DNA of 64,000 nt from Octopus sinensis (Eukaryota). Below are positions 1 to 64,000 of this stretch, piece by piece. The stretch lies in contig NC_043001.1 in NCBI RefSeq assembly GCF_006345805.1, positions 69,378,001 through 69,442,000 on the forward strand. Reading direction: 5' to 3'. The translations under genes and the position numbers were made by a program. The notes below the pieces were generated by a model. That model had not been told where the DNA came from, did not search any database, and was given only the letters and a program-made list of their open reading frames with translations. Position 1 is the first letter of the stretch. Every line of letters starts with the position of its first letter.

Positions 1-482
1 TTGGCCCCAACTATGCGAGCCTGTTCGTTGGCTACGTTGTGGCCCAAATATTCTCAAGTTTTACTGGTCCAGCTACTGAAGTATACGGTCGTTATATTGA
101 CGACTGTATCGATGCAACCACACTCTCCCGCAAGCATATAGACTCCTTCCTCTCTGTTGTGAAATCCTTCCATCCACTTCTCCTGCACTACTTCCGACAC
201 TTCAGTCGCCTTTCTCGACATTTCGGTCAGCATTCCTCACTCCACTCTCACCACCTCCATCCGCTACAAACACACAGAGTCATACTCATATTCCAACTTC
301 TCCTCTTCCACCCTAAGCACACCAAGCTATTCATTCCCTATTCCAATTTCCTACGTATACGCAGGCTCTGCAGTGACGACCATGATTTTAAGACTCAGTC
401 TCAACTTATGGCTCGCTACTTCATCTTTCGTGGATATCCCTCCACCACTACCCACATCGCCGGACTTTCGTCTTTGCCGTGA
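1..482 (+). pseudogene. Penelope-like element reverse transcriptase C-terminal fragment (frameshifted)
   Basis: GPNYASLFVGY at the window start, YGRYIDD catalytic motif, then HPKHTKLFIPYSNFLRIRRLCSDD and FRGYP, typical of the PLE RT/thumb region. Confidence 0.85.
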
Positions 483-1029
483 GCAGGTATTAATCTTCTC
501 ACTTCGCTCCTGTGCGCCACATGGGTTCAACTCTCCTCACTTCTTCATCTAACACTTCCCCTCTCTCCTCTCTTCCTCTCACACCTACTTCTAGCCACCC
601 ACCTCTCCTCTCGTGCTCTGGTACCTACTCCCTCTCTCCCCTCCTACCCACCGTATCACTTCCACCCTCCCCTTTCATCATCACCCATCTCTCGTTACCC
701 CACCCCTACACATTCCAACCCCGCCATCCTTATACATCATATCCTTTATTACCCGCCCTTGCTTCCCGCACGCTTGCCCACCCCCACGACCACAACACTA
801 CCACACCACACCACATACCACCATACCTCACCACACCGTACACACAAGCACTGACCACTTCTCATCTCCCACCTCAGCGCACGGACTAGCACTGCCCACT
901 TCCTAGCACCTACACCATCATCCACACACATACACATGCACACACTCACACGTCAAAGTCACCATCCCCCTTCCACATGCACACACACGCCCCTCACATA
1001 CACATGCACGCGCAACTTCGTTTTGGGAT

Positions 1030-1257
1030 CACCACTACTTTATTATCTCACCGTCTTCCTCGTTCTCCTGTGTGTACCCTAGCCACTAGAATTTTTTCTC
1101 TTTTCTTTCCCTGTTTATTTCTCTGTTTCTTTCTGCTGAAGAGCGTAGGCTCGAAGCGTGAAATATTTTCTCACTTCCCGAGCGTTAATCTAATACATCT
1201 GTTTGTTATTTACATACCCCTGTTTGTCTTTTGTTTTTTTCTTGTAAGTTCTCACTA
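1030..1257 (+). repeat. PLE terminal repeat (pLTR) with decayed hammerhead core
   Basis: CTGCTGA-A-GAGC-GTAG-GCTC-GAAG-CGTG at 1133-1160, downstream of the PLE RT; a diverged inverted relative lies at about 14995-15200. Confidence 0.6.
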
Positions 1258-1268
1258 TATATATATAT

Positions 1269-1330
<62 letters not shown>

Positions 1331-1519
1331 GTTTGTGTGTATGTGTGTGTGTGCGTGCGTATGTATGTATGTATATTTCTACGATTTCTTTGAATTAATT
1401 TTGTCACTGTTATGATCTTTTTTTCCTTTTGACATTTAATAGCCTTTACTTTTAGCTTACTTTAGAAGTAAATTGCGCGTAATTGTGTTAATACCTGTTA
1501 GTACCGTGTCAGTTTTAAC

Positions 1520-2582
1520 ATGGAGGGCAAAACAAGCGTTTTCGCCATATTTTAATTTTTTTTTATTTCCGTAAAGGCAAAAGAAAAAGAGATATGTGAA
1601 GTTTATGGTGTCGATTGCATAGAACACACATGTCAGAAATGGTTTAAAATATTCCGATCTGGAGGTTTTTCATTGAAAGGTGACTAACTTTCTGCTCGAC
1701 CTACTGAAGTTAATGATGACTACAACAATTGAATCTGATTGTCCTAATTGAAACTGATTGTCATATAACTGTACGTGAGATGGCAGAGAGGTTAGATGTA
1801 TCACACACAACAATTGAACATCAATTAAAATGCCTTGGACTCGTTAACAAGCTCGATATTTGGGTTCCAAATAAATTAAGAGATTCACGTAACACAACGA
1901 ATCAATATTTGCGATATGCATCTCAAACGCAATGAAATTTCAAACGAATCACCGCTGGTGATGAAAAATGGATTGTCTACAATAACATCAATCAAAAACG
2001 ATCATGGTCCAAGCGTAATGAACCAGCACAAATCATATTGAAAGCTGAATTGCATCAAAAATGTCATGCTGTCAGTTTGGTGGGACACCAAAGGTGTTTT
2101 GTATTTTGAAATGCTTCTATGGAAACAGATGACGAATTCAGATGTTTACTGTTAACAACTAATGAAACTGGTGGAAGTAATGAAAACCAAAACGGCCATA
2201 ATTTGTAAATCGTAAAGGAATCGTGTTCCACCATGACAACGCAAGACCATACACATATTTGCTCACTCGTAAAAAGTGATTAGAGCTTGGTTGGGAAGTG
2301 ATGTCACATCCACCATATGGCCAGGACCTTGCACCATCAGATTACCATTTATTTCGAAGTTTGCAAAATTCTTTGAATGGTAAAATCTTCGATAACGATG
2401 ATGATCTGAAGTAGCACTTGCTTCAGTTTCAAAAGCGTGGAAGTTTCCAGAAAGATGGCAAAAGATCATCGAACAAAATGGAAAATATATAATTGATTAA
2501 TGTTCATTATTTGTATGAAAAACCCCCAAAAAAACTTTTATTTCACACTAAAGAACTGTATTTACTTTCTTACCATAACATA
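1520..2582 (+). mobile_element. mariner (DD34D) transposon relic
   Basis: ATG at 1520; DIWVP, GDEKWIVYNN, VMLSVWWD, FHHDNARP, HPPYGQDLAPSDYHLF; many stops and frameshifts; 3' TIR-like end near 2550-2582. Confidence 0.92.
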
Positions 2583-3094
2583 TTATGATAATATATAAAA
2601 TGTTATAGGCAAATGCTACGGGAAAAGCTACACTATTCTCTTTTGAAGGTAACACATTACCTCTCGAACACATTTATATGTTGACAGTTCAAATGAATCT
2701 ATGTTTCCTGTTATTGTCATGATCAAATAATATTAGAAATGTCTGTTACGATTTAACGTAGTAAAACATTAACTCAACGCCGTTCGAATATTGAAATTAC
2801 AAATGCATACAATTATTCTGGATTATCATCGCAGGTCCTTATTGTTAGATCTAATTTCACGAACGAATTGAATTACATGAAGAAAAAGCCATACTCTATT
2901 TCAACCTAGCCATATTATATATAATGCTACTAATTTGTCGCTAGTTTTGTCATATTAAATGATTGTACAGTTCTATATTTAAGAGATGAGGTATTCCTAA
3001 AGATTTGAACAGAAGAAAGAGGCATACTAGCCTAGTTGAGTGCAGCTCCAGAAAACAGTGTCATTAGGGACATCATGGATATTTAGCGGTATTA

Positions 3095-3280
3095 AGGTTA
3101 TTTATATTATTTACATTATTTACAATTGACGGATATTTTCCCTCGTGTTTGTTGTTAACACAAAGTTTCGGCTGATATACCCTCCAGCCTTCATCGGGTG
3201 TCTTGGGGAAATTTCGAACCTGGGTTCTCATTACTAAGGTACTTTTCGATGTTGTTGTTGTTATTATTATTATCATTATT
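3095..3280 (-). repeat. HHR-bearing repeat, same family as the arms at 40645-41178
   Basis: Minus strand GACAC-CCGATGA-A-GGCTG-GAGGGTATAT-CAGCC-GAAAC-TTT-GTGTT, preceded by an (AAT/AAC)n tract. Confidence 0.75.
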
Positions 3281-4384
3281 GAGTGAGAGAGCAGAGGATG
3301 CCATTAAAGTGGCACTGAGGTAAACATACAAAGCCCAGAATACCCATTATGACTACTCGTCTGATAAGGGTACACTAGACTCATGCATCACAACCGTATG
3401 TATGCGACATGGTGATCTCATATAAAGATCCTATTAAAGAATGTCTAAACATTTGTACTGAAATCAATATATTTCTTAGCCGTCTCTTTAATTAATCGAG
3501 GGACAATTATCAAAACTCGAGTAAAATACGCTTAAATATTGTGCATATACATCTTATACAAGCTTCCAAGAGTAATGCAGACACAGAGATAACGGACAAC
3601 AATTTCATAATCAATCAGCTTTCTTTGGAGTATAAAGACAAAAGACAGAGCGGAATAAATTTTCATAATTTGCTCCAATCTCAAAGTGTATTTTTAAATA
3701 GGCTTATAATTTCCGTAATTGGCGAAACAAGATGACTGCCTACGGAAGTTCCAGAACTTTGTTTAATTAAAGAGAATATACTTATTTCAATATATGACAG
3801 AGCTATTGATTTAAGAATATAATCTGTTCGCGTAATTAAATCTATAACTGTGTCTGTATGTTAAACTATTTAAATATATGCCCACTTCCTTGTACCTAAT
3901 GCTACTTTGACATTATGCAAATGTCTACAAACATACGATTATATAAATATACAAATGTGTCGCCGATATTAATTCCCTCTCTATTTAGTAATGTATATTT
4001 ATGAAGCAATGATCGAGTTATATTAACGATTTCTTGAACGTTTTTATTTTCTGCTTTATTAATTGTAAATTACTTCGTTTTCAGAATTAATTCATATCGA
4101 GTAAAAACCCATGGGCATATCTTTGCCCCACCCCATGCGACCTAAAACACATGCACAGAACAACTATGACGTATTTATATCGAATGAACATGTAGTGTGC
4201 ATTTCATAACCTCTCGTTGACCCAGCATCGTTAGAGATAAATATAGCTGTGGCTGAGAGATTAATTAAAAGTAATCCTTCAGCATTTATTGATTAAATCT
4301 GTTTTCTTCCAATCTTAATATGTTTTTGTCTTTTTCGAGCAAAGCAAGAAATGGTAATAACGCGTGTCATTTTAGAGCTACTAC

Positions 4385-4418
<34 letters not shown>

Positions 4419-4524
4419 ATACATATATATATACATATATATATGCATATATATATATATCTTCATATACGTATACATCTATATATATATGTATGTGTGT
4501 GTATGTGTGTGTATATATATATGA

Positions 4525-4560
<36 letters not shown>

Positions 4561-5248
4561 CAACCTGTAACTGGGGTTTCGAAGTAAAATTTACATGATC
4601 AAAAATATCAAAATGTTGTTCTTATTAAAAAAACAAAAATTAGGAAATCCTTACAAAGAATCGCCCCACTCAAACATTCAATTGAAAACCGAAGAGTTAT
4701 AAGGTTTCTGTTGACAAAAGATACCTCATATCGTACATTTGTGCGTGTGTGTGTATGTGTTTGCGTGTGCATTAGTACTTGTGTATATGTATTTGATTGT
4801 TTATATGTATTTGTGTGTGTGAGTGTGCGTATGAAATCTCGAGGCCTAGTGCTTACGGTGTCGCGGGTACAGTTCTTTGAAGTGACATGTTAGACAAAAC
4901 GTTTCAGTTCACACTGTTCCAAACTGCCCAGATAATATTGAATATCATCTGAGAGCTGGCACAGATTTCTTTCACTTCAGCTCACATATCCATTATGTAC
5001 CGTCGAGACAACTGATTTAGAGGATATCGTTGTCTGCTTGCGATCGCATTAGCACTTAAGATAATTGACGGAAATATGGCACACAGTACCAAAACTTATT
5101 CGTTTGTAAGTGGTGTACATGCACCTATTACACGCAGACACCCACGCACACACATACACACACAAACATGCAAATATAGCATACCAGTCGATTATTGTCA
5201 GCTCTTTGTACACATGCTATGATTCTTGTGTTTTGTGTATATTTTTGC

Positions 5249-5291
<43 letters not shown>

Positions 5292-5322
5292 CACACGCAC
5301 ACACACACACACACACACACAT

Positions 5323-5379
<57 letters not shown>

Positions 5380-5502
5380 TATAAATATACAGAATACATA
5401 TGTGTGTTTGTATGCAAGTAATTGTGGACTTAGACTTAAGCCTGTTATTAATGCTAGGGATCATAAGGCTGGGTCTTATGTACCTGTCTATCTACATACA
5501 TC

Positions 5503-5553
<51 letters not shown>

Positions 5554-6730
5554 CATGCGTGCGCACACACATACATATACATACATGCCTAAATTTATTT
5601 CCTCGCTTGGTGATTGTGGTGTTGTACTCACAATGATATAGCCGTCGATTTCTTTCCCGGATGACGAACTTCCTATCAGTTTCTTGTTTTCGTCAGTGTT
5701 GTGATGATATCACTTGTCATATATAGTTTTAGCTGAAGCTTATTTGAACACTTGTCGGTCATATTTGTCTTCTTCTCGAGCATTCTGAAAGTCATTATTC
5801 AATTAGATACTCTATTGGCTTAAGGCTTCAATTTTAATTCTGTTGACTTTCATTGACCACTAATTACATTAACAGTACGCCATGCTAAAGAGAACTGCTA
5901 ATTGTCTGTAATTATTATTTTTTAATGCAGATTTGTATTTGATTAGCACCAGTTCATATGTGTCAATCAGTCCATTCCATGCTGTTTGGCTGTTTTCCTT
6001 ACATTTCGGGTGTGTTGACTCTCAGTATACTTTTCTTGATTTTGGATCTCAGCAGGGCACAGCATGAAACTGTATGTGATACGACAAGACAATACACTTA
6101 TAGGTACTATTATTGACAGATGAAATAATTATTATAGCGTCTGAGCTATTAATCTTACTACTATATTTTCATTTGTAGATTTCTCGAAACTTTACCATTC
6201 AGTTAAAATTCCTCGAATCTAAGGAACCCTTGGAGAAACAATGACATAATATTGTTATTCTACGAAATCACTTGAGTCATGTTGCGCTGTTCATCTTATA
6301 GAGGAAACAGAGGCTGACTATATTCTCAACAATGATTCACAACGACACGCTCTTATATTTTTCTTCTTTATGCTCTGTACTTGAAGTTTTCTCCCCGTCA
6401 AATGATCGTAGTTTTACTCTCTCATAACCATTCGCAATAAGATTATGTTTGTGGTTCAAATCTAAATTTAGTGACACTTTCAGGATCCACTACCCTAATA
6501 CATAGTCAAGGATGTTGCCGGACACATTCGTCTGTGTATTAACGCTGGGAAAAACAGAACTCACCAGCAACACCATGGAACTTACAACCACTACGTCACC
6601 TAGAACTGCTCTAAAACCAATGCGATTTTCGTCTATATATGGTCAACACAGTGTCACATTTTAAAGACACATAAGCATTGCTTTTGTAGCACATAAAAAT
6701 CTCAACATAACACTAACAGCTGGTGATATA

Positions 6731-7152
6731 TTCTTTTCTGCTCTAGGCACAAGGCCCGAAATTTTGAGTGAAGGAGCCAGTCGATTACGTCACCCTAGTA
6801 CGCAACTGGTACTTAATTCATCGAACCAGAAACAATAAAATGCAAATTCTACCTCGGCGGAGTTTGAAATCAAAGTGAAACAGACGAAATACCGCTAAGC
6901 ATTTTGCCCGGCTTACTAACGTTTCTTATTTCTTTATTACCCACAAGGGGCTAAGCATAGATGGGACGAAAAAAGGCAGACACGCAGATTAAGTCGATTA
7001 CATCGATCCCAGTGCGTAACTGGTACTTTATTTATCGACCTCGAAAGGATGAAAGGCAAAGTCGCCCTCGGCGGAATTCCAACTCAGAAGTAACGGCAGT
7101 GGAAATACCGCTAAGCACTTCGCCCGGTGCTAACGTTTCTGCCAGCTCGCCA
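6731..7152 (-). mobile_element. Two tandem copies of a tRNA-derived SINE (octopus-type)
   Basis: Two similar ~200-bp units (6731-6925, 6925-7152); minus-strand A-box-like TGGCAGAAACG and B-box-like GAGTTGGAATTCC; shared AGTACCAGTT body. Confidence 0.8.
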
Positions 7153-8415
7153 CTTTTAGGTGTTGATGTATTGCCTTCATTTTACTAGTCGCATCTTGCG
7201 CTACCCCGTCAAGTGCCAATGGTTTTTCAATGCAGCAACTCTGGATGATGAAGTTCGCTGATACTTAGTCATACTTCAATCCTGATTGATGAAGATAAAA
7301 GTATTTACAATCCTAGTCAACCGCAGCTGCTACGTTTGTGGATTTAAATTGGGATAATATAATTTATAGCAAGTGATTCTGCCCTCAAAATTGAAATCCA
7401 TTTTTACAGATATCAGTTTTAAGTGAATCTGGTATCGGTTTTTATGGAACGAGAGGCTGATTCTACACCTGCCGATCTTACATGCTCTAAATACTATATC
7501 TTTTGTCGAGCCTTTTCTGTTCAAAAGCTACCTGTTTATGTAAGTATGTGTGAGGAGTTGAGTCGGTAGAATAACGTCTATGTTCGATGAGAAAGATTAT
7601 TTGTCTGTATCTGTACATTTCTGCTTAAAACCATCTGTGTGTATAGTAATGCATAAACATGTCCCTTGGTATGTATGACAATATGCGCATCTATGTGTGT
7701 TTAGTGTGTTTATGTCTGTGATTGTGTATAAGAATATATGTATGTGAGAGTTTGTATGCATGCGTAAGTATGTATGTTTGTGCATACATATACGAGTGTG
7801 AATATACATGTGTATGTATGTATATGTGTAAGTCATCCGAAAAACATTAGAGACGGCATCAAAGACAAGGTTTGTACTTTAGTTGTATTCGAAACCAATT
7901 GCTTCACGTGTATTTCAAGTAAAACCTCTCACAAAATGCTGTTCTCGAATCTTGTAGTTTACTGACATAAAAAATATACAAGAACAAGACCGATCGAAAA
8001 CCAAGACACTCAACACATTGCAAGAAACCATATTTACCTTTATACTCGAGGTCACCTCTATTTTATAAGGCGTCAGTATTTATGTAAATTAGTCATAACT
8101 ACCCAACACAATTGTATCAGGATTGTTTCCGTGTACAAAGGTTTAAGTAACATCACGTATAGAGAGAGTATGACACACGATGCATGTACTCTAATTTATC
8201 GTGTTATCTTTATTTTGTGATCAAAAGTATTTTCTGAGTAAGATGCCATGCAAACACATTATCGTGAGTATGTATGTATGTATGTATGCATGTATGTATG
8301 TATGTATGTATGTATTTATGTATGCATGCATGTATATATGTATGTATATATGTATGTATGTATGTATGTATCTATTTATCTATCTATCTCCCTATCTCTT
8401 TTTCTTCTCTCTCTC

Positions 8416-8509
<94 letters not shown>

Positions 8510-9299
8510 AATATGTATCATAATTGTTTTGGTATAACACATTACTCTGCAAGTTTAATCTGATCCTTTATATCTTGATTTACCTTAATGCTAATTTTAG
8601 AAACTTCAACTCAAGTTACAATTTAAACCCTAACCTTATTATTAGTTTAAATTTTAAGACCTGAATAATCAAGTCAACCTGCTTTTACATCTAATTTTCA
8701 ACAGCTTATATTTGACATAACCCCATTTGTAACAGCATCTGTAAATACATCAGTACTTAAATCCTAATAAGAGCTTTAACTATCTCTACAATATGAATAA
8801 AAGTAGCATCATTTCACTCTCTAATATTATACCCCCACTATGCTAAGTTAAAAAACTGAACATTACTGCTTAGACTGACTCATGTTCATAATAAGTCAAT
8901 GTCAAATTTCAACACAATGGCTGGAGAATATCTAACCTATACATAACGTTCATATGGTAATGGTTGCTGACCCATGTTTGTGAGGGTCCCTTGTCCAAAT
9001 TCGGAAATTTTATTCGCCTATTTCTACAAAGTGACTCCTGTACCAATCTCTTACATACTTTCAAACATTTGCAACCTGTTTTCTCCTTCCTTTATTCTTT
9101 ATGAACATTCCCATCATTCCCTACGTTCCCCACACAGTAGCCATTCCTTAAGTGTTCTGCTTGTTATATCCAGAAATGGCACTGAAGAAAGTAGCATTAA
9201 TTTACCTAGATCAGTCTATTGATCAATAGATTAATTGAGTAAACCTATCAGCAATGTTCCTATCATGACTGCTAGAGAAAGATGTAAGCCTAATTTGCT

Positions 9300-10112
9300 C
9301 AAATAAAGGAATTATGTGTCTGATTTGCAAGATTCTTTATGTGAATTCGTGTGTTGAAACAAATATTGTTGTCTACTCATTTATTATGGTTATTATATCT
9401 TTTGTGTGTCTTCCAAAATTTTTGTCGCTTTTGCTAACTTTTCAAGTGATGTCGACTATGTCCGTTATCAGAGCTGCATTCCTTTTGTCTGTTTGTTATC
9501 CTGTTGCGTGGGTGTGTTTGTATGTATGCATGTCTTTGTGTGTGCGTGCACATGTATGTAGGTGTGGATGTATGTGTGTATGTACGCATGTATGTATGTG
9601 CGTATGTACGTGTACGTATGCATGTGTGTGTATATGTGTGTATTTGTGTGTGTACCTCTGCTTCCTTGTGTGTGCGTGCTTGCGTGTGTCTATGTGTATG
9701 ATGTACGTGCGTTTGGTATGTGTGTATACATGTGTGTCTCCTTATGTGTCTTTGTGTGTATGCGTGCTCGTGGACTGTGCGTGTGCATTTGTGTCCGTAT
9801 TACCTATGTACCTACCTGCCTACCTAACCTACTTATCTAACAACCTACTTCCTATCTATCTATCTGTGTACCTATGCATCTCTTTACCTACTTAACTGCC
9901 TATTTGCAAATGATTCTATGTGTGTATATTATGTAGGTATTGAGGTACCTCTACCATCTACGTGTTATTTTCTTTTGTCCTATTTAGTACGGGTGACGTT
10001 TCATTTATGAGGGCGTACTCCTGTATTTATCTGAGTGATGGGTCCTTTATTCAAATGCCAATGTCAAGTATGCTGGTAGGATATGTGTTTCTTGTCATCA
10101 TATTTTCACAAC
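9300..10112 (-). mobile_element. PLE 3' end and simple-repeat-rich tail, inverted relative of 14280-14700
   Basis: Reverse complement shares ATATGATGACAAGAAA, AAGGACCCATC.CTCAGATAAATACAG and CCCGTACTAAATAGG with 14285-14457. Confidence 0.7.
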
Positions 10113-10178
10113 CTAGTGTGACAGCAACCTTAAGCAATCCCTAGTTGAACAATCCACAACAATATTGCGTTACTGTCA

Positions 10179-10240
<62 letters not shown>

Positions 10241-10243
<3 letters not shown>

Positions 10244-13200
10244 AGGTCGCTCTAGAGTGCTACTGGTAACATGTAAACCAGTACAACCTGTTGCATGGTC
10301 GGGACGTCGGCGACTAAACTGACAACCCCACCAGGTTCGCTTGGTGAGGAGGGTACTGTTGGGCTCCCTGTGGGATGGAAAAATAAGACCCAACAAAGGA
10401 CGGATGAACTCCTGAAGAGTCAACGGCCATCCAAAAATACCGGCCTGCCCGCCCAGCCAGTGGCATGGCGTCATCTTATGGCTAAAACAGCACGAAAAAC
10501 GAAGAGAAAAGGAAAAGGGCCTCAGTACCCTGCACGTCAATCGGGCCACTCCATGACGGCGGAGTGCAACTCGAGCGACGAGAGGCTGCTAAGAATCATA
10601 GGTTCCCGAAAGCCGTCATGGAACAGGACAAAACTTGCCATATGCACCTACAACTGCAGGTCTATGGCAGGGTGGCAAGAACTGAACCACCTAATGGAGG
10701 AGAGGAAGAAGATCAAGTGCGACGTGTTAGGGCTGTGCGAGATACGCTGGAAGAAGGAAGCGAGTATACGTTGGCAAGATGGATGCATTGTGAGATTATG
10801 AAGAGCAGAAGGTGCTAGATCGGTCGGAGGTATCGGATTCATCGTAAGTAAGGAATGGGCTTCGAGGGTCGCTTCTTGCCACTTCATATCATCACGGATT
10901 GGTGTACTAAATGCGAACCTCTCAGGGAAGGCCACCCTCAAGATTGTCCAGACCTATGCTCCCACAAGTGCCAGCGACGACGACGAGGTGGAAGAATTCT
11001 ATCGACAACTAGACAAAGGGTTGGCTATGAAGTCCACTTACACTGTCGTGATGGGAGACTTCAACGCAAAGGTTGGACATGGACGACAAGGAGAGGAGTA
11101 CGTCGGGAGATTTGGCATGGGATAGAGAAACGAGAGAGGAGAACGTTTGGCTACCATGGCAGCTCTACATCGGAAACAGCCTATTCAGGAAGAGGGAGAG
11201 GAAGAGATGGACTTGGATATCGCCGAACACTATGCACCGATGCGAGATCGACTACATCCTGGTTGATAAGCGACGCATATTGCATGACGTCTCCGTCGTG
11301 ACGCCATTCAACACCTGCAGCGATCATCGTCTGGTAAGGGCGAGGGTCGTCATCGACGAGAAGAGGGAGAAGATGGCGTTATATTTGTCGTCGAAGGGAA
11401 AACGTGTCCAAGTCTACAACGAGGTAAAGCTGCAGGAAGCCATTATGCAAGAAGACTGGTGCTAAGGAGACGATATAGACGATGACTACAACTCACTGAT
11501 AGGGAAACTTAAGGAGTGTTTAAGGAAGGCTAAGAGTGTATGCCCAAGAGAAAAGAAGGGAAGAATCTCGGAAGAAACTACGAAGTTACTCGAGAAGGGG
11601 AAAAATATGAAGAGGACTATTGAAGATCACCTTGAATATTCCATTCTCAGCAGAGTGATTCGTCAGCAACTAAAGAAAGACTTTGAGGCATACCGGATGG
11701 AGAAGGTCTTGAAGGCTGCAGAGGAAAAAAAGAGCCTCAAGAAATGCAAGATGGACATGGTACTATATAGATTGGAGGTGACGGCCCTGAAAAAAAAAAT
11801 ACTGATTGAATACCGGTCAACGAGAAGAGCGAAATGTCCAGCCGTTACCACCACTCCAACAGGAAGAAAACGTGCCACCTATCCTTGTCAGTGAGGTTGA
11901 AAGAGCCCTCGGCTCGATGAAAAACGGAAAGGCTCCAGGGAAAGACGGTATAACATCGGAGGTGCTAAAGTCAGGCAGAGAGCAGCTCTGGAAAATACTC
12001 GCTGAGCGATTTACGCACTATCTAAACGAGGGAAGAATTCTCTCGCAGTGGAAAGAGTGAAATACCATCCTGCCGTATAAGAAGGGCGACAGAGAAGATC
12101 TAAAGAACTACCGACCCATATGCCTGCTGTCTCACGTATACAAGCTGTTCACGAAGATAATTCTGAACAGGTTGTCACGTCGGCTCGACGAACAACAACC
12201 GAGGGAGCAAGCAGGCTTCCGGAAGATCTACAGCACAATAGACCATATATTTGCTCTAACGCAACTGCTTGAGCGAGCAAATGAGTACAAGCTGCCTCTT
12301 TGCGTTGCGTTTATAGATTATGAGAAGGCCTTCGATAGCGTCGAAACCAACGCAGTGCTGAACTCGCTGCAGAGGCAAGGAATCGAAGCACAATATGTGC
12401 AGCTGCTCAGAGAAGCAAATTCCGGATGCACCACCGACATAGCTCTACTGTCATCACCCATACGAGTGCCGGTCGAGAAGGGAGTGAAGCAAGGAGATAC
12501 AATCTCCCCAAAACTTTTCACTGCATGTCTCGAACAGATCATCAGAAGCATCGAATGGCAAGGTGGTGTCAATATCAATGGCGAGCTCCTCACTCACCTC
12601 CGTTTCGCTGACGACATCGTACTCATCGCTGAAAACATGGATCAGCTTCAGACCATGCTGACGGAGCTCGACATCAAAAGTTCTGCAGTAGGTCTCAAGA
12701 TGAACCGCATGAAAACAAGGTTCATGCGGTCAGACAACGTACCAACAGGTAGAATGGTGATCGGCAGTGATGAAATAGAGGAGGTGAGAGAATATGTCTA
12801 CCTGGGACAGGAAGTAAATATGTGCCGGGATATCAAAAAGGAGATCTCACAGAGAGTAAGGGCCGGATGGAAGGCGTTCAATGGCATAAGGGATGTGCTC
12901 AAGGGAAGGTTGACCACCCGCGCAAACCTCATTAACAGTGCAGTTCTGCTTGCAAAGTTATATGGTAGTGAAACATGGGCTACCACAAAGAGAGAAGAGC
13001 AAAGAGTGATAACGGCTCAAAGAGCCATGGAAAGGTCAATGCTTGGTATCTCGTTGAGAGAGCACATAAATAACAAGATCATCAGAAAGAAGTCCGGCGT
13101 GAGAGATGTCATCGCAGGGTATACTCGCAGTAAGTATAGATGGGCTGGACACGTCGTCCGGCTCACCGATAATCGGTGGGCGCACGCAATTGTCGAGTGG

Positions 13201-13383
13201 TACCCGCGTGAGCGGAAAAGACCACCCGGAAGACCTCCACGACGGTGGAGTGACGATTTCAAGAGGACGATTGGGATCACGTGGATGAGAAAGGCGCGAT
13301 CCAGAGAGGAGTGGATAGCGTGCTGTGACCAGCGGTGTCAAATGGACGCCTGACGGACTGGTCGGTCAAAGTGATCAAAGTGA
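10241..13383 (+). mobile_element. Near-full-length RTE-clade LINE (APE endonuclease + RT), inactivated
   Basis: APE motifs CTYNCRS, VLGLCEIR, YAPT, GDFNAK, IDYIL, SDH; RT motifs [33 protein letters not shown]; RTE C-terminus GRPPRRW; short GTGATCAAA repeat at the 3' end; (TA)n on both sides. Confidence 0.97.
12172..13353 (+). pseudogene. RTE reverse transcriptase domain, uninterrupted 393-codon segment
   Basis: Open frame with the RT motifs; upstream stops at 10799, 11124, 11463, 12058 and frameshifts near 11160 and 11790 break the single long ORF. Confidence 0.92.
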
Positions 13384-13419
13384 TATATATATATATATGA
13401 GATAAATATCCTAGTTAGG

Positions 13420-14460
13420 ACAAACCCATATAACACTTTAAAGAAACCGAGGGGCGTAATGGAGAGCATCCAGCACGTAACTATCTCCATCCAAAGTGTC
13501 AAGTTAACTATGGGCTACCCCATTAGACACCCTAACAATAGACTCCCTGTCCTTGATACTGAAATGTGGTTAGAGACTCTAAAAAGAATGCCTCTTCTCC
13601 ACTCCTATCACATGAAACCCGTAGCCTCTACGTACGTTATTCACAAGAACTCAGATTCGTCACACAATATGACTCATTCAGATAGCAGACGTAGGATAAT
13701 GAATAGCGTTTCCCACCTTGCGAACCCTCTGGAACAAGGAAACCTACAGAGCTACATGCACCGCATGAAGTGCTCTGGAACTGACCAGAAAGATAGGATC
13801 TGTGTATACTGAGGCACTAGGAGGCAATTATATAACACGATATGTAACGAAGCCAGTGTTACCCGCCTTAGATACAGAAGTAAAGACTGGAGTAGTATAT
13901 AGAGGGTTTGTGATAAATTAAAAAAAGTGAATACATAGTACAAGGCTGAAAAATATCAAGGAGTGATGTTTGTAAAGGTCACATCCCATGGGGAATTAAC
14001 CCGTAGATCTAAGACGGCTCTGAAGACCAAACTCAACATTAAGATCGTTGACAAGCCAAGGAGCTCCATAAGATTGCAGTTATGTAGGACCTACCCCTTC
14101 GAAAATACCACATGCACTAACGAGAACTGTGTGGCACGTAAGATTAACCCCTGCATTAACTGTAGGACTAGAAATGTAGTCTACAGCATAAGATACATAG
14201 AAGGTGCTTTAAGGATAAAAACATGGCGTATAGTGCAGAGACATTTAGAAGAATAGCGGAGAGAATAAACAGTCACTTGAGGCAATATGATGACAAGAAA
14301 TAGTCTTCCTTACTCTATGAACCTTCCAAAGACCAGCATGGAGGTACACTGGGCCGATTTGATATCCACATTTTATCCAAGCACCCGAAGGACCCATCGC
14401 TCAGATAAATACAGAATTATTTACTCATAAATGAAATATCCCCCGTACTAAATAGGGAAT
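13420..14460 (+). pseudogene. PLE fragment: RT thumb to GIY-YIG endonuclease, degraded
   Basis: RLPVLDTEMW, HSYHMKPVAS, VMFV, Cys-rich linker then NCRTRNVVYSI, and a decayed R...H...E...P.LN tail typical of PLE GIY-YIG. Confidence 0.75.
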
Positions 14461-14787
14461 ACATGTAGATGGTAGAGATACCTACAGAATATGCACACAT
14501 AGGTACAGTTGCTAATAGGCAGCTAAGTAAGAAATTGATGGGTAGGTAAATAGACATGTAGGTAAACAAATAGAGACATAGTAGTTAGGTAGATATGTAC
14601 ATATGTAATAAGGAAAGACAAGGACACACACACACACACGCACACACACGCACGAATACATACCTATACATGCACAAACACAAGCTCGCGCACACACATG
14701 CCCACAAAATCAGTAATAAACTAGTCGAAATTGAAACAGTGTGTGTTAGATATTAAGGCAGGATGACTCTCACCAGACACAACGATG

Positions 14788-14820
<33 letters not shown>

Positions 14821-14824
14821 ATAG

Positions 14825-14886
<62 letters not shown>

Positions 14887-14896
14887 ACATACATAG

Positions 14897-14967
<71 letters not shown>

Positions 14968-15239
14968 CACACATACATACATGCACATATATACATTGTT
15001 CAAATTTGCAGAAAGCAGAAGACAAAGACAAGTGTAACAACAACATGCAGGTGTATTAGTTTAACGATTGGGAAAAATGAAAAAAGACTTTTACATTTTA
15101 AACATATGCACTACGCCTGAAAAGAATAAGATGGAAACCATTGAGACAGAGTGAAAAATAAACGGAGAGAGAAAAGATCAACAGAGTTCAACGTTACAAT
15201 ATGGTGAGCTGACTACAAAAAGATGTTGAATGAAAGGTA

Positions 15240-15583
<344 letters not shown>

Positions 15584-15599
15584 CGGTAAGCCAGACAGT

Positions 15600-15870
15600 C
15601 TTAATTGAGAAAGTAAACACGCTATGCAGGATCAAAGATATAGCATGCCGGCTGAAAAAGATAGCAGTAGTACCAATAATTGTAGGTGCCCTGGGAACAG
15701 TGGGTAAAAATCTCGAGAAGTATGTGGAACAAATAGGGGCTGAAATAAGAGTGGAGAACTTGCAGTAACCAGTACTGCTTGGAACCACTCGAATACTCCG
15801 AAGGTGTTCGAAAAGTAAGAGGTGTTATCTTAGTTCACTGGTAGTGAACAGCTGACAACATAGTACATCT
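15600..15870 (+). mobile_element. 3' fragment of R4/Dong-like (restriction-like endonuclease) LINE
   Basis: VVPIIVGALGTV...LQ*PVLLGTTRILR, the typical C-terminus of this clade. Confidence 0.8.
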
Positions 15871-15879
15871 CTGGTTTGA

Positions 15880-16455
15880 GGGACGAAAGAGCTTGGATAA
15901 AGACGATGTGCGAAGAGCAGAGCTCGTAGTGAAGTCAACGGAAGACTCGGGGAATGGTGCGTTAGAAGGGTAGTTTGGTGGGGTGGTAGGTAAGGGTAAA
16001 CGGGAGACGGATAAGAGTAGAGAGGGTGCGAGTAGAAAAAGCAGAGGCACGGTCCGCTGATCGTGCCGGTCAAGTGCAGTGAGGATAATGGCCAGTCATG
16101 AGTCGTAACAGACTTTCAAAGTTATAGTCGTCACTGCAGAGTCTGCGTAGACAGAGCAATTGGGAGTAGGGGATGGAGATGTTGATGTAGGTAGGGTGGG
16201 AGAAGAAGAAGTTAAAATAGCAGGGTGAGTCAGTGTGTTTGTAATGAATGGAGGTACTAAGAGCAGAGTGGTGTACGCTAAAAGAAATGTCGAGAAATTC
16301 GACGGAATAGTTAGAAATAGCGCAGGAGAATTCAAGGGCAGGATGTAAAGATTAGACAAAGAAGAGGGAGGAGTCCAGATGTTCGTGGGGGATGGAGGTT
16401 GTGCCGATACTGTAATCGATATAACGACCATATAGCTCGGCAATGGAACCAGGAG
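15880..16455 (-). pseudogene. PLE RT fragment, same family as 1-482
   Basis: Minus strand ELYGRYIDY, FLDI, HYKHTDS, SIPYSQLLCLRRLCSDD, PFTLTYHP. Confidence 0.85.
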
Positions 16456-16549
16456 TCATACACACACACACACGCGCACACACACACATGCATGCACAAA
16501 CACACACGCACACACACACGCACACACACACACACATACACACACACAT

Positions 16550-16580
<31 letters not shown>

Positions 16581-16582
16581 CA

Positions 16583-16798
16583 CAAGGGTTGGATAAAACA
16601 ATGGGAACACCTAGCATCATAGCATCATAATTTTGTAATACTTATAAAACAGTCAAAAGCTTATTTTTTGGTGGGGGATTTAATATTAGCATTGCTTAAT
16701 ACGTTTTGCTAGACTTGCTGTTTCTTTTCAGATATCATAAGAAAAAGGTAATTAAAATTCATTAAAATGACAGATCTATTCGGCTTTCAAAGAGGACA
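16583..16798 (+). mobile_element. 5' fragment of the Tc1 family seen at 45484
   Basis: CAAGGGTTGGATAAAACAATGGGAACACC TIR, shared GCATCATAGCATCATAATTTTG and ATGACAGATC...TTTCAAAGAGG start. Confidence 0.88.
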
Positions 16799-17012
16799 TA
16801 CATACATGTGGTGATAATAAAAATAATTATGATCCACGGATAGAATTTATAAATATTATCATTATACTTATCCTACTTATATCGGCGCAGCTCGATACAT
16901 CCCCGTAAAACTTCTATTGCATGCTGGTATCATTAGGCTGTAGCCGACATAATAAAATAGGAACTTCCAGATACGTATTCAAAAACGTTTCCCGTAAACG
17001 AATTTAAAGCAT

Positions 17013-17145
<133 letters not shown>

Positions 17146-18271
17146 CATATATATATATACCACTACTAGTCTTCTGAGTTCAAACATAGCAGACCTGAAT
17201 TGGCCTTCCTTCATCCGTAACGACGAAAATAACATACCAATCAATTTCCGATATAATCGACGATGTAATCAATTACACACTACCTACAAAATCCTGGTAC
17301 TGCATTTTTACTGGAAGCATTTTTGTTCGTCCTAGTTCAAATACTTTCACTGACAATAACTCCTTTTTCCGTTACCAGATATCAAGCCGATAAGGCGCCA
17401 TTCAAGTTCTGAGTGCAATATCATTTGCCATGTTTCTTCCCTCTAATATTAAGTATGCACTAATAAAGAAAAATAAAACAAAACCTCTTGATTGAAATGT
17501 TCTTGATCATATAGTAAATCACCACTCTAGTAACTTAACTGCAATATTTGTAATTAAACTCTCAAAAGCATTGCATTTACTGCATTTAAACGAAATATTT
17601 CTCCGTAATGATTTCTGCCCTGTCGTGACAACTCATCTGGATATGAATGCTTGTGATTTCAGGAAGAACAAACAGAGCATTAGTGCCTTCTATGCATTTA
17701 ATAAAACCGATTAATAATCAGGTATGTTCAGTTTAATTGATTTTAAATAGATAATGGCCTACGTAGTGTAACCTGAAAAAAATACATCAAACCAAATGAG
17801 GTGAGCGAGCGTAAACGAGTCAATGGCATGAAACCTCATAATAAAACAAACACTAAATAAGTAATCTATTTTATTTAAACATTTCACCTAAGCTTGATCC
17901 CCCATTGAAAATTTTGATCAATATTATTCTAGCTATATGATGTTATTGAGTACATATCTAATGTAAAGCTACATCGCTTTCATGACATTAATATTACTTT
18001 GAACGTTATGTAAAATGACTGAACAGATTTTCGTATCTTATAGAGTGATAGTAATTTCTCAGAGAGGTTTTAAAGATTAACACCATTAATATAAATATAT
18101 TAAGAACTTTTGAGATAAATTTGATTAATAACATATGTCTATTAACGAAAGAATTTTCCAGATTTTCTCAAGTAATAATAACATGAATAGGCTCAAAGTG
18201 TTTCCAGGAGGGATGTGAAAAATATATGATTTAATGCTTTTGAAACACGATGATAATATGTATCTATATAA

Positions 18272-18312
<41 letters not shown>

Positions 18313-18659
18313 AATAAATGTGAGAATGTGTATAGTATAAATATATAGATATATGTGTCTGTTTTTATTAATAACAAGTATCTCTCTGATCACGTTATAG
18401 TGCTAGGAATGATAAGATTGTGGTTTCAATTCCTGGACAATGCGAGGTCTCGGGAAAGCAACTTAATCTCCATTTGTTACAGTCTACTTAACTGCAATGG
18501 GTACCGGTCGAATACATGTGTTGCTTTCACCCCCTCCAACTCACGCATCATTTCAAGTCACCAAACAACACATTTTCCATGTGTGTGTGTGTGGGGGGGA
18601 TGTGTGATGAGTGAAGTGTGGTCAGTATATTGTTAAATATACTTAGATCTTCATTCGAT

Positions 18660-19275
18660 CTGTCCGAGAAGATGAAGCAATCATCAAGGAAACGCTTCCC
18701 CTTTTTAATGCTATATATTTTGAACTTCCCCTTCCAAGTATCCCATTACTAAGTTTGAATATGAGGGCACAAACCGCGTCATCATAGCCGTGCCTTTTAT
18801 CTCTCGATATGTTTTGTCGAATCTATAGGTATTTTTTCTAAAGCGTTCATATATCCCAGTGTTTGATTGCTTCTAGGCATAAAGTGAGAGGTATATTAAT
18901 AAAGAGATTGATGACATCAAAACTTAAAAGTATAGTAACTTTTGCGACAGTGGGAGGGATGTGTTGGAATTCATTGATTAGTCTTCTAATTTTATTCATT
19001 ATTGTTTTTTTTATTCTGAGTGTCTTGGTTCTTTGTTGTAGTAGGTTTGGTTTGTTAACATTTCCAATATTTTATCTTTATAATAGTCTTTGTCCCTGAT
19101 TACTATCGCCCCTCCCTTATCGTCTTCTTTTAGGATGAGTGAGCAGTCCTTCTTCAGAGTTTGTAAGGTTTCATTTTCTTCTTCCCGAAGGTTTTATTTG
19201 CTTCTTTGGGTATTTAAGGGAATTTCGAAGTCGTGTCTATATACGCGTCTAAATATTTGTCCTTCGCCTTCGAGG
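18660..19275 (-). pseudogene. Second, more decayed PLE RT fragment
   Basis: Minus strand LKEDDKGGAIVIRDKDYYKDKILEML and LLSFDVINLFINIP. Confidence 0.8.
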
Positions 19276-19279
19276 GGGT

Positions 19280-21545
19280 GAACTGGGATTTATTTCTGAC
19301 TATTTTCTTTAATTTGGGGTCCTTATGAAGCATTGGTAAATTCTGGGTGAAGGTTTCTTTGTTTCTGGGGTTGTATGTGGATATGTAAGGCAGTATGTTC
19401 GGGGAAGGTGTGTTGCTGTGTTGAACTTTTCTTAATGTTTCTATGTCGATTTGTGTTGCACGTCTAATTCCATCCTCTATGAGTTGAACTGGGTAGTGTC
19501 TGTCAATTAGGGTGTTTTTGAGTTCTTGTAGTCTAAAGTTTCTGGTATTTTGTTCTGACACTATTGTGCATATCCTTCTTGCAAGTTTGAAAGGGATGTT
19601 TTTTTTAGTGTATCTTGGGTGGCATGAATCAAAAAGTAGGTATTGTTTGGCGTCTGTGATTTTATAAAATATGTCTATTTCTAATTTTAGGCTAATTTTT
19701 TAAATTAGTATATCTAAGAATGGAAGTTCCTTTTGGTTGTACTCCATTGTGAACTGTATATTTGGGTTGACGCTGTTCAATAGGTTTTTGAATTTTAGGA
19801 GTTTATCTGTGTATAAAACAGTCGTCCAGGAATCTTTTCCAATTCTCTTTTATGAATTGAGAAAGGGGGTTTCCAAAGGTCGATAAAGATTCCTGGTATA
19901 TTATTACCTCTAGGTAGCCCATTGTTAGGTTCGCAATGACTGGTGCTGCCCTTATACCCATAACAATTCCGGGTTTCTTACGGTAAAACTTATTGGCAAA
20001 TATGAAGTGGTTATTTTGTAGAATGAATTCTTTACTGATCCTGTTTCTTTCGGAATGAATTCTTTACTGATCATTTTTCTTCTGGAAATTTGTCCAGCCA
20101 GAACTGAATTGCCTCTAGTCCATAATTATGAGGTATACTGGTATATAAATTAATTACATCAAATGAAACCATGATTGTTTCTTCCTTGACTTTTTTTGGA
20201 AGGTGATTTAACGTATCCAGGTCATCTCTGATATGGCTATCAATGTGTTTAAGGAAGGGTTTCGGGAGGATGTCCATAAATAAACTTAGTCTGTATGTTC
20301 CACAGGCAAGGTCAGCTACAATGGGTCGTAGTTTTAGGTCCACCGGGTTAGGTGTATGTATGTATGTCTTTGGGGATTTTTAAATGGTTTCATTTATAAT
20401 TTGGCTTTTGTGTATTTTTGGTAGACCATAGAAGAAGCTAGGTTTGCATTTAAAGTTTGTTAGAAAGTCAATCTCTTTGGTTGTCAGTTCCTTTCCGTGG
20501 CTTTTAATTAGTGAGGACAGAGTTTTCCTTATTTTTTGCTAGTTGTAGTTGGTGATTTTTTCATAATGTTGATTGTCATCAAGCAAGGAAATTACTAGAT
20601 TTCTATAGAATAATGTGTCCATTATTACAACTGCACCTCCTTTGTCTGCTTCCTTAATGGTTATATCTTCATCATTTTGAAGTTCTATCAGTTCCTTCCT
20701 TTGTGCAGTGCTAAAATTTGAGTTAACTGTCTGTTTATGTATAGTGCGGTAGGGAAAGTTCTCAATGTGGTTGCAGAACTCGTCAAGGTATTTACTTCTT
20801 CCTTTGTGGGGGATGTGTTCACTTTTGCTTTTGACTAGTGAGTCATCTTCAATATTGAAACTGGTTGACGCTTCTGTGAGTCTTAATTTTGTGCAGAATT
20901 CTGTTATACTATCCTTGACTTCATTTTGGTTGGCTCTGTGTGGAGTTGGCGTGATTTTTAGCCCTTTTGAGAGGATGTCTATTTTTATGTTAGAAACAGG
21001 TTTGGTTGAAAGATTGATTATCTTCGGTTTTTCCTCATTTCTAGGTTCCAGCCCGTGTCTTGGTATCTCTGGTCTGGGTCTAAGAATTGTTGGGTGCAAT
21101 TTTGTTTGTATGAGTTGTCTGTGAGATTGATCCGGGGGAACGGTGGTATTGTTGCCTTACATTGTTATGTGTGGGGGGATATCAATGGGTGTTTTGGTTA
21201 GTGATGTGTGTAAAATTTCTGTATGTGATATATTTTTGTTTCGAATTTCTTGTATGTGGGATGTTTCTTGACTTAGTGTTATTTTGTGTTGGTCTTGTGT
21301 TCGGTGGGGACCAGTAATTCTGCGTCATGGGGTAGTAGTGACTGGTATGTGGTGTGTTTCTTATTCTAGTGTTATTTTGTGCTGTTATGGGCTGGTTATG
21401 CCTGGTATTGGTACGTTGTTGGTGTGTTCTCTTCTTTGTGTAATCTATTTCATAAATGCATTGACTGTCAGCTTCTTCCCTGTTAAGTCTTGCGTGGTTC
21501 AGAAATAACCAGAGGAAATTTTTGCTGTTACTTTTACTTTTCGAT
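19280..21545 (-). mobile_element. Penelope-like retroelement, N-terminus to RT/thumb, endonuclease missing
   Basis: IINLS...[69 protein letters not shown]. Confidence 0.93.
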
Positions 21546-21639
21546 AGAGAGGCGGGACAGACAGGCAGGGGGAGTGAAAGAGTGAGCGGGGGAGAAAGTG
21601 GTGATAGAAAGTGTGAGTGTGTGTGTGAATGTGTGACAC

Positions 21640-22314
<675 letters not shown>

Positions 22315-22829
22315 GCACACATTTGTATACTTATCTATACATACATGTAAAGATATGTGAAAACTGTAAATCGGAGACGGGATTTTTATCTGTATATCTT
22401 ATGAAACAAATTTTGAAATTGAAATAAAATGCTACTCAAAATCTGGAGTGTTTTTTTTTTATCTCTGGTACCACTGACTTGCCGGATGCGCACATCCTGA
22501 AACAACGTGCGGTCGTCATGGTAACAAGCTGTTAATGACTTGCTGTCTGTTGATGGGCTAGAATTACCCAAATTTTCAGACTTTAATTCCAAATAACAAT
22601 CAGATTCTTAATTTACGAAATAGCGTAATTACCTGAGAATAATCAAAATTTAGAACTGCATCAATACACCAAAATTGAAAACAATCTGAGCAAAACTAAA
22701 GGGTTGTGATTTTGTGAGTGAAACATAGATGATCCGAATTGCCTATAGCAGTCCATTTTTATCAATTTTTTTCTTCGTGTTTTGTATACATGTTATCTTA
22801 TACTTCTTTTGTTCTTATAAGCTGCATTC

Positions 22830-23290
22830 ATCATGAAACGGCGACAACATCGGGAAGCTGCTCGCGCGAGTATGAGGCTGTAGAGGCAGAGGATAATGGA
22901 AGAGATAATATGAGGGAAAGGAACAGCGTGCACTGTACCACGAGTAGCAGAGACACTTATCTCAGCAAAGGGAGAAAATATGAATGAGGAACAGTGTGCA
23001 CAGTACCGCGAGCAGCAGAGAAACTTACTTCAACAAAGAGCAGAGAAAAAAATCAACATGATAGGGTTATTAATCAGCAAAGCCAAAGGGTAAGATATCG
23101 AGAAAGAGTTCAAAATATGAATGCTGCCGAAATTTAAGGAGACATCAGATGCAGCGGCAGCGTGTGAGAAGACATAGGCCAGAGCTAAACAGAGCTATTG
23201 TTAATGAATTTGAACAATTTAACATAGGAGAAATGAACATTTTATGTGAATACTGTGGTGCACCTAAGTTTAGAAATGAAACTAACAGAA
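22830..23290 (+). pseudogene. Helitron Rep/helicase N-terminal fragment
   Basis: FNIGEMNILCEYCGAPKFRNET (23218-23283) matches the Helitron N-terminal zinc-finger pattern; preceded by ~70-bp repeats encoding charged NMNEEQCAQYREQQR units. Confidence 0.75.
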
Positions 23291-25125
23291 TTAAAGTGAA
23301 AGAATAAATGTGAAACTATTACATCACATTACAATATACGTGTTATTGTTTCACTTGTGTGACGTAATACCTAAGCATTCTAAGAGATTGCTCCTGGGCC
23401 ACATTTGGCAAGGATTTGAAAATTGTTTGCATAATCGTTCGATGAACTTTCCCTGTTTGTTACCTAACAAAAGCATGATTTACTGAGGTTTCACAAATAT
23501 TTATTGTCAGAAACTACATAAGCCCACTGTATTGCGTATCTTCCTCTCTGACTCTCTGTCCCATTCTGTGAGTCCCTCTCTTTATGTGTTTATATCTGTC
23601 TATCAATTCATTTCTTTACCCAACCCTTTTATTGTATATGTGTGTGTGTGTGTGCTTATCTGCGTGTCTATTCTTCTGTATGAATTTTTTTTAACCCCAG
23701 AATCAATTGACAATCAGTGATGGTTTGTTTCCATCCCTATAATATAGCGGGTCTATAGATAGAAAAATGAGTAAGTTAGACTTTTGAATAATTATTTAAC
23801 GCGCTGTCATCTTGTTTTCGGATAATTATCAGAATTGATCATGCTCTGAAATGAAATAAAAGCATTAAATTCATAAAAAACTATGCAAAATTCTTCTTCT
23901 TAATATATAAAATCTGTACACTACTTCAAGCCATCTACACACGCACACACGCACACGCATACAACATGTACAGGGAAATATGGCTTCAAGTTTTCGATGA
24001 AACATGTATTTCATTGTACAAACAGATAAGAGATACAGAGATACGACGATAAGCACGCGTTTGGCAAGTTACTCACATGCATTCTAAAAGCAATTTGATA
24101 CAAGCTATTGCCTTCACTGTGTTTTCTGAAAAATGATAAAACCTCTAACTGGGTTTCCTGATATCATGACAAGGAATCAGCAGGTATGAAATTAATGTGG
24201 ACACCTCTGTTTCTTATTCTCAGGACATATTATATCGGAATATCTTTTATGCAGTATCGTATAACAAACAATGATATCAGTATGTTTTTATTTTTGTAAG
24301 CCTCACCTTTTTGTTCATGTTTATTATTTTTAATAATTAAAAACTGCAGAATAAGAAACATGTTTCAAAGATGGGAACAATGGAATCTGTTCCAAATGTA
24401 AGAAGGAAAAAAAAAAGTAAGTCAAAATATTACCTGCGTATATAAAAAAGGCGGGAAAAGAAATTTAAATGGAAGAAAATTTCTTTTATGTTAATATGAT
24501 GGCGAGGAACGCAGGGAAAACGTGGTAGAGAGTAATTGGAAAACAAGTGAAGTCATTTAATAGGCTTGCAGAGAAGATGAAGGTGAATGTTATATGGAAA
24601 ATAAAGGATTAGTATGGAAGAGGTATTTTCATCCGACAGTATGAATCGGCGAGAAATCTTTCATATTTCTTTTTGTTTTTTGTCTTGTCTTCCAAACAAC
24701 AGATGAAACATTTATTAATCAAAAGAATAATAACAAAAATGATATAAAATAAATACATAAAATGAAAATAAAACCGAAAAGGCATTTGACAAGAAGTAGA
24801 AGAATACAAGAATAAAAGAAAATGAGATGAACGCCTTATTGTAAATATTGATAAAATCAAGCCTATTGGGTAAAATTTACGTTAACCTGCCATCACTTTT
24901 ACATGGATAACACATTGGTATATAACCTTGCTTTATAGATTTTTATTTTGAAAGAAAAACCGCTTTAGAATAATTCATTTTGTGTAGGACAGTATAGTAT
25001 AATAGCATATAATCGAATCTATCTTAAAAAGACTGCTGGCATTAATATTGACATGTATCGAAATAGCTCTTATCACTTTTCTTCAATACTGTTTCCTATC
25101 AATACAGTTCGTTAAGTATAGATGC

Positions 25126-25179
<54 letters not shown>

Positions 25180-25190
25180 TATATAGAAGG

Positions 25191-25241
25191 AGCTTCTACA
25201 GGACTAGTACTGTTTCATTCAAGAGAAATCTTCAGGAAGCT
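25191..25241 (-). ncRNA. Type I hammerhead ribozyme motif, mirror copy
   Basis: Minus strand AGCTTC-CTGAAGA-TTTC(TCTT)GAAT-GAAA-CAG(TACTAGTC)CTG-TA-GAAGCT. Confidence 0.75.
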
Positions 25242-25287
25242 TCCTGAAGATTCTCTTGAATGAAACAGTACTAGTCCTGTAGAAGCT
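25238..25287 (+). ncRNA. Type I hammerhead ribozyme motif
   Basis: AGCTTC-CTGAAGA-TTC(TCTT)GAA-T-GAAA-CAG(TACTAGTC)CTG-TA-GAAGCT: 6-bp stem I, conserved core, ACAG/CTGT stem III, GUA triplet. Confidence 0.75.
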
Positions 25288-25607
25288 CCTTCTATATAAT
25301 AAATTAATTTTACTCTGCTATGTATTGAGTACCTTACTTACTGTGGTTAACCCCGGATCAACCGGGACCTACATATATATATATATAGAATATAGGATGA
25401 AAGTGAAATAGATATGTGTGTGTGCGTGTGTGCGCGCACAAACATATATATCTATGCTACTACTACTACTACTACTAACTACTACTACTACTACTAGTTC
25501 TTTTACATCCTTTATTTCATTGAAGTTACATGGTTTGTCAAGGACTTCACACGATAGATTTTGAAAGGGCCAACTGAATTTTTTATCGTATATAATTTGT
25601 TTTATTA

Positions 25608-25671
<64 letters not shown>

Positions 25672-25983
25672 AGAGAGAGAGAGAGAGAGGAGAGAGAGAT
25701 AGTTAGATAGATACATAGATACATAGAGCGAGTGAGAGAGAGGGAGCGACGGAGGGAGAGAAAGATAGATAAAGATATATCCGTTTTCATATTTTCTATT
25801 TTCCTCTACACATATCCTTTGTAATACTAAATACATTCCTTCAGCAATTTATTACATTTGCTCAGGTAGATATCCACCCTGCCCCGCTAACATACTTTTA
25901 TTGGATATCTTTAGCTCTAAACTGCACATCGACTAATTTGCACCTAAAAGCCACTTCAGCAACAACAACAAAACGGTAACAAT

Positions 25984-26014
<31 letters not shown>

Positions 26015-26200
26015 GCCGCAGCAGCAACTACAAGGACTGCGGAAAAGAATAGGACTAAAAGTGATATTCACAAACAAATATAAAATTACATCTCATCCAC
26101 TACCTTCTAACCGAGTTTGTATTGCCAATATATCTCTTGAAAATATGCATGATTGCGTACATGGCTTAGTTACATATATCATTCTGAAAACCGATTTGTT

Positions 26201-26244
<44 letters not shown>

Positions 26245-26659
26245 AGCAGCTGCATCAGCAGCAGTAGTAATAGTAGTAGTCGCAGTAGTGCCAGCAGCAG
26301 CAGCAACAGTAGTAGTAATGATAATAAAATATTTGCAACAAATTACCTATTTTCGCTCAGGTAATATCTTCAATTCAAACTTCGATCTCTCGCATTTCTA
26401 TAATGCAAATCATGTATTCTTATCGATTGTAGAATAGGAACAATCTTCAAAATCGATTTTAGCAGGAATTGAACCACAGTCCTCAAATAACTGATGTTGC
26501 AGAAAAAATTTGGAGTACCAGTGGGAATAATGTAATATATAATATTGTTTGTTATAATATTATTACAGGTATATGTAGCGCAACTGTGAGAGAAAAAGGG
26601 TACACTAAAATTATATAACGAAGGTCAAACACAATGGAGAATATACCAATAGTAAATAT

Positions 26660-26703
<44 letters not shown>

Positions 26704-26729
26704 CTTGCCGCTATTAGACATAATAACAC

Positions 26730-27700
26730 GATAGTTATCCAAAATGTGACGCCCCAAAAATATTTAAGAAGCAAGATGAAGGACAACGAATAAACAATTG
26801 GAAAATGAAAACAATACATGGACAGTACATCAGAGAAATCGAAGGAGAATGCAAGGCCAACACCTGAAGTTGGCTACGAAAAAGTGATCTGAATGAATGC
26901 ACTGAGGCATTGGTATCCATCGTCAGAAACATGCCCTGAGGACTAATTACACGAAGTTCCAAATAAATAAGAGCAGTGAATCGCCCCTTTGCAGGATGTG
27001 TGGCTGCAAAAGTGAAACAATTTCACATATTGTGAGTGGAGGTAGCAAGCTGTGCCAAAAGCACTATAAAAGGAGGCATGACTACGTGGCAAAGTCTATT
27101 CACTGGACACGATGAAACGTACAGTCTCAGCACAGTACGGAACGGGTACAAAAATGAACCAGAGGGTGTTTGAGAACAATGAATATAAGATACTGTGCGA
27201 GTTCACAATTCAGTGTGAATCCATAATCGATGCTCTAAGACTAGTCATTGTTGTGGTTGATAAAAGAAACAAGGAAATCAAGATCATAGATATTGCCATA
27301 CCTGGGGGTGCACGCGTAGATGACAGAGTTGAAAAAGATACATACAGACTGCTAAGAACGAAATTGCAAGAATGTAGGCAATGAGGAGAATAACTACTAC
27401 CCTAGTAGTTGTAGGGTCACTCAGAGCACTAACAACCAGGTTCGAGAAATATGTCGGAGAAATTGGAATTGACATGAGGGCAGCGCAGGGCCCCAAAACT
27501 GCTCTATGGAGGCAGTTAGGATTTTGATGGTGGTGCTTCATTGTTGAGAGTCTTATACGATAAGTTATCATTCAGGTACCAAAGCTTATAATTTGTGGAA
27601 AGAGGACTGTGAGTCCTCTGATAAGATGTTGATGTGGTCTCTCACACTAACAACTAGAGCAAGTAAATCTGGATCTCTGAGAAGTAAAATAATAACAATA
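26730..27700 (+). mobile_element. R4/Dong-like LINE 3' portion (CCHC finger + restriction-like endonuclease), degraded
   Basis: WKMKTIHGQY, ALRTNY, CRMCGCKSETISHIVSG, YKRRHDYVAKSIHW, IIDIAIPG; followed by a 3' UTR and an AAT-rich tail. Confidence 0.88.
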
Positions 27701-27935
27701 ATGCTAAAATATATATCTTTCAGTGCGAATGGTTTTCTTATGCGGCACCGTGTTTTGAAATACTGTAAATACTAATAATGGTATTTATATAAGCTTAAAG
27801 CTTATGGCAGCCATTGTACAATGACTAAGGAAAATATTCTAATAAAGGAGCATATAAGCCCTCAACAGAGAAAAAGATGGGCTTTCGTATCCGCGTACGA
27901 TTCGAATACACATCTCTTTGTTAACGTGACTATGT

Positions 27936-29248
27936 GTTAAGTTAAGTTAATTCTTTGGCTCAAAAGGCAAAAAGCAAGGCCATGTAGGGGGACATGGAGT
28001 TATGTACAGGGAGGGTGTTCATGCAAAGAGTTCAGGCCATTTATGGTCAAGAGAGACTTTGAACCGAGCGGTCGTTGGCATCTTCACTATCTCGTCCGGC
28101 AGCTTATTCCACGGATCCGCAACCCGGACGGAAAAAGCCCCTCTCCTTTGATTGAGGTGAAATCGTCGCAGATAGAGCTTTTCGGAGTGACCCCACAGCC
28201 GACGCTCTGGAGCAGGAGTGAGGAACAGCTCTTTCGGGAGGTTACACTTTCCGCTTATGATGTTGTGAGCGAGAATGAGATCACCACGGCGTCGTTGTTT
28301 TTCTATAGAATAAAGGTCGAGCGTCTTCAGCCTTTCTTCATAAGACAAATGCTTGAGACCAAGAACCATGCGGGTAGCCAGCTTCTGGACTCTTTCGAGA
28401 TGCTGTATGTCTTTGAGGAGATAAAGAGAAGAGCTTTGAATCCCGTACTTCAATATGGGTCTCACCAGCGTGACATAGAGCGGTAGGAATATGGCTGCTG
28501 TGAGCGTTCCGAATGACCATCGAATCAAAAACAGAACTCCGCGTGCTTTGTTGGCAGCATGGACGCACTGGGACAAAGGTGAAAAGGAAGAATCCACCAA
28601 GATACCTAGGTCCTTTACCTGGTCGGTCCTCTCTAGCAGCAGACAACCCGGCACGAAATCAAGTTGAGTTGCAGGAGAGGAGCCAACAGGCAGATGACAG
28701 CACTTTGACACGTTCAGACACAGGTGCATAGACCATCTTCAAACTTGGTGGAGGCATCGACGAAGATCGTCTATATTACCGCGAGGAGCGACCAGTTTGA
28801 CATCATCGGCAAATAGAAGGGTGTGTTGCGTGAGGTCGTCGGGCAAGTCATTTATGAAGACTAAAAACAATAAGGGCCCAAGCACTAAACCTTGAGGCAC
28901 GACACTGCTAGCACTGGAGACGTCGGACAGCGAACTATTAACTTGGACTTGGAAGGAGTGATCTGAGAGGAAGGCACCAACCCATCGTACAATATCCGGA
29001 TGGAAACTATATGCTTGAATCTTGACAAGTAATAGGCGGTATTTAACCGAGTCAAAAGCTTTGGCAAAGTCCAATAAAACGATGTCAACAGCATCACCCT
29101 CATCCAGGATACGCATCACCAATTCTTCCATTACCAGTAAGTTGGTCAAGCATGATCTCTTCGGCACGAAGCCGTGTTGGTAATCAGAGATAGAGGCTGT
29201 GTTTTGGAGGTGTAGCCACATACTTTTCTTAAGGATGGTTTTGAACAT
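27936..29248 (-). mobile_element. 5'-truncated CR1-like LINE
   Basis: QHGFVPKRSCLTNLL, LDFAKAFDSV, VPQGLVLGPLLFLVFINDL, LFADDVKL, KDLGILVD, LERVQKLAT, RRRGDLI, WNKLP; (TTAAC)n tail at 27936-27950. Confidence 0.95.
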
Positions 29249-29310
29249 ACTAGCGAATTAGCCTACCGGTCGATGTCAAATTCAAGAACTATTTATTTTA
29301 TGTAAATAAA

Positions 29311-29672
29311 CTTCCTTAGTCATTGCACGGTGATCGCCATATGCTTTAAGCTTATATAAATAACCTTATTATTACTGACAAGATTGTAAAACACGGTGCC
29401 GTATAACAAAACCATTCGCAACGAAAGCACATAGAAAGTTTGTTTGCATAAAACAAATACGTTCTAATATAGTTCTTAAATTTGACGTCATTAGGGAGGC
29501 TAATTTGCTGGTGTAAATGTAGCATACTTAATCGCGTTAACAAAGGGATGTGAATTCGAGTCCCACGCGAATAAGAAAGCTTTCTTTTTCTTTCTGTCGA
29601 GGGATTATATGCCCCTTTATTAGGGCATTTTCTTTAGTGATTGCACGGTGATCGCTTTAGCTTATATAAATA

Positions 29673-29676
<4 letters not shown>
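29311..29676 (-). repeat. ~310-bp unit with terminal redundancy, inverted relative to 27717-27935 plus 29250-29310
   Basis: CTTATATAAATA at 29351 and 29661 (period 310); reverse complement aligns by eye with the sequence flanking the CR1 insertion. Confidence 0.75.
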
Positions 29677-29723
<47 letters not shown>

Positions 29724-30379
29724 TGTGTGTGTAAATTTTTTAGAGTAATGCGAATATCTCAGTCTGGGCTACGGTTGGGGTATATTTCATCTGGATCTAC
29801 TTGAAGAATTCCACAGTAATAGTTGAAACAATAATAAGTAATGAAGGAAAGAGAAGACAAATTTTGTATTAGTCTTTATCCTAGAATCAGATATATCTTC
29901 CGCTTCTCTCATTAATTATTAATATATCTCCCTTGCTCACGTGGCTCCCACTTGACCGTTGGCCATCTTTCTTTCTTTCTCTCCGTTGTAGCTAGAACAA
30001 GGAAGACTTGTTCTTGTTTATCTCTTGCCCTAGCTTAATTCACGCGTTTTCCATCACAGCCATGTTTGTTTTTATCTTCCTGTTTGTGTTAACTATTTTG
30101 GCCATCGGTAAAATCCCAAATTTTATTTATTTTCCTTTGCGGGAGCAACTGTTTTATCGAGAGCGTATTGTTGTTAAATACTCGAAATACGAGACTAGAA
30201 AACCGCCAACAACTGATGAAGGGCCATTCTTTATGTTGTCTGTTTTGTATTCCTTTTGTGTCTTTCGTCGTTCGAAAGAATAGTTCATGTTCCATGTACC
30301 CGTGTTTCGTATTTTGGATGGACACGTTTCTTGACGTCCTGTGCCCACATATGCATATATATATCATGTTTTTATTTTG

Positions 30380-30479
<100 letters not shown>

Positions 30480-30704
30480 GTGCGTGTGTGTATGTATATG
30501 TGCGTATGTGTATGTATGTATATATGCATGTATTATGTGGCTTGTAAAATTTGAGGAATTAGCGAAGTCTCCAATGGCGAAGTCTGCGGAGTAGCGTTTG
30601 TATATATATGTAAATAAGAATATACGGTGGTGGTGATAGGGAATGATATCATCATGAGTAAACAAGGTTGTATTCCTTGCAAATGAGCATCGGCCACCCG
30701 GGAC

Positions 30705-30707
<3 letters not shown>

Positions 30708-30750
<43 letters not shown>

Positions 30751-30842
30751 TAATAATAAAACACCAAGAAGAAGAAGAAGAAGAAGAAGAAGAAGAAGAA
30801 GAAGAAGAAGAAGAAGAAGAAGAAGAGAAGAAAAGAAGAGAA
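30708..30842. repeat. (AAT)n-(AAG)n microsatellite
   Basis: Directly visible. Confidence 0.95.
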
Positions 30843-31648
30843 GTAATTGATTAGAAATGAGAAAATAAGGATTATCTTGATGACTTGGAAAGAAAAGAGA
30901 AACTAATCCATAGAAATGCGAAACGGCCGCCTACCTACAGATTATTAACCAATAAAATGAGACGCGAAACTAAACCATAGAAACAATGTTGGTTATGAAA
31001 CACGAGAAATACGTAAGGGGACGAATAATGATATATAATTGGATAGTTTCAAAACAACAATAACGTGGAGCAGTAATGAATAAACGTCGATGGCAGATCT
31101 CTCAATGGACCAACAGAAGAACTGCACCATAGCATGGACAATATTTCATGATGATACTTTTGAAAGTACATTAACAATGACATACAACAAAGCGATGTGA
31201 GCATCAATGTCAGCGGAATAAACCAGCTAATCAATACACAACCTGAAAACATTTCGTATAAAAACAACTACTAACCACAGACAATTAACGAATAGAACCA
31301 ACATACACAGAATGAAGAAAAATAATGGGAAGATCTTCCAATTCTTAAAATGAGATCGACAATGAATAAAAGGAAATATAAACAACTATACATAATTGAA
31401 TAAAAGACAAACGACAAAGCAATATAAACTACTTTCAAAAAAAGAATTGAAATAGCTGATATGAAGGAGGCTCTCAGAAAACATACATTCATTAAATCAC
31501 CAATAATCTGTCTTTAAAAAGACGGACAAATTTTTTTTTTTTGGTTTATGAGAAAACAAATATTTCGAATCCTTCACAAAACGTCGTCAGCGAAATCTAG
31601 GCAACGCTACATAGACATATATGCTACGCTGTATATATGGTAAGATAA

Positions 31649-32455
31649 TCTCTCTATATATAAACGGCAGTTTGTCTGTCTGTGTGTCTGTGTGTCTGTC
31701 AGGTTGTACCCTCACCCTGACCACGGCTTTCAACCGATTCTGATGAAACTTGACACACACATAGCCCAATGTCATAATTCAAAACTAACGCAGAGAAAAT
31801 TTTGAAAAGTTCCCCCAGTTCTGAAAAGAAATCGATAAATTCGACATGGGTCGAGAATCTAAGCTTTTTATATGCAACACATTTTCTACAGACTGTCATG
31901 GGGACGCAACTCGACCTTTTTAACTCTCGGAACACGTGGGGTAAGTATCCCAAAATGTATAAAAATGTACAAAAACGGCAAAAAGCGGGCAGCAATGTGA
32001 GTGACAACAACGAAAAAGTCAAAAGTGACCAAACTGAACAAACGAATGGAAAAGGTTTTTTTGGTGCACACGACAAAAGCGGTTTATAATAAACCAATAG
32101 TTTGCAAGTAGCGTCCGAGGACCCTTAGGGTACGTAAAAAAATTAAGGTAAAACGTTTGGGGTGGTAGTTATAAAGAAAGTGTAAACAAAAAAAGTATTC
32201 GAATAACTTGCGGCTGCAGCAGCTATTAGCAGAAGTGGCGGTGTTGGGGGTAAAGTCTCGTATGTAATTTCTTCCTGGTAGGAATTGGTTGGGTTGAACT
32301 ATCGATAGCTGTTTGATAGTTATTTGGGAGTGAAGAGAAGACATTGCAACCTACACATGCGCCTTCGTTCCCTAGATGGAAAGGACTAGATTGGGAATAG
32401 TCGTTGCCTACTAGGGGCTCTTACATACACGGGCAACGCCGGGCTATGCTGCTAG
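31649..32455 (+). mobile_element. Non-autonomous Helitron, complete termini
   Basis: Starts TC after A (31648), ends CTAG before T (32456), subterminal GC-rich hairpin CACGGGCAACGCCGGG, internal (GTCT)-type repeat near the 5' end, no target-site duplication (TSD). Confidence 0.88.
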
Positions 32456-32536
32456 TCTACATAGAAAACGGAAATGCTCAGTGAAGTTAATATGCATTCG
32501 TAAATACATGCATATACACATACCTCACAACCTCAC

Positions 32537-32592
<56 letters not shown>

Positions 32593-32635
32593 GTTTGTAT
32601 GTATGCATGAATGTATACACACACACATATATATA

Positions 32636-33172
32636 TAATCCAATAAAAGATGCGTTAAAGAATGTTCTTTGTTTTTTTCTTTTCATTGGTATATTTACTT
32701 TTGGCCAAACCCTATGACGGTATTTTTACACCACAAGTATTCCGGCGTTGGCTTGGATACCGACAGTTTTGATAGCTTAGTATTCCTGTTGAGTACTTTT
32801 CTGGAAGTACTCCCAACTGACTTTGTACATGTATATCAGGTCAAACCATATGTTCAGTCCGAATTTACCATTTTCAAAATTAAATGAAATTTAATAGGAA
32901 TTTAGAATGTCTAATGGAATCAAAAATTATTTTTATGCATTTTTGTACATTTAAACTAATTAAATATTATTTTACAGAATAACAGAAGTAAAATTTCTTT
33001 GATTCAAACACTTTTCTAACATGGAAGTATCCAAAGAGCATTTGAGGCACATAATGCTTTATGAGTACAAAAAAAGGAAACTCTGCAGCCGAAGCGCCTC
33101 GAAACATACACTCAGTTTATGGGAAAGAATGCTTGAATGAATAAACTTGCAAAAATTGGTTTACAAAATTTG
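32636..33172 (+). mobile_element. mariner 5' fragment
   Basis: From ATG 33021: MEVSKEHLRHIMLYEYKK/GNSAAEAPRNIHSVYGKECLNE*TCKNWFTKF, the mariner HTH N-terminus; upstream boundary uncertain. Confidence 0.85.
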
Positions 33173-33635
33173 CACTACCCCTTCCTCTATGTATGAATAG
33201 AAAATTTGTTTGTTTGTCTCCATTGAACCAAGAAAATAAACCCGCTCCCCACTGATAAATCTAAATAACAAAGTGAACTGAGTGATAACAAATCTACAGG
33301 TGGAGAAGGACATTCTACTACCATGTTGTTAATGATGAAATTAACCACTCTGTCTATATATCTACCCTCTTTGTAATGTTGGCAAATGAAATAAATATAA
33401 AAATGCATTGTTCATTTAATTAAAAAATTCAATATGCGGATGAAGATTGCTCGACATTTTAAAACTGATGTAATACTTACAGTGTTTAATAAAATGAAGT
33501 AGCATGAAACGATTGTACTACACTACCTTGGATATCCTTGTTGCTTATTTTGATTATAATCACCCCATTTGATTTATATGGATAAGAATATTAGTTCATC
33601 ATTGAAACATATAGGTATATATATTATATACATGC

Positions 33636-33710
<75 letters not shown>

Positions 33711-33729
33711 TATATGTATATGTATATGC

Positions 33730-33774
<45 letters not shown>

Positions 33775-33873
33775 TGTGTGGTGTGTGTTTCTTTGTCTCT
33801 GTATACATATGTATATACAAAGTATGTACAATTGTATGTCAATATATATGCATTCATGTAATAATATATATGA

Positions 33874-33927
<54 letters not shown>

Positions 33928-34342
33928 ATGTGTGTGTGTATGTATGTATATAATATTAATATGTATATAACAGTTTGACACGAATCCACAAAGCTTACAG
34001 TTTTCCTGGCTTATTAAGCCAACGTAGCTCGTTAGACTATACAACTCAAGTTCTTGCATATGGCTACTGCAGAAAGGATGTCTTGCTGTCCTGAGAACGA
34101 AATGAGAATTGCTTGCGATAACAGAAGCCTATCTACGTGTGCCAGTGGATATACCTCCTACATGCATGCATATTGATGAATCTGGTGTATATGCATGTGT
34201 GTCTTATGTATGTACGTAAGTGTCAGGTGACGTCATCGGCTCTTTGGTTCGTATTTGCATAAGTGCCCCAGTTTGTGCATCTAGTGCATGTGTACATGTG
34301 TGTGTATTACCTATCTGTGTGTGCTTAGACATATCTATCTGT

Positions 34343-34404
<62 letters not shown>

Positions 34405-34599
34405 AATCTAGCTATTTATCGATCTATCGATTTATCTATCTATGTATTTATCTATCTATCTGTTTATCTATCTACCAATATCTCTCTCTTTATATATATA
34501 TAAGTATATATATATATAATTTAAAATGGCAGCTTATTAGCAATTAGAACCTAAAAGCAAAATGCATATAGGTAAAAATAAATTACAAAAGTTACTGAC

Positions 34600-35020
34600 T
34601 GGCATCACTTTTGCTAAATAGAATAGTTAAACTAAATCAAAAACCACAATAGCATATACCTTAATGACTGACAAAGGTATGTAAGTCCTCAGCGTACATG
34701 GATCACGATTTCGGATTTTGATGTAGTCCATGTTGATCCTCATTAGCGGCTCTTAACACCTAGGGTTAAACTTATCTACCGCTGTCAACTTATAACAAAA
34801 TCCGTTGAAAACATGTTCTTCATCTTCAAAACGGTGGTTTATAATCAATTGGAACCTAAAGGCAAAAATAATAGAGATTACAACATGGTCTACATCAAAA
34901 TCTGAAATGGCCATCCTATTATGTACGCTGGGGACGTAACTCCCTTTGGCAGTCTTTAGGTTGAGTGCTTTTGTGGCTTTTGAGTTATTTTAACTCTTAT
35001 TTTTAGCAAAACCGTTGCAG
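34600..35020. repeat. Diverged inverted repeat with decayed HHR
   Basis: Arms about 34600-34745 and 34875-35020; minus strand CTAATGA-GGAT...ATCC-GAAA...CATGTA-CGCT at 34691-34750. Confidence 0.7.
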
Positions 35021-35272
35021 ACGTTTAAAGTAAGGAACGCACACAAACTAATGTAGTGAATATTTTAGAAGTAGATGTGAAAGTGTTATTTTCACCTGAA
35101 GATCCCAGAGTATATTAGTCATGCAGAGGGTGAAATCATTTGGTATTGTAATACATGTTAGTTACTGATGTAGTTAACGCAAAGGTAAGCCTATTTCTAA
35201 TGTGTTCATTGCATTGCTGGTGTGAATCGTTATTGTGAGTTGATGGTGGTTTTGGAGCCTTGACTATATATA

Positions 35273-35524
35273 TATATCGCATAAAAGATCGTGGGTAAGG
35301 CTAAAACAATGCGAAGTAAATGCAAGGTAAATCACAAGAAAACATGTGAATTAATATAGACTTACCCTGTATACAATAATTCGTCAATTTCTTGAAAATG
35401 AGTTCATAACCCCGAAATATTGGATACAAGGTAAATCTACATTAATTCATATATTTTTCTTGTGATATCTCTTGCATTTACTTCGCATTGTTTTAGCCTT
35501 ACTCGCGATCTTTTATACAATATA
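35273..35524. repeat. Inverted repeat, ~110-bp arms, ~30-bp spacer
   Basis: TAAGGCTAAAACAATGCGAAGTAAATGCAAG versus CTTGCATTTACTTCGCATTGTTTTAGCCTTA. Confidence 0.9.
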
Positions 35525-36049
35525 TTGTAGTTAATGCTTCATAGTAATTATTCCATATATTTTTTTATAGATTATTCACATTTTGTTTATAGATTATTAA
35601 CATAGTATTTGTAAATATTATTTTATTTGGAACAGTATATATTTCTAACATAGTGTTTGTAAATTTTTGTATATTTTTGTATATCTTTTATATTTTTATT
35701 CCTTACTTTATTCGTGTAACTTTTATTTCTGTAACTTTTTATCTTTATTTGAATTTTTATCTGAATTATGGCTTGTACTGTAGAGTCCAGCGAAACTAAT
35801 TTAAACATACCTATTTACACATATTTAAGTGTTTAAAAAAATTAAAATATAGTTTATTGTATTGAACGTTGATAAAGTTATATAAGGGCCTGATGATCGG
35901 GCTGGCATCTTGAGAGGGGTTCCAGGGAAACACGGAGTCCTTGCAAAAGCAAGGATCTTCTATTGTAATCCCCTTTAAAATGTCTCCACACCAATAGCTA
36001 AATTATTTTTCAAAATACTGCAAAAAGACTTCCAACTGAACTACAAATA

Positions 36050-36535
36050 TTACAAACTGATACACGAATACAAGATAAAATTGTTATACTCCACTAGCAA
36101 CAACTTTAAAAATATTATAGCCAAGTACAACCACCAGCGTGGCAAACCTAAAACATAGACACAAAAACGATTGCAATTGTAGAACTCTTTCATACTGCCA
36201 TCGAGGGGAACAAATCCCAAATATAATCACGAAAAGGAGACCGACTACTATAACTACGGACATAGGATCTACAAGAAACCAGATCAAGGGACGATAGAGT
36301 CAATTAGCGCACCGTGTTCACAATCCAAGCAGAGAAAGTGATACGTCACTATACAAATATATATGGCAATTGATATCTCAAAACATTGTTGGGCATCAAT
36401 TGAAAAATACTTTCACATGCACAAGAAAATCAAGGTAATAAGAATGTCAAATTTGTACTAAAGAATCTGATCACATTCTAACATATATGAACCAAATTCT
36501 GAATGAAAATTCGAACTGCTCTTTTCATTCAAGCC
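36050..36535 (+). pseudogene. Decayed PLE GIY-YIG endonuclease region
   Basis: DCNCR...C, NII, IGSTRNQIKGR, DTSLYKYIWQL, CQICTKESDHIL, ILN. Confidence 0.75.
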
Positions 36536-38135
36536 CAATCTCATGAAAACTCTAAAACACTCTTGAAACAAACAATCTTTTCTAATGGTTAAACTTAATA
36601 CCTCAGAAACTCCCCTCTATCTACCTACTCTGTAAACAATAAAACACACCATTACATCTTTACATTTTTACAGTTTTAGATTAAGCAAATACTTTGGATA
36701 TTATGTTTCCCCAACTAAAATATTTACAAAATATGTTATAACTACACAAAACTACATACACACATAATAAAAAGAGAGACCCATTTCCTTCTTCCGTTTG
36801 TTTTTTAAATTTCATTTTATTCCCATTTTCATATATGAATATATACACACCTTGTATGATGCCTCCACTTTAGTATATATCTAAACAGAATGTTTGAAGA
36901 AACTATACACAAAGAGGAAACAAACGCTATCTTAATAAAAGACAAGGTCACAATTCCTATATAGTAATCAAATTCCTTAGAAGAACGAACACCTAGAGAT
37001 ATACATATAAACATACAATCTTTGCCTAAATACTTTTGCGAAAATCAAAGCACAAGAGAAACAATTTTCTATAATAGCAAGGACATGATATACCTGACTA
37101 ATAAACCCCATTTTACTACCTACCTACAGTCTTTTGTAAAAATAAGTGACACTCCTAATTACAAAGAGCGTAAATATTGGACCTGTTTACATTTTAACTT
37201 TACTTTGTCAGAGCAAAAACTTAAATATAATAATACAAATAGCAACAAAAATACTGCTACACACACTGCGTTCCCAACAAAATAGAAACACCTGCACGTT
37301 TGTATACAAAATTCTACATCCATGAATACATTAAAAAGTAGCATAACCCCATATTTAGTAAATAAAAAATTTCCCTTAATCATGTCTCCATAGTAACCCA
37401 ACCTAAAGACCTAATTACTTCTCCACTGAAACCCACGTACTCAAGGAAGATTTTAATTTAACAGCGACTATGTAAAGGCAAGACTATCATACATTTTTGT
37501 GTATATTAAGTGTGTATACTTGTTAATAAATCGTGTTAATATAGATTTCTTGCGCATGTGCATGAAGTGGGAGTTGTTAATAGAGCTGTACATCTTTACA
37601 CTAATATATCTCAACATATACTTATAATATCTAATAATTTTATATCGCTTTGTTTGTTTCCCTCTTATATATTTCCGTTATATAAATCGTAGAACTTTTC
37701 ACGTTTTATGAGTTTTCAACATTTTAACAGTAATTTTTGTTTCAAGTATAATAGAATTATCCCAAAGTCTTTGGTCAATGTGCTTGCCTTTACCTTTCAT
37801 TAATATATATTATTTATCGCCCTTCCACATCTCTCTGCGCCCTTAAAATGCTCCCAGGTTCCTTAAGAAAAGCCATTCCTTAAGAAAAGCCATTGATGGT
37901 AGTAAATTATGATAAAATAAACTTATAAGTTTGTTATGAACAGATCATGCAGATGAATGCAAATTGATTTACGGATTTTCCTGTATTTTTCATTTAATAA
38001 TAATTCATTTATTGCTGATAATTTTGCCTTTAAGTGGTCCACATATGAATATATAATACTGCGTTTGATGCGTTTGTTTCTTTGCGTTTTAGTATACTTG
38101 ATGTGAATAAATGCAAATAGTTCACACACATACAC

Positions 38136-38316
<181 letters not shown>

Positions 38317-38973
38317 CAATGAATAATTTCCGAACAACCAAACAAGATTGAAAAGATTTATCGTTTTCTGTGATTCATATACACGTATATTTACACACAG
38401 TAATATCAATATAATTGAAGATTTATGCATATATGTACACACTCACATATACATATACTTTTGTATGTATTTATAGATATATACGCACACACATACACAC
38501 TCACATATATGCATCTATGTAATGTATGTATATATAGACTGTCATTCAGGTAAGAGATAAACAGACTTGGTCTCGTCTGCCCGAAGATTCTTAATATATT
38601 TTAAAATTTTAATGTGTTACTATGAAAAAAGTCGAATTTTGTGAAACGTGTGCTATATAGATTTAGAGAGTGTTTTATTTATGATCTATTATATTGTGTT
38701 ATTTCCTAGCAGTCTTCCGTCACCAAAAGATATAAAATACATTTTTTCTTGTTAATGTTATATCGCTATATAATAAAAGTTAGTAATATTCGGAATCTTC
38801 TGAATATGGTTTTATGTAAGAACGCTTATAGAGAAATATTTATTGCAAAAAAGCCCCCGCTTTCTAGAAGTTTATGCTCTCCATATATATCAGAAATGCT
38901 ACGAAATCACGTTCGTTGCGACTCGTTCCTTCGGATTGTGAAATTGACACTAAGTCTCCCTTTCACTCTCTAC

Positions 38974-39020
<47 letters not shown>

Positions 39021-39231
39021 ACCTCAGTAAAAATATATTCATATTATCGCCCAAGGCCAAGAAATTTAGGCCAAAATGTTAGTCGATGACATTGAAGTCA
39101 ATAATTTAGCAATACCTAAATTATATACTCCGAAAAGATGATAGGCGAATTTGAATCCGGCGGGATTTGGACAAAGAACGTAAAATGTTGAAACCTTTTG
39201 TTCTCGCACTAATAATTCTGTCAGTGAGTAG

Positions 39232-39288
<57 letters not shown>

Positions 39289-40644
39289 TGTGAGTGTGAG
39301 TTTGTGTAGGAAAATAGAGACATAGCTTTCAGTTATATTTCTGGAAAAAGTTATTTTAATGTAATGGTGTTCTAACAATATTATATTATTATATTTACTT
39401 GGAAGTTTCATTTTAATTACTGAAATTCAAACCTTAATACGTTTAATCTATGCGATTAAATTTAATTTGTAAATAACAGAATATAAAATCTATAATATTT
39501 CATTAAAGTTTTGAAGTAAATAATTGTATTTTCTTATCTATTTCTATCGTTGCTGCTCTGTTTTAATTAAGTGATATATCTACAGGAAAATATTTCCAAT
39601 TTATTACTAAATATGATTTCCATCTCCATCTCTGTCTCTGTCTCCTTCTGCAAAATCACTCTCTCAACCTCTTTTTAACTTCTTTCTCTCATTCCTACAA
39701 GGAACTTGCAAATAACTTCCAAATTACTATTCGATATTCACGTCTGTTGTTCTTTATATTATATATAACGCATTGTAACTACCAACATCTAAATACTAAC
39801 CGATACAGATACACGCACACGCACGCAAACATACACTCGCTTAGATCGTGTATGTATGTGTACCTGCATATGCTTGTATATATACAAACACACACGCGCA
39901 CACGTACATGCACACAAACACGCACACGCGCACACACACCACACACACATACACACAAACACACACATATGAAGAAAAGAAGAGTATTTCCATGCTGAAA
40001 ATAATATTGGTGAATCTGTTTGGGGATTTGAAGATGGATCTGAATCTCAAAACGTTTTTCAATTTTATATCAGATTCATGAAAACACCAAACCGGTTCCA
40101 GAATTTCTTGTTTATGAATGGTAAAATGCAAAAATAAATAAGGGATAGGGATTAGGAGAGGTAAAATTTACAAGTGAATATTCAGAAAAAAGTGCTTAAA
40201 TGATCAAATGTTCTTACAAATACCAGTGAGTTTCAGAGATAGACAGTAATACAAGTTAAAATATTCGGTGATGTTCATAAGTCATACATGATTGAAAAAC
40301 GAGTTTATCTTATACTTTTTAAAAAACCTTATCGTATCTAATTCTTAAACTAGTACAATACTACTAAACTGTCAATATGTGTGTGTGTATTTTAATGACC
40401 TGTAGGAACACCGTATTTCGTTATGCAACTATAGTACACTACGAAGTATATTAAACGGTTTTATAAGTCAATATCGTGTTCTACTCTGTTACCAGAGCTA
40501 TTACATTGCTTGTTAAGGTCATCTCTACAGATTTTCTATAGACGTTATAGTCAACACAGACTTTTTTATTGGCATATAAAAGCGTTTAATGTATTTTATT
40601 GTTCAGTTCTATATTTGAGTGATGAGGAATTATGTATATTATTT

Positions 40645-40808
40645 ACATTATTTACATTTCAGGGATATTTGTCATCTTGTTTGTTGTTAACTTGACGTTT
40701 CGGCTGATGTACTCTCCAGCCTTCATAAGGTGTCCTGGGGGAATTTCGAAACTGGGTTCTCATTCTTAAGGTATTTTTCCGATGTTGTTGTTGTTGTTAT
40801 TATTATTA

Positions 40809-40850
<42 letters not shown>

Positions 40851-40976
40851 TCACTGCCTGGAATCGAACTCGGGATCTTAACCACTACGCCATATGCTCG
40901 TGGGCATATGGCGTATTGGTCAAGAGCGCCGGCTACTAACCCCAATATTCCCAGTTCGATTCCAGGCAGTGACCTA

Positions 40977-41047
<71 letters not shown>

Positions 41048-41178
41048 CTTCGGAGAAATAAGAACCCAGGTTCGAAATTCCCCCGGGATACCTGATGAAG
41101 GCTGGAGAGTACATCAGCCGAAATGTTGTGTTAACAGCAAACAAAATGGGGACAAATCTCCGTCAAATGTAAATAACG
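40645..41178. mobile_element. Head-to-head pair of tRNA-like head + (AAT)n + HHR tail units
   Basis: Centre CATATGCTCGTGGGCATATG (40891-40910); A box 40909-40919, B box GTTCGATTCC 40954-40963; HHR at 41087-41132 (+) and about 40689-40734 (-). Confidence 0.85.
41087..41132 (+). ncRNA. Minimal type I hammerhead motif
   Basis: GATAC-CTGATGA-A-GGCTG(GAGAGTACAT)CAGCC-GAAA-TGTT-GTGTT; stem I GATAC/GTGTT; stem III has no loop (sister copy reads GAAACGT). Confidence 0.65.
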
Positions 41179-41441
41179 TATATTTTGCTGTTATATTATG
41201 ATTGCGGAATGAAATACGATGTCCTTACAGGTCTCTAATACTTACGTACCAGCTTCCAGCAATGTGTTTAATATATAGAATTGGTGTATCCATTAATGTG
41301 CAACTCTTATATTTAGTGGCTATTTAAGTAATAAGTTCTTGGATGCTTAATAGGTTCTGTTGTTTATATTAGGCGTCTCGGATACAAAACGACGTAGCAA
41401 AATCAGAGCTGGACATAATTTGTAAAGAAAATCTATCAATA

Positions 41442-41502
<61 letters not shown>

Positions 41503-44500
41503 CATACATACACACGTGTGTGTACACGCCATGCTGTATACATCACTTTTAAGTTTTTAATATTTATAATAATAATAATAAACTGAAGATCAAATGTCTT
41601 TCCCTAGTCATACACTCTTAAGGCCGGTTTCATCTCCCCTGGAGGGGACGCACCTCGTCGCAGGATCGCTCATGTTTGCCAGTAAAGTGGACTAAAGCAA
41701 GGTCAACTGAAAAGTTTTGCTCAAGAAGACGAGTGGACAAGTTCATGATTCAATACGACGATCTAACGACTGTGAGTGCATCACCCTAACCACTAAGCCA
41801 CGCGTCTCCACATTAATAATAATATTATTATACATCATCCATAACTTATTTGAGTCCTTTGCATTCTTTAAAAAATATATATGCACAAAGGCCTTTCTGT
41901 TGGCTGGGAGAACAGAAATTTGAACACAATTTCAAACGTCTGAACAAGTGTTAATGTTTTATAGAAGAGAGGAAAATGTGAAATTTCAGAATATTCATGC
42001 ATTTCACATAAAGTTTAGTAATGTAGCGAGAAAGCTCTATTATTGAACCAAAAATCATGATGGTAAAATCTCAGTGGGGATGTAAACGTTCTATCCGTTT
42101 GAGAGCAATTCATCTGATAGCAAACCATGTCTATTGTTACTTGTGGTAAGATTCATATACTGAATATTTCGGTCAAGGTTTTCTGCTAAGCAGTGAAGTC
42201 AATAGTATACATTTCTCATATAGGCATAAGAGCTCAACTCAATTGGAGGAGTGGAAATGTTGTGTTATATTGTTGCAGATCATTACTGCTACATTTTCAT
42301 TATCTGCCAGATCAGAATTATGAACAAAGGACCCACTCTAAACTAGTGTCAATTCTATTATAAGCACAATGTTATTGAGGTCCGTTATCTCCATTCCAAT
42401 TGATATCGAACTCAGCAGAATGAGAAATAACGTTGACTGAGACCGAATCAAAGCCCATGTGAAATCTGAAATATTAAAACACTTTCTTGGAATCATAACG
42501 TGATTTGAAGTATTGTATTCAGCATTGTGCAACAAAGTCAAGAAATTAATTGCAATTAGATTAATTTTAATTATTGATTTTGTAAAGATCGGAGTTGTAT
42601 AGAATCTATAGCAATTTATTTGAAATTCATTTCGAAAATAAATTATTTAAATTTGGGATAAAATGAGATGGAAACATTTAAATCCATGAATAACCGATTG
42701 GAATATCATATAGTGAATACGACGTCGATTCTGAACCGGTTTAATTGAATATACAATGTGCTGGTTGACAACTGGGTTGATACAAATGTGCCGTATTTTA
42801 ATTTTATGACAAACAGATGCTTTTAATAGCTAGGGAGGAGATAACAGCGAGAAAATGAATATCCCTAGAAAAAATATAAATGGCCGTTGCAATGTTTAAA
42901 TTGTCTGAGTCCATATTTGAAAAGCTGAAATTATGGCAACAATTGATTTTACAGAAGAAAAACGTGTGCTGAGATGCCATCAGATTAAGATTCCCGTTAA
43001 ACATCTTAAATAATCCATTTCCGTAGCCATTCTCATAAATATAAAATTTTCTTTCTTGTATTTCTGCTGTTGGCCATATTCTTTTATTGATGTGGAATTT
43101 TATTATTTTCAGCATCTCAGTTGAAATAATTGATATTAAGAAACATAACCTTATTTTATCGGGTTACATTTAATTAAATTGGCAATTTGCTGCTGTCATT
43201 GGTGTTGTTGGTTTTGCTCGGTATGATTTTGTTTTTCAGAATATCATATGTTTGTGCCAGTGAGTTTCCTTATGAAAATTCAAGAAAATCAAATGCTTTA
43301 ACGCAAAAGCCAGATTACAAAAGATAATGCCTGCAATATTCCAATTTATAATGTAGCATATATTTCAGAATTAACAGCCAAGAATTGTCGATTGAGAGAA
43401 TGAACTGAAAATCCTTCGCTAGAAATCTCTTTAACAAAAGTTTTATGCATCTAAACAATCTTTTAATTTTCTCCTCGAACGCACGTATGAGTGTATGTCT
43501 ATATAAGATTTAATGCACTAAACAATCTTATAATTTATAAGGTTTGGTAATCTCATTTATAGAGAAATTCAATTCAAATTAATTAAGTTTTCATTAGGAT
43601 TACTTCAGAATCAATTGGCCAGAATTAAAAACGGTAGTGTATTTTTATTTGGAATTTTTAGTCTTCCTTTGTATGCATTTTGTTTTCAAATCAGAAAAGA
43701 GTTAAAAGTGCAATTTGCTCATTCATTCAGTTTACGAAGTCGAAAGCCAGACGTGATATGCTAATTAGAGCCTATAATTTAACAGTATTGTGTGGTAAAA
43801 TATAATCCAAAAGGAATTGATGGCGTAAAAATGCAATTAAAAGGTTAAAAGGATATTAAATTTTCCTCATCCATTATATTTGGTTCAATGTGTGTCACGT
43901 GGTATTAATTTGAAACATTCACAACGGCATGCATTTCATATTACTTCGTCAATGTGAATGTTAATATGCTGGACTTCAAGTGAACGATAATGAAGACATA
44001 CTGTATAAGGGTGTTTGAAATTCTTTCAGCAGTAATTGCGACAGCGAAGACGCTTGCATTTCTCTCATTTCAATATCACATCATATGAAATAAATAAATT
44101 TATTTTATTTGTATCAATATTAGGGTGGTGTGTATATGGATATGAGCATTTTTGAATCTACATACGAAGCCTGCGGTGCATACCATGCAGGTGATCTTGG
44201 TGCATCTTTTGATAGTGCAGGATTTGTGTCTACAGAATAAAATGCACTCTTCACATGGACTGAAAAATGGGATACTTGCTGACATTGAAATATTTCAAAG
44301 CTATGTGTTTTATCTAATTTGAGACAAGCATTAAGATCACGTTTAAGGAGATATTTCACATGTCTATTGTTATTCAATTATATTGTTATTCTATTCTATT
44401 GTTACCCAATGCTGTCGTAATGAACCAATTTATTTTGGATGTTAAATATTAAGACTTGTACAGCTAAATAAAAGACGAGGACCACTTAACTGTATTGATA

Positions 44501-45483
44501 CTCTTAGGAGAAGTACAATTTTAGCAGAATGAAAATGTTGACCAACTGCCTTAATAAGGGAGAAAGATTCCTTGTGCGACGTGATGAAACGTATTTCAAT
44601 TACGGCCGCTTCCATATGGTAAAGACTATTTCAAAATATCTTTGGGTTTAGACTGAATGTGTATATTTCACTTACTTGGTGTACAGTATATTACTATGAT
44701 GTGACATAGGATACGTGTTTCTAAGCCATAAACATTAACTGCTTGTGCCTAAAGATCAGTTGCGGAAATAGCGTTTATCTTTAGATCAGTTTCAGATTCA
44801 AACGAGTTTTGAGAAATTTTGCAACGATTTAATGCTTTCATTTGCTCGTATAGTCTTTTCCCATATTTGCCTAACTAGATTCTGATCGTACAAGATACAA
44901 CGCAGCCTTGAAGGGGTTAGACGAAAAACTCACTAGCTATACTTTTATTTTTATGAATTTAAATACTTATTGCACTGATCACTGTTGCCGAAGCATGAGA
45001 TTACGAGGAGGTAAACAAAACTACATCATTTGGCGAAGCGGAGTATGGGTACAAGCACATACACATACACACGCACACACCACACATGCACACAGATGCA
45101 CAAACAGGTGCACACAAACAAAAACAAAAAAACAAACAAACGGCAGACGTCCAGAGAATTTCTGTTTACCAAGTTCACTTATGAAGCATTTACCCATGGC
45201 TGTAGTAGAAGTAATTTTACTAAAACGCCATGGCGTGGGACTGAACCGTAATTGCAAAGCAAACATCTTAACTACACATTCATACCTGTTGCAGTTATAA
45301 GTGTGCGACTTGATATATACATATATATATATATGTGTGTGTGCGTGTGCGTGCGTGTGTGTACGTGTGTGTATGTATGTATGTATGTGTATCTATTTTT
45401 ATATATATCCGTATACATACAGACACATACACACTCACGCACACACGCACGCACACACACACACACATATGTACATGTATATA

Positions 45484-46731
45484 CAGGGGTTGGATAAAAT
45501 AATAGAAACGCCAGGCATCATAGCATCATAATTTTGAAATATCTATAAAACCGTCAAAAGCTTGTTTATTTTAATGTGTTTTGGATTTATTATGAGTGTT
45601 GCTTAATATGTTTTGCTAAAACGTCTGTTTCTTTTTAGATATCATTAGAAAAACGTAATTAAAAATAAATTCAATGACAGATCCATTGTACTTTCAAAGA
45701 GGTCAAATTGTTGGTGCTCATGTGGCAGGCGCTGGCGTAACGAAACCAGCCGAAATGTTTGGTGTATCAAGAAGTACTGCCTTGAAAGTAATGACAGCCT
45801 TTGAGAAAGAGGGAAAACCTCCTCGTCGAAACAAAACTCCGGAAGAATCCAAAACTTTCAGATATGGACGCGAACTGTTAGAAAGGATCACAACATTACA
45901 TCTCCCAAAATTACTACAGAGCTTAATGACCACCCCGAGAATCCAATTTCCACAAAAAACTATTCGCCGGGAGCTGTACAAAGCCGGATTTGACGGGAGG
46001 GTTGCAATCAACAAACTACTACTTTCAAAAACAAATATTGCAAAGCGTTTAGAGTGGAGTAAAACGCTCCCGAGAGCAAAGGAAGAATGTTATTTTCGCG
46101 GACGAGTCATGTTTACCCTATTTCCGGACACGGGCCGAGTATACCTGTGGAGACAGCCAAAAGAAGCATTTGCCCCAAACTGCCTGCTTCCAATTGCTAA
46201 ACATTGAAGAGATTATGTGATGATCTGGAGGGGTATATCTTGGAAATCTTCCTCCCTAATGCTTTCCCTTCATGGCAAAATTAATAGTCAAGACAATTTA
46301 CGCATTTTATCTGATCAAATTCATCCTATGTTTGCGGAACTGTTTCCGGAGGTAAAAAGCAATCTTTCAGGATGATATTGCACCAATTCATACAGCTAAA
46401 TTTTTACTGAACGGCACGAGCAACATTCTAGTGAAGTTGAACAACTTACCCGGCCACTACAGTCCCCAGATCTCAACATTATTGAATATTTATGGTGCAT
46501 TTTAGAAAGAAAGTAAGGCGTCGATATCCTCCACCATCACCATTACAAGAACTGGAGACTGTTTTAACTGAAGAATGGACAAATATTCCTTTGGAAACCA
46601 TTCAAACTTTGTACGGGCGCATACCTCGTAGAATGCAAGGTGTAATATCTGTCAAAGGCAGTCTTACCCCCATATGAAAATAAATTTGTCTGAAATTTTT
46701 AAGGTGTTTCCGTTATTTTGTCCAACCCCTG
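45484..46731 (+). mobile_element. Full-length Tc1-family DNA transposon, inactivated
   Basis: TIRs CAGGGGTTGGA(T/C)AAAATAA..GAAAC.CC, TA flanks; transposase from 45674 with FQRGQIVG, IFQDDIAPIHTA, QSPDLNIIEYLW; frameshifts. Confidence 0.96.
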
Positions 46732-46788
<57 letters not shown>

Positions 46789-46795
46789 ATATATA

Positions 46796-46880
<85 letters not shown>

Positions 46881-46887
46881 ATATATA

Positions 46888-46931
<44 letters not shown>

Positions 46932-46963
46932 GTATATATATATATATACATACACACACACGC

Positions 46964-46995
<32 letters not shown>

Positions 46996-47042
46996 ATGTA
47001 TATATATATACATATATATATATATGTATATGTATATTTATG

Positions 47043-47096
<54 letters not shown>

Positions 47097-48530
47097 CATA
47101 TGTATATATATGCAAATATACTGAGAGAGTTATAGATACTCACACACACACATATTCATATACACGCTTATACACACATATACGGAGTTTCAAGAACTCA
47201 GACATAATCACAATTATATATGAGTGTTCATCCATTAAATTTGATGATAAGCTAGCAGCTATAAGAAATGAATAATGAATAAATATATAAATATTTAAAT
47301 GAAGAAAAATAGTGAGGAACACATTTTCCCATTAATGGTTCATAAAGACATTGACTTCAACTACCTGACAATCTATGGGACAGTTGTATCACGACTACAC
47401 CTCTTACGCGACACATTCCATGCGTCAGAAACTATGGCACTGGTGGAATTTTATTGTCGCTTACGTGCTGGATACTCGAACAGCCACAACTGAATCTTTT
47501 AACACTTAGGCGGAAGTGTTTTAATCATGTGGTACCACAAAGTTCTGCCCTCAAGAAATTGAGATTGGGTGTCTTTTTCTGTCTTCCACACGGATGTCTT
47601 AAGTGTTAGGATTCCATGACTGTGAGTGGTATTACTTCGTTCTTCATATATACTCAAGTATTTGTACTGATGCGCTTTTGATCAAATGTCAGAAGATGTT
47701 GATCCCACCGAGCAGAAACCTTCATCCTGGCAATTTTATTGGGCAAAATATTCCCAAATCTCTCAGGGGATATACTAATAGCATTATCTAGTTTTTAATC
47801 AATCGCTTCTCATCCATCACTATCAATTGAACATGATCAATGTTTCCTCGTTGGTGGCAGTTATAAGACAGTTATAAGTCTTGGGTCAGCTTCAATACGT
47901 TCTTTTCCTCTCCTAAATTCAGCTGCCAACATTTACACTGTTGATATTTACCAATCATATTCAAACCCTATAAGAATGAAAGTAGTTGCCGCGATGCTAA
48001 GTTTTGTCAATTTTCAAGGGAAGTCGGGACTATTAACTTTTGAAGTTTTCTTTGAACTGTCAGATGTTAGTTTATCTTTAAAAAGCTATGCAGTTATTAA
48101 TAAGAAGGTTGGAAATTCATGCATGCAAGATTCCGTAGCTCTAGCATCACACCTTCGTAGTCACCCTATGAACCTCTCAGCCTAAACTTATAAGGATATA
48201 TTTTAGAAGTGAAATTGATTCAGGTTTTAACCTAGCGATTTCTGAAGTATCGGTTCTGAGAAAAGTTATCCATTCAGTCCATATATTTGCAGAATGGTGT
48301 GCAGATATAAACATATGCCATCTGCTACACAAAGCAAAATATGTAAAATTATTGTCAGATTTTCTAAAGAATGAGCAGTGTATTTCATTGCATGTATCAT
48401 CTTACCTTACTTTATATCACTCTTGCCGATCTCGGCCATTGTAAATCATTGTCAGCTACTTGGTGTAGAATTAACACATTAACAAATGTCTCTTTTAACG
48501 TTATAAACACACTCACAAGCACAGATGCTC

Positions 48531-48930
48531 TCAGAGGTTAGTCTGGAGGTTTCGATGTAATCTTTGGTTTGTATGTGGGATACCTTGAAGATTAAGTTTA
48601 GATTTCCTCCTGTGGGTTGAATTATCGAAAGTTGTTTGGTAGTTATTTGCCGGAGTAAGAGAGTTAAAGAAGGTCGAGTTGCGTCCCCTAGACCGTCTGT
48701 GGTTTGTGTTTAATGCACGTGGGGTCATTTCTGTGTCTGTTTTTGGTTTATTTTTCTTCAGGAAGGGGTTATCCGATGCGTTTTCTATGTTAAACTGAGT
48801 TTCGTAGTTATTAAAGAAATTGGCTTGTTTATCCCAGCGTTGTAAGGAGTTAGTTTCTTTATCCACGCAAGTTGTTTTCCATAGTTTAAAAATACTTTCC
48901 AAGCGGGGACCGTCCGCAAGTTTCTTTAAT
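48531..48930 (-). mobile_element. Probable PLE 5'/N-terminal fragment
   Basis: N/T/K-rich open frame similar in composition to the 5' part of the 19-21.5 kb PLE; no catalytic motif. Confidence 0.3.
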
Positions 48931-49299
48931 TCATATATATATATATATATACATACATACATGCATACGCAGGGGGAGAGAGGGGGGAGAAAGAGACAGA
49001 GAAAATAATGGACGAAGGTGACTAGGAAATCATACACCGGACTATCAAATATTACGTTTTGAAAGTAAAACTTGCAAACATAAGAATACTTAAGTAGCGG
49101 AATGCAAGTGACACAATTTAACTTGTTAATTGATGAGGTGCTGTAAGAGTAAACGTAAAGGCCGGAGTGGGGTGATCAACAATAAGTAATTAAGGATTTC
49201 CAGGTATCATTCAAGTATGAATTAAAGTATAACGTATAAGTGAGACACGGTTAATTTCTATCTTGTGTCTGTTTCAGTCCATGCTGAAGAAACGTCTTG

Positions 49300-49688
49300 A
49301 AGAAACTCAGTCGAATGAACCGATCCCAGTTCTGTGTTGTAAGCCAGGTATATATTCCATCGATCTTTTAGCGAACTGCTAATCCATGGGTGCGTAAACA
49401 CATCAAGAGCGGTTGTGAAGCAGTGTTGGAGGAAAAACGCAGACATAAAGACAGAGACACTCACACACACATTCACACACAGAATAACACACATACGGAC
49501 ATACACATACACACACAATCACACACATACAGACATATAGAACGAGCTTCTTTCTGTTACCATCTTCCAAATCACATCATCAGGCTTTGGTCAACTCGAC
49601 GATTAGAAGATGCAATGCAGTAGGACTGTAATCAGAACCATGTACCTGGGAGGAAACTTCTGACTACACAGACACCACTGCGCCTATG
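49300..49688 (-). mobile_element. tRNA-derived SINE, diverged
   Basis: Reverse complement resembles the SINE at 56287 (head, (GT)n middle, 3' body). Confidence 0.6.
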
Positions 49689-49699
49689 TGAAACCGGAT

Positions 49700-50074
49700 T
49701 AGTAAAGGATGACGCAGCAGCGATGTGCGCAGTGATCTGCGACCCGACCACGCACACACTGGTAAATCGGGGCGGGAGTGTTAACGAACAACTGAAGCAG
49801 ATGTATGCGATGGGTACCCACGACATGCTGTCGTTCCGTACGAGGTGCGGCACGTTTTCGAGACCTGAATTGCGACTACAAGCTTTTCAAACCTAATAAT
49901 TTTGATGTTCACTATCGGAGCTGGAATCACTGCAGCTACTGTACTGGCACCAGACATACCCTGCAGTCGATCTTCGCAAACGGAATTGAAGAGTAATACC
50001 GATCGCACAGCCTGGACTGAGTCCCATGCCGTAATCCTTCATCACTACTACGGCGTGCTGGGAGTGGGTAATTT
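49700..50074 (-). pseudogene. Decayed 18S rRNA fragment
   Basis: Minus strand AAATTACCCACTCCC...GTAGTGA, GTCTGGTGCCAG...TTCCAGCTCC, AAAAGCT.GTAGT, collinear with the eukaryotic SSU 530-loop region; continues into GC-rich V4-like sequence whose boundary is uncertain. Confidence 0.88.
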
Positions 50075-50749
50075 AATAAGTTACAAAGTACAGGTTAAAT
50101 ATCTGTTTAGATCTAAGAGCCTTAAGTAGTAAGTACTCGAATATATATCACACAGACACAAACACACACACACACATATAAAAATACTATTCTCAATGTT
50201 AATTTTTCTGTTTTTACCGAGGAGTGAATATCTTTGTAACGATAGCATTTTAGTCCGATAAAATAAAAGTTACATACAGTAATAATTAAACGATTAAAAT
50301 TTCTAATTTATACTCAGCTGAGACAATCACTAATTTATACTCAGCTTATGTGTAAAACATATTGAATGATTTTAAAACGTAAACAAGATACTTTAGGTTG
50401 ACAGGATAAGAAATACAGCTTCATTAATTCTAATTCTAATTGCCAATTGAACCTCACAACTTAACATATCCTATGAATAAACATCGCATGTCTCTTTTGT
50501 AGGAACGCATAACATTTTCTCGAATGTGGTGTTTATAAGTCTATGTAAAGATGTTTAACAGCCTCATTAATCCTAAATCGAAATTGGAGCATGGCAGAAA
50601 TGTATTTAGAAATGCTAAGCAAGTTTATTTTGTTCATGACATTTTAAAACGTGAATTAAATCGACATTCCTTCTCATTGATCAGACATTCATATTTTATA
50701 TATCGCTGGTTATAATGCGCTTCTATCATTGATTGTACATTTCTCTTTC

Positions 50750-51100
50750 CTTTGGGCTTGAATTATTCCACTCTGTCAACTTCGCACCGTCTAGAAAAAT
50801 TTCTGAGTAACTTATTCCTGCTTTTTAGACACCATTCGACAACTGCATGTACCAAACTGTTGCTGTGCTCCTTGCAATATGTATGGCCTAGCAGAACTTG
50901 TACTTTCAGTTGTCAACGATTGCATCAACCACTCCATTCTCAACTTACTTCATTTCGTACGTGCACTAGCAAAGATATTCCCGTCGCAGTTCCAGCTTCT
51001 TCGTAGTAGCTTACGCCTCACTTCCGCCTTTGGGAGCAAGAAATGCGGTATTATTGAAGACAGTGTTACACAGGACCTCATCTAGCTCTAATTGAAGCAA
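50750..51100 (-). mobile_element. Old RTE LINE 3' fragment
   Basis: Minus strand NSLVHAVVEWC resembles [11 protein letters not shown] of the 10-13 kb RTE. Confidence 0.5.
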
Positions 51101-51189
51101 ACATTATTAACCGAGCACTTACCCCATGCTACATTGCAGCATTTTAACACCAATTAATAGGGGAATTATTTAACGACAGCGTATTAGCG

Positions 51190-51564
51190 ATAGTTGGAGG
51201 GTGAAGAAGCTCGCTCTGCAACTACGTGGCTTCAGTTCAGTCCCATATTGCAGCACCTTGAGCAAGCGCCATCTATGAATCCCCCGGGTCAACCAATGTC
51301 TTATGAATGAACTTGGTGGATGGAAACTGTGTGGAAATCAGTCGTATATATGTATGTGTTTGTGTGTGTGTTTCTTTGCGTTTGCGGTGGTCGTAAACTA
51401 TCGTTTGACAATACATATTGGTTTGCTTACGTTCCGCTAGTATAGCAGTTCAGCAAAAGAAATATCACAGAATAAGTACCAAACTTTACATTAAGCACTA
51501 GATTCGACAACTTGTCTAAATACTTAAAGACAGCACCTCGGTAAGACCGGAGATCAACTACTGA

Positions 51565-51565
<1 letters not shown>
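51190..51565 (+). mobile_element. tRNA-derived SINE, diverged
   Basis: GTTCAGTCCCA B-box-like, ATGGAAACTG, AGAATAAGTACCA, shared with the copy at 56287. Confidence 0.7.
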
Positions 51566-51604
<39 letters not shown>

Positions 51605-52812
51605 CTTATCTGATTAAACTATCTTTGAACTTAATATAACATCATCTCCAATCTTACAGTTATATCACATTTACTTACTAAAATTCCCATGTCTTCGTTA
51701 CACACGAATCGCGTGTTATAAATTGAAATACAGAGAGAGCAACTGAGTACAAAAATTTCTATATAGGTCTGTTATATGTCAAACTTTAGAATACAACACA
51801 ATAAACGTCATGTATCTACACTTTCATATATACAGCCAAATGCAAAAAGCCAAATAGAAACACGCATAGATAAATATAAACATAAACATACTCACATACC
51901 GATGCTTAATCATTTTGTGGGGAATTACATTGTGGAAATATGTGCTTCTCGCATATTTTTAATAAAAAATTTGTATTAAATTTCATGTGTGGTATATGAG
52001 AATATCCAATACTAGGATACATTTTGTAACATGCAATCTAGAGATATTGCTTTTCGACCATGTTATATACCGTCATTTCAATAAATACAATAAAAAAAGT
52101 TCCACGTTTTCTTTCATTTCCTATTGTAGCTTCTTTTATTTTGTTTATATTTATTTTCAGTTTCTTGTAAATTTTTCTTGTTTTTATTTCCCCTCATCAA
52201 AAATATGTTTCGCAGTAAGTCAAAATGTACTATATCTATACAACAATACACGTTATAGGAAGAAAAATTTGCTAAAATACAGTATTTCATACTTTATGCA
52301 TTAAATGTTCACTGTTTTCGTAAATTGAAAGAATGATATAGCTTTTTCGTTCACTCTAATGGGCAGTGATGATATTCCTTCAATATTTCTGCAAACTGTA
52401 CTACATCGTTTTGTCTAAGATATGTTAATAACTTGACAGATATTCAAAAATCTTCCTTTAAACTTAGCAATGTTGTGTCAGCCGAGAATGTCGACCATCA
52501 AACAATTATTTCATTTCAGTCTATAATGTCCTGTCTAGAGCTGCTCAAATAATATATTTACAATATTTTTTCGTTGAGTCTGTAAGTGTGTATGAGAATA
52601 CATGCGTGGGCGTGCGTGTATGTACAACAATACATATATAAATACATACATACATGCATACATACATATATACAGATATACATACATGCATACAATTATA
52701 CAATTATACATACATATATAATACGCAGTGTGCCAAAGCTGTTACAGTTACTTATTTCTCAATCTCACTCAACATCACTTACTCTCATTCACTCATTCAA
52801 TCACACCCTCTG

Positions 52813-52865
<53 letters not shown>

Positions 52866-52967
52866 GGTACACATATATAAACACAGACAAGCTCAAATAC
52901 AAAGAGAGAGACAGACACACGCACACATACATGCATATATACACGTACGTATATATGCCTCTGTATG

Positions 52968-53032
<65 letters not shown>

Positions 53033-53491
53033 ACATATCTTTAGATATGTAGACATAAACACACATGGACACACACACATACACACGCAAATGTGTGTGT
53101 GTGTGCGTGTGTATCATACACATATAAACACCGGCTTACATCATACACTTATAAGCATAATTCATTTCTTGTGCAAAAAGAAAAGAACAAACACTACTAA
53201 ATATATATATATATATAGCCAACACATGTCCTCAGGAATAGAAACTTATTCCCTCTTTTTGTGTTCTTGTATGTGTGATGTAAGTTGCATAACCTTTAAT
53301 CATGAATACCTTCCCCCCTTTGACACCAGTATTCTAGTAAATGTCATGTCGACGAGGTCATGGTGATCTTTGATGTATGTTCTACTTCTTATTAAAAGTT
53401 CTGTGCAGCAAAATACCGTAGTTAGATACACGTTTAAAAAAGGTTACAATCTTCTGAAAAAAAAAACGCTGCTAACCTTCTCTCGCCCTCC

Positions 53492-53529
<38 letters not shown>

Positions 53530-53534
53530 CTAAA

Positions 53535-53598
53535 ACAATGCAAAGCGCATTGTGACCAGCGATGTGTAGCAACATCTGATAGCCTCGGTCACGGTGAT
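53535..53598 (+). mobile_element. Short RTE-type 3' end inside (TA)n
   Basis: TGTGACCAGCGATGT...CTGA...CGGTCA.GGTGATATA resembles 13325-13390. Confidence 0.65.
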
Positions 53599-53659
53599 AT
53601 ATATATCTATCTATCTATATATATATATATATAGTTAGATAGGTAGATAGATAGATATT

Positions 53660-53890
53660 TTCGTGTGTGTCTGTTTCTGTGTTCCTTCCCCTCTCCTACT
53701 TGACAACCGGTGTTGGTGTGTTTAGGTCCCTGTAACATAGTCGTTCGGCAACAAAAATCCGATAGAATAAGTACCAGGCTTAAAAAATTCAGCTAAAAAC
53801 AAGTACTGGGTTGGATTCATTCATACAACTAAAATTTATTCAAAACGATATGCCCGCATGGCAGCTTACTGAAACATCAATAACTGAAGC
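53660..53890 (+). mobile_element. SINE 3' half
   Basis: TTGACAACCGGTGTTGGTG, GATAGAATAAGTACCAGGC, shared with other SINE copies. Confidence 0.7.
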
Positions 53891-55616
53891 AATTGAACGA
53901 TTAAAGATGAAGGATATATACGTTTGTGAAATGTGCGTGTGTGTATGTGTGTGTGTGTATGAGTGTGTGTGTGTGTGTGTGTTTGTCTATGTGTATAAAT
54001 AATTTTCTAATGTATGCTTTTCTCGGATTTATGAACTATATATATATAATTCATAAATCCAAGAAAAGCCTACAGTAGAGAGTTTTGGGAAGCAGTAATA
54101 TTTGGATATTTGTTTTATCTCACTCTTCTCACCCAACATCAAATCTGTGTGCGGGGAATTTTTCTGAAATTAATAAATCAGCATTTGATCTAATCCCATA
54201 CGTAAAGACATTTATTTATCTGACACAATTTAAGAGTCTCGTTTAGGTGTGCGTCCAGTATCAAAAAGATTTTAGTTTAACGTTTTGAACCCCTGCACAG
54301 AGGCAGAATGCTCATGTAGGGTTAACAGTCAATGCCTAGTAAGGGGTTGATGTGTCGCTGCGTCCGTGGTCTATGAGGAAGAGGTGGTGTCTGTCAGTAG
54401 CATCTGCAACAGCAGTAATAACAGCAGCAACGACAACAGCAGTACCACTAGCAACAGCAGAAGCATCAATGTGTCCAACATTACCAGCAACAACGGCAGC
54501 GACAGTAGTACAAACAAAACAACAGAAGTACCAAGAACGTAGGGTTGCATGCATGGAATTATATTGGATCAACGGAGGGTTCCTTTAAGCTGCGAATAGA
54601 TTTTAGGATCCAGATAAGCGCAGCTTTACGTCTTTGATCAACTACATATGGCGATCAGAACAAGAGGAAATACAAAACAGGATTAAATTGAAGTCCCCTG
54701 GACCATACCTCAACTGAAGCAGAAGATGGAAATTTTGCTTGGCCGAGAAGGCAAGGATTCTAATGAAAAATACTTCATCAGAGAGATTTCATCGTTTCGT
54801 GCCATGCTTACTCGTTTCTCCCACAATAGAAAATTCATGTTAGAGACATAGTCTTCTCCGCTTGCTGACTAGTGAATGGGAAACGTATTTAAACTGCTCC
54901 CTTTCGGATACAACTGGAACCCTGTCTTACCCATAAGCTGTTTTTGGCTTCGAATATTTTCGTTTCAGGTTCCCCTTTCACTACCATTTTGATAAAGACT
55001 GGATTCTTAACCCTAAGAGTTTTGTGTCTCCGAATAGCAGGTCTGGCAAGTCGCCTATATTGCTAAGAGCAATAAGATAGGTGAAACAATTGGCAACTTT
55101 CTGAGCGCCATAACCAACAACTAGACACACACGCGCGTGCGCGCAGACACATTCACGCACACACTTATGCATACACACATACAAACATGTATATATTCAT
55201 GTAGTCGTATAATGAAATTTAAGCCTCAAGTAGCTTCACAATTTACCGGCATTAACAACTTAAAGTGAATTAGTGTTTGTACATTATAATTATATCTCCT
55301 GTTGAATGCGGATTTCAATGTCTTCAGAGAATATCCAGAACAGAAAATAAAACATGAGTTGTTGTTTATACGATGCTTAATTACACCATCTTACGGACGT
55401 TTTAATAGTACAAGGTGATTATTGGTTACGTAATGTAAAATTGCAAATTACATGAGCCACCCTTGCTGACAAATAGTCGGATACATCTAATTATTAATCG
55501 TAAGATCGTTGGGGAGTTGTAACAGATATCTAAAAGACGGATTGCAAGTGTCGCGTAAGTTAGAGTAATTAAACATTATAATAAAAAATCCTCATTTTAT
55601 GTTCCTCTCTCTCTCA

Positions 55617-55655
<39 letters not shown>

Positions 55656-55843
55656 AATTTAAATGTATATAAATATTTATATTTGTGTAAGTCCGTATGT
55701 GAGTAAGTATGTATGTATATATATGTATATATATATATATGTAAATGTATATATATATATATGTTAATATATATATATATATATATATTTATGTGTGTGT
55801 GCCTGTGTGTCTGTCTGTATGTATATGTGTCTGTGTGTATGTA

Positions 55844-55887
<44 letters not shown>

Positions 55888-56009
55888 TATATTATATTAT
55901 ATATACATATATATATATATTATATTATATATATATATATAGATATAAACATAGACCTATATATGAATACATACATACATATAAAGTTCATCCAAATATG
56001 AAAACACAA

Positions 56010-56195
56010 TAAGAAATCACAACAACGCGAGGACGTGAAACAAGCATAGTGTTATTGGAGGCTCAGAAAAGGAAAGAAAGAAGGAGGATGTAACGTTTCA
56101 GGTGGAGCTCTTCGTCAAAAGTTTAGGAAAAGGAAAGATCCAAGGAAAGGAAGAGGGAGGAAAACAATCGCCAACGATACACTCGCGGTCACACA
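56010..56195 (-). repeat. pLTR-like repeat with decayed HHR core
   Basis: Minus strand TTGACGA-A-GAGC-TCC-ACCT-GAAAC-GTT at about 56092-56118, same layout as 1133-1160. Confidence 0.5.
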
Positions 56196-56243
<48 letters not shown>

Positions 56244-56286
56244 CATACTCCTATATACATATATGCATATATATATATGTATATAG

Positions 56287-56650
56287 GAGCGGCTCTGTGG
56301 TAAGTAGCTTGCTTACCAACCACATGATTCCGGGTTCAGTCCCACTGCTTGACAACCTCCGCTAGTGTCTTCTACTATAGCTTCGTGCCAACCAAAGCCT
56401 TGTGATTGGATTTTGTAGGCGGAAAATGAAAGAATCCCGTCGGTATTTATATAATATATATATATATAATATATATGTTTGTGTGGATATGTTTGCCCCC
56501 CCCCCTCGCTTGACAACCGATGTTGGTGCGCTTCCATCCCTTCAAGAGAGACCCATAGAATAAGTACTAGGATTACAAAGAATAAGTCCTTGTTTTGGAT
56601 TTGTCTGACTAAAGGCCTTGTTTCCGGCATGGCCGCAGTCAAATGAAATG
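56287..56650 (+). mobile_element. tRNA-derived SINE (octopus-type)
   Basis: A-box-like CGGCTCTGTGG, B-box-like GGTTCAGTCCC, (TA)n middle, TTGACAACCGATGTTGGTG and AGAATAAGTACTAGG body. Confidence 0.8.
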
Positions 56651-57035
56651 TATAGACTGATATATTAAACTATGGTGCGAAGAAACAAATCCACGTAACA
56701 TTCCCACTATCTCGATTACATTCACGATCATATAATGCTTTTCCTTGTAGATCGATTATATGTATTATATATATAATATATGCGTTGTGTATATATATAT
56801 ATATATTATATATATGTATGTATGTATATTATATATATATACATATATATAATATATATACACATTTTATATATACGCATGTTATTTATATGTATATATA
56901 TATAATATATAATATGTGTAAAATATATATATATATATATATATGTACATATATGTCTACACACTCGCACACACCACACACACACACACACAATATATAT
57001 ATTATATAATAATAGTATATATATATATATATAGA

Positions 57036-57066
<31 letters not shown>

Positions 57067-57569
57067 GTATTGCATACGGTCCTGACATTCATCACCGAAC
57101 CATCGAGCTATTCAACGTAAGGTCTTTTAAGAATCATAAAAAATTGGCAAAGATTGAATGAGACAAACATCCTTAGAATCCGGTTCCTGATGTCCACCCC
57201 GCCGACGAAATGATAATTCCTTATTGCACTGGAACGAAAATATATATAATAAACGCATGATAATACCCCATTTATGTTCTCGATGCTGATATTTTGTATT
57301 ATGTAAATGTGATTGTGCGACCACCTCCATTTGTTATTCATTGGTTTTTAAGAGAACGACAGCAAATACTTTATACGCAATTATGAACAAGCTTATTCAC
57401 TATGCGTTATGAGAGTTCATTAGAAAAACTCATGGAAAGTAATTAATATTTGCATGTACTATTAACTAAATGTGATTGTTTTGAATTAAGATGAAACAAT
57501 TACTGTTGTACATCCAAGTTGTAAAATGACTTGCTCATCTCATTCTTCTTATCTGCATATATACTTTTC

Positions 57570-58535
57570 ATCCCATAAATTATGTATTTTTTATACGTCA
57601 TTTATTTTTCAAAATTAAGATAGACGAAGTTCTTTTTTAGTCTAAAATATATTCTCCTTCATTTTCTACAATGCTCTCCCATCTACCTCATCAAAGCTCC
57701 ACTTCCAAAATTCACGTGTCCGTGACTAAAAATACTCCTCCAGTACCTACCTGACCTCGTCTACAGAATTCATATTTTTTCCGCCCAAATGATTTTAAAA
57801 ACTACGGAATAAAAGGTGATCAGATGGGACAGTGTCCGGTGAATATGTTGGGTAGGGCATTGTTGCCCATTCAAACTGCTTCAGCCTTTTGAATGTCATC
57901 CTCGCTGTATGTGGCCGAGCATTATACTGATGGAAGAAGACCTTTAGTCTTGAAACCAAGGATGGTCGTTTTTCTTCTAGTGCTGACTTAAACCATTGAA
58001 GCTACTCGCAGTGGATCTACTTTGTTATTGTTTGGTTTGGGTTTAAAAGTTGAAAGTGGACTAAACCATCCGTATCTTACCATATAACAACACCGTACGT
58101 GGGTAAAGCCTTGGTGCTCGTGTTTCTCCTTCTCCTACCCACTGTTTTTGGTGCTAGACATTTTTTTAGAGAACCTATTTCTCGTCACCAGTCACTATTG
58201 TGTCTTAAAATGGTTTATTCGTGAGATATGACTGTAAAGAATAGCACACATCCACTCTCTGCGTGTGATTAGACTCGAAAAGTTTGTGAGGAACACATCG
58301 ATCCAATTAGCTGTCTTTTCTTATGGCACGAAGGTATCGATGAATGGTTGAATGGCCAAATCCAAACTTCTGTGACAGTTCTTCAACAGTTACGATGGGA
58401 TTTTGTTCCATCAGGATTTGCAGAACGTCCTCGCCGAGCTCTACAAATCCTTCAAGACGAGGCTCGTCTTCTATGCTGTAATTCCCGGCTCGGAATTACT
58501 GGAAACACCGTTGGCACTGGCTTGCATTTGTTGTG
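57570..58535 (-). mobile_element. mariner (DD34D) transposon relic
   Basis: Minus strand FRAGNYSIEDEPR, VTRNR (decayed first D region), FFHQYNARPHTA, PYPTYSPDTVPSDHLLFRS. Confidence 0.9.
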
Positions 58536-58744
58536 CGATCCGTTATGTAGTAAGAGTTCAAATAAACTAGCTCCGAAAAGGTCTTTAATATGTTCCTAGA
58601 GTATATAGAACATAGGAAGAAATACTAATAAGTTATGTATACTAAAATCCTGATACTTGTTATGTAATAACAGGCTAGTCAGATATGAGATAATAACAGT
58701 TCAAAGTTATTATCTGTGAAAAAAAGCTTTTGTGCATTCCCAGA

Positions 58745-59212
58745 GAATATTACCCCCAGCAGCGCTAGTGTTGGTATATTCATGAATAAATCGCTAACCG
58801 AAATAAGTGGATCTATTGTTTAGGAGAATACTTTTAACTTTCTATTTCCTTTTTACCAAATAATTTACGAAGGAAGGTATGGATTAGTTCACTTGGAAGC
58901 TTAAAAACACTAATTTACGAAGGAGGGAATGGGTTACTTCCCATGAGAGCTTAAAATAATTACGACGCCGTTCAGCCGCGCTGAAATGTTATTCCTCCCA
59001 CCGTTTACCTGAACATTTTTCGAAATATATTTATACTTAAAACCTCCCCAAACACATAAGCAATGTGCATGCGAAGTTTAAGAAAAATCGGTGGCGCCGT
59101 TTTGGCGCAAAATGAGAACATACTGATACACACACACATGCACACACACACCCACACACACACACACACACACATCAACACAAACAGAAGCATTTTCAGT
59201 TATATATATATA
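58745..59212 (-). mobile_element. Probable non-autonomous Helitron-type element with internal ~51-bp tandem repeat
   Basis: Minus strand CCGATTTTTCTTAAACTTCGCATGCACATTGC resembles 31734-31770; GC hairpin remnant near 58755; TAATTTACGAAGGA repeated at 58861 and 58911. Confidence 0.6.
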
Positions 59213-59414
59213 TATAACAAAGTGGAGTTGTGGTGTACCGCACGAGTGGATTATATACGAAAGAAGGTTTGAAAATGCAATTTAAAAGATGTTTATTTAC
59301 TTACCGGTTTCACTCTATGAAAAGATTGTCAAAAGTAACATGTGGAAGTTTGGTTGCGTTAATTATTGGTTGTTGCAAATTGCTACATTACATATTATAC
59401 AGTCTTTGTAACAG

Positions 59415-59775
59415 GGACATGTTAAGGACATAAAAAAATTCAACAAGTTCCTTAAAATATTGGGCACAAAAATTACATAAATAATCGTTCTCAAGACATA
59501 CTTAAGATAGTTTCCAGAAGGAATTGATATTGGTATTGTATCTGTATATTCAAACATGCACAGAATATTGGTTGAGACAGAGTACTATAATCCATATAAA
59601 TATACATCCTTTGGTGACAACAGTATGTTGAGAATATAAAAAAGTTTAACAAGCTCATTGAAATAATGGGCAGAAAAGATTAAAACACATATAGTATACA
59701 TCTCAAGGTAATTTCCAGGAGGAATTATTAAAGAAAGTTCAGTATACAGACACGGAATATTATGAGTTCAAAAAG
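59415..59775 (+). repeat. Two diverged ~200-bp direct copies, possibly R4/Dong-like 3' remnants
   Basis: TAAAAAA.TT.AACAAG.TC.TT.AAATA.TGGGCA and TTTCCAG.AGGAATT occur twice. Confidence 0.5.
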
Positions 59776-61152
59776 ATTTACTTTATAATAGTGGTGAAGC
59801 TAGAACTGACCTGTCCGTTTTAGGAGAAATGTGGAACTGAAAATAATGTACCCTTTTTTTTTTTTTTTTGGGCTCTGCTTCAAGCATCAATGATTTTGGG
59901 GTCAGGATGAGGTGAGTGTTTGTGTCTTTGTGTGTATGTGTGTGTGCATACATACATATATGGTGTGAATAGATGTGTCTGTGTGTCTGTAAGATCTGGT
60001 AGGATGGTGTCTGTTTGTCAACCGCGTGTGTGGTTGTCTTGGTGTTGTGTGTGTGTATGTATGTATGTGTGTGGATGGCATTTGGCATGGTGCTGCGTGT
60101 GTATATGTGTGTCTGTATGGAGGTGAGATTGGTGTGAGTGTGTGTGTCCTTGTGTGCGAGCATATACATGTATACATGTGTTTGTGTGTTTGTGGGGGCT
60201 GTTTTTGATTGGTTCCAGGGTGGTGTAAATAGATGTGTGTTGTTTAAAGAATTTTTGGGGGTAGGATGGTGTGTGTATATGTGTGCCTGCTTGTGTGCGT
60301 GTGTGTGCGTGTATGTGTGTGGTTAATGTCTATTCGTGTGTTGCGCGTGCGCTAGTGTGTATGTGTCTGTTCGCATGCGTGTCCATGTCTGTTGGGTGTA
60401 TCCGTGTGGCATGCGTGTACATGTGCCCTGCGTATGTTGGCACTGAGTATGTGCCCGTGTGTGTGCGTGAATACGGTGTGGGTGCACGCGTCCTTGTGTG
60501 CGCATATACATGCATACACGTGTCTACGCGTGTGTGCGGGCAATACACACACTACATATGCATATATATATATATACATAAACACATATACACATCATGC
60601 ATATACACACCAAACACACACACACATCACACACACACACACACCACACACACACACCACACACACACACACATACAACACTATTATATATACAATACAC
60701 ACACACACACAACGCACACACATATAATACACACACACAACACACAAATATAAAATATTTATATATAATATACATATATATAACACACACACACAACACA
60801 CACACATATAACACACAAACACAACACACACACACATACATACACAATATATATACAACACATATACACCTAACCCATATATACATACAATACACACATA
60901 TATACACATATAAATACATACACACACAATGCACACACACACACAATGCACACACACACACACACACACAACACACACATACATAACATACATATATATA
61001 ATGTATGCGTGTGCGTGCCGTGTATGTGTGTGGTCAATGTCTGCTAGTGTGCTGCATGTGTGCTGATGCGTGCATGTGTTTGTTTGCATGATACGGTGCG
61101 AATGTGCGTGTGTCTTTGTGTGTTTGTTTTGGATGTGTGCCTGGGGGGTATG

Positions 61153-61372
61153 TTAGAGTATGTTTAGTTCTGGTCTGTATTTTTGAATAAGATTATTTTC
61201 CCTATTAATTCGTGTTTGGTCTGTGGTGTTGTCCGGGCATTGGTATAGTGGGAAGACTAAGAATTTGGGGGAATTATTGTGTGCACAAAGGTCTAAGTGT
61301 CCACTTAGTGGTATCTGTCTTGTGGATGGGTCCCACAGTTGTTGGCGGTGAACTGTCATTCTTCTCTGAGGC
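61153..61372 (-). pseudogene. PLE GIY-YIG endonuclease C-terminus
   Basis: RMTVHRQQ...PLSGHLDLCA...F.VFPLYQ...RINRENNLIQKYRPELN. Confidence 0.8.
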
Positions 61373-61412
<40 letters not shown>

Positions 61413-62187
61413 TTAGGAGCCTTAATTGTATAACTACATGAATAATATTTTCTATATGAATAATATTTTTGTCTTATGACTAATTCGTCTTTGTGCTGGG
61501 CACCTGGTAGTAAATAATATTACTACCCTTTTTGTTATATATATATATATATATAAGATATGTATAGAGAGAGACAAATAGATAGATGTATCTATATATT
61601 TACATGTATATAAGTGTACTTATATATGAATAAACAAACACACAAACACATATATATACACACACGTGTGTGTGTTTACTAATCATTGCATAAGTGTGTG
61701 TGCGGTTGCGCACGTGTATATGTGTGCGTTATTGCATAGTGCGTCAAAAGGATTAATGGGACCTATTCATTTGGGCGTGTGCTGTGATTTGTCCCATTTA
61801 TTTGAACTTACAACAGTAATCCATTGTCATGCCCTAAAAATGTGCAGTTTTATTTCTAGCAACATGGGGCATTACGTACTTTCATCGTAATACACCGGAA
61901 AGGACTACCGTAAACATTTTTGCAAACAGCTTGACTGGACAATGATTGTCAATGGAGTACAATACACACTAAGCGAACCTCACCACTAAAATGTTTTGTA
62001 AGTGGAAAAGTTAAAATCTTACCTTATTTTAGTTTTCCAAGTCGTCAAAGACGACTAATATAAACGAGCACTAGTTCTGAACGGAATGTTTCATCATGTT
62101 TGCGATTTCATTGCTCCTATTATCATGCCTGGACGAGAGCAATCTTTTGTTTGAAACCAGATGATCAAAAACTATTAAACTGTCGCT

Positions 62188-62452
62188 ATTCCTTAGATAT
62201 AACTCGACAAAATTAAAACATTTCACTACGGGTATTTCCGTGGGTTGTGGAGTATAGATATAACGAAGTTATGCCAGCAATGTCTCATTTTACACTTGAT
62301 GAAATAAAGCCTTGCATATTTGTACTTGCCTGTTTCATGTGTATATGTAAAATACGCAAATTTCAAAGCAGAAAACAGACTCGAATTGTCATTTGCATCC
62401 ACGGAAATACCCGGTGAAATTTTTTGATTTTGTCGAATTATATCGAAGGAAT
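62188..62452. repeat. Inverted repeat, ~57-bp arms, ~150-bp spacer
   Basis: TCGACAAAAT...TTTCAC..CGGGTATTTCCGTGG versus CCACGGAAATACCCGGTGAAA...ATTTTGTCGA. Confidence 0.8.
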
Positions 62453-62554
62453 GCCAAACTGTCTCTATAGATTCTTCTAATATTTGAAAATAAATCTAAA
62501 ATTTATAATAATTCACTGTGCGTATTTAAATATTTTGGAGTCTTCCAACACACA

Positions 62555-62622
<68 letters not shown>

Positions 62623-63084
62623 TATATATACAGTCACATACGAAACATACAAAGAGGGACAGACAGAAAGACAGAAAGACAGAAAGACTGACATACAGAG
62701 AAGGTATTCTTAATAATATGTTGGCTAAATTTAAAGATTTCTTTTTTTGCGTTAAGTGAGAGTATGTCAATAATATTCCTCCTCTGCATATGTACTTATT
62801 ATTGGATGTTTTTTGTAGTCACTCACTGTATATTTTAATACATACACTGTGTGATATATACAAAGGCACATATATATACACACACACTTACATTCACACA
62901 AGCACACACACACACACATATTATATATATATATATATCATATATATATATATATATATATAAATATACATATATATATATATATATATATAAATATACA
63001 TATATATATGTATATATATATTACATGTGTATATATATTATATATAATATAATATATATACATACATACATATATGTATGAATG

Positions 63085-63355
63085 TATGTGGCTTAGTTGT
63101 TCGGGCATACGGCTCACGATCGTATGGTCCCGATTTCGATTCCTGGTGGTGTGTTGTCTCCTTGAACGAAACAATTTATTTGACGTTGTTCTAGTCCACT
63201 CAACTGTCACACTGTGTGTGTCACGCTGATCTCTCTGAGAAGTATGCGAAGGGGTACTCGTGTCTGTGGGGTGCTCAGCCAATGATACGTTATCACACAA
63301 GCAAGGTGTTCCGTTAATCGGATCAACTGGAGCGTAAGTGACGGAGTGCCACTTA
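63085..63355 (+). mobile_element. tRNA-derived SINE, diverged
   Basis: A-box-like TGGCTTAGTTG, B-box-like ATTTCGATTCC, then a body ending CGTAAGTGACGGAGTGCCAC. Confidence 0.7.
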
Positions 63356-63366
63356 ATATATATATA

Positions 63367-63414
<48 letters not shown>

Positions 63415-64000
63415 TGTGTGTGTGTGTATATATATATATTTTGTGTGTGTGTGTATGTGTGTTTGTATGTGTGTGTGTGTTTGTATGTGTGCTTGTGTTC
63501 ATACCTATGTGTTTGTAGATATATATGTATACTTGTGCATGCATGTGCATTTGTATTTGTGAACACACACGCACACAACACACACACGCATATATATATA
63601 TATATATGCACACACAGAAATACAAATATATATATATGCGTAAAGAACTTTCCCATTGTCATAAGTAAAATTTAGGTAAATCAATCATTAGATTTTTGAT
63701 TTTGTATTCTACAACTACTTCAGAAAAGTAATTAGTTGAACTACTAGAAACTTTAATCACACTTGATGATTTATTTGACGAAATTATGACTTGACGTTTC
63801 TTCTTTGATTTTAATGAAGGAGCTAGAAATATTTATTAAGTCATTGAAGAGGATGTTAAGTTTCAGGAAACCCACTTGACAAATACTTTCAGATTTCCAT
63901 AGTTACTTTCAATGTAATTCAGTTACTGGAATGAAATTCTAAATTAATCACTTAGAAATAATATATTTTATACGTATTTACACAGGTATTTTCACGTATT

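Follow-up and report, generated by a model that had tools for sequence, protein, structure and literature searches.

Near position 40900 of the window, a 64,000-nucleotide stretch of Octopus sinensis DNA, two copies of one repeat unit run outward from a short palindrome (40895..40906, without strand) that covers positions -7 to +5 of a tRNA-like head. The palindrome is native to the element, and it is both the centre of the inversion and the modal 5' end of copies. The right arm, on the plus strand, consists of a tRNA-derived head (40902..40975; A box 40909-40919, B box 40954-40963), an (AAT)n/(AAC)n tract within the 3' UTR (40977..41048), a minimal type I hammerhead (41087..41132; core 41092-41098, extra A before helix II, GAAA 41120-41123) and a 3' end in the short form without extension (41133..41180). 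On the minus strand, the left, inverted arm has its head at 40847..40900 (A box 40882-40892, B box 40860-40869), its (AAT)n/(AAC)n tract at 40782..40846, its hammerhead at 40689..40734 and its 3' end at 40604..40688, the latter including, at 40604-40634, the Penelope 30-40-nt extension, here 31 nt long. Arms, boxes, tracts and hammerhead motifs were found where the original prediction had placed them. The left arm continues to 40604, beyond the limits first given, and the deletion between its A and B boxes, put at about 30 bp, measured 22 nt. A third copy had also been anticipated and is present; its limits were refined to 3106..3281 on the minus strand, where (AAT)n, a damaged hammerhead (3157-3202) and a 3' end, with no head, adjoin a different repeat at 3282-3429. 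As described beforehand, the three copies carry different core lesions, among them CUUAUGA in the left arm and C15.2 changed to U in the right. Over 124 nt the right tail is 85.5% identical to the left one (E 1.5e-36), and over 127 nt it is 84.3% identical to the third copy (E 7.6e-34); the next-best match within the window has an E value of 0.08. Rfam and ARAGORN detected neither a tRNA nor a hammerhead at the unit.

Other repeats share the window. The one at 3282-3429 (minus strand) belongs to a separate repeat of about 560 bp that also lies inside the (AAT)n of several copies of the family (L149, L156, L165, L240, L395); it ends in (AAT)n itself and gave nine matches in 6 of 60 unbiased stretches. 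At 2966-2995, 110 bp away from the third copy, lies an isolated 30-nt fragment of the Penelope 3' extension. Stop-free frames of retroelement-like character, 205-430 aa long, occur at 12061-13350 (plus strand), where the sequence is RT-like, and at 35263 and 42845 (minus strand count). A near-perfect long inverted repeat at 25187-25291 is possibly a MITE or fold-back element.

The suspected link to Penelope was borne out, as head and tail together form the 3' UTR of an autonomous element encoding RT and a GIY-YIG endonuclease. When loci were selected by the tail, the common sequence upstream of the head encoded RT and endonuclease motifs. When they were selected by RT (n=20), 15 reached the end of the ORF; the head follows in 13 of these 15, and the tail is reached in 10, in keeping with the 3' end of an autonomous Penelope-like element (PLE). 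Among loci selected by the ORF end, the head came after the stop codon in 28 of 29. The resulting order is ORF, stop, 29 nt, tRNA-like head, (AAT)n, hammerhead and tail, the head of long copies beginning 30 nt past the stop codon. From hammerhead to endonuclease, the commonest letters of 29 copies can be read as 829 aa without a stop, with ADKG and YVDD motifs and a Pfam RVT_1 match (E 1.5e-7). The GIY-YIG motif was read by eye and had no GIY-YIG match in Pfam; a relative, P0090, is named a GIY-YIG endonuclease by its source, and a protein labelled Octopus sinensis by its source (P0102) is 71% identical. No additional CX2-5CxxC finger was seen in the RT-EN linker. In tandem copies the tail passes directly into the ORF start, which is the partial tandem of PLEs (L127, L131, L139, L140), and a pseudo-LTR (pLTR) also precedes the ORF in most of 30 loci selected by the ORF start, four of which are copies of one duplication. 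Head and tail are consistently linked genome-wide, as predicted: a tail lies within 700 bp in 77 of the 81 arms that bear a head. The 30-40-nt 3' extension is carried by 24 of 52 tails. It is therefore secure that the feature is the 3' UTR/pLTR end of an autonomous PLE of Penelope/Poseidon type. The two arms in the window are a single insertion, 5'-truncated and folded back, their head-to-head form being the standard PLE 5' inversion.

The hammerhead proved to be of the minimal dimer type that had been proposed. The commonest letters over 52 genomic copies restore an intact minimal hammerhead whose ACGU is palindromic, in agreement with the predicted consensus, and helices I and II fold in a natural copy (L145). 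A type I hammerhead of PLE kind would also suit a non-LTR retrozyme spreading through circular RNA produced by double self-cleavage, and available text of a recent preprint proposes retrozymes as PLE derivatives (bioRxiv 10.64898/2026.07.22.740005). We regard this origin as highly improbable, because no tandem repeats with a hammerhead per unit were present among the loci examined (the sole tandems were PLE partial tandems), short copies are dispersed or inverted, their ends do not map to the cleavage site, and just 11 of 52 cores are intact. The expectation of frequent inverted or tandem arrangement held for inversion (48 of 81 tails have an inverted piece on their 5' side, none has one on its 3' side) but not for arrays of the short unit. 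The accessible passages of the retrozyme literature contained none on Pol III or octopus.

The tRNA origin of the head, also part of the original prediction, was supported by comparison with tRNA genes of the host itself. A profile of 21 heads matched tRNA-Arg(TCT) best (E 1e-4, z 11.5 against shuffles), an isotype that is tentative and weakly resolved given a comparison set of 27 host sequences from only six isotypes. Processing of the head by RNase P was ruled out by inspection, its acceptor stem being unpaired. In most copies, a two-codon upstream ORF (Met-Ala-stop) begins at +7 of the head; the right arm in the window has lost its stop (40908-40916).

A tRNA-derived head with A and B boxes is a trait of SINEs, and the feature had first been interpreted as an independent non-coding element borrowing PLE enzymes, in which Pol III would transcribe the short copies themselves as masters and the PLE protein would mobilise them in trans. 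Short copies do dominate. Seven sites were found in 80 evenly spaced 10-kb stretches (799,700 bases), which extrapolates to about 24,000 sites (9,600-49,000) in the 2.72-Gb genome; ORF sequence was present at none of the seven and inverted pairs at five. Many short copies also start at the promoter, with both boxes and no run of four T residues (T4). However, head and tail belong to the autonomous element, and master copies proper to a SINE were not encountered. No fixed difference separated 32 ORF-linked from 20 short (promoter-start) tails, three columns within the element reaching nominal P < 0.05, and divergence was similar in the two classes (6.0% vs 8.1%). In addition, the anole Poseidon template, according to the available part of PMC11167929, needs RNA to +172, past the RT starts at +111-118, and by analogy the short copies would lack an equivalent stretch. 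A true SINE is thus improbable, and short and ORF-linked copies are most simply explained as products of one master RNA. Copies are 6-8% off the commonest letter, with CpG sites as the most variable columns; judged from this sample, the family appears to have died out, or almost so.

The distribution of 5' ends points to a function of the head. Among 81 head-bearing arms, 24 end within the head, 42 at -17 to +9 and 15 further upstream. The pile-up just upstream of the A box thus takes 42 of 57 arms, at about ten times the flanking rate (0.051 ends per nt, vs 0.009 inside the head and 0.0045 further up; P ~1e-18), in a set of best matches to the tail rather than a random draw, where the two arms of one insertion are non-independent. 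The modal end at -7/-6 lies about 13 nt before the A box, where the start of a type 2 Pol III transcript is expected. Against it stands the unbiased sample, where only two of seven head arms end in the pile-up zone, five inside the head and none beyond. At L386, directly behind ORF sequence and after what appears to be a template jump, a unit begins exactly at -6, and the upstream pLTRs of L390 and L392 begin at +1 and -7. We consider the head a likely promoter.

The modal end also sits on the 12-nt palindrome, the exact centre of the inversion in the window, and fold-back alone could inflate the pile-up. In this alternative, the PLE would be driven by Pol II and carry a captured SINE or tRNA fragment as passenger in its 3' UTR, and the pile-up would mark a place at the palindrome where RT often stalls or the cDNA folds back. 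Inverted pieces do adjoin 26 of the 42 pile-up arms, some upstream pLTRs (L389, L393) reach past the head, and Penelope of D. virilis has an internal promoter resembling TATA-less LINE promoters, as available text of PMC2377424 describes. On the other hand, the palindrome is merely 4-5 bp, up to 16 of the 42 arms have no detected adjoining inversion, and the -6 start at L386 occurs without fold-back. The RNA data weigh against the Pol III reading and for this alternative. Three RNA-seq runs of one study yielded no RNA of Pol III type and no discrete start or end; the strands were near equal, and 73-78% of reads entered unlike flanks. RNA depth rises at the head, as does contig depth of run X16, a run of unrecorded kind, and 362 RNA reads carry the fold-back at -7, as in the window. 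These reads come from read-through of dead copies and are hardly informative about a short Pol III RNA. Taken together, the Pol II alternative appears rather unlikely, also in view of the intact boxes, the lack of T4 runs and a second lineage with the same layout, both considered below.

A separate kind of break was observed among the 30 ORF-start loci. Ten of them (L382, L384, L385, L386, L394, L399, L403, L404, L407, L408) stop 219-259 nt into the ORF (about 1720-1760, ORF-oriented), just past a 17-nt hairpin that repeats the motif of the palindrome, and nine of the ten pass directly into another pLTR piece. Template jumps may land there preferentially, or the break may mark another 3' end of the RNA.

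Commonest letters contain no sense-strand TTTT in 2,762 columns, for which three codon-aware null models give P values of 0.030, 0.027 and 0.004; these are modest values for a single lineage in which the absence was noticed post hoc. Twelve long copies have zero to two T4 runs each, vs 4-6 expected. There was no such depletion in other ORFs of the host (99 observed vs 87-89 expected) or in 80 related PLE ORFs from other hosts (326 vs 312).

The second lineage is L295, a PLE with 38% amino acid identity from a metagenome contig, whose 3' UTR carries exact A and B boxes, an AAT-rich spacer and a hammerhead, the boxes preceding the hammerhead (L295:2760-3060). Its 2,791-bp tandem units are 100% identical, and it was probably active recently. 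Rfam found no tRNA or hammerhead match in this UTR. L295 was the single positive among 29 segments tested (shuffle rate 3.4e-5 per segment), in a set where several segments are near-identical and some positions are estimated, and by a strict test that misses old copies, since only 4 of 21 decayed heads of the window's own family pass it. Its head differs in sequence from that of the window family, and the two were not sisters in a quick tree built without named reference PLEs. Two T4 runs early in the L295 ORF (2 vs 4.5 expected, P 0.12; no T5) weaken the case for full-length Pol III transcription there. Relatives with few T4 runs (L318, L320, L373, L303, L338) had no A/B boxes, and the viral contigs searched contained no relative. 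An intact tRNA-like sequence at L307 was rejected as a parallel head, as it lies upstream of a truncated PLE with a T5 behind it, is absent from the 3' UTR and is a separate element. L009, L101 and L118 are pieces of other PLE-like families of the host, with no tRNA-like head seen by eye in the 3' regions viewed. Animal-type PLE sequence in eight prokaryotic genome bins (L371-L378) is probably host contamination.

On balance, we favor a 5'-truncated and folded-back PLE pLTR in which the tRNA-derived head likely acted as a Pol III promoter and so fixed where the RNA began. Transcription by Pol III would start in the upstream pLTR of a tandem copy, around -6 and some 13 nt short of the A box, and RT would initiate internally at the tail, by analogy with anole Poseidon (as far as PMC11167929 describes it). 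If RT started at the first tail, only about 260 nt would be copied to the RNA 5' end, giving abundant short units in cis, while starts at the second tail would give ORF-bearing copies. A cDNA ending at -7 would terminate in the palindrome and could snap back and prime an inverted arm such as that in the window. It is possible, though doubtful, that Pol III transcribed the whole ORF. An equally tentative extension of the same reasoning is that some autonomous PLEs switched to Pol III at least twice (the window family and L295), with a captured tRNA promoter driving a terminator-free 2.7-kb coding RNA, being recopied at each insertion and yielding SINE-like short copies in cis. Pol III RNA is uncapped, and translation is therefore the main difficulty for this whole-ORF reading; past the hammerhead, the frame has no Met before residue 94, and a conserved stretch precedes that residue. 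For viral RNAs, the available text of PMC13725137 reports that ribozyme cleavage can start cap-independent translation.

Transcription of PLEs, regeneration of their promoter and formation of their inverted and tandem ends are largely open questions, and this family makes the steps testable, since it offers a likely internal promoter at a defined place, a sharp predicted start of the RNA and fossil products in the tens of thousands. If Pol III did read the whole ORF, this would be an autonomous protein-coding retrotransposon on a polymerase normally confined to short non-coding RNAs, with a possible role for the hammerhead in cap-independent translation. The family also suggests a route by which SINE-like repeats arise inside an autonomous element, and some annotated SINEs may thus be PLE ends. 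Our search of the available literature found no PLE with a tRNA-derived promoter and no account of a tRNA head in a pLTR, of the 5'-end pile-up, of the T4 lack or of a second PLE like L295; the family itself may be catalogued in repeat databases (Repbase, Dfam, SINEBase). Ohshima and Okada reportedly described tRNA-derived octopus SINEs named OK, OR1 and OR2 in 1994, one of which, compared by description only, may be the short unit under another name. In the text available from them, octopus repeat surveys name Penelope and SINE families without detail of a tRNA head (PMC13282606, PMC8967140), and the supplementary family lists of PMC13282606, PMC4209133 and PMC8557442 may be relevant to whether the family is new.

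Published descriptions of PLEs already include the hammerhead, the inversion and the 3' extension. Passages of PMC4209133 describe an extra nucleotide before helix II in minimal PLE hammerheads and ascribe opposite-strand pairs to truncated PLEs, those of PMC8557442 describe inverted 5' copies and a 30-40-nt tail, and those of PMC11167929 describe internal RT initiation and ATT cleavage in anole Poseidon. As far as these excerpts go, the window family resembles Penelope/Poseidon PLEs in its single ORF of RT and C-terminal GIY-YIG, its partial tandem pLTR, its inverted 5'-truncated copy (PMC4209133, PMC11167929, PMC8557442), its 30-40-nt extension at one end, a hammerhead that overlaps the ORF start and its ATT-rich targets. 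The hammerhead nucleotide between 9 and 10.1, the palindromic 15.2-16.2 and opposite-strand pairs 100-700 bp apart are further likenesses. Unlike the Penelope/Poseidon PLEs of those published passages, it has a tRNA-derived pLTR segment with A and B boxes, 5' ends concentrated there and no T4 run.

The Schistosoma repeat Sm-alpha has a Pol III promoter. It is likewise a short, dispersed, SINE-like repeat with a type I hammerhead, according to available text of PMC8490949, but the short unit described here can be shown to be the 3' terminus of an element that carries an ORF. The nearest analogue is TRIMp3 (Helenus, Ajax, Cassandra), in which, as accessible parts of PMC10886601 describe, a promoter of Pol III type derived from a small RNA lies in the terminal repeat of a retroelement, possibly by way of a SINE insertion. 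TRIMp3 are non-autonomous LTR elements without ORF or hammerhead, whereas the window family is an autonomous PLE.
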